A DNA stretch of 63,695 bases, filler included, from Reticulomyxa filosa (Eukaryota; Protista; Foraminifera), in NCBI GenBank assembly GCA_000512085.1. It is 8 parts of 8 records of this genome, joined end to end, with 100 filler letters (N's around TTAATTAATTAA, not from the genome) between each part and the next. Parts side by side here need not be neighbours in the genome. Positions count along the whole stretch, not along the records: positions 37,710 to 60,077 come from ASPP01009302.1; 7 more parts are not named here. One strand, written 5' to 3'. Within the stretch, counting starts at the first letter, position 1; each line of letters starts with the position of its first letter. The notes below the pieces were generated by a model, which ran no database searches, had not been told where the DNA came from, and saw nothing but the letters and a program-made list of their open reading frames with translations. This document shows positions 1 through 63,695 of the stretch, piece by piece. Made by a program: the position numbers and the translations under genes.

Positions 1-58
1 GCTTTTGTTTTGTTCTTTCTGAATATTCTTTTTAATCGATGGAAAATGATTAACTCGT

Positions 59-627
59 TCATTGATCATTTTCTATTTTTCTGGCGTTGTACTCATCGTC
101 GTAATTGTCCTGGGACTGATTTGGAGCAAGTGTCGCATAATTGCGCTCAGTTGTGCCACTATTGATCGAAGTTCCGAAATCTCTTTTCTGGTTGGGAATG
201 ACGCTGATTAGGAATCTTTTCTCTTTCTTTTTCCTCGTTTTCATTGCTTTTCTTTTCTGGGGGGAGGCATGTTAATGCATTTGGGTACGCTCTCCTTCTG
301 AAAAATTGTGATTCTTTTGCTTTTCTCGACCTTTCCGTTCAATAACTTTCTTGTCGCGTCTTGACAGATGGAATCTAATTTTTGACATTGTTTTTTGGAT
401 GATAGGACATAAAATGGAGTGATTGCCTTTGCACAAAATACATCTCCTTCTCTTTGCATTTCTTTTGTGATAGCAATCATCGGAAGCGTGACCGTTCGTC
501 CACAAAACTTGCACTTTCTTTTCTTGATATTTGTATGTCATCTTGTCCAATTCTTGATATTGCACTGTTTCATGGAAATGCACAAACACTGTTTCCAAGT
601 GGACAAAAACGTGTTTGCCTTGACTTT
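59..627 (-). mobile_element. Degenerate non-LTR retrotransposon ORF1 (gag-like zinc-knuckle region)
   Basis: Across frameshifted frames the minus strand reads KRKCKFCGRT/GHASDDCYHK and RRRCILCKGNHSILCPIIQK, i.e. CX2CX4HX4C-type knuckles typical of LINE ORF1, followed by a basic tail. It lies among other LINE relics. Confidence 0.65.
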
Positions 628-628
628 C

Positions 629-830
629 TTTTTTTTTTTTAGCAAGAGTGAGATCTTATCCAAGTTAAAATTAGCACCTCGTCCCAAAAGGAACACAGTA
701 CTCTAATAAAAACAAACAAAAAAGGAAAAGATCAACAAAACATATAAAAACTCACACAATCAACAACAAGTGAAAAAAAATTTTAAGTTTGAGATATTTT
801 GATATTTTAAAGATTAAATTAAAAGGTTTC
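629..830 (-). mobile_element. Poly(A)-tailed retroelement 3' end (copy 1), inserted into the ORF1 relic
   Basis: T12 (629-640) followed by cctcgtcccaaaaggaacacagtactctaataaaaacaaa...ggaaaagatc...ctcacacaatcaac, nearly identical to 59846-59935 on another contig. Right boundary approximate. Confidence 0.7.
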
Positions 831-879
831 GAACTTCTTTCAGATACTGCTAGATGTCGCAGTAACTGTTTTGTGCTTG

Positions 880-1900
880 TTTTTCTTCAAAATACAATTT
901 TTTTTTTAATAGTTTATATCGACGATAAATGATGTTTAAATGAATTTATTTTTTTTACATTCACACAGATACTGAACCAACGATGACACCCCGAAAATGA
1001 ATTGCGCCAAAATCAGTTACATTCCACTCAAAATCTAACTACTATAAAAAACTTTATATCACTATAAATAAAATGAAACTTTTACTACTTGAAAAATTTT
1101 TTGTCTTTTTTGACTTTTCTCGATCTCTGAATGTCCACACGTTATCAAAAGTAATCTCTTCATTTTCTTTTTTTCATCCGTTTCAGGTCGCATATCAACT
1201 TGTAATCTCATTTGCGAATTTTGTTATTCATATCTGGAATGCCATCAATATTTGACAATTTCCTCTTCTTTTCCTTGTTGTTTAAGGTATTATCAATATC
1301 CGTTGCTGATTGTTGATGTCGATTTGATTTTTGCAATAATGGAATGCTAGAATTGTTAATATCAATAGCAGAATTCCCTAATAGTTCACTCAATATATCC
1401 ATTTTAATTCTACATTTCAATTTCCATTGAATTCATTGGAATCAACAATTAGCATCCTTACATGTTTGAAAATTTGCTAACTGCATCTTATCTTTAAATA
1501 GCTCACAAAAGTTTTATTACTCCGAACAGACTGTTTTTCAGTCGCAACATATTGACTGCTAAAAGCATAAATTCTTTTATGATCCGTGTTTCTAGTCCTG
1601 AGTATATCATCTACCGATTATGTAAAAAAGGTATTAAGTCGCACTAAAAAAAAATCAAATACGATAAAAAATCCATTATCAAATAGTAAAAAAATTTCTT
1701 TTAGATCGTGCTAGAGTCTTCTTGACTTTTCTCGATCTGACCAAATTTCTTGACCACCGAAATCTTTAATCTCGATTTCAAAATTTCTTTCAAAAACACT
1801 AAGATGTTGAATTAACTTGAAATTTCAAACGTTTTCTCCTTCAAAATACACTTTTTTGACAAAAGTTAATATCGATGATGAAGGTGTTGAAATGGATTTT
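880..1900 (-). pseudogene. Two partial diverged copies of a decayed ORF (probably LINE ORF1 N-terminal part)
   Basis: 880-950 resembles 1835-1900 (cttcaaaataca..ttt..atatcga.ga). 1103-1126 resembles 1716-1737 (gtctt.ttgacttttctcgatct). The broken minus-strand ORF 1208-1420 lies between them. Confidence 0.4.
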
Positions 1901-1919
1901 TTAAAAAATTCAATATTCA

Positions 1920-2520
1920 AGCATTTAAGCAAGAATTGCAAACTGCTATGAAAACTACTAATATATTGTCATTGAAGGATATTGGAATGCAAATCGTCAC
2001 GCATTATTTGATCATAACATCGACGATGTTGTGAGTATTCTTGATTTCATTGTATTGCATATTATTAACACATTACCATTTGATTGCAAGTTCACGAAAG
2101 ACAATTTAACGTCAAATATTGACATTACGTTATGTTAATCAATTCTTTCATTGATTAATTGTAGAACTGATTATGTTGAATTAGATTTGCAAAGGTATTT
2201 GCAGAACCAAAAGATTTATATGAAAAACATTATAAAATAGTTGAAGATATAAAATTTAAAGTTGCATTATAAAAACAGATTAGTTCCATTTTATTAAATG
2301 ATATTTACCATATAGATATTACAAAAGAATAAGTTATTGATTCTTTAGATATTTGTCGCCGTACAAAGCTCAATGCCGATAACATCCACAACTAAATGTT
2401 AAAGAATATTTTAAGAATGCAAACATTGTGATCATTCCAATCATAATCGAAATCAGTCATTGCAAGAATCATATGCTGATCACATTGTTATCAAATGTTG
2501 TTAAATTGATATAAATGATC
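1920..2520 (+). mobile_element. Degenerate LINE ORF2 fragment: APE endonuclease plus pre-RT/RT start
   Basis: YIVIEGYWNANRH...ILDFIVLHIINTLPFDCKFTKDNLTSNIDITLC matches the GDxNAH...TF...IDLTL APE motifs. Then DITKE*VIDSL..SPYKAQ.PDNIHN*MLKN, NANIVIIP and HCKNHMLITLLSNVVKLI (NYRPISLLSxxGK-like). Many stops and frameshifts. Confidence 0.75.
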
Positions 2521-2779
2521 ATACTGATTTTATTCTAAGTCCCAAATAATCTAACAAAATTTTCATCAGAAGCTGAACTATGTCTGTTTATTGCAATATT
2601 GATTCATAAAATAAGAAGTACATATATTATAATTTTTATGCTCATCACTATATTGAAATAGTAAAATCTTGCTGTTATGTCGTATATATTTACACTTAAC
2701 ATATCTATCATTCAATAATATTCTTATACGCTAATGTACTTAATTATGAACCTGTTTGTTATCTTATACTTATCGAAAT

Positions 2780-3120
2780 AAACTTATTATTTTGTAGTTT
2801 CTATCGAATTTATATTTAGTCATTTGAATATATATTCCAAAAATTACAATATATAAATTAATTAACTTATAATCATTATATTATATTTGAATTCAAAAAT
2901 AGTTTTGCAAATGTATTCTCGATTTCATTGTGTCTAATTATTACATATCAATATATTACCATTTTACTGTACATTTATGAATTACAATGCAATATCAAGC
3001 ATTAATATTGCATTTGTTCATTGTATAACATATTATGTTAAATTAGATTTGCGATCATATTACATCACAACTGTGTCCAATATCAAAACCAAGCGGTCTG
3101 CACAACGAATTGAACGACAA
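2780..3120 (+). mobile_element. Second degenerate copy of the LINE APE endonuclease region
   Basis: CILDFIVSN..INILPFYCTFMNYNAISSINIA..YVKLDLRS parallels the 2030-2190 translation. A 21-nt near-identity links 2170-2190 and 3032-3052. Confidence 0.6.
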
Positions 3121-3569
3121 TAATTTATTATTTCTATAATTTAACATTTAATTTTTACATTGTCAAGTACTTGCGCGTTGTATATTATCTTTGTAGTACT
3201 TCTTCAATTTATTATATCATTTATGTACTTCCATATAAATGTTATTTGTACTACTTCGAAATTATAATTACACTAAATTTACCAAGTTAATGTTTTTTCT
3301 TTCACTGTTAGTTTGTTATCATTTGAAGTTAAAAATGTTACTTTGATCGTATAGTTTCGATACCGCTTGCTTCTTTTATAGTTCGTTGTTCAATTGAGAA
3401 AAAGAAACAAATACTTTATTATTTAAATTTGAGCTAAAAATAAGCACAAAAACACTATTTTTTTCCGTCCTTGAATACAATTAATGGATGATTGTATGCA
3501 TTCAACATACAATCAACATTACTCGCAGTTTAAAAATGGAACGCAAAAGAAAAGCACCAAACATGTTAT

Positions 3570-5012
3570 TTAAGATGACCTTAATCTTAAGTGTTTGACA
3601 GCACTTTCACGAACAATTGAAATGTCCCATTCTTTTTTCAGATCAACATTAACTTTACTCAGCAATTTATCGGCATATGTCCAGCTTTTGTAAGATTGTT
3701 GCTCTTGTTCTTTTTCTTCATTGTTTCGGTTTTCTATTTTCAGTTTAGTGGAGGTTTTGAGCTCTTCCAACAACATGTCATCGTGAGGAACGCAATCGAC
3801 ATAAAAATGCCCACTTTCAAAGAGATCGTCAGGTAGAACACAACATCTGACAATAGTGGCAGCACCTTGTTCAGGAGACTTAATAAAGGGCTTCATGACA
3901 TTTGTAAACAGAAATTCTCCACCCGGAATATTGCGTCCAATGCTTGTCGCAACCAGCCCCGGATGTATACAACAAACATACAGCTTGCCTATTCACATCC
4001 AAGTTTTGTTATTCTTACTTTTTAATAAGCTACGACAATCCTATGAAAAAATGCAAAAATTGTAAGGTTTAACCATAATGGGACAATGCTAATCGATCCT
4101 CGGGCTGTTTGATATCATCAGAGAATGCAGATGAATCCTGGTCGTTTGTGGAGGTGGAAGTTAAGTCAATGCCATCGTGAAACTTTTGATGCAACCATTG
4201 AGTCCACAAAATAACTAAGGCTTTGCTAATGCCATAGCTTGTGTTTATACTAAAATTTGAAGACGTGATTCCCCCCCAAACGCCGTGTGTTTTCTTTTCA
4301 TTGTTTTTCTCCATTTCGGCTGTGTCAGATGACAGCACCGATATCTGGCTGTTAAGCCAATCTGCAAATGGCAACGGTACTTTTTTATGCATTATACTGG
4401 TCACATTGATAACGCGTGGATTTTTGCAAGATGCAAATAAATAAGGCAATAATAACCAAGTTAAATAAAAAGGTCCTTTTTTTTTTTTGAGAGTGATTTA
4501 GTAAAGAGAAAATAACCAACAATTCTATATTAAAAATACATACCCAAAAAATTGACTTGCAAAGTTGTTTCAATGTTATCTTTTGTCGATTGAAACTTGG
4601 GCATAAATACTCCTGCATTGTTTACTAAACAATGTAATTTCAAATTTCGACTTTTGAAGTCTTTGACGCATTCTTGTATACTTTGGAGTGATGCCAAATC
4701 TAATTTGATCACCTGAATACGATTTGACAGTGATTCTAAGTCACATTTGAGATAAGTGCGGTTGTTGACAATGCTATCAATGACATTTTTACGGGCTTGA
4801 TTTGCTTTGCTGCGATCACGACATGCCATTATCACGGTTGCGTTATGCTCTGCTAATGTTCGACATGTTTCCAAACCTATTCCAATATTTGCTCCTGTCA
4901 CCAATATCACTTTGTCGTTCAGATCATACTCTTCTGCCGCTTGAGCGGCTGTGGCTTTTTTGCCTTGTGTGGAAAAATCCAATTGAGTATTTTCGCTGGT
5001 GGTGTTTCCCAT
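3570..5012 (-). CDS. Short-chain dehydrogenase/reductase (retinol dehydrogenase/WWOX-like), three exons
   Basis: VILVTGANIGIGLETCRTLA (TGxxxGxG), LDLASLQSI, LVNNAG, catalytic YGISK (YxxxK), IHPGLVATSIGR after the intron, KSPEQGAATIV. The N-terminal MGNTTS is a possible myristoylation site. Confidence 0.92.
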
Positions 5013-5251
5013 TTGTTCGCTTTAAACTTTAAATAATTTAAGTTTTTAAACGGTGTTTAAAGGCTTATTTTTGAACCAATTTAGAATTATTTGTGAACCT
5101 CCTAACAAACATAAAAATTTTTTGCTTTGAACTTTGATCTTATTTTATTAAAATACTGTAACGACCAAATTTATCAAATATTTTTACATTGCAATAAATT
5201 TTCAAGTGAAAAAAGACAAGTAATTTTGAATTAATTGTTTGACAACATATA

Positions 5252-7706
5252 TCAGGAGTAAACCGGCACACATTTACCAATGTGGGTGAAACAACCACGC
5301 ATTACTTCAACAAATTTAACTCAGAAAAAAAAAAAGAAAGAAAAAAAATTACACTGCTTTGGTTGATAAGATAGTAATAAAACATTTTGTACAAACCACA
5401 AAACTTAGACGCAATGTGTCTAGCAACTGAGGTTTGATTATGTTCAATTTTATACTTTGGCTAAATTTCCGTTCTATTTTACAACACTGATATTGGATAT
5501 GTATGAAAAGCAAAAAAATTATTCAAAACTTGGTTAAATATTTCTTGCGAATATCATTGAGATTCGCACCAGAAGCATCTTCAAGATTTGAATTGTTGAT
5601 CGACAACCAGTGAGAAGAATATGAAATGGTATCGAATGCGTCTTTATACGGTATCATTTTGTGTATTGTAATTTTTTAAATGAAATTGGCAAAGATTTAA
5701 ACAAATTCTGATAAACAGAAATAAATGACATTACCTCCAAGTCTTTGATTTAAATCAATTGAAGCATTACTGTGATTCCAGTTTTCATTATCAAAACGAT
5801 GGGTCGACGAATTGTGGTCTGTGGACAAGTCTATTTTGGAGGGATTCAAAGATTCAAACACTTGACTCCTTTGATAAAGTGAAAATGGGGTATGATCACG
5901 AAGGAAGGGTGTCAAGCTATGCGTGCGGTTGTTATCTCCGTTGTTTTGATTCAACCAAGGGGATAGTTTTAGTATACTAGCATTATCGTCATCGACATGA
6001 GCCAATGGGTACAAAGTATATGTATGATCCTCGAATGTGTTGTTGCTGTATATGAACAAAACGGTGAAAATAGTTATCACTACACGAAGTAAACTCAAAT
6101 AGCAAAACAATTACGTAACAACCGTGCTGGAGATGTTATATGTTCATTGTAGTTTATTGGATGAACATTTCCATTCGACCAAGCATCGCCATCATTTGCT
6201 AGCCACGGTTGAGTAGCTGTGTGATTGTCCTCAACGAAATGTTTTGGAGATCTGCCCTTGTCGCAATTTGAATTTTTATTGAACCCACTTTGCTCGTTAT
6301 CATTACCGTTGCTGTTCTCATGATATGCAGGTTCAATACAAATGGATGAGTGATTTCGACTATGTTCATTCTCTATCGCTGAACAACAGTTGTTTTCCAA
6401 ACGCGTTGCACAGTCATCCATTCGTTTATCATTCCTGCCATGCATTTCCCTGCGATTTTTACTGTCTTTGCTAAGATCTTTCATCTCTACGCCTTGAAAA
6501 TACGGCAATGGATCATGACCGTTTATTTGCAAGGAGTCGCCGATAGACATATCATTTGACATTTTTTTGTGTAATGTTCTGCTTTGTTTTTTGACTTGGC
6601 CCGAGTCCTCGATACAAGTTACAGAAACGTGGTCACGCAGTTGGTTCCAAGGTTCACATGACTATCATAGTTTTTTGTTAAGGTTACTTGATGATTAGTT
6701 TTAAAACAATGTTCCCTTGTGGCCAGTCTACAAAAAAAAATTCCTACGTACAAAAAAAAGTATAGTGTAAAAAGAAAGAAAACACTTTTTGCAAAAATGT
6801 TAAGTGTAAAAAGAATGAATGTTCAAACTATTTCAGCTTAAAAATGTTGTTAACTTGATGCAACGTTACATGCTTCCTGCAATACAAATAAAAGGCAATG
6901 GAATCTCTTCCATCGACCAAGTACTTTTCAAATTTCAAACAATTGTATCGCTTTTCATAGCAACACAAAGGGTGGAACCATTCATTGCATTGAATCGCTC
7001 GACATTTAATGCAGCCTCCTATTTTCATTTTTTTAACGAGGAACAAATATATTTTTGCGAAGCAAAGACACAAGGAAAAAATAAAAGGAAAACAAGTCTT
7101 GTTTCTGAGAACCAACCAGATTTATGACAAACTGCACATGTGTGAGTGTAAGCGTATTTGTCAAAGTGAGGGACAATGATCGGTCCCATTTTTTGTTGAT
7201 CAGCAATGCAGGTAAATGGAAACCAATAGGCACAAATTAAATGAGCCCACATTTGTTTGTCGGATTTATTTGCGGTATTTTTTTCTACGTAAGGCCCTAT
7301 CACTTCTTTCAATGCCCCAAATTTCTTACTTCGACACAAAATACAGGCCTTTCCGGGCACAAATCTTTTTGCGTGCTCTTTTTTTCGCATGTTTGTTTGA
7401 CAGTAACTGTAAAACGCACACGGGCCATTGAAAACGTTATTATTCTCCCGTTATTGTTCGATGCAAAAAATTGTGATTAACTCAATGTCACCTACTAAAC
7501 TCACACAGCCAAGGATTCGAAGGGCTTTCGCCAGCGCCATAACAAAAAGGATGAACTTCTAACTTACACTGAACACAACGTAACAGAGGTAAGTCTTTGG
7601 AATTGTAACAGACCATACAGCGCTTGGTTTCACGCTTTGATTTCAATAGGTTCATATTCCAAAAATCTTCACTTGTATTGTCTTGGTTTTTTGAGAACGT
7701 CGACAT
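5252..7706 (-). CDS. PZP-domain (PHD - zinc knuckle - extended PHD) chromatin reader, BRPF/JADE/AF10-type module; multi-exon
   Basis: CMVC...CVQCKLEVHPFCYG...WLCEF (PHD1); CILC...GALK...WAHLICAYWFP (knuckle); CAVC...GGCIKCRAIQCNEWFHPLC...YCRKH (ePHD). The 3' end is approximate. Confidence 0.82.
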
Positions 7707-8079
7707 TCTAGCGAAGTCTAGTCCCTGTTTAGGACAGTAAGAGAAGAGCTTTTTTTTTTAAGGTTTTTGCCATATTTTCGAATTTTTTTGGGGTGAAATA
7801 TTCACAGATTACTTTCCTTGCATTTTTGATTGCGTATGGTTGTTGATCTAATAAAAAATTGACGACACACAAACTTTTCTTACAATCTTGTGGAAAAATC
7901 GTGTTAAACAGTTGCAAAAGTAAATTGATCAAGGAACTTATCTACCTTCTTCTCATAAAAAGCAAAGTAATGGAGGAACTGATTAAAAAAATAAGTCGAG
8001 TTTTTTTGTGCTAAGGTTTACGAGTTTTTCTTTTAAAACTTAGAAGGAATCTTCATCTGAACAAGTGTGCAATCTAACC

Positions 8080-9029
<950 letters not shown>

Positions 9030-9962
9030 ACTGCTGTCTACCTCGTCAGAAAAATGAACGTTTTTGGAAACATTTTGTTCCACATTAGTCTAAATTCGAA
9101 GAGAGGTTGTGCACTTTGTGAGATTGAGTGTGTTGCTACACAAGTTCTTTTTTTTAAGCGAGTTCAAGTTAGACTCAAGTAATGCAGGGCATAATCAAAC
9201 CTAAAAAACCCACCAAAATTGAAGAAAAAAGGAAAATAACGCTCAAGCATTTTCTCATGGAGGGAAAAAAAGAAATACGTTTGTGTCATATACAAAAGTT
9301 GCAACACAAAACAATAAAATAAACACTCACATCAAATACTTTCTAAATGGAGAGAACAGCGACAATTTGTCCAAACAGTTCAACAAAAAAAAAAGAAAAA
9401 AAACATTTCACCTTACCTCTTTTTCTAAATTAAACTCCTATTGATTCTTCCTACTTACGTTATCAAAGAAAAATGTCAATGTTCAACAGCAATGGCGTTA
9501 CATTTCTTTTTTCTTGAAACAAATTCCCATTGACTCTTTTCTTTGAAACTGTGACTTGCTTGCTAAATTCTTCCAAAATAAAAATAAAAAATTAATGATA
9601 ATTGAAACAAAACAGCATTCCCACAAATCACAAAAAGTTGTTGCAATCGCTTATTTGTCTGTTTGATATCAAATCAGCACGGAAAATAAAACAAAAACTC
9701 CTCTCCCGTAAAACTCCAAAACAAAAAAATCTCACACTGACACAAGGGCTTTGTTTTGTCTCAGCACCGTTTTGATCAACAACATTCTTTGGAAAGGAAA
9801 AACAGTTTGTTTTTTTAAATGCCCTTTCTCCAAACTAAAGTGCGCAACACATTTTAAAAAATCAACAATAGAAAGCAAAAACGCGCTTAAAACGTATTTT
9901 GTTTTTTTTTTTGAAAATGTCCACATACTTACCAAGAAAAAGCACGAAAGTAAATCAAGTTA

Positions 9963-12900
9963 CTATTTCAGATCTTTTTGTGTTTGGTTGGTTACTCGAT
10001 TTTTGGCTATTGCGGCATTGAGTAATTTGATCCATTTGGCTTTCACGTTTTCCCGCTTTCTCCCCCATACATTCAAAGTTAGTAAGTATGTTTCTTTGAC
10101 AAGTTCGTAAGAAAGAAATAAAACAGTAGAAAAAAACAAACCAAATTGTCCAAGTGAAGGCGGCAGTTCCGCGCAAATTCATCCAATAGGGCTGAATTTG
10201 CAGTGGCAGTCTGTAAAGCTGTTTGTAAACAATAATTGCCATATTTGTCACTTATTAAATCCTCGGCTTTGCTACACAATTCACGAACAATAATGGCGGT
10301 CCAATCCTTTGGATTGGGATTCTCACATTTACTTTCTGTGTGTGAATGTCGTAAACATTTTTCAACAACGTTGGATGAAAACTTTTGTTTTGAATACCGT
10401 ACAAATTTGCCATGCATTTTTTCTTTAATTCCATCCGTAATAGGGCGTGGGCCAATGTCAAGCAAGTGCTGAACAATGTAATTTCCATATTGATTCTCTA
10501 CTAATTCGTTGGTATGTTTGACAATAGCATTATAAACACCAATCATTTCTTCTGCTGGCCCGGTATCCATGGCCGATTTCATCACGCGTAATCCATAGTG
10601 ATCTGTGGCAAATTCCACGGGATAACTCATGATGGCTTTGTGAATGAACCTTGTCCACGGATATTTGTGCCGTTGCAAGTATCGCAAGATTACAAAATGT
10701 CCAGAATTATTCAAAATAATTTTTTTGATGTCGGATTGCAGCATTTTTACAAATTGTTCCATTTGTTCTGGATGTGTGATCCTTTCCATTAATGATTGGA
10801 TACTAAACGATCCTTGTTTGTGACAGGCCACAGTCCCAATATCTTGTTCAATCATTTTCAACATTTCGAGTTTTTTCAAGTCTGATGCTTGAGTAAACAA
10901 TGTTTCCACCACGTAATGTCCAAAGTTGTCCATCATTAGTTCGGAAAGGTGTGGACATAACTCACTGTAGATGGCGTTGAAATTATTGCTATCTCTGAGT
11001 TTTTCTTGAACAAGGCGACAGCCGTCTTGATGTCGACTTAGATAATACAAGTTTCCACTCATCTCAAACATTGTGCCTACGTTTGCGTTGTATGGCGTAT
11101 TCGAAGTACCAAATACTGTCATGTTTTTTTATTGTTTTCTTCGTTTTGCAAGAGCCATTTGATTCTTTACACACTTTTTTTTTTATTATTTTTTTTATTT
11201 TTAAGATAAGATTGAACGCTAACCATAACAAATCAAATCACACAGAGGAGATAACAAAAATAGCCAAACTTCTTTGTGATGGAAAATGGGTATTGTAAAG
11301 GTCATTCATCAACGGGCCCACGTTTACATTTCCATAATGGCTGTTGGGACTTTGTGTCGTAATTGCGACCGGAGGAACCCCGCTTCCCATGGTTAGTCCG
11401 ACTCCAATTGTAGTGTTGCCATTGGTGGCATTGGATTTGCTGTTCATATTCGAGCGCGGGGCAATGTTTGCTCCTCCACTGACAGGATGTGCCGACGAAC
11501 CCAAAACATTCCAATGCAGCGAATTGACGAGTGGCTGTTGCTGCGCTAATAATTGTGTCAACAGCTGAGTGTTAGTATTGTTCAAATCCGGGTTGGTATC
11601 ACCACTCATTCCAGCATTGGTATTATGCAATGTCAGATTGCTTGGCTCAGATGTCATCGTTGCCATATTTCCTGTACTTATCTTGGTATCGTTTAGAGTG
11701 AGTGTCTCAAAGCCGGAGCTTGTCAAGTCACTGGATTTGGTCGTTGCTGTTTTGGCAGGATCGACAAAAGAGGGATATTTTCCGATTCAGCTGGCGAATT
11801 GGTCAACACTCCCATGATATTGTTCACACCGCTTGACTTAGCCGAGGACGGAGGAGTATTATATTCCACGCGATAGGCATCGACGCCACCACCACTTGGA
11901 TTGTGACTGTGCGATCTCGTAGACCGTGGTCCAATGGCCGCGGTCATCCCAGCAATGCCACTCAGCGTCACGCCACCGACTGTGCTTAGACCGTTGTCCA
12001 CGCTGTCCATTGGCTTCATTGGATCACGTGATGTGGTCGTGCCGTTGTTTGCACGTGGGGAAGTGGACACAGAGACACCCATGGCGTTTGGAAGTCCACT
12101 CAATGCATAATTCTGTTGACTGGAAAAGTCCAGTGACGGCGTCAACACATTTGCCAAAGGCGGCAACAATGGAGTGTTGGTTGGCAACCAGAAAGGGGAG
12201 TTGGTCGAATTGACGTTTGTGCTCGTAGGGACTGTCTGCATTGCCTGAGACAGCGCCATCAAGCTGGGAGTCGTCAGTCCATTGGTTTGCATTAAATGAT
12301 CAATGCTCATCGTGGCAGGAGACATAAATGGCAGTCGACGGACACTAGTGTTCACCGGAGTGAATTTCGAGGCCCCGACACCTTTCATTTGGATGCACAA
12401 ACAATACGTCAATATAAGACATCATTTTCATTTCCTCTGTTACATATGATAAAAACAATTACAGAAAATGTACAAACCCAATGACAAATTGCTCATGGGC
12501 GGATGGGCGGGACTGCCAATAGTGCTTGGATAAGGACTGGCCATGCTACTCGATCCCGGCGAGTTATTAAATGCAATACCAACATTTCCAAGAGTATTTG
12601 TTGTCAAACCCGTGGAAAGCATGTGATTGTTTTTTTGTTGCGGCACATTTCGTCGACCGCTTTGATTACTATTCAATGTCTCCAGTTCTACCAAGTCATT
12701 GCTAGTATCCATAGTCTTATCTGCCGCAATGGTTGCCAATGTCAACGGCTTTCCTCCTGATCCCCCCATATTGTTAAACGGCTTGAGCATTGACGCGTCA
12801 TCATAATTTGCTGAGGTGACATTTCCACGTATTAACGGGTTTAATGTTGTGTTTTCAACAATCCGACGTTTTATTGAGGACATTGCTATCGAAAAACATT

Positions 12901-13640
12901 TTCATTTGCAAAAAAAAAAAAAAAAAAAAACCCCAGGAAAAAATAATGTCACAATAAATATTGTTTAGACCTGCGTCGTCATCCGATTCTTGTGTAGACT
13001 GGTGTTCTTCACCAATTCCATTTGTGTGTGATTGTGCATGATTTCCTAAGTTGGCACCACCAGTATGTGAATGGTGAGCAAGCGCCACGTGCACTACATT
13101 GCGAGTATCTTTGGGAAGACCAGTTGTACCGGGGGTAGGACCAGTTTTTTTGGCAGTTTTGTTAACGTTCATGTTGTTGGAATTATTTTCCAAAATTGGA
13201 TTTTTGCATTGACGACAAGATTTGTTTCATGGACAGAGCCATTGACTTTTTCAGGGGTGAAAATGTAACGCAAAGACAACAATTGCAACCTGATTTGTTT
13301 TCGAACAATCACTTCGCCGACAATCACGGTCAATACATCATCTTCATTTTCGGCCAGTACCAAAGTATGCTTTGGTAATGATTGTTCTGTCAATGACTTA
13401 GAATCGTGTGTTGACAGTGGAATTTCAAAGTTTGAATCATGGGTCTTTATTATTGGATTCACTACATTTACATTATTTGTCGATTCACTGTCAATCATGT
13501 TTTCATTCTCGTTGACAGTGTGGTGTGGTATTTCTACGTCACACATTATTCGTCCTCGACGAATTGGAATATACAATTCCTTTTTCTCGTCGTTTAGGCT
13601 CACTACTGCATATTCTTTGTTGGAACTATTTTTTTTTTCT
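9963..13640 (-). CDS. Pumilio/PUF RNA-binding protein with eight PUF repeats and a long N/S/T/G-rich N-terminal region
   Basis: Repeats LSRHQDGCRLVQ, LMMDNFGHYVVE, LVENQYGNYIVQH, YSKQKFSSNVVEKCL, LISDKYGNYCLQTAL in 10150-11122. The last exon RENVKAKWIKLL..DLK* ends at 9963. Upstream low-complexity exons are on the same strand; the true start is uncertain. Confidence 0.88.
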
Positions 13641-16172
13641 CATCACTTTGCCTTTGATTTAAAAAAAAACAAAAGAAACAATATTGAAAAGAGTTGGACC
13701 AACTTTCGGTAGACTCTCGTGGGAACATTAGTCAAATTTAAAATTGCCTCGCCTGATGTGTCGGATAGCAAGTGATTCACTCGAAATCGAATGGCGATAT
13801 GACGAATCAACGGGTCCATTGGTGAGACAGTGAAGTCATCTTCATAGCGACTGTTGAGAGTTCTATGTGAGAACAGGAGACGAGAAGATGAGCAAGCGAG
13901 CAAAAAATAAAAAAATTGATGTTTAAAAATTCTATAAATGATACCAAAGTTACCTGAAAAAAGACGAACAATGAAATGACTTAAGTATGACATTTGGCAC
14001 ATTAGGAGCACACGACAAGTGCATTACATGTTGACAACTTAGCAATTTACATTTAATGATAACCCACGACTCTTTGAGAACGCCACTAATGTCTTCCGTT
14101 ATTCCTTCATCGTCGCCTATTGTTATTCCATTTGTATCGCTCGTGTCTGTTTCGGATGAGTTCTGACCTCTCTCCTTTATCGTTTTTGTTATCCCATCGT
14201 CAGTTTTCGTTACCTTCGTTGTTTGTATGTCATCATTTGCGATGTCATGTTTCACTGCATCCGTACATTATTAGAATTTTTGATGTACCCCCCCAAAAAA
14301 AAACCAATCACCGACCACAAACACATAGTCACAAAGGATAATATCCATGCGAGATGTGCACAAACATAATATCATTGTTTGTCTGTTTTTTTAAAGAAGG
14401 AGTTGAGAAAAAGAAAAAAAAAAAAAGTAGTTTTTTGAACGGTCTTGAAGAACAAACCTTTTTTTGAAATCTCATCGACTTGACAGAGTGGCTCATTCCG
14501 TAAGCACACGGGACATCCTTCGGCAGCTAATATTTGTTGCCACTTTTCATCCAATTTATCAACAAAGGTGGTTTCGTAGCCCTGAAAATTGGCAAAGTGT
14601 CGACCGACTTCACTACGCAAAGCCTGGTCCACTTTTGTGGTTACCCCCACGGTATGTGCTCTCATTCTGGTGTGAGTTGTCCATGCATCTACGGAGTGAC
14701 TATGATCGCCTTTTTCTACAGACAGCCCCAGCTTTGGTAACGCCGAAGATTGCAAATGACTAACTCCGCTACTGAGGTGGCCAGGACTAGATTTAGCGCT
14801 TTCACTACGATTCAATGGAGATATGCTCCCAAATTGATTATTCAAGTTGTTGCTTCGGCCCTCTTCGCTTTCTTTTTCTTCGTTTTCACTCTTGTTTTTC
14901 TTGTTTTTGCTTTTTTTTTTTCGTCGCGAGCTCTTTCCTGGTGCTCCAGGATTTTGTTGCTTTTGTTTTATTTTATTTTTGTTTTTGTTTTTGTTTTTCC
15001 CCCCCCCCCCTTTTGTGGGTTTGCAATAATTAAAAAAAAATTTTTAAGTTGCGTTTTATCGTTTAAAAATAAACTGTGGCAAACAGCGATTGTAAATCTG
15101 CGATCAATAAATCTTTGGGCATTTTTTGAACTCCGGCGGCTTTTTCATAAGACTCAAACTGTTTAACACGATAACGAATTTCGGGTTCTTGAATGGCTGC
15201 GAAAACACATTTATTTAATTTAAAAAAAAAAAGGGAAGGGACAAAGAAAAAAAAAATCCTTTTTTTTTTTTTAATTGACCAGATATCCTTCCACTGGTAC
15301 GTGATGTGTGTGATTGAGTATCAATACTGTTATCGACGCAAAATTTTTTTAAATTATCACTTAGGCGGCTCACCGTTTCCGACAAGCCTTTTTCCAGCCA
15401 AATTTCCACGCCATAGACTGTCACGTCGCCATTGGCACGGCGTGTAAATGTCACGCCATTCTTTGGTGTGTTATTTAGGTGTTATGTTTTATTTGATTTG
15501 ATTTGTTTTATGTATTTTGTTTATTTATTTATTTATGTATTTGTAGTTTGACGGAGTGAATGTCTGTTATAGTATTTGCGTACCATCATTCGAGACAATT
15601 GTTCGGATGCAAATTGTACACAGATTTTGATAATCGCATCTGTCATTTGATTGTCTGTTTCTGACAACAACTTCGCCGACCAGGTTTCTCCACACCCTTT
15701 TTTAAAAATTAAGGAAGTACGACAAAATTAAATGACAGTGACAACAATAATAGATAGATAATAATAATTTAAAAAAAAGGACACAATTAGACCCTCTTAA
15801 CATTGCTTCGGATTTGTTGTCTCTTTAACAATGTTGCGAAACACTCGTATATTCACATCCTTTGGAAGTGATTTCAACGTTTGTTTCCGTTTGAATCCAT
15901 TCCAAAACTGCCAAAATGTCTTATGTGTGTGTTTCCATGTTTACTTACTTTTTTTTCCCATAGGGGTTATTTTATTCATTCGCATCCCTTACCAAATTTT
16001 TCTTTTTTTCTGTCTTTAAAAAAAAAACAGTCCATACCAAAATTGTGTCAAAGGTGCCTAAGTTTATCATTGTCTTCTTGGCTTGTGTTTCATCAGTTGT
16101 GCCCACTATGTCGGCCAACACTTGATAGGATGAATTTAGTGGTGGGTCAGTTGCAGACGGACCTGAGGTCAT
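13640..16172 (-). CDS. Exons upstream of the PUF region containing a degenerate RING-like motif (same gene or a separate gene)
   Basis: Same-strand exon-like ORFs. CPVCL (about 14500) and CKLLSCQHVMHLSC...FHC (about 13970-14055) resemble RING-H2 ligands split by an insertion. Possible start MTSGPS at 16172. Confidence 0.45.
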
Positions 16173-16517
16173 ATTTGCTTATGATATTTCAATATACAAG
16201 TTCAAGAATGCTGAACTATCAAAAACAAACAAAAATTATCGTGGACTCTTTCAAGGTAATTTGACAATGTACGAGAAGTACAACAAATTTTATGAGATTA
16301 CTCTGCAAATATTCAGAAAAAATACCCCCTTTACTGCTTACACGTGAAGTTTCCTGTTTTTTGTTGTTGGAAGGTCCAAACATTTTACCCTGGCTGATAA
16401 TATACACATCTTTAGCGAAATAGGTTCTTGTTTAACATTATTATTGTGTTCTGCAAGTGTATTCATAAATTTCAAAACGTTTTCAAAAATGAAATAAAAG
16501 TTAAAAAGTCTTCTGTT

Positions 16518-19469
16518 TTATAAAGAAATGTAAATCAAAAGTCTTTCTTTGTGCAAAAAAAATATCAATATAAATTTTTCGTAGCGTTTCGGTAAACACT
16601 TGCAATACAGTGACTGAGCAATTGCCATTCTTATTCGAATGAATTTCCAAAAGTTACCTACTTCCTCGGCAAATAGAGGTTTTTTTAATCCTGACTGCAC
16701 TTATGTTGATAAGCCTCGAGATAGTAGCCAATAAATAGATCATGTTTTAACGATGACAAATCGGTTTGTTGAGGTAAATTCTTAAACCATGTGCGTATTA
16801 TTGTCCGTTTGTTGGTTCCACGACTAAACAGTCGAAAGATATTGCCTCGGTTCATTTGTTCTGAATATAAATCGTTTCGTTGTTTTTTTGGGAGAAAAAA
16901 AAGCATTTTTGTGTTTGAAACAAATAAATTCCATCTGAAAGACCTGGCACAATGCACAACAAACACACACACACTACAAGGAATCAAGAAACACTAACGC
17001 TCTTTGTTAAATTTTTCCCCTTCCATTGAGCGATCAAGTCCTCGGATTTGCATATGCTGCACTTATATTGTGACTTTTCCAGCCCGGACAGTTCTTCCTC
17101 GTCCAAACCGCTGCAAAACGTATGGACCCATCGTTGGCAATAGTCACACTGCACCCAACTTTCCATTGGATTATTGGATTTGGATTGTTGCTGTGTGCAA
17201 AGAGACAAGCACATGGTATGGGAGATACGTCAAAAAATGTCTGGAAATTAACAGTCGAGCAAAGAAAGAGAAGTATAGATTAGACGAAAAGAGAAAGGGA
17301 AAAAAAAAACTTAGCCTCCAAACTTTGTGACAAATGGCACACAAGTTATTGTCAAAAGCTGGGTCTTGATTGGTGGTGTCCCAATTCTGAAAATGACTGT
17401 GTCGTCTTGTTTTTGGCAATTCGAATGTTACATTTTGAAAGTGGGATAACATGGACAACGTCTTGTGCTTTTCTTCGCTGTGACTTTGATCAATGTCCTT
17501 ATATCTGTGTTTGTCCTTGTCACGATTGTGCTGTTGACTGTTTAACGTAGCAGCAAACGAATTGGTCGGCAACAATGCAGGCATTGCCTCATTGCAATTC
17601 AAAATATATGTCGCTTCGATTGGCGGCAAATCAAGAATGCCATCGACCAATAGCTCGTCCGATTCTTGTTTGTTGTCATTGTTATTGTTATTTTATTGTT
17701 ATTATTATTGTTATTATTATTGTTATTATTATTGTTATTATTATTGCTAATGCCATTGTTATTATCATGGCCGTGATCATTGATATGATTGTCGCTAGAC
17801 TCATCCTTGGCAGTGCCAAACACATCGATGTCATTACCGTGATGAAATAGTTCATCGTCGGTGAATGGCATGCTCATGGCTGTTCCGTCGTTGCAATGTA
17901 TGATTGGAATTGGACTGTCTTTTGCGTAGTAGTCCAAAGACAATGGATCCAAGTTTTGATATTCGATCCAGTCGCAATATAGCCATGACTTTTTCTCAAA
18001 GTGCGCTTTGAGAGTGTGATCTTCAATTGTCGACACTTTCACTCGATGCGAACGAAGATATTGCCATGCGTTGTCTTCATCGTCGGCCAGCGATTCCAAG
18101 CTCTTTGCATTCCATTGCGTACGATTTTGCTTTTCTCCCTTTGCTTTGAGTTCTTTATGTTTCATCTCTCTTTCCAATATTGTTTCCTTTTTTTTTTTTG
18201 AACATATGTATGTACATGATGTTTAAAACATTACCAAAAAAAATTATATACCCTACCAAAAGATAATACACATGCACAAATGAAAATGATTGAACTGCTC
18301 TTGGTCGGATTTGAAAAGATAATGTCGGCATTAGATCTTGATCGGCGTTGGCCAGTTTTTTTTTTTGAAACTGGTGCAATGTGTGATTGACAATATCGAT
18401 CAATTGCAAGTCCGTTTGTATCCATCGATATTCGCAATGCGGACGAAAGTGCTTTTGTTTGTGCGTTGAGTCTTTTGGATGTTTGTGAGGGATGACATGC
18501 ACCAAATGGTGGGTCGTTTTTAATTGAGGATACAATCGTGAAAAAAACGATAATCGAATGTCGTCTGCCGTCACATCATAACACGAGCATTCGTCTCGCA
18601 CACGCTCTTCCACATTCAAATTGGTTTCTTTGCCGTTACAATGTTCACTTTTGCAATCTTCCGTAAATACACTCTCTTCATCCGAAAACAACAATTTTTC
18701 CAAAATATTCAAATTGCTATTATGTTGTTCGCTTTGCTTTGGTGTGCTCTCTTTTGAAATGTCCTTTTCGCTGCTTTGCTTTGAATCGTGGACCTCGTTT
18801 TGTGTGTTTGGACAATCTATCGGCTCTTCTCTTTGACTTGCGAAAGAGTTCAACCGACGTCTTTTATTGTTCTTTGTTCTTCTTTGACATGCGTGTATTA
18901 AAGAAAACAACAGAACAATACAAAAATAACTATTAGACAACTAACAATAAAAACCAAAAATCCAAATAAAAATTGCAAAAACCGAGATAAGTTAACTCAA
19001 AAAGTTGCTGTTGGACGTTAGTCAAAGTAGAGTAAATCCAAACTTTGATTAACCCGTATCCATTTCTCATTTGTAGTATTTCCACGTCTTGATGGCCGGC
19101 CAATGACTCACGGCCACATTGAGACTTTACATACAATGGCTCACTTATTACCACTTTGTTGTGATTAAGTGGTGGGTTTAACTTCGATGGGCAAATGGTG
19201 ACCAAATCACCACTCGTTGTAAGAAGAGATGGTAACAATAAATCATTTTTGCACAATTGCTCTGCCTCAGCAGGTGTAATATTGTACTGAGTTGTTGGGT
19301 GCAAAGGCTGAAAACTGTACTGATATATGAGTTTCTCGTCACTGATGTCTTTTAGCCTAAGAAAACGGTTTTTGTTTTGTTTGTTTTGTATCCTTTGCTT
19401 GTTTTCAAAGTGCTTGTGTTTGGGTGTCACCTTTTTTTTTAAAACAGTTGTTGTGTGTTGTTGACGCAC
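16518..19469 (-). CDS. PHD-finger protein with poly-Asn tract, multi-exon (ends approximate)
   Basis: CAICHK (17327-17344) spliced to WVQCDYCQRWVHTFCSGL...YKCSICK forms a canonical PHD. Collinear exons run 19469 to 16518, with an apparent 1-nt frameshift near 17692. Confidence 0.72.
17695..17746. repeat. (ATTATTATTGTT)n microsatellite encoding poly-Asn on the minus strand
   Basis: Direct reading of a 12-nt unit repeated about four times. Confidence 0.9.
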
Positions 19470-22111
19470 GGAAAAAGTTTAAAAGGGCTTCAAGCCCCTT
19501 TTAAACGTTCATTTTACAGTTAATGAACTTGTGTCTGCACTTTGGATTGATGACTCGTTTTTTTTTTAAACGAAGCATTTCTTTTAACTCTCACTTTCAA
19601 TAAACTTAACGTCTTTGGATAGGCTTGTTTTCTCCGATGTGCCCACAGAAGTTCAGCTGATTTTGCCTGATCTTCTCGTTTGACGCACTCGAGCTGACAA
19701 TGTTACAATAAACAGACAAAAACAACCATAAGGTGATCTTAAAGCAGCCGCACAGATGCTGTATTTAAGTGAAATATTCTTATCCATATTGTACTCAAAG
19801 CAAAATTAGAAGTTTTACGCCCTTTCTAAACAAAATCAAGCACAATGCTAACCGCTGTCAACCAGCACGGCCTAGAGTGTCCCAAAGCCAAGCTTTGAAG
19901 ATCAAAAGTTTCACTCATTTCTTACAAGACAGTTATATTGGCCAAATTTGCACAAGAATTATGAAAATCGCACCGAAGTGAGCTTCTTCCTATTTCCTTA
20001 TTTTTTTTTAGGGGGGCGTGCAGTACAAAACCGTTTTTGTACGGTTTTTAGTACGACAACTGGTTAGACAAACAAAATGTATCAAAACTATCAATTCAAA
20101 ACATTTTGCTAAAATCAATGCAGTCAAAACGTGTTATCCCTTCTTTTCTTTTCTTACGTTAATTCTTGTGTTTTGTTTCAGAGTGGAATTTTTTGCTGTT
20201 TTGAATAGTGAATCAGAGCTGACGAGCGTCTTTTTTGTATTCTTAAGCTTGAAAACAACATTCATTAACTAATTTCACTCTTTTTCTTGTACAATCCAAA
20301 AAAATCACAAGTGGACTAAGTTTTTTTTAAGTAATAACACGATTCCTTCACAAGCCTTTTTAGATGATGATTCTATAAAATCTTATACTTTTCTACTCCT
20401 TTCAATCTCTGGCCAGAACAAGATACATTCATTTTCATCCATTTTGATCAATTGATAATTGCACAATTTACAAAAAGAAAAAAACAAACGGAAGACGTAA
20501 GTGTTGAATGGAGATCATCACAAAGTAATTTTTGAAGGAAGAGCACATCAAAACATATACTCAAATAGCTTACATTTTCAAATGATTGCAAATACTCATC
20601 CAATACTTGTGATGTTCATGATAATTTTATGTATTCGTTTGTCAATCCGTTGAACTTGTGTTTCTTCATTTGTCATTCGAAAGTATTTGAACACACATTT
20701 TTTGCCACTTTGAGTTAGAAGCTAAATGTAAATCTGAACCAAGATGTGGCTGATAAAATGCAAAAAAAGGCGTACCATTTCGAGCACGAAACAAATGAGA
20801 AAGAAGTGTTTCAAAGGAAACAAAAGAAAAAGACAAAGAAAAAATAATTATTCGTAAAAATGATAATGACACTTGCCCACAATTTTTACACTGTGATTCA
20901 GCGCAGAAATTTTTTCTGTCTGGTAATAATACTGACAATGATAGCAATGGCAGAAATGGTGATAATAATGAAAAAGGTAAAAACTCACTGCTATTTTTTT
21001 TTTGGGACTGGATTTTGTTGAATTAGAGGTGTGGAGCCATGCGACGACACTTTGTGCGCCAGAGTGAAACAAGGCAGCTTCCTTATTTTTGATTGCTCTC
21101 TTCATGTTCTCTCGTCCTTGTGATTTGTTCTTTGATATTCCTTTAGTTTCTTGATATGACTGTGTTACCCTTGTTGTGCTGTCAAATATTGAGTATGGGT
21201 AAATGAAAGTTCTAGTGCCAACAACAAAAACTTTGGAGTGAAGAAGAAGATTGTAGAAATTACTTTAAAAATGTTTAATATTTCCTTCTTTTCTCTGCAA
21301 CACCCAAACATTGTGGTCCCTCATCTGCGCCTTATTTTGGTGTTACAATTCGTCGACATGAAAGTTGATTCTTGAATAAAAACTAGTTTGTCAATTTCAT
21401 TCTATATGCTTTATAGCGAATCTAGTGATTCTCTTCCTCTCAAGCAAAGTACGTTCAGACCAATTTATTCTGTTCGTTTTGAGTATTCCGTTGTTTTTAA
21501 AAAAGTTTATATACGATACGGAAAAAAGATATAAATTAGCTCAAATTTGTTACTCAAAGTATCAATCTGAATGTTGGCAATAATAACAACATATTACACT
21601 AAATAATTTTTGTCATATTTCTGCTTTTAGCTGTTATTATTAATTAACACTTAATATGTATCGAAATAATGTTTGTAATAATAATAGAAATAACATAATT
21701 GTGACAAAAAATATTTTTAAAAATATAAAAAAAAATAAATGACAATTAAAAAAAAATAGTGACAATAAAAAATTTGTGGCAAAAAAATGTAAATTAGAAA
21801 AAGATATTGAACAAATAAAAATATTGATTAAATAAAAATAAAGTGAAAAAAAAGATAAGAATTCGCAATTGTTTCTTATTATTCCACAAAAACCCCATTC
21901 TTGTACACATCCAGATACTTATTTGAATAGTTATCCCTCTGCAGTATTACGCTTCAAAAATTAGCTCGAAATGTTGCTAAAAAAGATGTTACTAAAACAA
22001 AAAGGATATTCAAGTTTTAGAAGGCCGTACTGCAGTAAGGTAAAAAAAAATTTGGGGTTTGTGTACGGAATAAATTTTTGGTTTTGTTTTTTTGTCTAAC
22101 ATATTCTAAAA

Positions 22112-22622
22112 ATGGCCAAACCTGATTTCAATTCCATTGGAAAGAGCTTCGTTGAGCACTATTATAAACAATTTGACAATGACAGACCAAAGATAGCAGA
22201 TTTGTTCAAAGACCAGTCGTGCCTTAGCTTTGAAAATAAAGGCTGTCAAGGCAAAGAAAACATCATGAACTACCTTTGTGTACGTACAATCTTCTTTTTT
22301 ATCCTTTTCATTGGCAAAAGCTTTGTTTGTTTCGTTTTTAGAAAGAGGTAAAATTCCGCAAGATTCAGCACATGCCACGAACGTTGGACGTTCAACCAAG
22401 TGGACAGGGATTGCTGGTGCTGGTGACGGGAGAATTAAAAGTTAGTAAATGTTAATTTTTTTCTTTCCGAAAAAACGCACCTTTTTTTTGCTATAGGTTG
22501 ACGATGAAAAAAATCTGCTTTTATTCAGTGAATCGTTTCATTTAATCCCAACGGACAATACCTTCAAAGGCTTTTGGTTGAAAAATGTGATATTTCGCTT
22601 GAACTATGGATCTGCGAAATAA
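22112..22622 (+). CDS. NTF2: Nuclear transport factor 2; introns 22280-22341 and 22441-22496
   Basis: Spliced product MAKPDFNSIGKSFVEHYYKQFDNDRPKIADLF..SCLSFEN..QGKENI..KIQHMPRTLDVQPSGQGLLVLVTGELKVDDEKNLLLFSESFHL..FWLKNVIFRLNYGSAK*. Confidence 0.95.
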
Positions 22623-23322
22623 AATGATCTTTTTCCTTGGAATTCAGTTTTACTAGAACTTTTTTAAATTAACTTTAAAGACAAAACGAAGTAGGAGGGA
22701 ACAATTTCTAAAAAACTTTTGAAACAAATCAATTTCGCAATGCAACTAGGATTTTTTTGAACGTTTCCGATGGAAGAGGGGTTTGTAATTCGGTTCCGAA
22801 CTGGTGCCGGATTGATTGTTTTCAAATAATTTGGAACTTTATATTGTGGCTCTAAACCCCCAGAATATTAGCTTAAAAGTGACAAAAAAATTTTTCAGGG
22901 CTTGGCATCGAAGTTTCTCCATTGTTAAACATGTTAATACGAGCGAGTGTAAACACCATTCGAGCAGTATAAGAAAAAGAATAAAAGAAGTGAATTTCCA
23001 TGATTTTTACATATGATGGATGCTATGAACAAAAATAAAAACCACATTTTTTTTCTTATTTTACATTGTTTTCGGCGTTTAAAAAATACAATTTACATAT
23101 GTTTGCGATCAAACTAAAATTTGTATTCAAAACTAATCAATTTTTAGCATCAAACAATATAGATCATATTCTTTTAAAAAATATTTAAAGTGTAACTCAT
23201 TTGATGATGTTTGAATAATCCATGTATATAACTAATTTTCAATATTTAATTTCTTGTTGAAAATATTGTTGCCTAAGTCAAACAACTTTAACGATATATT
23301 TATTTATTTTGCAATGATAATA

Positions 23323-23849
23323 TACAGTAGAATGCAAAATAAAGTTTACACATAAAACGGCACCTTATAGAGATGATCGATTTTCTTCATGAAAAAACAA
23401 TATTCAGACCTAATTTTAAAAAAATATATACAAATTGTGTAGTTTTTAAATATCATGTTGGTTTTTTGTTAAATCTTTGCTAATTGTTTAAAAAATTTTA
23501 ATATTTATTGATTTTTGAAAATTTTCAAGAAAAAGTTAACAATCGTGACTGTGTCGTAACAGTGAAATTTGTCAATTTTTTAAAAATCATTTTCAGAAAG
23601 TGATCAATGAGTAATCATTTTCAAAAAAAAAAAAATAATTAAAAAAACACAAATATAGAAATTATACTGGACTAAAAAAAAATAAATGACGAAATGTTGA
23701 AAAATTAGTAAAAATTTAATAAAAAACCAAAATGATATTTAAAAACTACACGATTTGTAGATATTTTAAAAATTAGGTCTGAGTATTGTTTTTTCATGAA
23801 GAAAATTAATCATCTATAAGGTGCCGTTTTATGTGTAAACTTTATTTTG
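23323..23849. mobile_element. MITE-like element with about 150-bp terminal inverted repeats, Tc1/mariner-type TA|CAGT left end
   Basis: Left arm caaaataaagtttacacataaaacggcaccttataga...cttcatgaaaaaacaatattcagacctaat is the reverse complement of 23772-23849. The interior is non-coding and the outermost right-hand ~10 nt are missing. The same arm recurs at 63589. Confidence 0.85.
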
Positions 23850-24353
23850 TACCTGAGCTTCCTACAGTAGTTATTTGTTATATTGATGTGTATTGTCCTT
23901 ATGCAATTAGTTCTTAAACTCTTGAAAAATTTATAATAGTTTTACAAAAAGAAGCATAGTAATTGTCCAAATACTCAATTTGGAATTCTGTTTGTTCATA
24001 ACAAGGGACTAATTGCAACTGAAATATTCGCACAATCGCTGTGCTTGAACGACTCTGCACATATGATATTTTCAATAAACCCATTCTTCAAATATATTAA
24101 CTTTGAAGGCACAAACTGAGTTCATTTAATCTCTTTTTTGTGCGATGATCAAGCAAGAAGTTGGCTATCTTTTCTCATTAAAAATTTCAAAAAGCATGTA
24201 AATTGCTTTTAAAAATGAAAAGTACGAAATGTTTTTTTTATCTCTCCAGCCTAGTACAGGTTTGTAAGTTCTAATGTGAGTCGTTCATTTCCAGTTAATT
24301 TTGAAAAGAAATTTAAACGTGCTTTACAAGAAAAAGGACTTCATTTATAGTAA

Positions 24354-25825
24354 CTACCAAGTTCTAGGTAAAGCCAAAGCATGATGAGATTGTTTAAAAC
24401 CGGTTTGAGCAAAATGGAATAACCACAAGTGACAAGCTACTTCACTAAAATGGCTGTACCAATCAACAACAAACATTTAAAATTGAGCACAATCAATTCT
24501 AATAAAAACAAAAAAAGCAAAAATACCTTGTCTTAATGTCGCCAAGGATGTAAGAGTCAAAGTTCCATTTTTTTGCTAGTTCAACTGCCCAATGGTTGGC
24601 ATCATCGTGATCTGTAATGTTACACATTTGGCGTCCATCACAAAACATGTATTCGTGTACCTTTCGGAAAATCCCCCTTTCTGTAAAACTTAACTTCCAG
24701 ACACGTACATCAAAGGCTTTTGCTTAAAGAAACGGGTCCCGTCAGTGAAGAGAGCTAATCATTCCCCAATCAGAACACAAGCAAAAAATATTTTGCAATA
24801 ATAAATATATGTGTATCCCAACTAAATAAACAAAGGTACATACAAATAAAATTTACAAACCATTATTGATCATATTGAAGCATTTCACGACTATGTTGAA
24901 TGTATATACATTACACGCACACATGACACCAAATAAATATTACTTTGAGTATAAAAAAAAAAAAGGGGTTAAGATCGAATTTAAAAAAAAAAGCAAAGGG
25001 GGAAGCAAAATGGGCAAGAGGAATAAAAATAAAAAATAAAAAAAGCAAGCAGTTGCACTTTTTTTTCCTACTTCTCCTTCTTTTCTCTCTCACCTCGAAA
25101 TTTTAAAGTCTAACAAAGCAAAAGTAAAAGAGAAACAAAAGACCTTTGGATTGTGGGAGCGCTTCTTGTACAACTTCACCACCACTTCGGTTGTTTCCTT
25201 TGCTGTCTTTCAAAGGCAACAATCCAAGGAATTTACCTCCTTCAAAGTGCAAAGGATTATTCACATCAACAACAATTTTCCCTTTCAAGTGATCTTTCAG
25301 CTCCTTGCACACATGTTCTACAGCTGCCCAATTAACCTAACATTTTTTACATACCCCGTGGTATGCCCCCAAAAAAATTTGCTAATAGGTACTTTTTTTT
25401 TTTGTAAAAAAAAAGCCAACTAGTAAAAAAAAAAAAAAAAAACAAATGCCTTTTTAGAATTAATCAATTAACTGCCAAGATTACAACATCTCCTTGGTGA
25501 GCCGCTTTTTCTTGTGTTGTTAAGGAAAAACCTTCAGTGTGCTTGCTCAATCCTTGCTTTTCATCTTCGAAAGCAGTTTTTGTCAATTTTTCAAGAAACT
25601 CCTTCTCTTTTCCATCGGGCTTTCTTGTTCCCATTACCACCTTGTGACCATCTCTTAAAAAACCGCGTGCCAAAGCAATTCCGACGTCGCCTGTTATATG
25701 CGAACACCCAAACTAAGTAAGTCCAAACTTTTTGAACGTTTCTTTGATCATGCAATAATACATTTGCTAAACAACTAACCAGTTCCGACAATACCAATGG
25801 TTTTGACCTCAGGTGCTTGAGACAT
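24354..25825 (-). CDS. COG2085 / F420-dependent NADP oxidoreductase-like dinucleotide-binding enzyme, multi-exon
   Basis: MSQAPEVKTIGIVGTG|DVGIALARGFLRDGHKVVMGTRKP (Rossmann GxGxxG), GDVVILAV, LKGKIVVDVNNPL, SGGEVVQEALPQSK|VVKCFN, and a C-terminal exon HFSEVACHLWL..HALALPRTW*. Confidence 0.82.
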
Positions 25826-26242
25826 ATTTGTTTTTTAAATAAATAAAAATTAAGAAACCTACTAAAATTTTAACAAACAACTTTTTGTTTGTGTCAGTTT
25901 TTGTTGTGTTAGTGTGTTAAAACTTTCAAAATTAGAGCATGACTGCCGTCTTCTTTTAAAATCATAAAAAAGAGGGATAATCAACATGAGCAAATGAAAG
26001 AAATTCGTGGTATGGCCACATACTGTAAGGAAGGAATAAAAAATCAAAAAGAAAAAATGTATATTTTATAAGTGTGAATCTGTTTCTATATATGTCTCTT
26101 GATAAGGCAAGCTGCTTGGAACTAATGTTTTTAAAGGAAAGCGCTTTTCAGTTTTAAAAGACTTTTTTTTAAAGGGTGATACCGGTCATTTTCTCCGCAT
26201 TTCAATTGGGTTGCACATTTCAAACCAAACATTTAAGAAATA

Positions 26243-27003
26243 ATGTCCAAGGCAGAGCAAACATTACTTCAAGAGATAAGTTCAATGATGTCGGACCCGC
26301 AAGCGGCCGCCGACGACGACAGGATTGATGAAGTGATGAAAAAAATAAGAAAACTAAACCCAAACAAAACCTCAGAACAGCTGAGACTTGCGTCCTGCCA
26401 CGTTATGACAATGTGTTTTTGTTTTTTTTTAGCGTTCTCCAAGTGTAAGATAAAATTGGATTGAGGAGAGGGGGAGGGTGGAATTGCAAGTTTGAAAGCG
26501 GAAATTTCTCGAAATTTCGGGTTTTTTGGTGGTATTATAAAGCAAGATATATATATAAAAAAAACACATAGTTTATGACAATGTATCATACCCGTAAAGC
26601 AATGACAATTGGAGCACCACAAGGTGATGCTTCCGGAATGGGCGCAGGACAAATGATGAGCGCAAATTCGATGGCCGGTACAGAAGCAACAAACCAAATT
26701 GACATGGAAGCCGTGGAGGCGTTTAAAACCGCACAACGAGCAGACATGGAATTGGGATGGCGTTTATTGGACATCAAGGGCAGCAATTCTCAAACCGCTC
26801 GCACAGCCCGAGTGTTGAAAATCGAGGTTGCACAAAGATTGGAAGATTCTTTCAAATTGGAGGAAGCCTTCAAAGATCTCATGGGACGCCATTTGAGTGA
26901 AGAGGAAACTATGGTCGCATTCACTGCTGCACCATTTCTAGGAGATTGGAAAGCTATGTTCAAGTTGGGCGAGAAAATTGAAAAAAACCCTATGAATATG
27001 GAA
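26243..27003 (+). CDS. Hypothetical alpha-helical protein, 3'-partial (intron 26402-26571; a second intron from 27004 runs into the contig end)
   Basis: Two exon-like ORFs join in frame (LASCH|FMTMYH) across a GT-AG intron. No family recognised. Confidence 0.7.
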
Positions 27004-27096
27004 GTTTAGATGTTTTCTTTTTTTTTTTTTTTTTTTGTCCTCTTCTTTCGTTTTTTCCTTTTCTTTATTTAATGAAACAATACGTATACAATTTTT

Positions 27097-27133
<37 letters not shown>

Positions 27134-27134
27134 A

Positions 27135-27234
27135 NNNNNNNNNNNNNNNNNNNNNNNNNNNNNNNNNNNNNNNNNNNNTTAATTAATTAANNNNNNNNNN
27201 NNNNNNNNNNNNNNNNNNNNNNNNNNNNNNNNNN
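27135..27234. other. Artificial contig spacer
   Basis: N44-TTAATTAATTAA-N44; stops in all six frames. Confidence 0.98.
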
Positions 27235-29282
27235 TTCAAAGTGCACATTTTACATTACTTTTGCGTTTTTTTTTTTTTTGTGTTGCAAACAGTACAATGA
27301 AGCGCAATAAAACAGATATTACCTCCAGGATATAAGGCACACACGATTTTTGCAAAGCTTCGTGTTTGGTGTTGCCAGATATGGGCATTGCCTCCGCTTT
27401 TTGCAAGTCTTGACAACATTGAGATTGTAAAAAAGTAACAGTTTTTTTTTACCCTCTCTGCAAAAAACGTGAAAACTTATACCAGTTAGCCAGATCAAAC
27501 GTAAAATCATGCAAGCTACTCACTGGCTTTTGCACTGATGGTCTCACAAAGCGTAGGCAAGAAAAGCTTTGCTTGCTGTTTACGTGATCATCAATACTTA
27601 AACAATTGAAAAATCAATGGCCAGAAAAAAAAATAAAATTTACTACAAAACTTCTCATCTTGGGCCTGTGACACATTTGTTTCTGCAGTGGTTAAATGAG
27701 CGTATTATTCTTTTTTCCTTTCAAAATGTTCTTCAGACCAAAGAAAAGCGTAATACGAGGAGACTAGATTCTCAATAAAGAAGATTTTAACACTCACATT
27801 AGGGATACAAGAGAAAGCCTGATAATCAACAAAGGGTAAAAAAGCTTTGTTTGTGACAATGCTGAAAAGAAAAAAGGAGTTTCTTCGAACTTTTGTTGTA
27901 AAAAAGACTTTTAAAAACATAATCAAACACAAATCATCTTTCTTGTTTTATTATTTTCCTTTGAAAAATGCCAAACCAACACTTCAATTAACTAATACAA
28001 TCAATTATCGAGGACGTTCAAATAAACACAAAACGAGAAACCTGACACTAATCAAAATCATTTTATTTTAATGGTGTAACTATTCGATACTGATAGTAAA
28101 TTGTGTACAATTTAAACATAGCACTTTAGTATTCGATTAATGAATATACTAGTTGAAATTGGACTTTTCACAGCAACAAAAATTGTGCTAACAGAAAAAG
28201 TTGAAAGGTGAACATTTTTTTCCCTTTTTTGAAGTTTTTTGTCGACGTCGTTTTGTTAAAAGTTGTTAGTAGCTAGATTACGACTGGTTACATAGTCAGT
28301 GTATTATTTTGGTTTCCGGTGGATTATCGTGGTACTGGAATTGCGGTCCAATGTGGACAGGAGCTAGCAGTCAGCTGTCAGCGTAGGAGTTATACTTTAT
28401 TCATTTTTATTATAATTCATGTCTTTTTTATAATTGCCTTTTTTTCGTGATAGACATGTACGTGATTGCTTGTGAACCTGAGATTACTCGTATGGTGGAA
28501 TTTTCCTTCATTTTTTTCGGCTGTTCTTTTGTGGGTGTTTCTGTCCTCATTGCATCTTCTCCCCTTTTACACATTTCTCTATTCGTGTTTTTGTCCATGT
28601 GCACTACATTGACTTTTTTCTCCCACGTTAAATGTTTTTTTTCTTTAAAAAAAATCACTTTTTTCAAATTTATTATTTGGTGCTCTTTTTAATAAATTTT
28701 TTTCCTAGCTTTTGCTTTTTTTTTTTGTACCTGCTGCAGCGTTCATTATGTGATGATATTATTATGTGTTATCTGCCGTATTTGTGACATTGTGATCCTT
28801 CATTGTTTTTTTGTGATGTCACGCACACGCGTGTAGACCACTTCGATGCAGTATTACATCATTCCCACCGATCCTGCAAGTGAATAAGTCCATTCATGTG
28901 GACAAGATAATGACGACTCCAGATGAGTGGCTTATCTATTGCCTGTCATTATGCTCATGCCAATAGATATCGATCCGCTTTGTGATGCTTGACATCTAAC
29001 TAATGTGATTACAATTATTTGCGGATGGGATAGGATCAATTCGATGTATGGTGCATTATCTCCTTTTGTGGTCGGCTGTCGATATGAGTTAATCGATTTT
29101 ATAAGTTTAGAATAAACTTTCAATTATAACAATATTCGTTTGTTGTGTTTTATATGATGACTTGTGTCTTACAATAGTAATGGTATCAATCTGGGTATTT
29201 CTGCGTTTGCTATTATAAGATCCTGTTATGGTGTCATTATGTTTTTGTTTTATTTTTGTTTTTTTGGAAGTAATTTTATGTC

Positions 29283-29816
29283 GGAACGCTTGGGAAGTGC
29301 GTAGAAGAGACTAAAAAAAGCGATCTCTCGAAACAGACACCATATAGCACCGATGAAAAGACGAATTGAACAGAGTTGTTGGGAGTAATACGCAGCATGT
29401 TGAACGAAAGCGAAAAAAAAAGGAATGGCAATGACAACTCAGCAAGCCTAAGTAGAATGGAAAAGCAAAGTTTGATAGCACTGATGAGTGTGGTACTAGA
29501 CAAGATATCAACGAAGGTGTTGGAGCATATAATCGAAGACATACTGCGTCAACTGGGCAGACAATTGAACAAGTGGGTGAACAACGAATGGGGATTGCAT
29601 TGGTGTTTCATGTGTCTGTGCAGCGTAACAAAACGAGGGCTTATTCCTCATCATCCGGCAATATGGACCAACGACCTGGCGAAGAAAGTGTTTCAAGCGT
29701 GTTTGGTATTTTCCATCGATGAACGCGACCGCGTGCGCAAAGCTGCGATTAAATGTTTGAATATCATTTTGTCTGTGTCAAACAAAAATAGACCACAATC
29801 ACAATCACAATCACAA
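29283..29816 (+). CDS. RRP12: RRP12-like HEAT-repeat ribosome biogenesis protein, N-terminal fragment, with an in-frame TGA at 29367
   Basis: LMSVVLDKISTKVL...LHWCFMCLCSV...IW...VFQACLVFSIDERDRVRKAAIKCLNIIL follows the RRP12 N-terminal pattern (LVLKRVP..VL / RWVLSCL / GLLSFTVHPKPKIRKAAQ). Truncated by the contig end at a (CAATCA)n repeat. Confidence 0.68.
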
Positions 29817-29916
29817 NNNNNNNNNNNNNNNNNNNNNNNNNNNNNNNNNNNNNNNNNNNNTTAATTAATTAANNNNNNNNNNNNNNNNNNNNNNNNNNNN
29901 NNNNNNNNNNNNNNNN
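29817..29916. other. Artificial contig spacer
   Basis: N44-TTAATTAATTAA-N44. Confidence 0.98.
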
Positions 29917-30649
29917 AATTAATGTTCAAGTAAATTCCACTTCAATTGAGAAAATTGTTTGCAAGTGGTTGGCCGTTTTTTCTACTTCAATTTTTTCCTT
30001 GTTTTGAGTAATTCATAAAGACATTGTCTGTTTCAATTTGCCGAGAAAAGAGATGAGCTCTCTTTTCATTGCTTATGTACACCGCAGCAGTAATACCATT
30101 ACTCGTTTGGCTTTTTGTAATTATTGTGGCCAAAGTAGAAGTCATTTTGTTGTTGGAACTTTCATGTGATAAATGAACTATATACAACATTAACATTTGT
30201 TGTATATTTACGTATTCTATTGAACATGTCTTGAGATTCAAAAAAACCACAAAATAAGTATATTCCATTTCTATTGATAATGTGAATTCTTTTTTTCCTA
30301 TACCATAAGCGTTTATAATATAAATTCATGTGTTATGTTTAAAACTTCTTTTTTGGAAATTACGTCACATATAAATGATTAAAAGATGATAATTGTCAAA
30401 TGGAAGATTTTTAAAAAAACTTTGCACCAAACAATATTTTTTACAAAAGCTGTATAGCTCTTTATGATACCGAGATAAATACTGTGTTTTATTAAAAACT
30501 AAAAATTGTAAATTAAGCAATAAGCCAAATAATTAACTCCAAAAAGAATTAAAAAAAAAGATCATTTACAATTATAAAAATGTGGACTCTAAGTCATTGG
30601 AGTCGTTTTTTCTTTACGAGCGTGAGTAACTTTCGTGTTCATAAGATAG

Positions 30650-33480
30650 CAATCTTTCAACGTTTGCATTTGCAAAGACAATGGGTGAAGTATGGCCCGC
30701 GAGAGACAATGATGATGACGATGGTTATGACGATGATGCTGTTAATAATTTGGCTTCGACTGACAGAGGGAGATGTCTGCGTTCGAGCCAACACGGATAA
30801 AAACGACACGGCAAAGGACTCCAATGAGATGTCAGCCACCATCTCCCTAAATCATCGTTGGAAAACAGAGTGACGGCGAGGCTCGTCAAATGGAAAAAAA
30901 AGACAATGTTTGGTATGCTTGCGACTCAAAGCAAATGGACAGAAGTTCTCTCTCTCTCTCTCTCTCTCTCTGATATAGTTTCTTTGAACGGCAGCAGGAC
31001 GATCATCTGCTGCACCCCATTGGCCCAGCATGTGCAATTGCGACGGACTCCAATTTGTCGTGGCGAGCACCATGTCATTCACACGAGGCTCCAAAGTGTA
31101 ATGCTGCGACGCCAACATCGTCTTAGCATGTGCAACACCAATTGATTCAATAAATTTATATCGCCAACATGTGTTGCACATGCTCCCACGACGATGACAA
31201 TGACACACGTAAGGACGATAACAAAGGGGACAAAGACTGAGATTTGCCTTGCATGCAGGCATACACACACACACACACACACACGACAAGCCAACGCATT
31301 GGTAGTTGATGAGAATGCACGTAAATTTATTTCGATATCTCCTCTAGAGCCTCCAAACAAATTGGTATACGTGTCGGAGCAATAGTAATTCCCATTGACC
31401 AACTGTACCGTGGGACACCACATTTGCAATATCATTTTCTGTTAATGGTTGCGACGAGTGGTCATCTTTTGACTTCCGATACATATCAACCCACTCGGAT
31501 TGGAAGGGTTTGCGCGACTGAATGGCAGTATTCAGCAGCGACACATATGGATTGGGACATTTTCCACGGCAGTCGACGTTGGTGGTATTCGAACAAAAGG
31601 GATGCTGTGGCAATGCTTGGGACGGCCAACCTGAAAGGAATGGCAGTGCTGGGACGAGTGTCCCCAATGCGACGCTAGATGCGGTTTGTAAAAATGTGTT
31701 GAGAAAAACAAGCTGTCAAACTGTTGGTTTAGCATGGATAGGAGAACGAACAAAGGGACAGAATCGACTGGCTCCAGCTCTGGATTGGGTGATCAACCAA
31801 TAGCATCGCGTTTGCTTTGCTGCAGCACAAGTTCAATCGACGACCCACCAGCAGCGGAATAATGGAAGGAGCATTCAACACCAATGGCAATGGCAATGGC
31901 AATAGTGCAGGTTTTTTTAATTACACGTATACACAAGACTCCAAATATTGCCAAAGGTTCGACAAAGGCTTTGACGTATCCAACGGACGCAGATGTATGT
32001 GCAACCATTGCGAAAAGCAGTCAAGATGCAGATGTGCAAACATATCTGAGTGATAGCAATGCAGCGATCTCCGCAAATGGGATATTCTCGTCGTCGTTGT
32101 GGTCGAATCAGCAGCTCATTGACGATGGCGTCGCGATACACCATGACTTGGGAGGGGGGGGGGGACGTCTGTCAAACCTCTTTGTTATCGCAGTGCAGGC
32201 AACCAAAGATGAGATATTTTTCCAAGTGAGAAATACATCTGGAGAAAAGCTCTTCCCAACAAAAGAAGAAAAAGAAGAAGATTTAGAGGTTTGCATAAAA
32301 GGGGTCGATACGCTGTTGCAACCAACAGTATGCGATTGAGTAGCTGCTGTGACTTGTCTTTTGTTTGCTTTGACATAATTCAATGTCAACAAACGGAACA
32401 GTTGTTGATCGTGCTGAAGCAGGTGGTATTGCAACAAAGACAGAAGGGTGGTGGTGGTCGTCATTGTTGTTGTCTCGCTCACTTCCTTTATACGTATAAT
32501 AACGTATCCCCTCGTGATATTGCACTTGAGCAGCTTTGGATATAGCACGTTGGACAAAATGGTCGCGCAGAAATGTGTGTCGTCGGTATATGTTGCAAAG
32601 AGAACACACAAATTTGCGTGTGGTCAAAGTCCACTGGCGTTGGATCTCTGCAAACGTCGTCTTGTTGGTCAACGATGACTGCCGGAGCAAGAGGAGCAAC
32701 TGACCCTTTCCATGTTTGTATCTTGCGCAGATGCAAGCGACCAAGCTGGTCCAAATGCCACTCAAATCCATATCTCCTCACCTCGAGACATTGGCTTGGC
32801 AATACACACATACATGCCTTTGGTAAATGAATAGTACAGCTTTTGGAAATGGCTAGCAGAGCATCCTTTGCCGTCAATGTTGTACAGTACCCATGGCAGC
32901 TGCTGCAAAAAATAATAGTTTTCTGAGAGATTGCTGTCATCGTTGTTATTCCAACTACCATTGCTACTTGCTGCCATTTCTACTCCATTTGCAATCAATA
33001 ATGGACTGACTTGACTTTGTTTGGAAATTCTGCTCCGCCATTTGCACGACCGTGTCTCGAATGGCATCGACCTCTCTTATCTCTATCTCTCGTGCAGATG
33101 CGCAAGGACAACTCTTGTATGTTTCGAAACGCTTTCACTACCATCAACGACTTGTCTTGCAATCTCGACTCGAGCTCACTCATAAAGCGATAGTCGGAGA
33201 CGATGACAGGAGACGCGTGGGCGCGGAGAGTGATATCAAAATCCAACAGTGTGACGAACATACACCCGCCATCGTTGTTGTTGTTGTCGTTGCCAGGACC
33301 ACGAGTATGGAACTTGCATCCAGAAACGCCTGGTGTCGACAGCGATTCAATTCCAATCCCAGTTGTGCTGCATATGCCAAGTGTGACATCATGTCCACTT
33401 TGCGCGAAACCAACAAGTCTTCATGTTCTTTGGCTTTGGCGCTACCAAATTCCAATTTGTGCGTTAGTTGCAGTTGTTGA
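30650..33480 (-). pseudogene. Coding-like but repeatedly frameshifted region of unknown family
   Basis: GC-richer than its flanks. Protein-like minus-strand ORFs overlap in alternating frames (33180-33455, 32995-33261, 32762-33067, 32283-32771, 32108-32611, 31344-31667) with no AT-rich introns between them. (TC)n near 30950 and (CA)n near 31265. Confidence 0.45.
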
Positions 33481-33665
33481 ACCCAGCGATCGTCTTGAAT
33501 GTGAAAACTGTTTCTATATGGTTATATATTTATGTTTTTGGAGTTTTTTTGGACAATACAAAAACGAAAAATGGATACGTTTCTTAACTCAACATCGCAG
33601 GATAGTGGAAGCACAGGAACGATTATTATTTTGGAGTCAAAGCTCCAATAATCAAACAAAAAAAA

Positions 33666-33765
33666 NNNNNNNNNNNNNNNNNNNNNNNNNNNNNNNNNNN
33701 NNNNNNNNNTTAATTAATTAANNNNNNNNNNNNNNNNNNNNNNNNNNNNNNNNNNNNNNNNNNNN
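33666..33765. other. Artificial contig spacer
   Basis: N44-TTAATTAATTAA-N44. Confidence 0.98.
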
Positions 33766-33784
33766 AAAAAAAAAAGAATTAACT

Positions 33785-36700
33785 TGGAAATAACAATTTT
33801 CATAAAACGTTGACAAAATATTCATGCAAACCATGGTCAATAATCTGTCGATAACATTTTTATACTTTTCAAAAAAGGAACAACCTAATGATAATGCGTC
33901 TACGTTGCCAGGATTTTTGACTTCTTTTTTATTCAAAATGCGCGTAATTGGCTCAGATAGTATGCCTTTTTCTTCAAAAAATTGCTTCAGCCTCGAAATG
34001 ATTTCTTTTCGGCATTCTACAATCTCAGCCGATTCTTCAAATAAAGTCAGCAGTCTTTGTATATCACTACTTCCATTTTTTTGAGTGGGGAACTGGAGCC
34101 GTGCAAACGCGCGTCGAATTGCGTTGCGCAACCGAGTATTTGATTCATCATTTTTGAGCACATCCAACATGGTCTGTGAAAGTAGAGTTTTCAATTGCAC
34201 TGACTCCACCGAACTTAAGTTATCAACATATGTGAATTTCCATTTTCTGGAGAAAATTAAGGGAAAAGGATTCTTGAAAATCGGCGGTTTAATATGTACA
34301 AGCAAAACAACCAATCTTTGTTCCATTTGTTTTTTTTCTTCGTCTTTGTTATCTTCTTTTTGGTCCTTTCCTTCTTCGTTGCAACAATAGTATTGATGAT
34401 GCGCATGCTCCAGTGTATGTTTGATATGCATGAAATGGCTAAAGTTTTTGGAGTCATGTACGTACTGCAAAATCAGTAGATCTTGAGTTGTGTTATCCGG
34501 GCTGAAGAAATAATGAATGGCCTGTTCAAAGTCGACTGACTTTTTGAATGATGCAATTTTTTTTGTCGCGTAATTCCACTGAACTGGTAAATTGCACTCA
34601 AAGTCACCAGTGAGTATCAATGCCATTTGTTTATTCGATTCCATTTGTTGCAGTTCAATAACTTTCCCAAAAGAAGGAAATTCTTTTTGTCCAGCTTTTT
34701 CATATCAAATTTTTCTCCTTGATCAACAGCAATTTCGAGAATGGTCTCTGGATTACATAAAGGTTTAAATAAATCCACGATTGCATCTACAGTTGCATCA
34801 TCAAGTTCCTGGCTTTTTGGTTCATTTTGATCAAAAGCATCAGGTGATTTTTGTTCTTCTTTTCTTTCTGCTAAAATGTTAAACAACGCCGAAGGTATAG
34901 TGTCATCGTTGAATCCACAAAATAATTTATCCAATTGTTTAGAAGCCACTCCAAACACTTGAGCTAATCTTTCTTCTATTTTTGATATCCATGGCTCCGT
35001 TTCAGAGGACAACGAGGTACGATATGATATCAATTGTTTTTCAAAGCGATTTAAAAATGCAATTGGCATCTCAGGTGCGTATGCTATATTTTTATTCACA
35101 ATCACGATGCATTTGAATTGATCTTTTACAAAACAATCTTTGCTCTCGCTTCCCAGAGCCACTCGACAATACATATTTCCTATTTATTTATTTGTGTTAT
35201 ATTTTTCTAGGTCACGCACATAAATAGGGATATTGTCTTTAAAATAATCTTTACCAGAGGGTTTTTTTTGATATCTTTGGTTAAGCATATCATATAAACT
35301 TTCATAAATTGAATCCAACTTGTACAAAATGACTCTTTTCCCAGTGCCCATACAATTAATAACTTTGTTTAAATGTTCATAATCCGAAATGCTTGAAGTT
35401 TGGTCATGTGCAAACTCACTTTTAAATAAAAATACGTCGTCATACTTTAAGATTCCATTTTCTAACAAAACTTGCCAAGAATGCTCTAATTCACTGATCA
35501 CCATACAATGACGACTGACAATATAATTGTCCCCAAGCAATTTTGAATTATTCGTTCGAGTGTCTAAAAGATTTCGTTGCACACAATCCATTGGCGTGAA
35601 TTTGCTCATTTTTTTGTGGACCTCTTCTTTGCTAAATCCCAATACATTGCAAAAAATATCTCCTAAATTTCGGAGCAAGTCCTCTCTTGGAATACCTCCA
35701 AAGTTTCTCATAAATCCTTCAAATGATAGATTATAAGAAAGACTTTGGAGTTGATATCGAATTAAAGAATAAAAATCACGAGCTCCAAAAAAGTTTTTCT
35801 TCTTCATCGGTTCAAATTTATTTGAGTTTTTGATTACTCGATCGTACACATTGGCAATATTTTCAATGTCACCTTCTAACCATTCGTTTTTCGGTTGTCC
35901 TCCACACAACCTTAAACTCTCTCGATAGTGTTTCATCATTTCCAAAGCAGTGTTTTTTAACTCTTCTGTCGTCATTGACGGGATTTGATGCATAATCACT
36001 CGATTCATTTTGGCAGCATCCAAAGGCCAATTGGAAATTCCGACAAAAGATATCTTTGGATCTTCCAAGAGTTGGTGCAATATTTTTAAAGGAGAGTGCT
36101 TTGAATGTTCGGCCAATCCAATTTCATCGAGCAATAGAATTGGCTTGACTTGATTGTTCTCACTGTGACGCATTGCTTGATCCCATCGCTCTTTAATTCC
36201 TTGCGGTTTGCTATCACGAGTGCATTGGAATGCAATGGTATGAATTGGCTTAACAGCGAAATGTATATTAACTTTCTTTAATCTTTCTTCAAACTCCGTT
36301 TTATTGTGAGAAAGGTTGTCACGAACAATTTGAAAAGATAGAGTCTTTGAGGTGCCCGGTTTGCCCACTAAAACAATTGGAGTAGTAGTGATAATGGACA
36401 TGAACAAAATGAACAAGTTTTCTTTTAATCCTTGATTCAATGCAACACCTCCAGGAATTAAAAACGATTTGCACAGCTTGTCCACTTCTTGCTCCAAGAG
36501 TTTGGTAAATGTAATATCTGTGGAGGACAGCTCTTTACTCAAGTCTTGTCTTTCATTAATGTTTAATCGAAAGTAATAACATAATCCAATGGCAATATCC
36601 AAACTTCGACTAATCCAAGGAATATCGTTGGAATTATTTAATTCATAGCATTGCTTCATCAACCATTCGAATATCTTCAAACATCTTGACACATCTCGCA

Positions 36701-37600
36701 ATGAGACAATGGCTTTATCTCTTAAATGTATGCGTAAAAACTTTTGGGCTGTTGCAATCTTTTTCGAAATTTCATTTTTCCGTTTTTCAAAATCTTCATG
36801 TAAGTTAAACGGAAGCTCATTTTTCACTTGATTTGTCATTTCCACAATATACTGTTGCTCATCAAGTTCAGACAATCTTCCAAATGACCATACGTACTCC
36901 TTCATAGTCTCACACAATGGATGCACTCGGTATACGTATTTGCTCAATTCATCACTTGCAAGCAATTCATCTTCGTCGGCACTCAATTTGCGTTGTCTAT
37001 ATGGATTGCATGCAGCAATAATTTTAATACCTTCTGGTATTTTTACTCCGTCCAATGTATGATTACACACCAATTCGTTCAACCAACCAATATCTGGAGA
37101 AGTATTGATTTCATCCAAAAATATCCATTGTTCTCGGTCTCTCTCGTCCTTTTTTTCATCGCTTTCCCATTTGTCCACGCATGTTTTGACAATGTTTCGA
37201 AGATCCTCCCTTCCAAATCCTCCATGTACATCGATGGCTTGCAAAAACACATGGGCTACTTTGGCCAGACATTTGATCAATGAAGTTTTTCCACAACCAG
37301 TCTCTCCCATTAAAATGATTGGCGTATTGGATCGTATCCTCAAATATATTGCGATCATTTTCAATATATTGTCATAAGTTAATACATAATGTCGAAACTC
37401 GCCAATCTTCATATTTTCGTTTACCATTTGTTCTTTTTCTGGATTCTTTTGCTCATTTGGAATGAACTCCATTCCCCATAACTCCACTTTGATGTTTGCC
37501 TTTAGAGTCTCTTTTGTGCCGACAATGCGGAACAATAGCTCTGTTCTTTTCTCTTTTTCCGCAATTTCTGCAGATACCTTCGGCATGTTATCCTTCTTCG
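33785..37600 (-). CDS. RNF213: RNF213/mysterin-like dynein-type multi-AAA+ ATPase, internal fragment
   Basis: PIILMGETGCGKT, IFLDEINT, IAACNPYR, YRVHPLCETM, VSLRDV, ALNQGLKENLF, LVGKPGTSKTLS, LLDEIGLAE.S..SPLKILH.LLE, GISNWPLDAAKMNR, FFGARDFYSL, SLYDMLNQ, YCRVALG, AFLNRFEK: the ordered RNF213 AAA motif series. One intron near 35180-35253 and an apparent frameshift near 34690. Confidence 0.88.
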
Positions 37601-37609
37601 CCTATTTTA

Positions 37610-37709
37610 NNNNNNNNNNNNNNNNNNNNNNNNNNNNNNNNNNNNNNNNNNNNTTAATTAATTAANNNNNNNNNNNNNNNNNNNNNNNNNNNNNNNNNNN
37701 NNNNNNNNN
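37610..37709. other. Artificial contig spacer
   Basis: N44-TTAATTAATTAA-N44. Confidence 0.98.
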
Positions 37710-37762
37710 TCAGATATTTATAGGGCCTTGCCCTACAGTATTCTGCCATATTTAAACAGAGT

Positions 37763-37886
37763 TACAATCGACCACAAAAAAGACTATTTAAAATACATCA
37801 CTTAAATATTTGCAATTTTTGATGAAAAAAAATTTAAAAAAATGTTAAGTGATGTATTTTAATAGTCTTTTTTGTGGTCGATTGTA
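37763..37886. mobile_element. Small TA-flanked hairpin MITE (about 40-bp inverted arms)
   Basis: TA-caatcgaccacaaaaaagactatttaaaatacatcacttaa ... ttaagtgatgtattttaatagtcttttttgtggtcgattg-TA. The arms differ by one indel. Confidence 0.8.
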
Positions 37887-38211
37887 TAAGTTATTCAGAT
37901 AAATGTTTGTCAGGAAGTTAATATTTGTCCTCAAATAGCTTTAGAAATTTTTGTGGTCATTGTTTAAAAGTTTGTTGATATGAACATCAGCTCGAGCTGT
38001 GGACTTGATCTAATGTTGTACAACATGAAAAAACAAAGTCAGGAGAAAAACTAGACTTTGAGAAAAGAAAAAGGAAGCTACGTTGAGCCAACTTTTTCCG
38101 ATTTAAAGGAGTACTTTTTTAAAATTATTTTATTTTTAGCAAAAAAATATAATCTTAGCATTTTCATTCAATTTTACTTGTCATCACCGGTTTGGAAGCG
38201 AGTTTAGTGCA

Positions 38212-39062
38212 ATGTCGGGTAAGTCATCAAGCAGTCGTGCTCTCACTGTGTGGTAGAGTGAGCAAACACAAAACAAAAAAAACCAAGACACAAAAATAAA
38301 ACAAAAGAAAAGGGAGACGACAAGCAAAACCAAGCCGACAATGAAAAAGTGGAAGAAGAGAAAGTAGAATTTCGTAAAAAATATCCATTTGATTTAGTAG
38401 GAAGAGGAGTGGCAGGAGTGGATGAAATGCGTGAGTATTTGGACGACACAAAAGTATATTTTGGTTTGCTACAAATAAAAGTGGGAACGGGATCGTTTGC
38501 TCGGTCAAAGAATATATTTATTCACTTTAACGGAGATAAGCATCCAAAGCCATTGCAAAGATCACAAGCCAACAAAAAACTGAAAGCGGCCAAAGATATG
38601 ATGAGCCCTTGGCATGCCGAGTTGGTATTAGCAAATAAAAAAGAGTGCACAATAGACGAAATATTTTCTCGAACCAAAAATGCGTTTGTCGCCGATAATT
38701 TGGGAAGCGAGGGAGGAAAACTAGATTTGACTAAAGTTTGGATTATTTGTCTATTTCTATTTTTCTTGCAATTTCCAAATCATTGACTATGCTCTGCACG
38801 CAATATGCATATTGTGAGTGCAAGCCAAGGGTTTCGTTTGTTCTAAAAAGATGACTTTCAAACTGTGTTGGATGATCGGAAACAAAATAAAAACACAGCT
38901 AAAAACCGAATACAAAGAGAAAATGCAACAATTGGCTGCGAAGAAAGAAGAAGAACAAAAAAAATTGGAAGAAGCCAAGCGCAAATTGTTGGAAAAGCAT
39001 AGAGAGGAAGAGAGACGAGTGTTGAGTAAAACAAACACAACACACAAAAAATTATTTTCTGT

Positions 39063-39095
<33 letters not shown>

Positions 39096-40948
39096 GAGGA
39101 AGAACGAATGAAGGCAGAAGCAGAGCGAATCCGCTTGGAAGAGGAGGCGAAGGAAAGAGAGAGACTACGAATTGAAGAGGAAGAGCGACAAAAGCGATTG
39201 CGAGAAGAAGAGGAAGAACGCCAAAAGCGATTGCGAGAAGAACAGGAACGAGAAGAGAGACTTCGTCGCGAACGCGAGGAACAGGCCGAACGAGAACGGA
39301 AAGAAAATGAGGAGCGACAACGACTAGAGGAAGAGAGGAAGAAACAAGAGGAAGAGAAGAAAAAACAAGAGCAAGAAAAATTGGAACGTAAACTAAAAAA
39401 ACAAAAAGAACGCGAAGAAAGAAAGGCGAAAGGGGGCAAGAGATTACTCAAAAAAAAAAAGATGATTGGAGTAACGACAAACCTTGGGATGGCAAACGTG
39501 TTGTGGCTTGTATCCATCAAGAGACTTCACCTCTCAATTGGGCTGTCTTCCAGCCCAGTGACACTGAAATTCTGCCCATGGCCTATGGGCATGGCGACTT
39601 GACCGATTTGAGAAAGTTTTGTCCATATCTGTTTTTTTTTTGCTGTTGTTGTAGTGATTAGCTCCTTCTTTTTTTGTCATTCCTTTTTCTTCCATATCAA
39701 AAAAAAAAAGTGCGTTGCGCGAAGATCAAGTTCAATATGGATTGATGCGCTTGTCATTTGGAGCAGGACGGTTCCGCAGAAGCCATTGGGTGTTCTTTTT
39801 ATGGACCCCTGATTCCATGGCCAGAGATGCACCTCCGCGCTTGCGCACCAAAAAGATCAATGAAAGAGTCAACTGTGCCAATATGCGTGGTGCCATGGAA
39901 AAACTGATAGGTATTGAAGAATGATATATACTTTGTCCAAATAAAACAAAGTACAATTTTATTTTGTTTTGTACTTGTTTACTAACGAAAAGGACCTTAC
40001 GGAGTGTCAATCGTGGCTGAGGAATTCGCAAAAGTCACACTGGAAGAGTGGATTTTACGGGTGAGACAGACAGTGGTTGTGGATGGAGCAGATGAATTTA
40101 TGAATGCTGAGTCCTTCCGGGCTGCACTTCTTGCCGTTTCGTTTCTTTTTGTTGTATTTTGCTAGTGTTGATTAAAAAAATGGCGTATTCCTTTTTTTGA
40201 GCGAGTTGAATAAATCAAAGACACAAGTTTTTGTTCTACAAATATAAACGACAAAATTGGATAGGAAAAAGAACATTTCGCTGCGATGGAAGCTGAGCGT
40301 CTTCGTAAAAAGGAGTTACAACGCATAGCTGGGTTACCAGAAAATGAAGACGACGATGATATGGTCTCTGTTGTTAGTGAAATGGATAATGAAATCAATG
40401 ATGAAATATTAGATAAAGAAGCAGCCACTCCACTTATGGTTGCCCCCTCCACTTCCTCCGAACAAACTATGACATCCTTGACTTTGGAAAATGGAAATAC
40501 GTCGACTAACGAAGAGCCTACAAAAGAGAGTTCCGTCAATCCATCCCAAGAGAGTTCCGCCAATCCACCCCAAGAAACTGCAACACAACCAGCGCCTACT
40601 GATCAACCTCAACAACAACTTGAATCAGGCCAAGCGTCTCAAGCTGTTGCTAGTAAAAGATCTTCTGGAGCGAGTGATATCAATCTTGAAGCTGTTGACT
40701 TTCCTATATACCTTTTTTTTAACTAACATAGTGTCCTCTTTATCCTATTGATCAGCAAAATATATTGCTATTTATGTTTTTAAAAGGTTGCTGACGAGAA
40801 AAAAAAGAAAAAGAAGAATGAAATGACCGAGGAGATGCTCCAAAAAGAATTGCAGTCCAAACTAGTATGGGAAAGTGTCGAACTAGTAAAAAAACCTGAA
40901 GAAGACTTGTGTTGGATTTTAGTTGAACCAAGACTTCCATCGAAATAA
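38212..40948 (+). CDS. Coactosin/ADF-H-domain actin-binding protein with an E/R/K single-alpha-helix linker; first ADF-H domain split between the N- and C-termini
   Basis: GRGVAGVDEMREYLDDTKVYFGLLQIKVGTGSFARSKNIFIHFNG and LNWAVFQP..YGHGDLTDLRNALREDQVQYGLMRLSFGAGRFRRSHWVFFLW match the coactosin pattern. Seven introns inferred; apparent 1-nt frameshift in A11 at 39450-39460. Confidence 0.8.
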
Positions 40949-41593
40949 CCTGTGTAATTCACATTACAGTAGAGAACATGTTTTACATAGATTAGTGTCC
41001 TCACACTGTTTTGAGTATGGTTTGCAGATGTCCAAAATTTTTTTGTAATGAAATTTTGTGTTGTCAAACCATCACTTGCGGCTATTCTCACAAACTTGTC
41101 AAATTTTGCGGCTCTCTGCCAACAATCAGAAATAAATAGTACTTATTGAGCAATTGTGCTCATTTTCAAGGCGTACGAAATAACTTTATTTGCTTTTTCA
41201 ACAGAAATGAATTTGTTAGTGTTTAGTCTCAGCTTATAACATCTTTTAACAACACATACGCAAAAGTGCACAAGTTAAACACAAAATAATTTTCGAGACA
41301 AATAAGAGACGATGAGGAAAACAGCATAAAATCGTTTTTTTTGTCAAGAATTGAGATTAAAAAAAAAAAGCGAAAAACAGCATTGCAAATACACAAAAAG
41401 AAAAGCGAATGAGGAAAAAAAAAAATCGAAACAAATCACTCGAACTTGGGAAAAAAGTGCTTGCGACAAATAAAAAGCAAAGCATTGCTCTAACACTACA
41501 AACTTCACACAAACAGGAACAATAGCTATATTGTTTGGGCAGCACGACAAAAAACAACAGTTTGCTTTTATTTGTTGTTTGTTCATCCAATTT

Positions 41594-44569
41594 CTACATA
41601 ATGGAACAATCACCTCCGCAATCACAGCCTTCACAAGCACAGCCTCCGCATTGTCCACTACCACCGTGACCATGGCCACCACCGCACGCTTTGCAATCAG
41701 CATCACAGGCACCTCCACAACAATCGTCATTGCTGTACAAGTTTTTGGATTTATAAATTTATATAACGTAAGTTAAAAAAAACAAAAAAGTACATGTCAG
41801 GAAGCCCAGAATCGAGCACTGGAATATTTTCGAAAGTGGCTTGGATATCACCGAATGTTGCAGCAGTTGCAGCCAGGGCGATGGCTGTGCCTCCTATAGC
41901 AAGAGCAGAGACAGTTCCTTTATTATTTCTTACAGTCGCCCAGGTTTTGGATTTGACAATGGAATCAAAGCCATCATTGGTTTGATTTTCATCAACTAGT
42001 AATCCTTTTTTTTCCAAATCTTCTTGTCGTGCCTCAAAAGCGATCAAAGACGTGAAGGGTGTGGGAAGGGAGTGCTCGACCGAAGTTTGGACAACTTGGC
42101 GTTCCACTTGTTGGTCCTCCGAAAACCAAGCCTGCGCAGACAATAAATCCAGTTTTTCTTTAATGAAGATTTTGTCAACAGGTAACTTTGTTTTCACAAC
42201 ATTAGCAACAATATTTTGTGTGTTGCCTTGAACATCGAGACCGCGAACCACAATAGTATCAGGTTTGTCATCTTCCTTCTTGTCTTCTTTGGTGTAGCGA
42301 ATTGCTGCAATTACCGGTCCATGTTCGAATAAATCGGGAACAGGGGATGGGTACATTTCCACGTCACTCTCTTGGCACACCACTTCAACATCAGTCAGCA
42401 CCGGTGTGTTTGCCATTTTCAGCAAATGGTCGATTTTTTGGTATATGCGCTCACGATGGGATACAATGTCAGAAAATCCGCGACCCAATTTTGCCAACAT
42501 CTATCGTGATACAACATAAAATACTTTATACATTACCATAAACACTTATGCAATTGCCGTGACTTTATTAAAAGGGACACCTCTTTTACTCAACTTTCAA
42601 AAAAAACCAATTACAATAACTACCAATGCCTAAAGTTAAAAATCTCGTTCGAATTTGCTTTTGTTTGATCTCATTGCAAATTTCTTTTTCATTATGGACA
42701 GCACCATCAGTGATTAACATGATGAACGGTAGCAAGTCGCTTTCTTCCAACACTTCCAATGCTTTTTCAATCGGCGCATCCATGACGGTCCCTCCCTTGG
42801 TTGGACCATATTGCTGAATCCAAGCCTTGGCTGCATTCACATTTTCTTTTGTTGCGCTGATCAAAGTCTGCTTAAAATACATTTGTCGATGATCGAACGA
42901 GCACACACCAAACATGTCAATTTCTCGTAGCCGATCCAGTCCGCGATACAATGCCCTCGTCGCCTCTTGAAACGGTTCTCCTGTCATCGACCCAGAGCGA
43001 TCCAATATGAAAAATATTGCCCGTCCAAACGTTTTTGACAATGATATTGGTGGAGTTACAAACACGCACATCGAATGGCTATCCTTTTGCTCTGTTTCTT
43101 CGTCCTTCTTGCTGATTGCATGTACTACAATCCCTTCTGACTTTACACTAAAGCTTAATTCAAAATCGCGTCCGGTGCTGCTCAAAGGTTCCTTTTTTTT
43201 TTATTGTTTATTCTTATTCTTTGTGTTCCTTTTCCTTTCCCTTCTCTTGCTCAAAAAAAAAAAAAGCAATGCAAACGCACGCATACATATAATTTATATA
43301 TAAGTATACGTTATTCCAAAAAAAAAAAAAAAGCCATTTTCGTATAACTTCAAGTGAGTACATAGGGTGATCGTCTCGATTCCCTTCTGGCACTGGAATG
43401 CATTCGAGAGTCTTTACAATGATGCTTCCATCTTCCAGTTTTTTGGTGCTAACCTCGTGAGAACGAACTTTTACCTGATGTAATCGTGTTTTTTTTTGTT
43501 ATTTACCAAATTGTAATGTGTTGCCTTTTTTGAAAAACATGTACGTTCTAAGCGTGCAAAAAAAAAAAACCAAGGAGAATCCCAAATTATGGGCAAAAAA
43601 AAAAGTACTATGTATGTAAAATATTTGAAAACATACCTTAGTATTGGACGACAGTGCATTAATCTTGCATCTGACCTGGACAACATCCTCCCATTTAACA
43701 TTTTCGACAATAGCGCCTTTCGGAAAGTACAATGGAATCGAAAGTGCATAGCCTGTCTTATAGTATTCCAAGGTTTGTAAGTAATAACAACTCACGTGTA
43801 TCGTTTCACCACTTTTCACTCCATTGAATGGTAATCGAAATAAATCTGGGATATGTTGATCAGGTGGCAAATCAAATTCAGGTGTACCACCAACTTGCTC
43901 TTTTTTCTTGCTTTTGTTTTGGTTGCCCTAAAGCCACAAAAAAAAATTGCTTTCTTTGTATACTTTTTTCCTCCCCCTTTTTACCTCAATTATTTCGTTT
44001 TTGTCTTTATTCGAAACCACTGCTGTTGTTAATACTCGGTCTTCGCCGATTCGCAATGACACACTCATCACTGTTCCTGACGTTGGTAGCAAAAATATGC
44101 AGTTTAACTGATTATTGTTATTTATTTTATTTTTTATTTTTATTGTTTGTTTTTTTTTTGGTGGGGTCATGATCATTGAATACGTAAACATTTCAAAAAA
44201 AAAGGAGACAAGAAAGCACAAGGAAAGGCAGCACAAAGAAAAAAGTAATTTTTTTCTTGTCCGAAACTGTTTTATCGGTTTGATTGGTCCATTTTCCTTT
44301 CATGGAAATGATTGCAGTTGATACATAGCATTCAACATCTACTTGCAGTTTCTCACAGTGAATTGAAAACAGTTGCGTGACGCTGTCTTCTTGGTCTTGA
44401 AACATTATTACCGGACACAATGGCCGAAATCCATCAAACCCGTCCATATTTGCCTTTGTATGATACCCTAGAAATGGAACAACCAAATTTTTCTTAAAAA
44501 TTTCACAAAAGGGTCACAAAAACTAGTTTCAAAGTTAAACTTTTAACTATCTCGTTCTGACCGATTCAT
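41594..44569 (-). CDS. VIT-VWA (VWA5A / inter-alpha-trypsin-inhibitor-related) protein with a Cys/Gly-rich CaaX tail
   Basis: IFFILDRSGSMTG (MIDAS DxSxS), GGTVMDAPI, IMLITDG, LGIGSYCNWFFL, YPSPVPDLF, TPFTSLIAFE. Last exon NDDCCGGACDADCKACGGGHGHGGSGQCGGCACEGCDCGGDCSIM*. Start codon tentative. Confidence 0.85.
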
Positions 44570-44777
44570 ATTTTTTTGTATCTATATGATCAAAAACAAT
44601 TTGATAAAACTCTTTACTTATTTTACAATTTTCAATTGTGATTGGCCTTATTTCGGCGAACATTTTTGCTTATTTGTACAAACGAAAGATGGAATGACGT
44701 CAAAAAAGGAAAAAGGAAATTGATTGCTTCACAAATATGTGCAATTGTTTTGAGGGGCAATATACTCATTAAAAAAT

Positions 44778-47700
44778 ATGTCAACAAGCAATGAAGATCT
44801 TTATGCTGGCTTGGACCAGCCGCCAGCCATACCATCTTACCCAACGGTATATAGTTGATAGTACAAAACTAAATTGACTTGAAAATACCACTTAATTGCT
44901 CACCAACCTCTTTTTCTTGTTTGCAATAGTCGTCTGCTTTATCCAGTGGTCGCTTGAACACAGGAGCAAGCAGAATGACAAGTAGCAACAATAACAGCAT
45001 TCGGCCAATGACATCCAATCGTGGAGTCGGTTACCAGTCAAAAATAAAGTCGGAAGGTCTAACACAATTTGCGAAGAATAGTCGTATCACAACCGCCCCA
45101 CCTCTAAAAGAGAGCAGTGAGTCGGGACCATTTTACAAAGCCAACGAAATGGAGTTGGAATGCAATGCATTTTGCAAAAGAGTATACTCGAGCATACATC
45201 AGTCGTAGGAGGGGATCGAAACGACTCTTTTTTTAATAAAAGCACCAAACGTCATACGGACAAGTCTCAGCTTAAAGCAGCTTTGTTAAGCTCTCTAGAA
45301 TTGGCCAAGCAGGCATGCAAAAAAGAAAGAGAGCTCATATCCTATCGTGACAAACATCAGTTATCTGATCAAATTAATTATGATTTGACTGTTGCTGTTC
45401 TCTTCAATTTAGCCTACACTTTTGAAGTTCAGTCGTGGTTTCATCAAATAATACAATAAGAATGATTTTTTAAAAAATTTGGAGCCAATAAACAAATGCA
45501 TATATTGATATTAATATAAAGTTAAATGACAAGTTCCAAGAAGCATTAAACACCTATCAATCAATGATAACGGAAATGAACAAGCAGCAAATGATACAAG
45601 TGAATCGCTTTCGAGTGAATATGGGAAACATATATTACAAACAGGGAAAGTATACACAAGCGATAAAAATGTACCGAATGGCCCTGGATTACATTAATCC
45701 ATCAAACAACGACACGAATGTTACCAGCTCTAATCTCAACAATGGAAGTCATCATAATGTGAACAATAGTGACCACACATCACAAGGGAATAATTTTATC
45801 AAAACACAGTTGACACGTAACATTGCGAATTGTTTTATTCAGTTGAAGCAATTCGGAGATGCAATAAAATGTTACGAAAATGTGTTCGAACATTGGAGCA
45901 AGTGGGGCAATGACCCATACATCCCTTATAACTTAATCATTTGTTACTACGCGTTAAATGACAAAGAGAAGATGAAGTATTCATTCTTGCAATTGCTCAA
46001 AACAAAAGCTCCGAAGGACAGCTCTTCGGCAACAGCAATAACAACTACTACTACACACGGTGAAGACACTCTGTCTCTTCATTCACACAAACGTTGGCTC
46101 GAAATTATTCATTTAATTCAAATGTCCGCACAAGTGATCGCCCCGGTTATCGGAGATAGTCTTAATCCTTTTCATGGATACGATTGGATTTTGGCTCAAA
46201 TAAGTGATCTTAAATCGATTCAAACTCAGAATCACAACGCCAACAATGCAAACACTTCAGCAGAAGAAACTCAAAGTTCTGCTCATTACGAATGCATTTT
46301 TGAGTCTTCTAAATATAATCACCTATTGGATAAACTCTTGGTTGAAATTACTGTCGCAAAAGGGATTGCTTTTTTGAAAGCCAAGCAAGTTCAAAAGGTA
46401 ATTAATCAATACAAACAACTGATACCATATTTTTGAACATTGATGTCTACAACTTTTTTGTGTGGGAAAGGCTATTGAAGTTTTCAAAGGGCTGGAAAAC
46501 GAGAGCGGTGAAACATTAGAAAAAGCAGCAACAAATTTATCATTTGTTTATTTCTTGGAATCAGAGTTTGAAAATGCGAACATGTATGCGGAAAAGGCTG
46601 TTTCACTTGACAGATATAACGCATGTGCACTTGTCAATCGAGCTAATTGTTTGGTCGTGTTGGGAGAATTTGAGCAAGTATGTGATGTGTACAAACTTTT
46701 TTCTTAGCGTGCTATCAAAAGTAGTTTAAACGTCTATGTCTCCACTTGATTCACCAAAAAAAGATTACTTTTACTCGATGTGGGGGAATGGTTTCCTTTT
46801 ACAGGCAAAAGAAATGTATTTGGAAGCAATAGGAGTGGAAGCAGACTGTACAGAAGCGATTTTTAATTTAGGTTTAGTCTGTGAGAAGTTACAGCACTAC
46901 AACGACGCTTTGCAAGCTTTTCATAAATTACATCGACTATGTCCAAAAGACGCATACGTCTTGCTGCACATTGCAAAATTGTTTTGTGATTACTCGTTTG
47001 TTTTTTTGTATAAGTATACGTATGACAAACTACACACAAAAAAAAGATATGATTTAAACAATGATACGGAAACCGCACTTGAGTATTATCGCATTTTGCA
47101 AGGCTTGGTTCCAAATGACGCAGGTGTGTATTTAAGCATTGGAAATTTGTACCGCAAAAAAGAAGACGAAATCCAGACCTTTCATAATTACTTGGATTCA
47201 CACAAATGCTTGAGCAATAATTTGGATGTAATACTGTGGCTTGGGGTATGGTATGTCGAATCTCAGATGTATGAAAAAGCGATTGACTTTTTCAATAAAG
47301 CCTCACAAATCGAGCCAAATCAACTAAAGTGGAAATTGATGATTGCCTCTTGCTATAAAAAAATGCAAAATTATGCTAAAGCAATCTTAACTTATCAGAG
47401 TATTTTGGCCATCGATCCGACACATATCAAGTGTTTACAAGATTTATGTGCTGTATTAAAAAAAATTAATGACCCCACATTTGATACTTTTAATGCTAAA
47501 TTGATTGAATTACAAATGCAACAGCAAACAAATGTAAACAAAAACGTATGAAAATTTTTTTCACTATTTCACAGTACAACAATAAAAAATTCTTTTGTTA
47601 GCCACAAGTTGTGATTCATGCCAAACAGGATACAAATGACCTACGGCAGGAACCTGAACCAGTTGTAAGCGAAACAAATCCAAATCCCGTGCAAGAAGTA

Positions 47701-47805
47701 CCTCCGAAAGCAGAAATCAGTGACAAGAATAACACTACGCCCGATGATACTTTTTTCAATGAATGGGGAGAGAGAGATTTATCTGGTGAATTGTTGCCAG
47801 CATGA
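44778..47805 (+). CDS. IFT88: Intraflagellar transport protein 88 (TPR protein)
   Basis: RPMTSNRGVGY, INYDLTVAVLFNLA, RFRVNMGNIYYKQGKYTQAIKMYRMALD, AATNLSFVYFLE, DRYNACALVNRANC, YLEAIGVEADCTEAIFNLGL, WLGVWYVESQMYEKAI, KWKLMIASCY. Apparent 1-nt frameshift at T4 45170-45173. Confidence 0.95.
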
Positions 47806-48136
47806 TGCAAAAAAATGAGATTTCTCCGATCAACGCAAACAAAGCTTTCAAATCAGAGCTTCGGCCATATTTCTTGGTTTTTCTGATAATTCTTCTCAAA
47901 TTTGAAAGTTTTTCTATTGTGGCAAAAGTGATTTTCAGAACAATTAAAATTTTTGACAGCTTTTTTTGTACAGTATTTAATCAGATCTGTGATTACTTGG
48001 AAATTCACAAACAAAATTGTTTAGAAGAATTTTTTAATTCGTTTTAAAAACCTACATTTGCAATTCAACAAAAGAAACTGTTTTTGACAAAGAATGTCCT
48101 TTTCCAACAGTGGCTGTTGTCCTTGTTAAGAATCTT

Positions 48137-51100
48137 TTACCACATTTGTCGCCAATTTCTTTGATCGTTTGTTATCACATTGTCTGAAGTTCCAAAAGAG
48201 TAATCGTTTCCATCACTTGCCCATAAATTTGAGTACGCAATATTATTTTCTTGATGATTTTCGTCAGTTGTTTCATTTCTTGTGTTGTTTGCCAAAGCCA
48301 TTGGCGCGAAGTTGTTGCTACTATAAAGCTGAGGCGCACTTGAAGGATTATCATAATAGTCATAAAATGCCTCTCTATGAGGAGGAAGGCCTGCATCTCG
48401 AAATTGGTTATGCACTAATTGCATTCCTGTAGGCTGGAGATGTTCTAATGTATAAGGCACGTTAAATTGGATTGTTTGATGAACTAAAGAAGTATCATCA
48501 TCACCCGGGCGAATTTGCTGTGCGAAGTTTCGAAGGCACATTTCGTTAAAACGTATCTGTTGTTAGTTACATACATTGGAACTTTTTTAAATGTTATTAC
48601 ATTATTTTTTGAAAACATAACAAACCAAAATAATAGGTTTTATTGAAGGAAACATTTGCACTAAGTCTTGAACTCGTAGTGCCACTGCGTCCTATTAATT
48701 TGTTGTATTCGTACGCAGATTTTGTTACAAGCACTGAACAACACAGAAATATTTTCACGCATACCCTTGCACTCGTTCTCTGCAATATCATTTGCGCTAC
48801 AAATACATTGATAGAAGGAAAAGCACACAAGAATACTTCATCATTTGTTTCAAATTCCGTCAAAAATGTGTTAATGGAAATCTGTTTTTTTTCAAGACAC
48901 CAAGATTACAAGGAACAACTTTTAAAAAATCAGGAAAGAACAAAAATGCCAAAATATTACCTCCAGATTCGAATTATCAACTGACATCTGAGTAGTGTCC
49001 AATGTAGTGAGATTGTCGTCAGCACATTGTTGGCTTTGAGGCTTGGCAATCATTTGAGTTGTTGGGTATTCGCTTTGTATTAAATCACATATGATGCTAG
49101 GCACAAATTGTAAAGGATAAAACACGGTATGGATTTTGACATTAAAATCTTTGAATACATTTGACAAATTTGCCATTAATTTTACTATCACCTTGTGAAA
49201 AAATTCGTGTTTGCCAGCATAATTTCTATATTTTGATATATTTTAACCTTTTATTTGTATCACTTCAAAAAAAAGGAATTGATGTGTCGTCAAAATAGAC
49301 TACATACGGCGATGAGCTGTTGGTGCACAGCAAAACATGACAATTGACGTATTGATAATAACATCTAAAAACACGGCCAATTAAGTTTTGAATGTCATCT
49401 CTTGTTTGGGGAGCTGATGTCAAACTCAAATTACATAAAATCACACATGTGTTGGGGCTAATGATTAATGTCTCTGCTGTAAGAGCTCGCTTAAATAGTA
49501 CAATGTTACAATATCCTAAGGCCCGAATTAGTGACTCTGGTATCCATGTATGAGGATTATTGGTGCAAATCAAGGCAATCTTTTGACTAAAGCAGCGAGA
49601 CAATTGTACTTCCACAAAATCTGATTCAGCCGAGTCAAATTTTACGAGTTCCTCTCTGTGAAGTATTTATCATCACTTGTGCTATGAAAAGAAGATTAAA
49701 TTAAAAAAAGTTAACATGAATGTCAGATCGACTGATGACTTGAATACGACAACGTGTATGCTCTGTTTATCCAGAGTAACAACACTGTCTTTAATGGACT
49801 CGAATACACTGGTATCAAAGCAAATTAACCGAACAATTGACTCCAGGAATGTTTTTATACTGGGTATATCTGGTTTTTGGACAATCTCATTAAATACTGC
49901 AGCGGTGCTTACGAAACAGCAGCAGTTCTCGTCACTCAGCTCTCTGTATTGACAGCAAGTCCACGTATGTGATATATTGAAAACGCAACAAGAAGCAAAC
50001 GCAAAAACTACACATGATAGCATTGGCGTGCTCTGCTTTCTGAATAAAAGAAACTCCTTTGGTTACGTTCTTTTGCTGCAAAGATTTTTCAATGAATCCA
50101 ATGACGACTGCTTTGTCAAATAAAACGACTGTTTTTGTTTTAGACTTTGTATCAGTCGAGTGGACTAATGTCGAAATTACTTCAAAGATACGGGTCAACT
50201 TTGGATCAATCGAGAGTTGCCCGTTTGCATTTTCATTCTGTTTTTCAAAGGGCAGCAAATCTCTAAGAGGATGGTGTCTCAAAGCAAAAAATAAACAAAA
50301 GTACCGCTATCTCGGACATTGCACCAAGTAATAATGAAATGGCGTCTTTGCTTTCAAAATATGACAAATGTTTGTGGTACCATTTGTCATTGAGCAATTT
50401 CTTCACAAAAGCCAATGCTACTAAAATCTTTAGTATTCATCACGTTTACAGATTATTTTACAGAAAACGATACACCAAAAAGAAGAAGAAAAAACTGACG
50501 CTGCTGTGGATAATATAATCTCGGACGTGCACAAGTGCATAAACAATGACAATGTGTCGCAGTACTTCCTCGTGTCTCTGACGCACTGAGCGGACAAAAA
50601 AGCATTTTGCATAGATATTTTTTTACAAATAGTCCAAATATACAAATTGCAAACAAAGTCAATAAATTACCTATCTCGGTTTCATAAAGCATTGTATCTT
50701 GTTTTTGCTCAGTCGCTTCTTTTACCATTTTTCTATAAGTTTTGACGGAATACAACCTTATAATAAACTTTTGAACACAGCGTTCATAAAGGAAAAAATA
50801 GACAAATTACGTGATTCGCTCTGCTTCGATAGTGAACACAGTTTCATGGTTAGCGATCAATCCGAAGGTTTTCAATTGTCTTGCTAACATGATAGTTTAT
50901 TTATTGAATGTAGAAAAGGCTAAGGGAAATAATTCAAATTAAACACAAAACAAAACTGAATGGCTTTGCACATTCGCTCAACACGGTCAATACATCTCTT
51001 TGGGCAACGGATAGTGGAAATTCCACAATTTTCGTCTTTTTTTTCACAATTTTTTCTTTTTCCAATTTTTGCTTGAATTTGACAAAACCAATGTCCGATT

Positions 51101-54100
51101 CTTGCGCTTTTAAATTTTCAATCAGCTCTTTATCTGTCATTCGTCGATGTGGCTTTAGTTTTGACGTTGTTGAGGGCATAACACCACTCTTGGACGCATC
51201 ATCTAAAGCACTAATATTTTCATTATGTTTAGAAGGCAAGATATCGGTTGCGTTTTGCAACCGAACTCTTTTGGTGGCAGGTGCCTAAATCACAACAATA
51301 TGAGCGCATACATATTTTTTGTTTTCCCTTTTGATATTGATGTCTCAAAAAGATACATGAAGATTATCAAGTTCTGCAGTGGCTATTGATCTCTTCTTAT
51401 CAGCGCTAATGTTTCCAATAGCGTCAGGTTTTTTTGATACTATTGAGTTGTCTTGAGATGAACTTGAGATTACATTTAAAGCTTGTTCGTCATCTTCGGC
51501 GTCTTCTTTAATTCTGTCTAATTCCAAAAACTGCGTTTTGTTGTGCAATGCAATTCGTGGATGGGTGTTACTCTTATTTATATTATTGATCTCAACCATT
51601 TTTGCAGGCATGTCCAATTTTTCTACTGGTTGTGTGGTTGTGCAAAGGATGCCACTACTCGGTTCCGTATTTTCATTCATTTGTCCAGACAAATTGGTTT
51701 TTATTTCCAAGTCTGCAAAACAAAAAAAGAAGCATGTCAGTAGTATAAATATTCCATTCTGCTGGAAAGAGTGAAATTGTCTCCAAAGTTTTATTCTTTT
51801 CATTTTAATTTTTTAACTGTTTGTGCTTTTTCTGGACTCTGATTGCTGTTGGAGATTATCTTGAGGTTGCATCTTCGAAGCAAATTGTGCATTCGCACTC
51901 TGATCTACGCAAGCAATGAAATAATGTAAATCAAATACAGTATCTATAATATAAAAAGCAGACAAGGAAACCTGGATTGTGTACTGTGACCAATTGCTTG
52001 TTGAGATCTCTAGGTCTATTCTGGGACAAATTCTGTTTATTTTGTTTTTTGATAACTTTTTTTGAAGAAATACCATACAAAAATAAACAAACAATTTGTT
52101 CTTTCACAGACCATGGAACCATTGTTGACATTGTCATTAGCACTATATCCACCTGAACATTGACATAATGTGAATTTGTTCTTCTGTTTGGAAAAAAAAA
52201 ATAATCCTTACTTCGGTTACCTTGAAACGCCAACTGAATTTTCTTCAATTCTTCTGCGCATATTTGGTCCGTCAGCGGTTCTTGCATTATCTCGGAGTAA
52301 TTCATCATGGAGTGCTGTGACAAACAGTCGCTATTCAACTGGCTAAGCATGTCATTGTTCTGATAATCTTTTGCTTGTGCTGGATTCTGACTGGCTAAGT
52401 TGTTTTTGGAATCTCGAACGCAAGTGGAGCTTGCATTGGAACAAATGCTATCTTCTTCCGATTCTTCACTGCGTTATGTTTTGTTTTTTTACTTTTTTTC
52501 TTAACAAAATCGGCAATGTCCACGTTTCCTTAGCTGTGGACAACGTTCACATCAAATTAGCATTTGCAATGTATTTGTTTACAGCAAACCTATCAAACAA
52601 AATGGTGTCGAATCTACTCCAATCATTTGCAAAAAACTGGGACGGTTTGAATTCATTGAGATCTGTTGCAATTATAGCTGTCGAGAACTCATTCGCACAA
52701 CTATTTGTACTTAGCATTAGGTGCACTGTGTCTGCAATTAATTGATATTTTGTTGCTATCACTCCATTTTCGTAAGAAATTCTCCCAGCAAATCTCTGAA
52801 TGGAATTAAAACTTCACTACCGCTTTGCAAAATAGAATTTGGAATGAAGTAATCATTTGGGAATAACTCGAATAACGACTTGATGATGTGATCGTAAGCG
52901 AGATAATTGGGTGCGTTTTCTTGGCATTTTTGCAGCCAATCATTTTCTTCTTCTGAAAGTGTTGTTATCCATCAGAGCAAGCCAAACAAATTCAGGTCAG
53001 TTTTATTAACATTGTAAAAAAAAGAGATCCAGACCTGTTAAACTAAGGTTCTTGAGTGAAAACGGTTGTGGTCCGCTTGAATCGTTCCAAAACAACTGAC
53101 ATTGACTTTCGTGCAGGTCTTCCGACTGTGTTCCTTTTGCTTCTAGTAGCTTGTGGGACGTTTGTGAAAACGAATGTATCATACTTTTGGAGATTTCTTC
53201 AGCATTCCAAGGACAGTCATCTGAATTTAAAAAAAAATAAAAATCTAAAGTGTAAAACGAAAAAATTTTTTCTCACTTTGTGGGGTGTTTTCGAATAATA
53301 CGTAGTCAATCATTGATTCTTGTGACTTTCTCCAATGTTGCAAAGCTTCAAGTTCTTCACATTCTAGTATTCGATCGACGGAAATACCTAACGGAAACCG
53401 TTCAAATTCGCTTGTATAATCAGCTATTTCATCGAATAGCATGTTCTCCCAGTAGTCGCTCCTGTATGTAGTATCATCTAACACTTTCAAAAAAAACTTA
53501 AAGAAGAAAATAAGTACTCCACTGTTCGTCCAAGTCCAGGATAAAATTGCTTGCGATTGCTGAGTCCAATGGCAGACATTGACAAAGCAAACCGACAAGC
53601 GATGTCCAAAGATTGAAGGTGCTGAGTTGAGGACTTGTTTTACGATGAGCCGATAGACGCAATAAATCAAAGCTTATGGCGTCAATAGTGTCAGAAGGGA
53701 TCCAAAATAATTCGTTGTCATCGAATAGAGTCGATGGAATTTCAAACTCACATATATCACATATTCTTCGTTTTGGTGCTGTTGCTTTGACCTCTCTTCC
53801 TTCAAGGGAAAAGAACCTTTTCAGTGAATATTTGCAAATACCAACAGCCATTTATTTTTCAAAAGGTGAAAGTGAATTTTTGAAAATACATAACTTTGTG
53901 TGGTACATTGTCAATTCTCTGCTGAAGGTGTTTGAATAATAGGAAAGCATCGAGAATTCATTCGTGCTGAATGATAGAGCAGTTTTTTGGGCTTGTGCAA
54001 CTGAGACAATTATTTGAAAAGCGTCCTTCCACTCGGCCTTCCAAAACCGAGCACTTTCAAAAGGAATTTCGGGTAATGCATAAAATTTTAGCTCAATCTG

Positions 54101-54115
54101 GTCTGTTGAGGTCAT
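48137..54115 (-). CDS. SHOC1: SHOC1/Zip2-like XPF-fold meiotic crossover protein, large multi-exon gene
   Basis: C-terminal IVLFKRALTAETLIISPNTCVIL...VFRCYYQYVNCHVLL (inactive XPF-like) and TEFETNDEVFLCAFPSINVFVAQMILQR (SHOC1 HhH motif FLxxFPsiNplxAqxiL). A long poorly conserved N-terminus. Not every exon junction was resolved. Confidence 0.68.
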
Positions 54116-54465
54116 GACTTTCTTTACAAGGCGGAGCCTCCAGGATTAAAATACATTTAGGGGATATCCCCAGTTTTTTAAAAAAAGTAGGAATGAGCTA
54201 CTTGTTTATTGTATTATTCTTTTTGCTGTTCCATTGAAAAGTTTGCATATTTTTAATTGGTAGATTAAAGATAATAGACCCAACAAAACCAAGGACGATA
54301 TGTTTTTGAAAGTAGCAGCAATTAAAAGAGAGGAACAACATAAACTACTTCGAATGGATACATAGTGAAGGTTTGTTTTCTTGCAACCACTGGCGTCAGT
54401 ACTTCCTTTCTGTCGAAAACGCAAACGGGAGCTCTAGCAACAATTATTCAAGGCATAATCGAAAA

Positions 54466-56712
54466 ATGGAGGAAGCAGATAAAATCATAATTCCAATTCT
54501 GAAGTCTGCAGGTTGTAAACTTGATGATTCCATCAGGTCCATGTCACAATTTACAGCACCTTTGGTCGTGCACTGCTGTGCTACGTGTTTGAACGCAATG
54601 GACAGTAGCAACAGTATTCCAACTGAGCTTCCAAAGCATAGTAAAACGCAACAATTTGGAGTAGGCAACACAATAAAAATGGCCTGCATAAAGTTGGGTT
54701 ACCCTTATCCCAACGATATTGGTTATGAAACATTTATATATCCAAACGAACAAGACACCCGCAAAATATTGCGTTGGTTGGTAGAAAAGCTGCAAAAGCA
54801 CAGCAAGAGCAACGCAACGGGCGAGACCAAAGGCGACACTATGAATTTGGACGAAGATGAACAAGAAATGTTGGGAGGGAGAAAGTGGTTGGACAAACAA
54901 ATTTTGGAAAATTTGAAACAGTGGACCCAGTCCCCGTATTCTTTCCTCACCAAACCGCAAATGAAGTGTGCATTCAAATCGGTGCCCATTTTTTTCCCAC
55001 TCAAAAGTGGGCCGCTTATCAGTTTCAAGCCTCAAGCCCTTTTTCTTTAGTAACGGGGGTTATACGCCACATATAAAACGCACCTGAACTTTTTTTAGAG
55101 GAGAATAAAAAGAGTAACACCACGATAAAAAAACACTTTTTATGTATATACATGCATATGCATATGCATATGCATATGCACACAGCTCAATACAATATTT
55201 TCAATACACACAAACAATGTATATACAAAAGAGAAAGAAGAACATTATTGGACGAATGATCTGCCATGGATCTCTCAACAACTGAACAATGACGATGAGT
55301 TGATTCCATCAATACTGACACTGAATCACCGACAATATTTGGAATCCAGTGTGGGAGTGAACAAGAGCAAAACGAGGAGAATGGAGGTGAAGGATTGGAT
55401 GGAGGGGGACATCATCATAATGCAATTGATTGGAAAAAGCTGATTGGAGAAAGCATCAAACAGGAATTGAGTCAATTCAAACGGAAGATCGCCACTGTTC
55501 CAAACGCTGGCATACACCACGGCACCAGCCTTTCGAGAGCAGTTACATTCACGCAAGCCCCGAAGACAGTGAAACCGTATGATACATTATATATACATAT
55601 ATGAATGTGATGAAAGTATGCATATGATAATGTCCTTCTTAACAGGGGCGGCAAAGTGGAAAAAGATGAAACAGAGGAAGAAGTGGAAAAGCGTCGCAAT
55701 GAGGAATTGGATGAATTGCGATCGAAAATCCAGGATTTGGAAGCAAAATTGAAAGCAATGGAAGAAGAAATTAAAAAAGAGAAACAAAGAAAAGAGGAAT
55801 TGGAGAAGACGATCGAACAGGAGAAAAAACAAAATGAACAATTGCAGGAAGAGTTAAACACGAAGGAGAAAGTCCATCAATTGATCGGTGGAAGTGCCGA
55901 CGAAAATATCAAGAAATTGGAAGAAATTGTAAAGAAACAACGCGATAAATTGAAAAACGCTGTCGATCAGTGGGAAAATCGCAAACAGTTGTGGACAGAC
56001 GAATATCGCTCCAAGAAGACATCCATGGAACGTCGTGAAAAAAGCTGCAATGATTTGTTGGAAGAATTGAAACTTATGCGCAAAGAAATGAAACAATGTG
56101 CCAAAGAAATCCGCGAAAAAGAAGACATGTTAGAAAAAGTCGTTGCACGCTTGAATAAGTTGCCAAAGACATTTGACCGTCAAGCTTATGTTGACCGCAT
56201 TTTAAATGTCGTCGCTAATTTAGAAACACAGAATAGACAGATCAAACAAGTTTTGCTTTTTTAAAAAAGGGGAGAAAAAATCATTGTTTTATTGCGCATT
56301 TACGCTACTTTTTTTTTGTTAACAGGCTTTAGAAGATATACATGAACTCCAAAGAGAAACCAACAAAGTGACAGAAAAGTCAAAGCGGGCATTCAATATT
56401 TGCGATGATATGATATTCCAAGCCGCTCAAAATGCAATGGAAGAAAACGCAAAAAAACAATTGAATAAATGCTATAGAAATGTTGTCGCTATTCGAGAGC
56501 AGTTCGATAAAATTGTCGAAACCACAAAAAAAACGTCCAATATCCAAAATGAAATCCGAGATTTGCAATCTCAATTGCAAGCCTTGCAAAGTAAAGTGGA
56601 AACATTGGATATTGAAAAAGTTAAGCAAGATGCCAAAGAAGTGGCTGACGAAAATGAAGAACTAACGAAAAAATTGAAAACTCTAAAAAAACAACTCAAA
56701 AGCTTAAACTAA
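54466..56712 (+). CDS. CCDC22: Coiled-coil domain-containing protein 22 (Commander/CCC complex)
   Basis: MEEADKIIIPILKSAGC..SMSQFT..LGYPYPNDIGYETFIYPNEQDTRKILRWLVEKL (NN-CH domain), then coiled coil with QWENRK and RQAYVDRILNVVANL. Confidence 0.93.
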
Positions 56713-57038
56713 TCTAAAAGCTAACAGCTTTTGTTTAATTAATTACTTTTTTTTGGGTGATTATTTTTGCTCACTAAATTTTCTAAATAATCTTCTTAAA
56801 TAATTGAACTATAATGAATTGTCAAACATTCTTTTGATAATCGAAATTTTTTTCTTGAGCAAGGTGCAAAAACAAGATTCATTTTTGGCAAGCGTTATTT
56901 ATTTATTATTTAACTTCAAAAATATTCCCCAAAAAAAAAAACAATGTCAGACACCCAAACAAAATTTGTTCAATCACACAACTAAAAAAGGCTGTTGGAT
57001 CTACTGAGTTTCAAAGCGCAATAAATTTCTTGTTCCCG

Positions 57039-57212
57039 TTAGTGATGATCACCACGATGGCCATAGGTTGGATACTGCTGGTGATGTTGGTAAGTGGTTG
57101 GTTGGTGGTGGGCAACTGGGACGTAGCCGTGACCGGTGGTGTACGTTTGTTGATGGGTATTGTATTGTCCATGGTGGCTAGGAGGTTGATGATGGCCAAA
57201 ACAGCAGCCCAT
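57039..57212 (-). CDS. 57-aa His/Gln/Tyr-rich microprotein with an MGCC lipidation signal (below the ORF-track cutoff)
   Basis: MGCCFGHHQPPSHHGQYNTHQQTYTTGHGYVPVAHHQPTTYQHHQQYPTYGHRGDHH*. A GC-richer island exactly spans ATG to stop inside AT-rich DNA. Confidence 0.68.
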   Translation of the reverse strand: MGCCFGHHQPPSHHGQYNTHQQTYTTGHGYVPVAHHQPTTYQHHQQYPTYGHRGDHH

Positions 57213-58218
57213 TTCGTGCGGATGTGATTGTTCTAGCTAAAAAAAGACAGCGCACAAGGGACTACCCAAACTCTAGCTGTTGAGTTGTACGTTACAGTGA
57301 CCGTTGAAACGTTAATTTTCCAATAGTTATCCCAAAACAGATGTTGACATTTTTTTGGATTTCTTTACAAAAAAACTTACAACTATGTACACTGGACAAG
57401 TTATCCGTTACACAGTTGCAAATTCGTAGTACTATCCGAGGTAGTACCAACAATAAATGTTGCTTTATGCTCACATTCTCCTTTTACTTTTGTTTCTTGT
57501 TTTATAAAAATTTTTTGTGGTGAATATATCCCAAAAAATTATTCAAAATAATGTACTGTTCATCTGGTTGTAAAATAAACAACTTTTTAGGCAAGATCTC
57601 TTCGAAATTTGAAAATAAAGGGAGTTCTGAGGTTCACTTGGATTTCTGATAATGGTAGTACTACACGTACTACATAAGTACAACAAACGTAGGGACATGT
57701 ATTTTCAGTTTTGTAAAAGCGTATTTTTTGTTGATTGGTCTCAAAAACTGCTAAAAAAAAACTGAAGCTTTTGTCATATGTTCAAGCGGACAGAAAAAAA
57801 GCCACAAAAATAACAATAAACTCTTGGCACAACGAAATACCACACGGGATCCTTTTTAAAAGCGCTTGAACAAGAAATACCCTTTTTTCCATAGTCTGTT
57901 TTAGAAACACGATATCAATCAAACCTTTACTCTGATCAATATCTCTAGCAAGCCAATTAATACTATTGGTCCAAACCAAAATTAAAGAAAAAGAATGAAC
58001 AAATCAAAGACATAAAAAAAATTTTAATAAAATTATGTACATTAAAAAAAATTAAGTTTATTTTTCATGGAGAAAATTGATCACTAATAATAGATAAATT
58101 ATATCATAACACTTACAATGATGAGGCACCTTACACTTTGTACTTATATACATTGAATTTATTTTTTTTAAGTGTCATATTGTTATTTTATTTTATTAAA
58201 ATCGTAATTATGGGTATC

Positions 58219-58560
58219 TTGTTCTAGCTAAAAAGAGCAATTGTCACAAAGGGAACACGGTACTTTAAAAGAAAAAGACAAAGGAAAAGATAACAAAAAC
58301 TTGTGGAAAATTCACACAATGACAACAAAAAGTGGAAAAGAATAAATTTTAAGGCTTAATTAAACTTCAAAACATAAAAAAACAAATTAAGTCCAAGATC
58401 ACTCAAATGTTGTGAAAACAAGTTTGGCTATTCACTATGGATAGTAAGTGCGGATTAATAGCGTTGTTAAACTGAATAATCTGAGTTATTGTTTTGACGT
58501 GCTGAAGAATAATAAAATATTGAGATTCGATCAACTTATTTTGACAAATTAAAGAGATAA
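58219..58560 (-). mobile_element. Older diverged copy of the retroelement 3' end seen at 629 and 59814
   Basis: caaagggaacacggtact..aaaggaaaagat..cacacaat and gaaaacaagtttggctattcactatgg match 59852-60060 in the same order. Confidence 0.55.
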
Positions 58561-59149
58561 AAAAAGATTTAAGCTTATTATCATCAAAAAGGGTTTGTGA
58601 AGTTATTGGATTGATGTTGTTGCTTATTTAGCAGCAAAGTAGCTAAATTTTGTTTGATATTTTTGATTATAAAAATTTTTTAAAAACTTTTCACAACAAG
58701 CTTGCACGTACAGTATTGTCAATTACACAAAACAAACAAATGTTCAGCATTGATAGAATAGTTTTTTTTTTTTTTGCTTGCTAGCATTGGTTGCTGGCAT
58801 CGGAAGGGTTTTTTCTTTTTTTTATTTACAAGAATTTTCGTCAATATTCTGACTTAAAAACTTTTTCAACTAGTAAAATTTTTTTTAGTGGAGAATGTCG
58901 AACATCGCTTAGACCAAAGAGTGTATGAAGCCTTTAAAAAACTGTCAATTTAAAGGCAAACTCTGTTTTGCCCGATTTTCACTATATATTACCCGACCCT
59001 CGTAGTTCTGCCAAACAGAAAAAATCAGTAACACACTAGCTGATAACAAGGCTTGTGAAGGCGATAGGACGGACTAGGCAAGGTGTTTTTACCATAATAT
59101 GATATACTGTAAGCCATGTTACGACAAAATACAATACATGAAATTAGCT

Positions 59150-59813
59150 AAATTATACAATTTAATGGTAAGTCAGATTATGGAATAGTAAATATTATTT
59201 ACCAGCTTAATTCTATTGAATTACGACGAAGATAAGAAGAGGTGAAGTGTATCACAAGTGCATTAGATAATTATGTCGATTCAATGGTCATAATATTGTA
59301 TTAAATACAAGATTTGGAATAAATCAAGAACAAAGACTCATTTGAATTATATATCACGGATTGGTAAATTATTGACATTATCCAGTGGATGTATACATGA
59401 AGCTGATGCTGGAGTGCTAACAATTGAACTAGATTCAAATATAATCAAAAATATTCAACCAATGCAAATTGCAATAATGCCACAATCAAATAAATCACAT
59501 TTTGCGATCTTCAATGGGCCAACATAAGATGAAATTTTGTTATCGTTGGACTTTGATTGCATTGTGATATTTTGTGATGGAAGCACATTTACAAATCTGG
59601 AATTGGATGTGCATGACTTGTTATTTAAGATCTATATTTGCCACAATGGCTGGAATTGGAATATTCAATCAATAGCATTACGACAAACAATGATCAGGAA
59701 TTGAAGCAATGAGACTTGCATTGGAATATGTTAGTAATCATTACAGATCAAATTATGGAAGGATGATTATTCTAACTGATTGCAAGTTCGTGATTAATTC
59801 AATATTCAACAAA
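59150..59813 (+). mobile_element. Degenerate LINE ORF2 C-terminal part with RNase H domain
   Basis: LNSIELRRR*EEVK (post-RT region), then IVIFCDGSTF..GIGCA, ITTNNDQEL/EAMRLALEY and IILTDCKFVINSI, giving the D-E-D catalytic pattern of RNase H. Frameshifted. Confidence 0.78.
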
Positions 59814-60077
59814 TTTTTTTTTTTTTTTGCTGAAAGTTGAGTTGCCTCGCCCCAAAAGGAACACAGTACTCAAATAAAAACAAAAGCAAAGGAAAAGATC
59901 TACAAAATTGTTAAAACTCACTCACAATCAACACAACAAGCAAAAATATCAATTTAAAGTCTTAATTAAATTTAAAATATCAAAAGAGCAAAGTAAACTT
60001 CAAAAGTTAAAGGTTGAGATCAATCGACGGTTATGAAAACAATTTGGCTCTTCCCTGTGGAGGTCAGGGGGAATTAT
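59814..60077 (-). mobile_element. Poly(A)-tailed retroelement 3' end (copy 3), interrupting the RNase H relic
   Basis: T15 (59814-59828) then cctcgccccaaaaggaacacagtactcaaataaaaacaaa, matching 677-720. Confidence 0.72.
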
Positions 60078-60177
60078 NNNNNNNNNNNNNNNNNNNNNNN
60101 NNNNNNNNNNNNNNNNNNNNNTTAATTAATTAANNNNNNNNNNNNNNNNNNNNNNNNNNNNNNNNNNNNNNNNNNNN
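60078..60177. other. Artificial contig spacer
   Basis: N44-TTAATTAATTAA-N44. Confidence 0.98.
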
Positions 60178-60270
60178 TTTGTTGGCAATTTGCAAACGAT
60201 TCACACATGGTTTAGTAAGAGTGTTGAATTTTTTTTTTTTATGAAAAAGTAAATAAATAAATAATAACAG

Positions 60271-61193
60271 AATGGAGTGGAGAACGACATTTCCGAATAT
60301 GTTGGAAAAAATCCCCCGAAAAACGAAGAGGGAGTGAAAGTGTCCAAAGGGGAATGGTCGTGTCCAGAGTGCACATATGAGAATGGAGAACACGACGACA
60401 AGTGTATAATGTGCAGCGCATCCAATCCCAACATCAATGCACCCGTCAACCAACAAAAGCCGCCACTTAGTGCGAACAGTTCCAATTCCAGTTCTAATTC
60501 CAGTTCCAAAGCCAAGGCAAAAGTGAATGTCCTTCGCCAAAGTGAAGACGTGCAAGATGAGCGGCCACAAAGACAAGAAGAAGGCAATTCTGGAGGTATT
60601 GTGTGAACATATGACACACATAATTTAAAATTCAAATATATATATATATATATAAAAGGTAATTATAACATAATCCAACAAATGATGGCCGACGAGAATG
60701 CAAAGAAAGTACGAATGGAAGAGGTGAAGCATTTGAAGGCGCTGAAAGAACGCGAGGAGCAATTGGAACGTGAGAAGGCAGCGTTGGAGAAGGAGCTGCA
60801 AAGAGAGCGTGCAGAGAAGGAGCGTTTGAAGCGTGAGCAGCAATACAAAAGTGACAATGACGACGAAAGCGTCGCTCAAGAGAGAGAGGGACTCCCTGTC
60901 GATAAGGAGGCTATTCGCAAGCAGTCGTCCTCTTCCAGCGGAGGAGGAGGAGGAGGAGGAGGAGGTGGGAATGGAAGTCGTCCACCTATGAGTCGTCGTT
61001 CGTGGAGATGTCCAATATGTACATTGATGAATGATCCCGCCGCGTCGCGTTGCGCCGCATGCGACACGCCTCGGTCGTCAAGTGGATTTGGCATGATGAT
61101 GATGGATCACGAAGATGGGGGTAGTAGTCAAAATGGAGATAATGACTACCAAAAGGACCTTATGGACAATAATAATAATAATAATAATAATAA
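60271..61193 (+). CDS. RanBP2-type zinc-finger protein, internal fragment (two fingers, coiled coil, poly-Gly/Asn)
   Basis: WSCPECTYEN..DKCIMC and WRCPICTLMNDPAASRCAAC (W-x-C-x2-C-x3-N-x6-C-x2-C). Intron about 60596-60658. Confidence 0.85.
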
Positions 61194-61293
61194 NNNNNNN
61201 NNNNNNNNNNNNNNNNNNNNNNNNNNNNNNNNNNNNNTTAATTAATTAANNNNNNNNNNNNNNNNNNNNNNNNNNNNNNNNNNNNNNNNNNNN
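61194..61293. other. Artificial contig spacer
   Basis: N44-TTAATTAATTAA-N44. Confidence 0.98.
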
Positions 61294-62470
61294 TTCTCCC
61301 TTTTCTTTGGTAGTGCAATTGAAGCGAACCAATTTCCAATGAGAAAGCGCATACAAAAGACGGATGGCCGCGCCAATGCCCATGTCATCGACTCCGCAGT
61401 TTCCATTGGGATGAGCGAGCAGTGTATCCAAGGCCTTGCGGAACACGTGATCTGTGAGAAGACAAGCTTGGACATGTGCGGCCACAATGGCGGCCATGTC
61501 GGCCACAGTCAAGTGACTCCACTCTTTCGACAGGACGTCGCAATGCTGACTGTAATGAACAGGAGAGAGCTCGTGCAATTGACAGGCCAAGGCATTGGTG
61601 TGTATTTTGGGAAGCAGATTCCACAGCTGTTGTTGCTGCGTCATCTCTTCGAATACCAGACAAAGACAGAACAGATGCTGCAATGCCTTTGTCATCGACG
61701 GACGTTCCAACGAAGTGGTAAACACGTGTTTGGAAATGCCGGTCATTGGATACACATCTCCTCGCAGCTCGTCGCCCAGCAGTTTTAACACAAAAGGGGC
61801 ACTCTTCCACGATAGATGACGTTGAAACGCTCTCAACAAATTCATTTTCGTAAACATGTTGGCACCCGCGCCAAACAATGACCAAATGTACGAGTCTCGT
61901 TCTTGATTCGAGTTCCATGCGTTTGGAAAAGGCACGGCTTCGTAGAAAATGCTTTCGCTGGTGCTCTTCTTTGCTCGCGACAAATGCGGACGTCTGCACG
62001 CTGGCGCTATTGTTATTGCCGTTACCATTGGTATTGCCATTGTCGGCGCTGACAGACAAAAACAACCTCTTTGGACTCTACCAAATCCATTGCTCTCGGT
62101 TCGACTGGTTGTTGGCCACAAACAGAGACACCGGCACCGCTTGGGCAGTGAACAATGCCTTCACGTCGTCAATGGAACACGGTCCCAACTTGGAGGACAC
62201 TGTTGAGGTACTTTGATGCTGTAAGCATGTTTGAATACCTTTATAACAATCAAAGGGATCCACTAAATTCGCAGTTTTCCACAAATATAACACATCACAT
62301 TCAAATACACCCAGGAAAAATCGCACCTCTTCTTTACCATTGCGCTCCACTTTGTACCAACACACACGTCCAGTTCGATCCATGTTCACTTTCACCGTTC
62401 CTTTCGTTCCACACCAGTAGTCCAATGCAACGTCTGATGTTTTTTTGGTTTTGCCAAACACAAACGGTTT
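61294..62470 (-). pseudogene. Unknown coding fragment with frame changes
   Basis: ORF 62078-62461 ends in a stop and protein-like sequence continues in other frames (61385-62065, 61246-62121) with no AT-rich intron in between. Confidence 0.4.
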
Positions 62471-62490
62471 GTCATTGACATTAACATTAA

Positions 62491-62590
62491 NNNNNNNNNN
62501 NNNNNNNNNNNNNNNNNNNNNNNNNNNNNNNNNNTTAATTAATTAANNNNNNNNNNNNNNNNNNNNNNNNNNNNNNNNNNNNNNNNNNNN
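62491..62590. other. Artificial contig spacer
   Basis: N44-TTAATTAATTAA-N44. Confidence 0.98.
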
Positions 62591-62850
62591 TAATTTTGTT
62601 ATTACTTGATTTAAAATGTAACTGTCTTTTGCTATACACCAATTTTAAGCACAAGTTATTTATACGATAATGATAATAATACAAAAAAAGTCTTTCCTTT
62701 TGCTTTTATCTGTTATATTTTGTTGCACGTTAAAATTAACATTGAAAATGAACATGAATTTTTGAAATATTAAAATGAAATTGATCATCCATTTTGTGAA
62801 ATGTTTATACATTTTATACATACATCAAAACTGATTTGATGAATAAAAAA

Positions 62851-63588
62851 TTACATATTTTTGCTTTTATCCTTTTCATCTCTTGTCACTTGTATATATA
62901 CTGTCATTAATGACCTTGATTTTGTGCAAATCACATTCATACAATAAAGGATTGAACTTAGGTATTGATTTGTAATAAATTCAATATCTAAGTCACCACT
63001 TTTTGGTAAATTATTTCTTTCAACACCAATTATGCGTTTGTAGGGTACAATGAATTTACATATTACTTCCCAATATACTTGAATAATTGGATAATGAGGA
63101 AGATGTTTGTAAATATCATGTAATAATACATCTGAGTCATTCATTTTTTATGATATTTCTGACTTACTTTGTGTTCCATTTATAAAATGGTCTTCCTTGT
63201 TTGAAAGTGATTGAATATGGATTCAATGGCTCTTTGTGTGTTTTGTCATGACAATCTTTCCAAATGACATGGAAAGAGTTGAAATCCTTTATGTTTGAAA
63301 TGCAAGTGTAACAATTTAATAATTCAACAAGTAACAAATAATTGATAAAAATATTTGTATGTTTTTGCTCTCATCAACTGATATACAATTTAATAAATCA
63401 TATATAACTCCTATATCCATTGTGCGAAAGTGCCAAATATGATTGAGAATGAGACAAGCCCATTTGGCGTGTGTTTCATTAATATCAATATGATTATACC
63501 ATTGAATATGAACATTGAATTCCAATGACAACTTGTTTGAATTTCCAGCTGGTAATGATTTTATTTTTAATTTGTTTTCGTCAAATAA
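62851..63588 (-). pseudogene. Broken AT-rich hypothetical protein gene, abutted or interrupted by a MITE
   Basis: Protein-like pieces LFDENKLKIK..WACLILNHIWHFRT, FHVIWKD..EPLNPYSITFKQG, LLHDIYKHLPHYPIIQVYW and FNPLLYECDLHK in shifting frames. The ORF-track 'start' at 63603 lies inside the MITE. Confidence 0.55.
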
Positions 63589-63695
63589 TACAGTAGAATG
63601 CAAAGTAAAGTTGACACCTAAAATGGCACCTTATAGAGATGATTGATTTTCTTCATGAAAAAACAACATTCAGACCTAATTTTTTTTTTAAAAAA
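63589..63695. mobile_element. Second copy (one arm, window-truncated) of the 23323 MITE family
   Basis: TA|cagtagaatgcaaagtaaagttgacacctaaaatggcaccttatagagatgattgattttcttcatgaaaaaacaacattcagacctaatttt, highly similar to 23323-23417. Confidence 0.88.

What the first reader, a model, noticed from the sequence alone, without database searches (positions are those of the whole stretch)
38212..40948. Split / circularly permuted ADF-H actin-binding protein: the missing start of domain 1 sits at the C-terminus
Seen: the internal ADF-H domain is complete (GKRVVACIHQETSPLNWAVFQP-SDTEILPMAYGHGDLTDLRNALREDQVQYGLMRL). The N-terminal domain begins only at the equivalent of the second half of that string (KYPFDLVGRGVAGVDEMREYLDDTKVYFGLLQI), after a short acidic leader. 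The last residues of the protein, VWESVELVKKPEEDLCWILVEP-RLPSK* (about 40864-40948), align without gaps to the missing part (V..V/I.....L.W....P). Between domains 1 and 2 lies a long E/R/K tract typical of a stable single alpha-helix. Known: in coactosin/drebrin-type ADF-H domains this first helix plus the W-containing strand is part of the core fold. Inference: the two termini must complement each other. In cis this closes the protein into a loop. In trans it would make head-to-tail chains by strand complementation, giving a self-assembling actin-crosslinking ruler.
Basis: partly seen in the sequence, partly recalled or inferred. Interest (0 to 1): 0.8.

Follow-up and report, generated by a model that had tools for sequence, protein, structure and literature searches.

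The report
Split ADF-H actin-binding module, conserved family
This Reticulomyxa gene belongs to a widespread, so far unnamed family of protist actin-binding-type proteins in which the first ADF-H domain is built from the two ends of the chain, with a second, complete ADF-H domain and two length-matched linkers in between.

Summary
The window is a Reticulomyxa filosa contig. It holds an eight-exon gene (38212-40948, + strand) for a protein of about 670 aa.

**Layout**
- A short leader.
- An ADF-H domain that lacks helix 1 and strand 1.
- A 181-aa E/R/K-rich linker.
- A complete ADF-H domain.
- A roughly 165-175-aa acidic linker.
- A C-terminal helix-plus-Trp-strand.

Six of the seven introns, including the last, are supported by spliced transcript contigs of close relatives.

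**It is a family trait**
- At least 90 proteins share the layout. They come from diplonemids, a prasinophyte, a choanoflagellate, forams, compact marine picoeukaryotes and the tails of MyTH4 myosins.
- The C-terminal Trp is invariant in a 40-sequence alignment.

**Evidence for closure in cis**
- A profile of the family's C-terminal block picks out the window's last exon (E 1.6e-5).
- AlphaFold2 models of a relative place the C-terminal strand in a sheet. Deleting that strand abolishes only the first strand of domain 1.
- The two linker lengths co-vary across the family, and are about 180 versus about 176 aa here.

**Open points**
- Head-to-tail assembly in trans and actin binding are untested.
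- The start codon is uncertain.
- One frameshift lies near an A11 run and is probably a sequence error.

The parts
38212..38218 (+). Putative mini-exon 1 (ATG TCG G) with a GTAAGT donor at 38219. The start codon is inferred, not proven.
   Evidence: Sequence. An in-frame TAG lies at 38137-39 upstream. A relative's transcript contig covers 38123-38156, then has 62 other letters, then resumes at 38313. That fits an exon ending at 38218, but the acceptor (38308, 38313 or 38317) is not resolved.
38308..38735 (+). Exon 2: an acidic leader plus the N-truncated ADF-H domain 1 (core about 38385-38711). The domain begins at strand 2 (motif PFDLVGRGVAG).
   Evidence: Pfam Cofilin_ADF E 1.3e-5, profile positions 32-123 of 125. 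Family HMM positions 8-118, E 2.9e-38. Identical to the NCBI partial protein P0001. The donor at 38735|38899 is confirmed by a spliced contig.
38899..39020 (+). Exon 3: the start of linker 1 (K/E-rich helix-type sequence).
   Evidence: GT..AG joint 38735->38899. The end at 39020 is inferred from the record lengths of contig 11 of run X3.
39095..39615 (+). Exon 4: the E/R/K-rich bulk of linker 1, then helix 1, strand 1 (Trp) and strand 2 of the complete domain 2 (from about 39491).
   Evidence: Contigs cover 39118-39436 and 39450-39616 without splicing. The joint 39615->39711/12 is confirmed. Family HMM positions 137-208. Composition.
39450..39460 (+). A11 run where the reading frame has to change by -1 (E/R/K frame to domain-2 frame). 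Probably a homopolymer length error in the assembly.
   Evidence: Frames. A relative's contig has one more letter between the GGGGG at 39432-36 and 39450 (loose end). Orthologues P0017 and P0005 read straight through a K/R run into DDW....
39711..39910 (+). Exon 5: domain 2, strands 3-4 and the start of the long helix.
   Evidence: Pfam Cofilin_ADF positions 48-83. Family HMM positions 201-244, E 3.1e-15. Joints on both sides confirmed.
39993..40135 (+). Exon 6: the end of domain 2 (strand 5, last helix) and the start of linker 2.
   Evidence: Family HMM positions 264-313, E 5.8e-5. The joint 40135->40265 is seen in a 100%-identical contig of run X4.
40265..40693 (+). Exon 7: linker 2. It is acidic and S/T/P/Q/N-rich (net charge about -18) and is probably disordered.
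   Evidence: Joints 40135->40265 and 40693->40787, both GT..AG. Composition. No Pfam family.
40787..40948 (+). Exon 8: a K run, then the C-terminal helix-plus-Trp-strand element (about 40850-40945, containing ...CWILVEP...), then TAA.
   Evidence: The C-terminal block HMM of the family gives E 1.6e-5, the best of 911 ORF pieces. Family HMM positions 324-370. A relative's contig joins 40693 to 40787 and runs on to 40954, past the stop.

Best explanation
The gene encodes the Reticulomyxa member of an undescribed, widely distributed family of double ADF-H proteins of the drebrin/Abp1/coactosin type.

**The conserved module, about 340 aa in most members**
- An ADF-H domain that starts at strand 2.
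- Linker 1.
- A complete ADF-H domain.
- Linker 2.
- A final helix plus a Trp-containing strand.

**How it most likely works**
- The final helix and strand fold back and insert into the first domain as its missing helix 1 and strand 1. Domain 1 is therefore built from the two ends of the module, and the chain closes into a loop.
- The two linkers run side by side, so their shared length fixes the distance between the two ADF-H heads.
- In Reticulomyxa both linkers are expanded about four-fold. Linker 1 is 181 aa and E/R/K-rich, a candidate single alpha-helix. Linker 2 is about 165-175 aa, acidic and probably disordered.

**Shown**
- The gene structure.
- Membership in the family.
- Conservation of the split layout.
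- Co-variation of the linker lengths.
- In AlphaFold2 models of a relative, the first strand of domain 1 depends on the C-terminal element.

**Inferred**
- That the same docking happens in the Reticulomyxa protein.
- That the heads bind F-actin.
- That the layout arose from a tandem ADF-H array by loss of both ends (permutation by duplication).
For: **Gene model**
- Six of the seven introns are GT..AG joints seen or derivable in spliced contigs of 90-100%-identical relatives. They include the last one, which ties the C-terminal exon to the gene.

**Family**
- The search with domain 1 gave 377 cluster representatives at E<=1e-3. Most have two matched stretches, and the first starts within a few residues of the N-terminus.
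- In a 40-sequence alignment the Trp of domain-2 strand 1 and the C-terminal Trp are both invariant.
- HMMs find the three-part module in 90 proteins.
- Named sources include Diplonema, Lacrimia, Namystynia, Flectonema, Pyramimonas and the choanoflagellate Didymoeca.
- P0170 is one uninterrupted ORF in a compact Tara scaffold.
- The module forms the C-terminal tail of two MyTH4 myosins. It is also fused to Calx-beta or PH domains, always with the same boundaries.

**Window exons**
- They hit the family HMM collinearly, and the last exon matches the C-terminal block.

**Structure**
- The AlphaFold2 model of P0008 has mean pLDDT 87.4. It contains a C-terminal helix 360-368 and strand 376-381 at pLDDT above 90.
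- Residues 357-383 were then removed from all 40 aligned sequences. The only secondary-structure element lost is strand 29-35 of domain 1, and domain 2 is unchanged.

**Linkers**
- L1 versus L2: Spearman 0.63-0.64, p about 1e-11.
- Phylogenetically independent contrasts give r = 0.66, and no permutation in 10,000 reaches it.
- The median |L1-L2| is 6 aa.
- The Reticulomyxa values are about 180 and about 176 aa when measured on the same HMM coordinates. They are 181 and 164 aa when measured by motif boundaries.

**Closest solved relatives**
- Drebrin-like protein 1x67 (E 1.3e-17), coactosins and drebrin.
- Domain 2 of the model matches coactosin-like protein at Z 15.8.
Against: - No coordinates or contact map were available. 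Docking of the C-terminal strand next to strand 29-35 is deduced from the deletion control, not read off the model.
- The models are of a 36%-identical relative, not of the Reticulomyxa protein. The spliced Reticulomyxa protein was not submitted to any tool.
- The two-chain test of domain 1 with the C-terminal exon gave no verdict.
- If linker 1 is a rigid helix of about 27 nm, cis closure would need the disordered linker 2 to stretch to nearly half its contour length.
- Equal linker lengths could partly reflect common origin as repeats of one tandem array rather than a structural constraint.
- The window sequence has a frameshift in exon 4 and no secure start codon, so a pseudogene cannot be fully excluded.
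- Actin binding is untested for any member.
Confidence: 0.8

Rival explanations
1. Complementation in trans. The C-terminal helix and strand of one molecule insert into domain 1 of another (3D domain swapping). This would give dimers or head-to-tail chains whose spacing is set by the long linkers.
For: - The same sequence facts allow it, because the insert is at the very end of a long flexible linker.
- In Reticulomyxa a stiff 181-aa E/R/K helix would disfavour cis closure.
- The pair test scored 0.72 in all three runs, but a control scored the same, so it counts for nothing.
Against: - The module moves as one unit into myosins and other proteins, always with both halves.
- L1 and L2 co-vary. 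Cis closure with side-by-side linkers predicts this. Open chains do not require it.
- The AlphaFold2 monomer models close in cis.
Confidence: 0.1
2. Gene-model artefact. Domain 1 is really complete through an unseen upstream exon beyond the contig edge, or the last exon begins a third ADF-H domain completed elsewhere.
For: - Only about 500 bp lie upstream of the ATG before the piece ends.
- The first intron and the start codon are not settled.
- The NCBI model P0001 is marked partial.
Against: - Four close relatives and dozens of distant ones start with a Met plus a short leader directly before strand 2.
- P0170 is a single ORF with no room for extra exons.
- There is an in-frame stop upstream of the ATG.
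- The transcript contig runs through the stop codon.
- Only about 490 bp separate the stop from the convergent neighbour's last exon. That stretch is full of stops in all frames and has no ADF-H hit.
Confidence: 0.04
3. Decaying pseudogene. The frameshift in exon 4 and the missing in-frame ATG in exon 2 mean that this copy is no longer translated as a whole.
For: - The frame changes between the E/R/K linker and domain 2.
- Exon 2 has no ATG before the conserved core.
Against: - All exons are otherwise open and hit the family profile collinearly.
- Spliced transcripts of near-identical relatives exist.
- A relative's contig carries one more letter just before the A run, which restores the frame.
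- Orthologues read through.
- Homopolymer miscounts are common in draft assemblies (general knowledge).
Confidence: 0.06

Closest known systems
Abp1 / drebrin / drebrin-like (mAbp1, HIP-55) ADF-H domains
   Same: - Best sequence match among solved structures: 1x67 at E 1.3e-17, drebrin 5y1z at 2.2e-13 and yeast Abp1 1hqz at 1.6e-8 with the family profile.
- Shared G-x-G...E-M and V-K-R-G type motifs.
- A charged helical region follows the domain.
   Different: - Abp1 and drebrin have one contiguous ADF-H domain at the N-terminus, plus SH3 or drebrin-specific regions.
- Here there are two ADF-H domains and no SH3.
- The first domain is assembled from the two ends of the module.
Coactosin / coactosin-like protein
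   Same: - Domain 2 of the model superposes on human coactosin-like protein at Z 15.8, rmsd 2.3 A over 124 residues.
- Domain 1 of the window aligns to Entamoeba coactosin 4liz.
   Different: - Coactosin is a single-domain protein of about 140 aa.
- The window's domain 1 aligns only from coactosin residue 34 onwards.
Twinfilin
   Same: - Two ADF-H domains in one chain joined by a linker.
- Twinfilin 7ccc_B is the top Foldseek hit over both domains.
   Different: - Both twinfilin domains are complete and contiguous.
- Sequence similarity is much lower than to drebrin and coactosin: no twinfilin chain reached E 0.01.
- Twinfilin has no C-terminal helix-plus-strand element.
Tandem (non-permuted) multi-ADF-H proteins found in the same search (P0146 with 2 domains, P0028/P0054 with 3, P0129 with 6)
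   Same: - The same ADF-H subtype, with similar inter-domain linkers.
- A window cut out of such an array, running from after strand 1 of one domain to after strand 1 of the domain two further on, gives exactly the module seen here.
   Different: - They begin with a normal helix 1 and strand 1 and end with a complete domain.
- No split domain.
Natural circular permutation by duplication and truncation (for example swaposin versus saposin)
   Same: An N-terminal piece of a fold has moved to the C-terminus, most simply explained by a tandem duplication trimmed at both ends (general knowledge, not tested here).
   Different: Here a whole second domain and two long linkers lie between the two parts of the permuted domain, so the result is a closed two-headed loop rather than a simple permuted single domain.

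Membership tests
ADF-H superfamily (Pfam PF00241 Cofilin_ADF) | Significant match to the Cofilin_ADF profile above the gathering score. | tested here: met
   - Exon 2 scores 25.4 bits against a cut-off of 22.4, E 1.3e-5.
- Exon 5 alone scores 17.6 bits.
- Full-length relatives reach up to 1e-27.
ADF-H superfamily (Pfam PF00241 Cofilin_ADF) | ADF-H fold: a central mixed sheet flanked by helices. | tested here: met
   - Shown on relative P0008 only. Domain 2 matches coactosin-like 1t2l at Z 15.8.
- The window protein itself was not folded.
ADF-H superfamily (Pfam PF00241 Cofilin_ADF) | Binds G- or F-actin. | not testable with these tools
   No biochemical data exist for any member. Only names such as 'hypothetical protein' or 'actin binding protein, partial' were found.
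Abp1/drebrin class | A single contiguous N-terminal ADF-H domain followed by a C-terminal SH3 (Abp1) or drebrin-specific regions. | tested here: not met
   - Two ADF-H domains.
- No SH3 or other Pfam family in any exon.
- Domain 1 lacks profile positions 1-31.
Twinfilin | Two complete, contiguous ADF-H domains. | tested here: not met
   Domain 1 starts at family-HMM position 27 of 134 and at Pfam position 32 of 125.
Split double-ADF-H module (unnamed family defined in this report) | The first ADF-H domain starts at strand 2, after a leader without a helix 1 or strand 1. | tested here: met
   - Window exon 2 covers HMM positions 27-131 of 134.
- The 90 family members start at HMM position 20 or later.
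Split double-ADF-H module (unnamed family defined in this report) | A complete second ADF-H domain. | tested here: met
   Window exons 4, 5 and 6 cover HMM positions 3-45, 38-82 and 101-133.
Split double-ADF-H module (unnamed family defined in this report) | A helix plus strand with an invariant Trp after linker 2. | tested here: met
   - The last exon scores E 1.6e-5 against the C-terminal block HMM.
- The Trp is at predicted residue 660.
- The equivalent W376 is invariant in alignment A1.
Split double-ADF-H module (unnamed family defined in this report) | Linker 1 and linker 2 of similar length. | tested here: met
   - Family medians are 46 and 42 aa, with contrast correlation 0.66.
- The window values are about 180 and 176 aa on HMM coordinates, or 181 and 164 aa by motif boundaries.
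ER/K single alpha-helix (SAH) domain | A long stretch dominated by E, R and K. | tested here: met
   - Linker 1 is 181 aa with 66% E+R+K and net charge +4.
- The longest unbroken run drawn from E, R, K, Q, A, M and L is 44 aa.
ER/K single alpha-helix (SAH) domain | A monomeric, stable, isolated helix in solution. | not testable with these tools
   Needs CD, SAXS or single-molecule data.

The most novel reading that the evidence does not exclude
The closure is reversible. The C-terminal helix and strand can leave its own domain 1 and insert into that of another molecule. The Reticulomyxa protein, with its E/R/K helix of about 25-30 nm, would then polymerise head to tail into a chain of ADF-H heads at fixed spacing: a self-assembling actin cross-linker or ruler for the reticulopodial network. 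In short-linker members the same clasp would act as a switch that opens and closes the two-headed module.
Probability: 0.1. Interest if true: 0.85.

Novelty: new variant of a known kind. Interest (0 to 1): 0.68.

Why it matters
ADF-H proteins are usually sorted into five classes: ADF/cofilin, twinfilin, Abp1/drebrin, coactosin and GMF. This would be a further, widely distributed class.

- **A discontinuous domain.** The first domain is built from both ends of the module. This looks like a natural case of permutation by duplication caught with a whole second domain inside the loop.
- **Range.** It occurs in ecologically important protists (diplonemids, prasinophytes, picoeukaryotes, forams, a choanoflagellate). 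It also forms the tail of some MyTH4 myosins, so it may be a common but unnoticed way of coupling to actin.
- **Annotation.** Domain scans see only one and a half domains and call the proteins hypothetical.
- **A testable idea.** The co-varying linkers suggest that the spacing between two actin-binding heads is set by paired linkers. Reticulomyxa would be the long extreme.

No paper describing this layout was found in the held library. That is not proof that none exists.

Tried and rejected
- **Two-chain prediction** of domain 1 (window exon 2) with the C-terminal exon: no verdict. The score was 0.72 in three runs, but one control with an unrelated 45-aa protein also scored 0.72. It is not used as evidence either way.
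- **BLASTP** of the last exon against the domain-2 helix-1/strand-1 exon: no alignment.
- **Pfam on the last exon:** nothing.
- **PDB sequence search with the last exon:** only a designed helical protein at E 0.08, which is irrelevant.
- **ESM Atlas shape search:** only single-domain matches (TM 0.35 by query), no whole-module match.
- **Atlas feature search:** pointed to Cofilin_ADF clusters commonest in Euglenozoa and Chytridiomycota. These are leads only.
- **VIA-align and Foldseek:** they match only domain 2, because sequential aligners cannot follow the split domain.
- **Literature searches** for Reticulomyxa + ADF-H, ADF-H + circular permutation / permut / domain swap, and Cofilin_ADF + myosin tail: nothing relevant.
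- **Weak ADF-H-like hits** at 50434-50586 (E about 0.01) and 51341-51406 (E above 1): judged chance, with no supporting exons nearby.
- **The NCBI 5' model (P0001)**, which reads an upstream ORF into exon 2: rejected. It would leave 51 letters between 38156 and 38313, whereas the transcript contig has 62.
- **The spliced (joined) protein** was not submitted to any search, fold or complex tool. Exons were searched one by one by reference. Joined translations were made only inside scripts, for coordinates and composition, with X at the frameshift in the final version.
Full report
**Where we are.** The piece 37710-60077 is a 22,368-bp contig of the freshwater foraminifer Reticulomyxa filosa. Translated exon 2 is 100% identical to the NCBI entry 'actin binding protein, partial [Reticulomyxa filosa]', which sits on a contig of exactly that length. 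GC content is about 35%. The gene has short GT..AG introns, so prokaryote-style ORF lists only show its exons.

**Gene model.** I read the three forward frames. I then laid transcript contigs of four public runs from 90-100%-identical relatives on the region.
- Spliced contigs confirm the joints 38735|38899, 39615|39711, 39910|39993, 40135|40265 (in a 100%-identical contig) and 40693|40787.
- The intron 39021-39094 follows from the record lengths of one contig.
- The last joint ties the C-terminal exon to this gene. The same contig continues unspliced to 40954, past the TAA at 40946-48.
- About 490 bp further on begins the last exon of a convergent vWA-domain gene on the minus strand. The stretch in between is closed in all frames and has no ADF-H hit. 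A third domain completed downstream is therefore very unlikely.

**Two blemishes in the model.**
- The frame must change by -1 between the E/R/K linker and domain 2, somewhere in 39392-39460.
  - A relative's contig has no indel in 39225-39435 or in 39450-39616. It carries one extra letter just before the A11 run at 39450-39460, which would restore the frame.
  - Orthologues P0017 and P0005 read straight from a K/R run into DDW....
  - I take this for a homopolymer miscount. A real frameshift is not excluded.
- The 5' end is not settled.
  - Exon 2 has no in-frame ATG before the conserved core.
  - The mini-exon ATGTCGG (38212-38218, donor GTAAGT) keeps the frame with acceptors at 38308 or 38317.
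  - The single relative's contig that spans the region resumes at 38313, after 62 unaligned letters.
  - An in-frame TAG at 38137-39 precedes the ATG.
- With an X at the frameshift the product is 670 aa.

**The observation.** It holds.
- Exon 2 matches Pfam Cofilin_ADF only from profile position 32 of 125. It aligns to coactosin only from that protein's residue 34.
- Domain 2 is complete.
- Linker 1 is 181 aa with 66% E+R+K. Linker 2 is 164-176 aa, acidic (net charge about -18) and rich in S, T, P, Q and N.
- The resemblance of the last 30 residues to a helix 1 plus strand 1 is too weak for pairwise tools. It needed a family profile, described below.

**It is a family trait.**
- Word search with exon 2 found three foram-type relatives. 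Each starts with a Met and a low-complexity leader directly before the RKK-PF-L-GRGVAG motif.
- The exhaustive representative search found 377 clusters at E<=1e-3 and 181 at E<=1e-10. Most have two matched stretches, and the first begins a few residues from the N-terminus.
- Inspection of the ends, a motif count and a 40-sequence alignment (A1) all show the same plan:
  - a leader;
  - an ADF-H domain starting at strand 2;
  - linker 1;
  - a complete ADF-H domain;
  - linker 2;
  - a helix followed by ...N-W-x-L..., usually ending 6-13 residues after the Trp.
- The Trp of domain-2 strand 1 and the C-terminal Trp are both invariant.
- HMMs cut from A1 find the three-part module in 90 proteins.
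- The C-terminal-block HMM contains no Reticulomyxa sequence. Searched against all 911 ORF pieces of the contig, it ranks the window's last exon first (E 1.6e-5). It ranks the helix-1/strand-1 exon of domain 2 second (E 1.3e-4). So the element is both a family feature and homologous to a normal ADF-H start.
- The full-family HMM hits the window's exons in collinear order.

**Range and context.**
- Named sources are several diplonemids (Diplonema ambulator and D. papillatum, Lacrimia, Namystynia, Flectonema), the prasinophyte Pyramimonas, the choanoflagellate Didymoeca costata, and Reticulomyxa. Many metatranscriptome proteins come on top. All are 'hypothetical' where named.
- P0170 (cluster of 146 members) is one uninterrupted 384-aa ORF on Tara scaffolds. 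It lies 62 bp and 15 bp from unrelated neighbours, starts at strand 2 and ends six residues after the Trp. That excludes hidden exons as a general explanation.
- The module also forms the C-terminal end of two myosins with Myosin_head and MyTH4 domains (P0071, P0094). It also occurs with Calx-beta (P0139) or PH (P0117) domains, always with the same boundaries. A unit that moves between proteins with both halves attached is most simply one folding unit.

**Structure.**
- AlphaFold2 on P0008 (383 aa, 36% identical to the window's domain 1) with alignment A1 gave mean pLDDT 87.4 and pTM 0.64.
  - Domain 1 has strands 29-35, 52-60, 67-75 and 106-110.
  - Domain 2 has five strands.
  - The linkers form long helices 144-166 and 319-356.
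  - The C-terminal element forms helix 360-368 and strand 376-381 at pLDDT above 90.
Residues 357-383 and their equivalents were removed from all 40 sequences (alignment A2), and the protein was folded again.
  - Everything stayed the same except strand 29-35 of domain 1, which became coil.
  - The C-terminal strand is therefore the hydrogen-bonding partner of the first strand of domain 1. That is where strand 1 sits in a normal ADF-H hairpin.
- Domain 2 of the model matches coactosin-like protein at Z 15.8. By sequence the family profile is closest to drebrin-like protein, coactosins, drebrin and Abp1.

**Linkers.**
- If the chain closes on itself, linker 2 must bridge what linker 1 spans.
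- Across 89-90 members L1 and L2 correlate: Spearman 0.63-0.64. The median difference is 6 aa.
- The correlation survives phylogenetically independent contrasts on a tree built from the domain cores only (r 0.66; 0 of 10,000 permutations reach it).
- Reticulomyxa extends the trend four-fold, at about 180 versus about 176 aa. Its two linkers are entirely different in composition, so gene conversion between repeats cannot explain the match.

**Origin (inferred).** The same search returned ordinary tandem proteins with 2, 3 and 6 complete ADF-H domains of this subtype. Cutting such an array after strand 1 of one domain and after strand 1 of the domain two further on gives exactly this module. That is the classical duplication-and-truncation route to circular permutation.

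**What is not shown.**
- Actin binding has not been shown for any member.
- Linker 1 has not been shown to be a single alpha-helix.
- Docking in the Reticulomyxa protein itself has not been shown.
- Cis versus trans is not decided experimentally. The two-chain prediction gave no verdict and is not used.

The joined spliced protein was never handed to a search or folding tool.

**Verdict.**
- The gene is a long-linker member of an apparently undescribed, widely distributed split double-ADF-H family.
- Cis closure is the best-supported mechanism, at about 0.8.
- Trans chains remain a minority possibility.

Noticed in passing
window 37763-37792 and 37857-37886: A 30-nt inverted repeat, 97% complementary, with 64 nt between the arms. 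It lies about 330 bp upstream of the putative start codon. It could be a small hairpin element or a MITE-like remnant.
   Followed up: partly
window 41344-43185, minus strand: A convergent neighbouring gene with a von Willebrand factor type A domain (VWA_3, VWA_2 and VWA, E about 1e-9, on ORF 42586-43185). A relative's contig shows a splice from about 41797 to 41736 into a last exon at about 41439-41736.
   Followed up: partly
window 38058-38786 (NCBI protein P0001): The public annotation of this gene is a 207-aa partial model. It reads an upstream ORF and the first intron of the real gene into the protein and stops in intron 2. It therefore misses linker 1, domain 2, linker 2 and the C-terminal element.
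   Followed up: yes
window 39057-39094 and 39450-39460: Long A runs. One of about 35 A ends intron 3, and an A11 run lies inside exon 4. The second coincides with the frame change. Reads were reported as cut at the first.
   Followed up: partly
window 38306-38316: Three possible acceptors lie 4-5 nt apart (AG at 38306-07, 38311-12 and 38315-16). Only the first and third keep the frame from ATG 38212. The relative's contig maps to the middle one.
   Followed up: partly
proteins P0071 (2407 aa) and P0094 (2596 aa), from the representative search: Myosins with Myosin_head and MyTH4 domains (P0094 also has an FKBP domain) carry the split double-ADF-H module as their C-terminal tail. I did not find this tail architecture described in the literature I searched.
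   Followed up: partly
proteins P0146, P0028, P0054, P0129: Non-permuted tandem proteins with 2, 3 and 6 complete ADF-H domains of the same subtype. They are possible ancestors of the split module.
   Followed up: partly
window 50434-50586 and 51341-51406, plus strand: Weak hits of the family HMM (E about 0.01 and above 1) on short ORF pieces. They are probably chance, and no further ADF-H exons lie nearby.
   Followed up: partly
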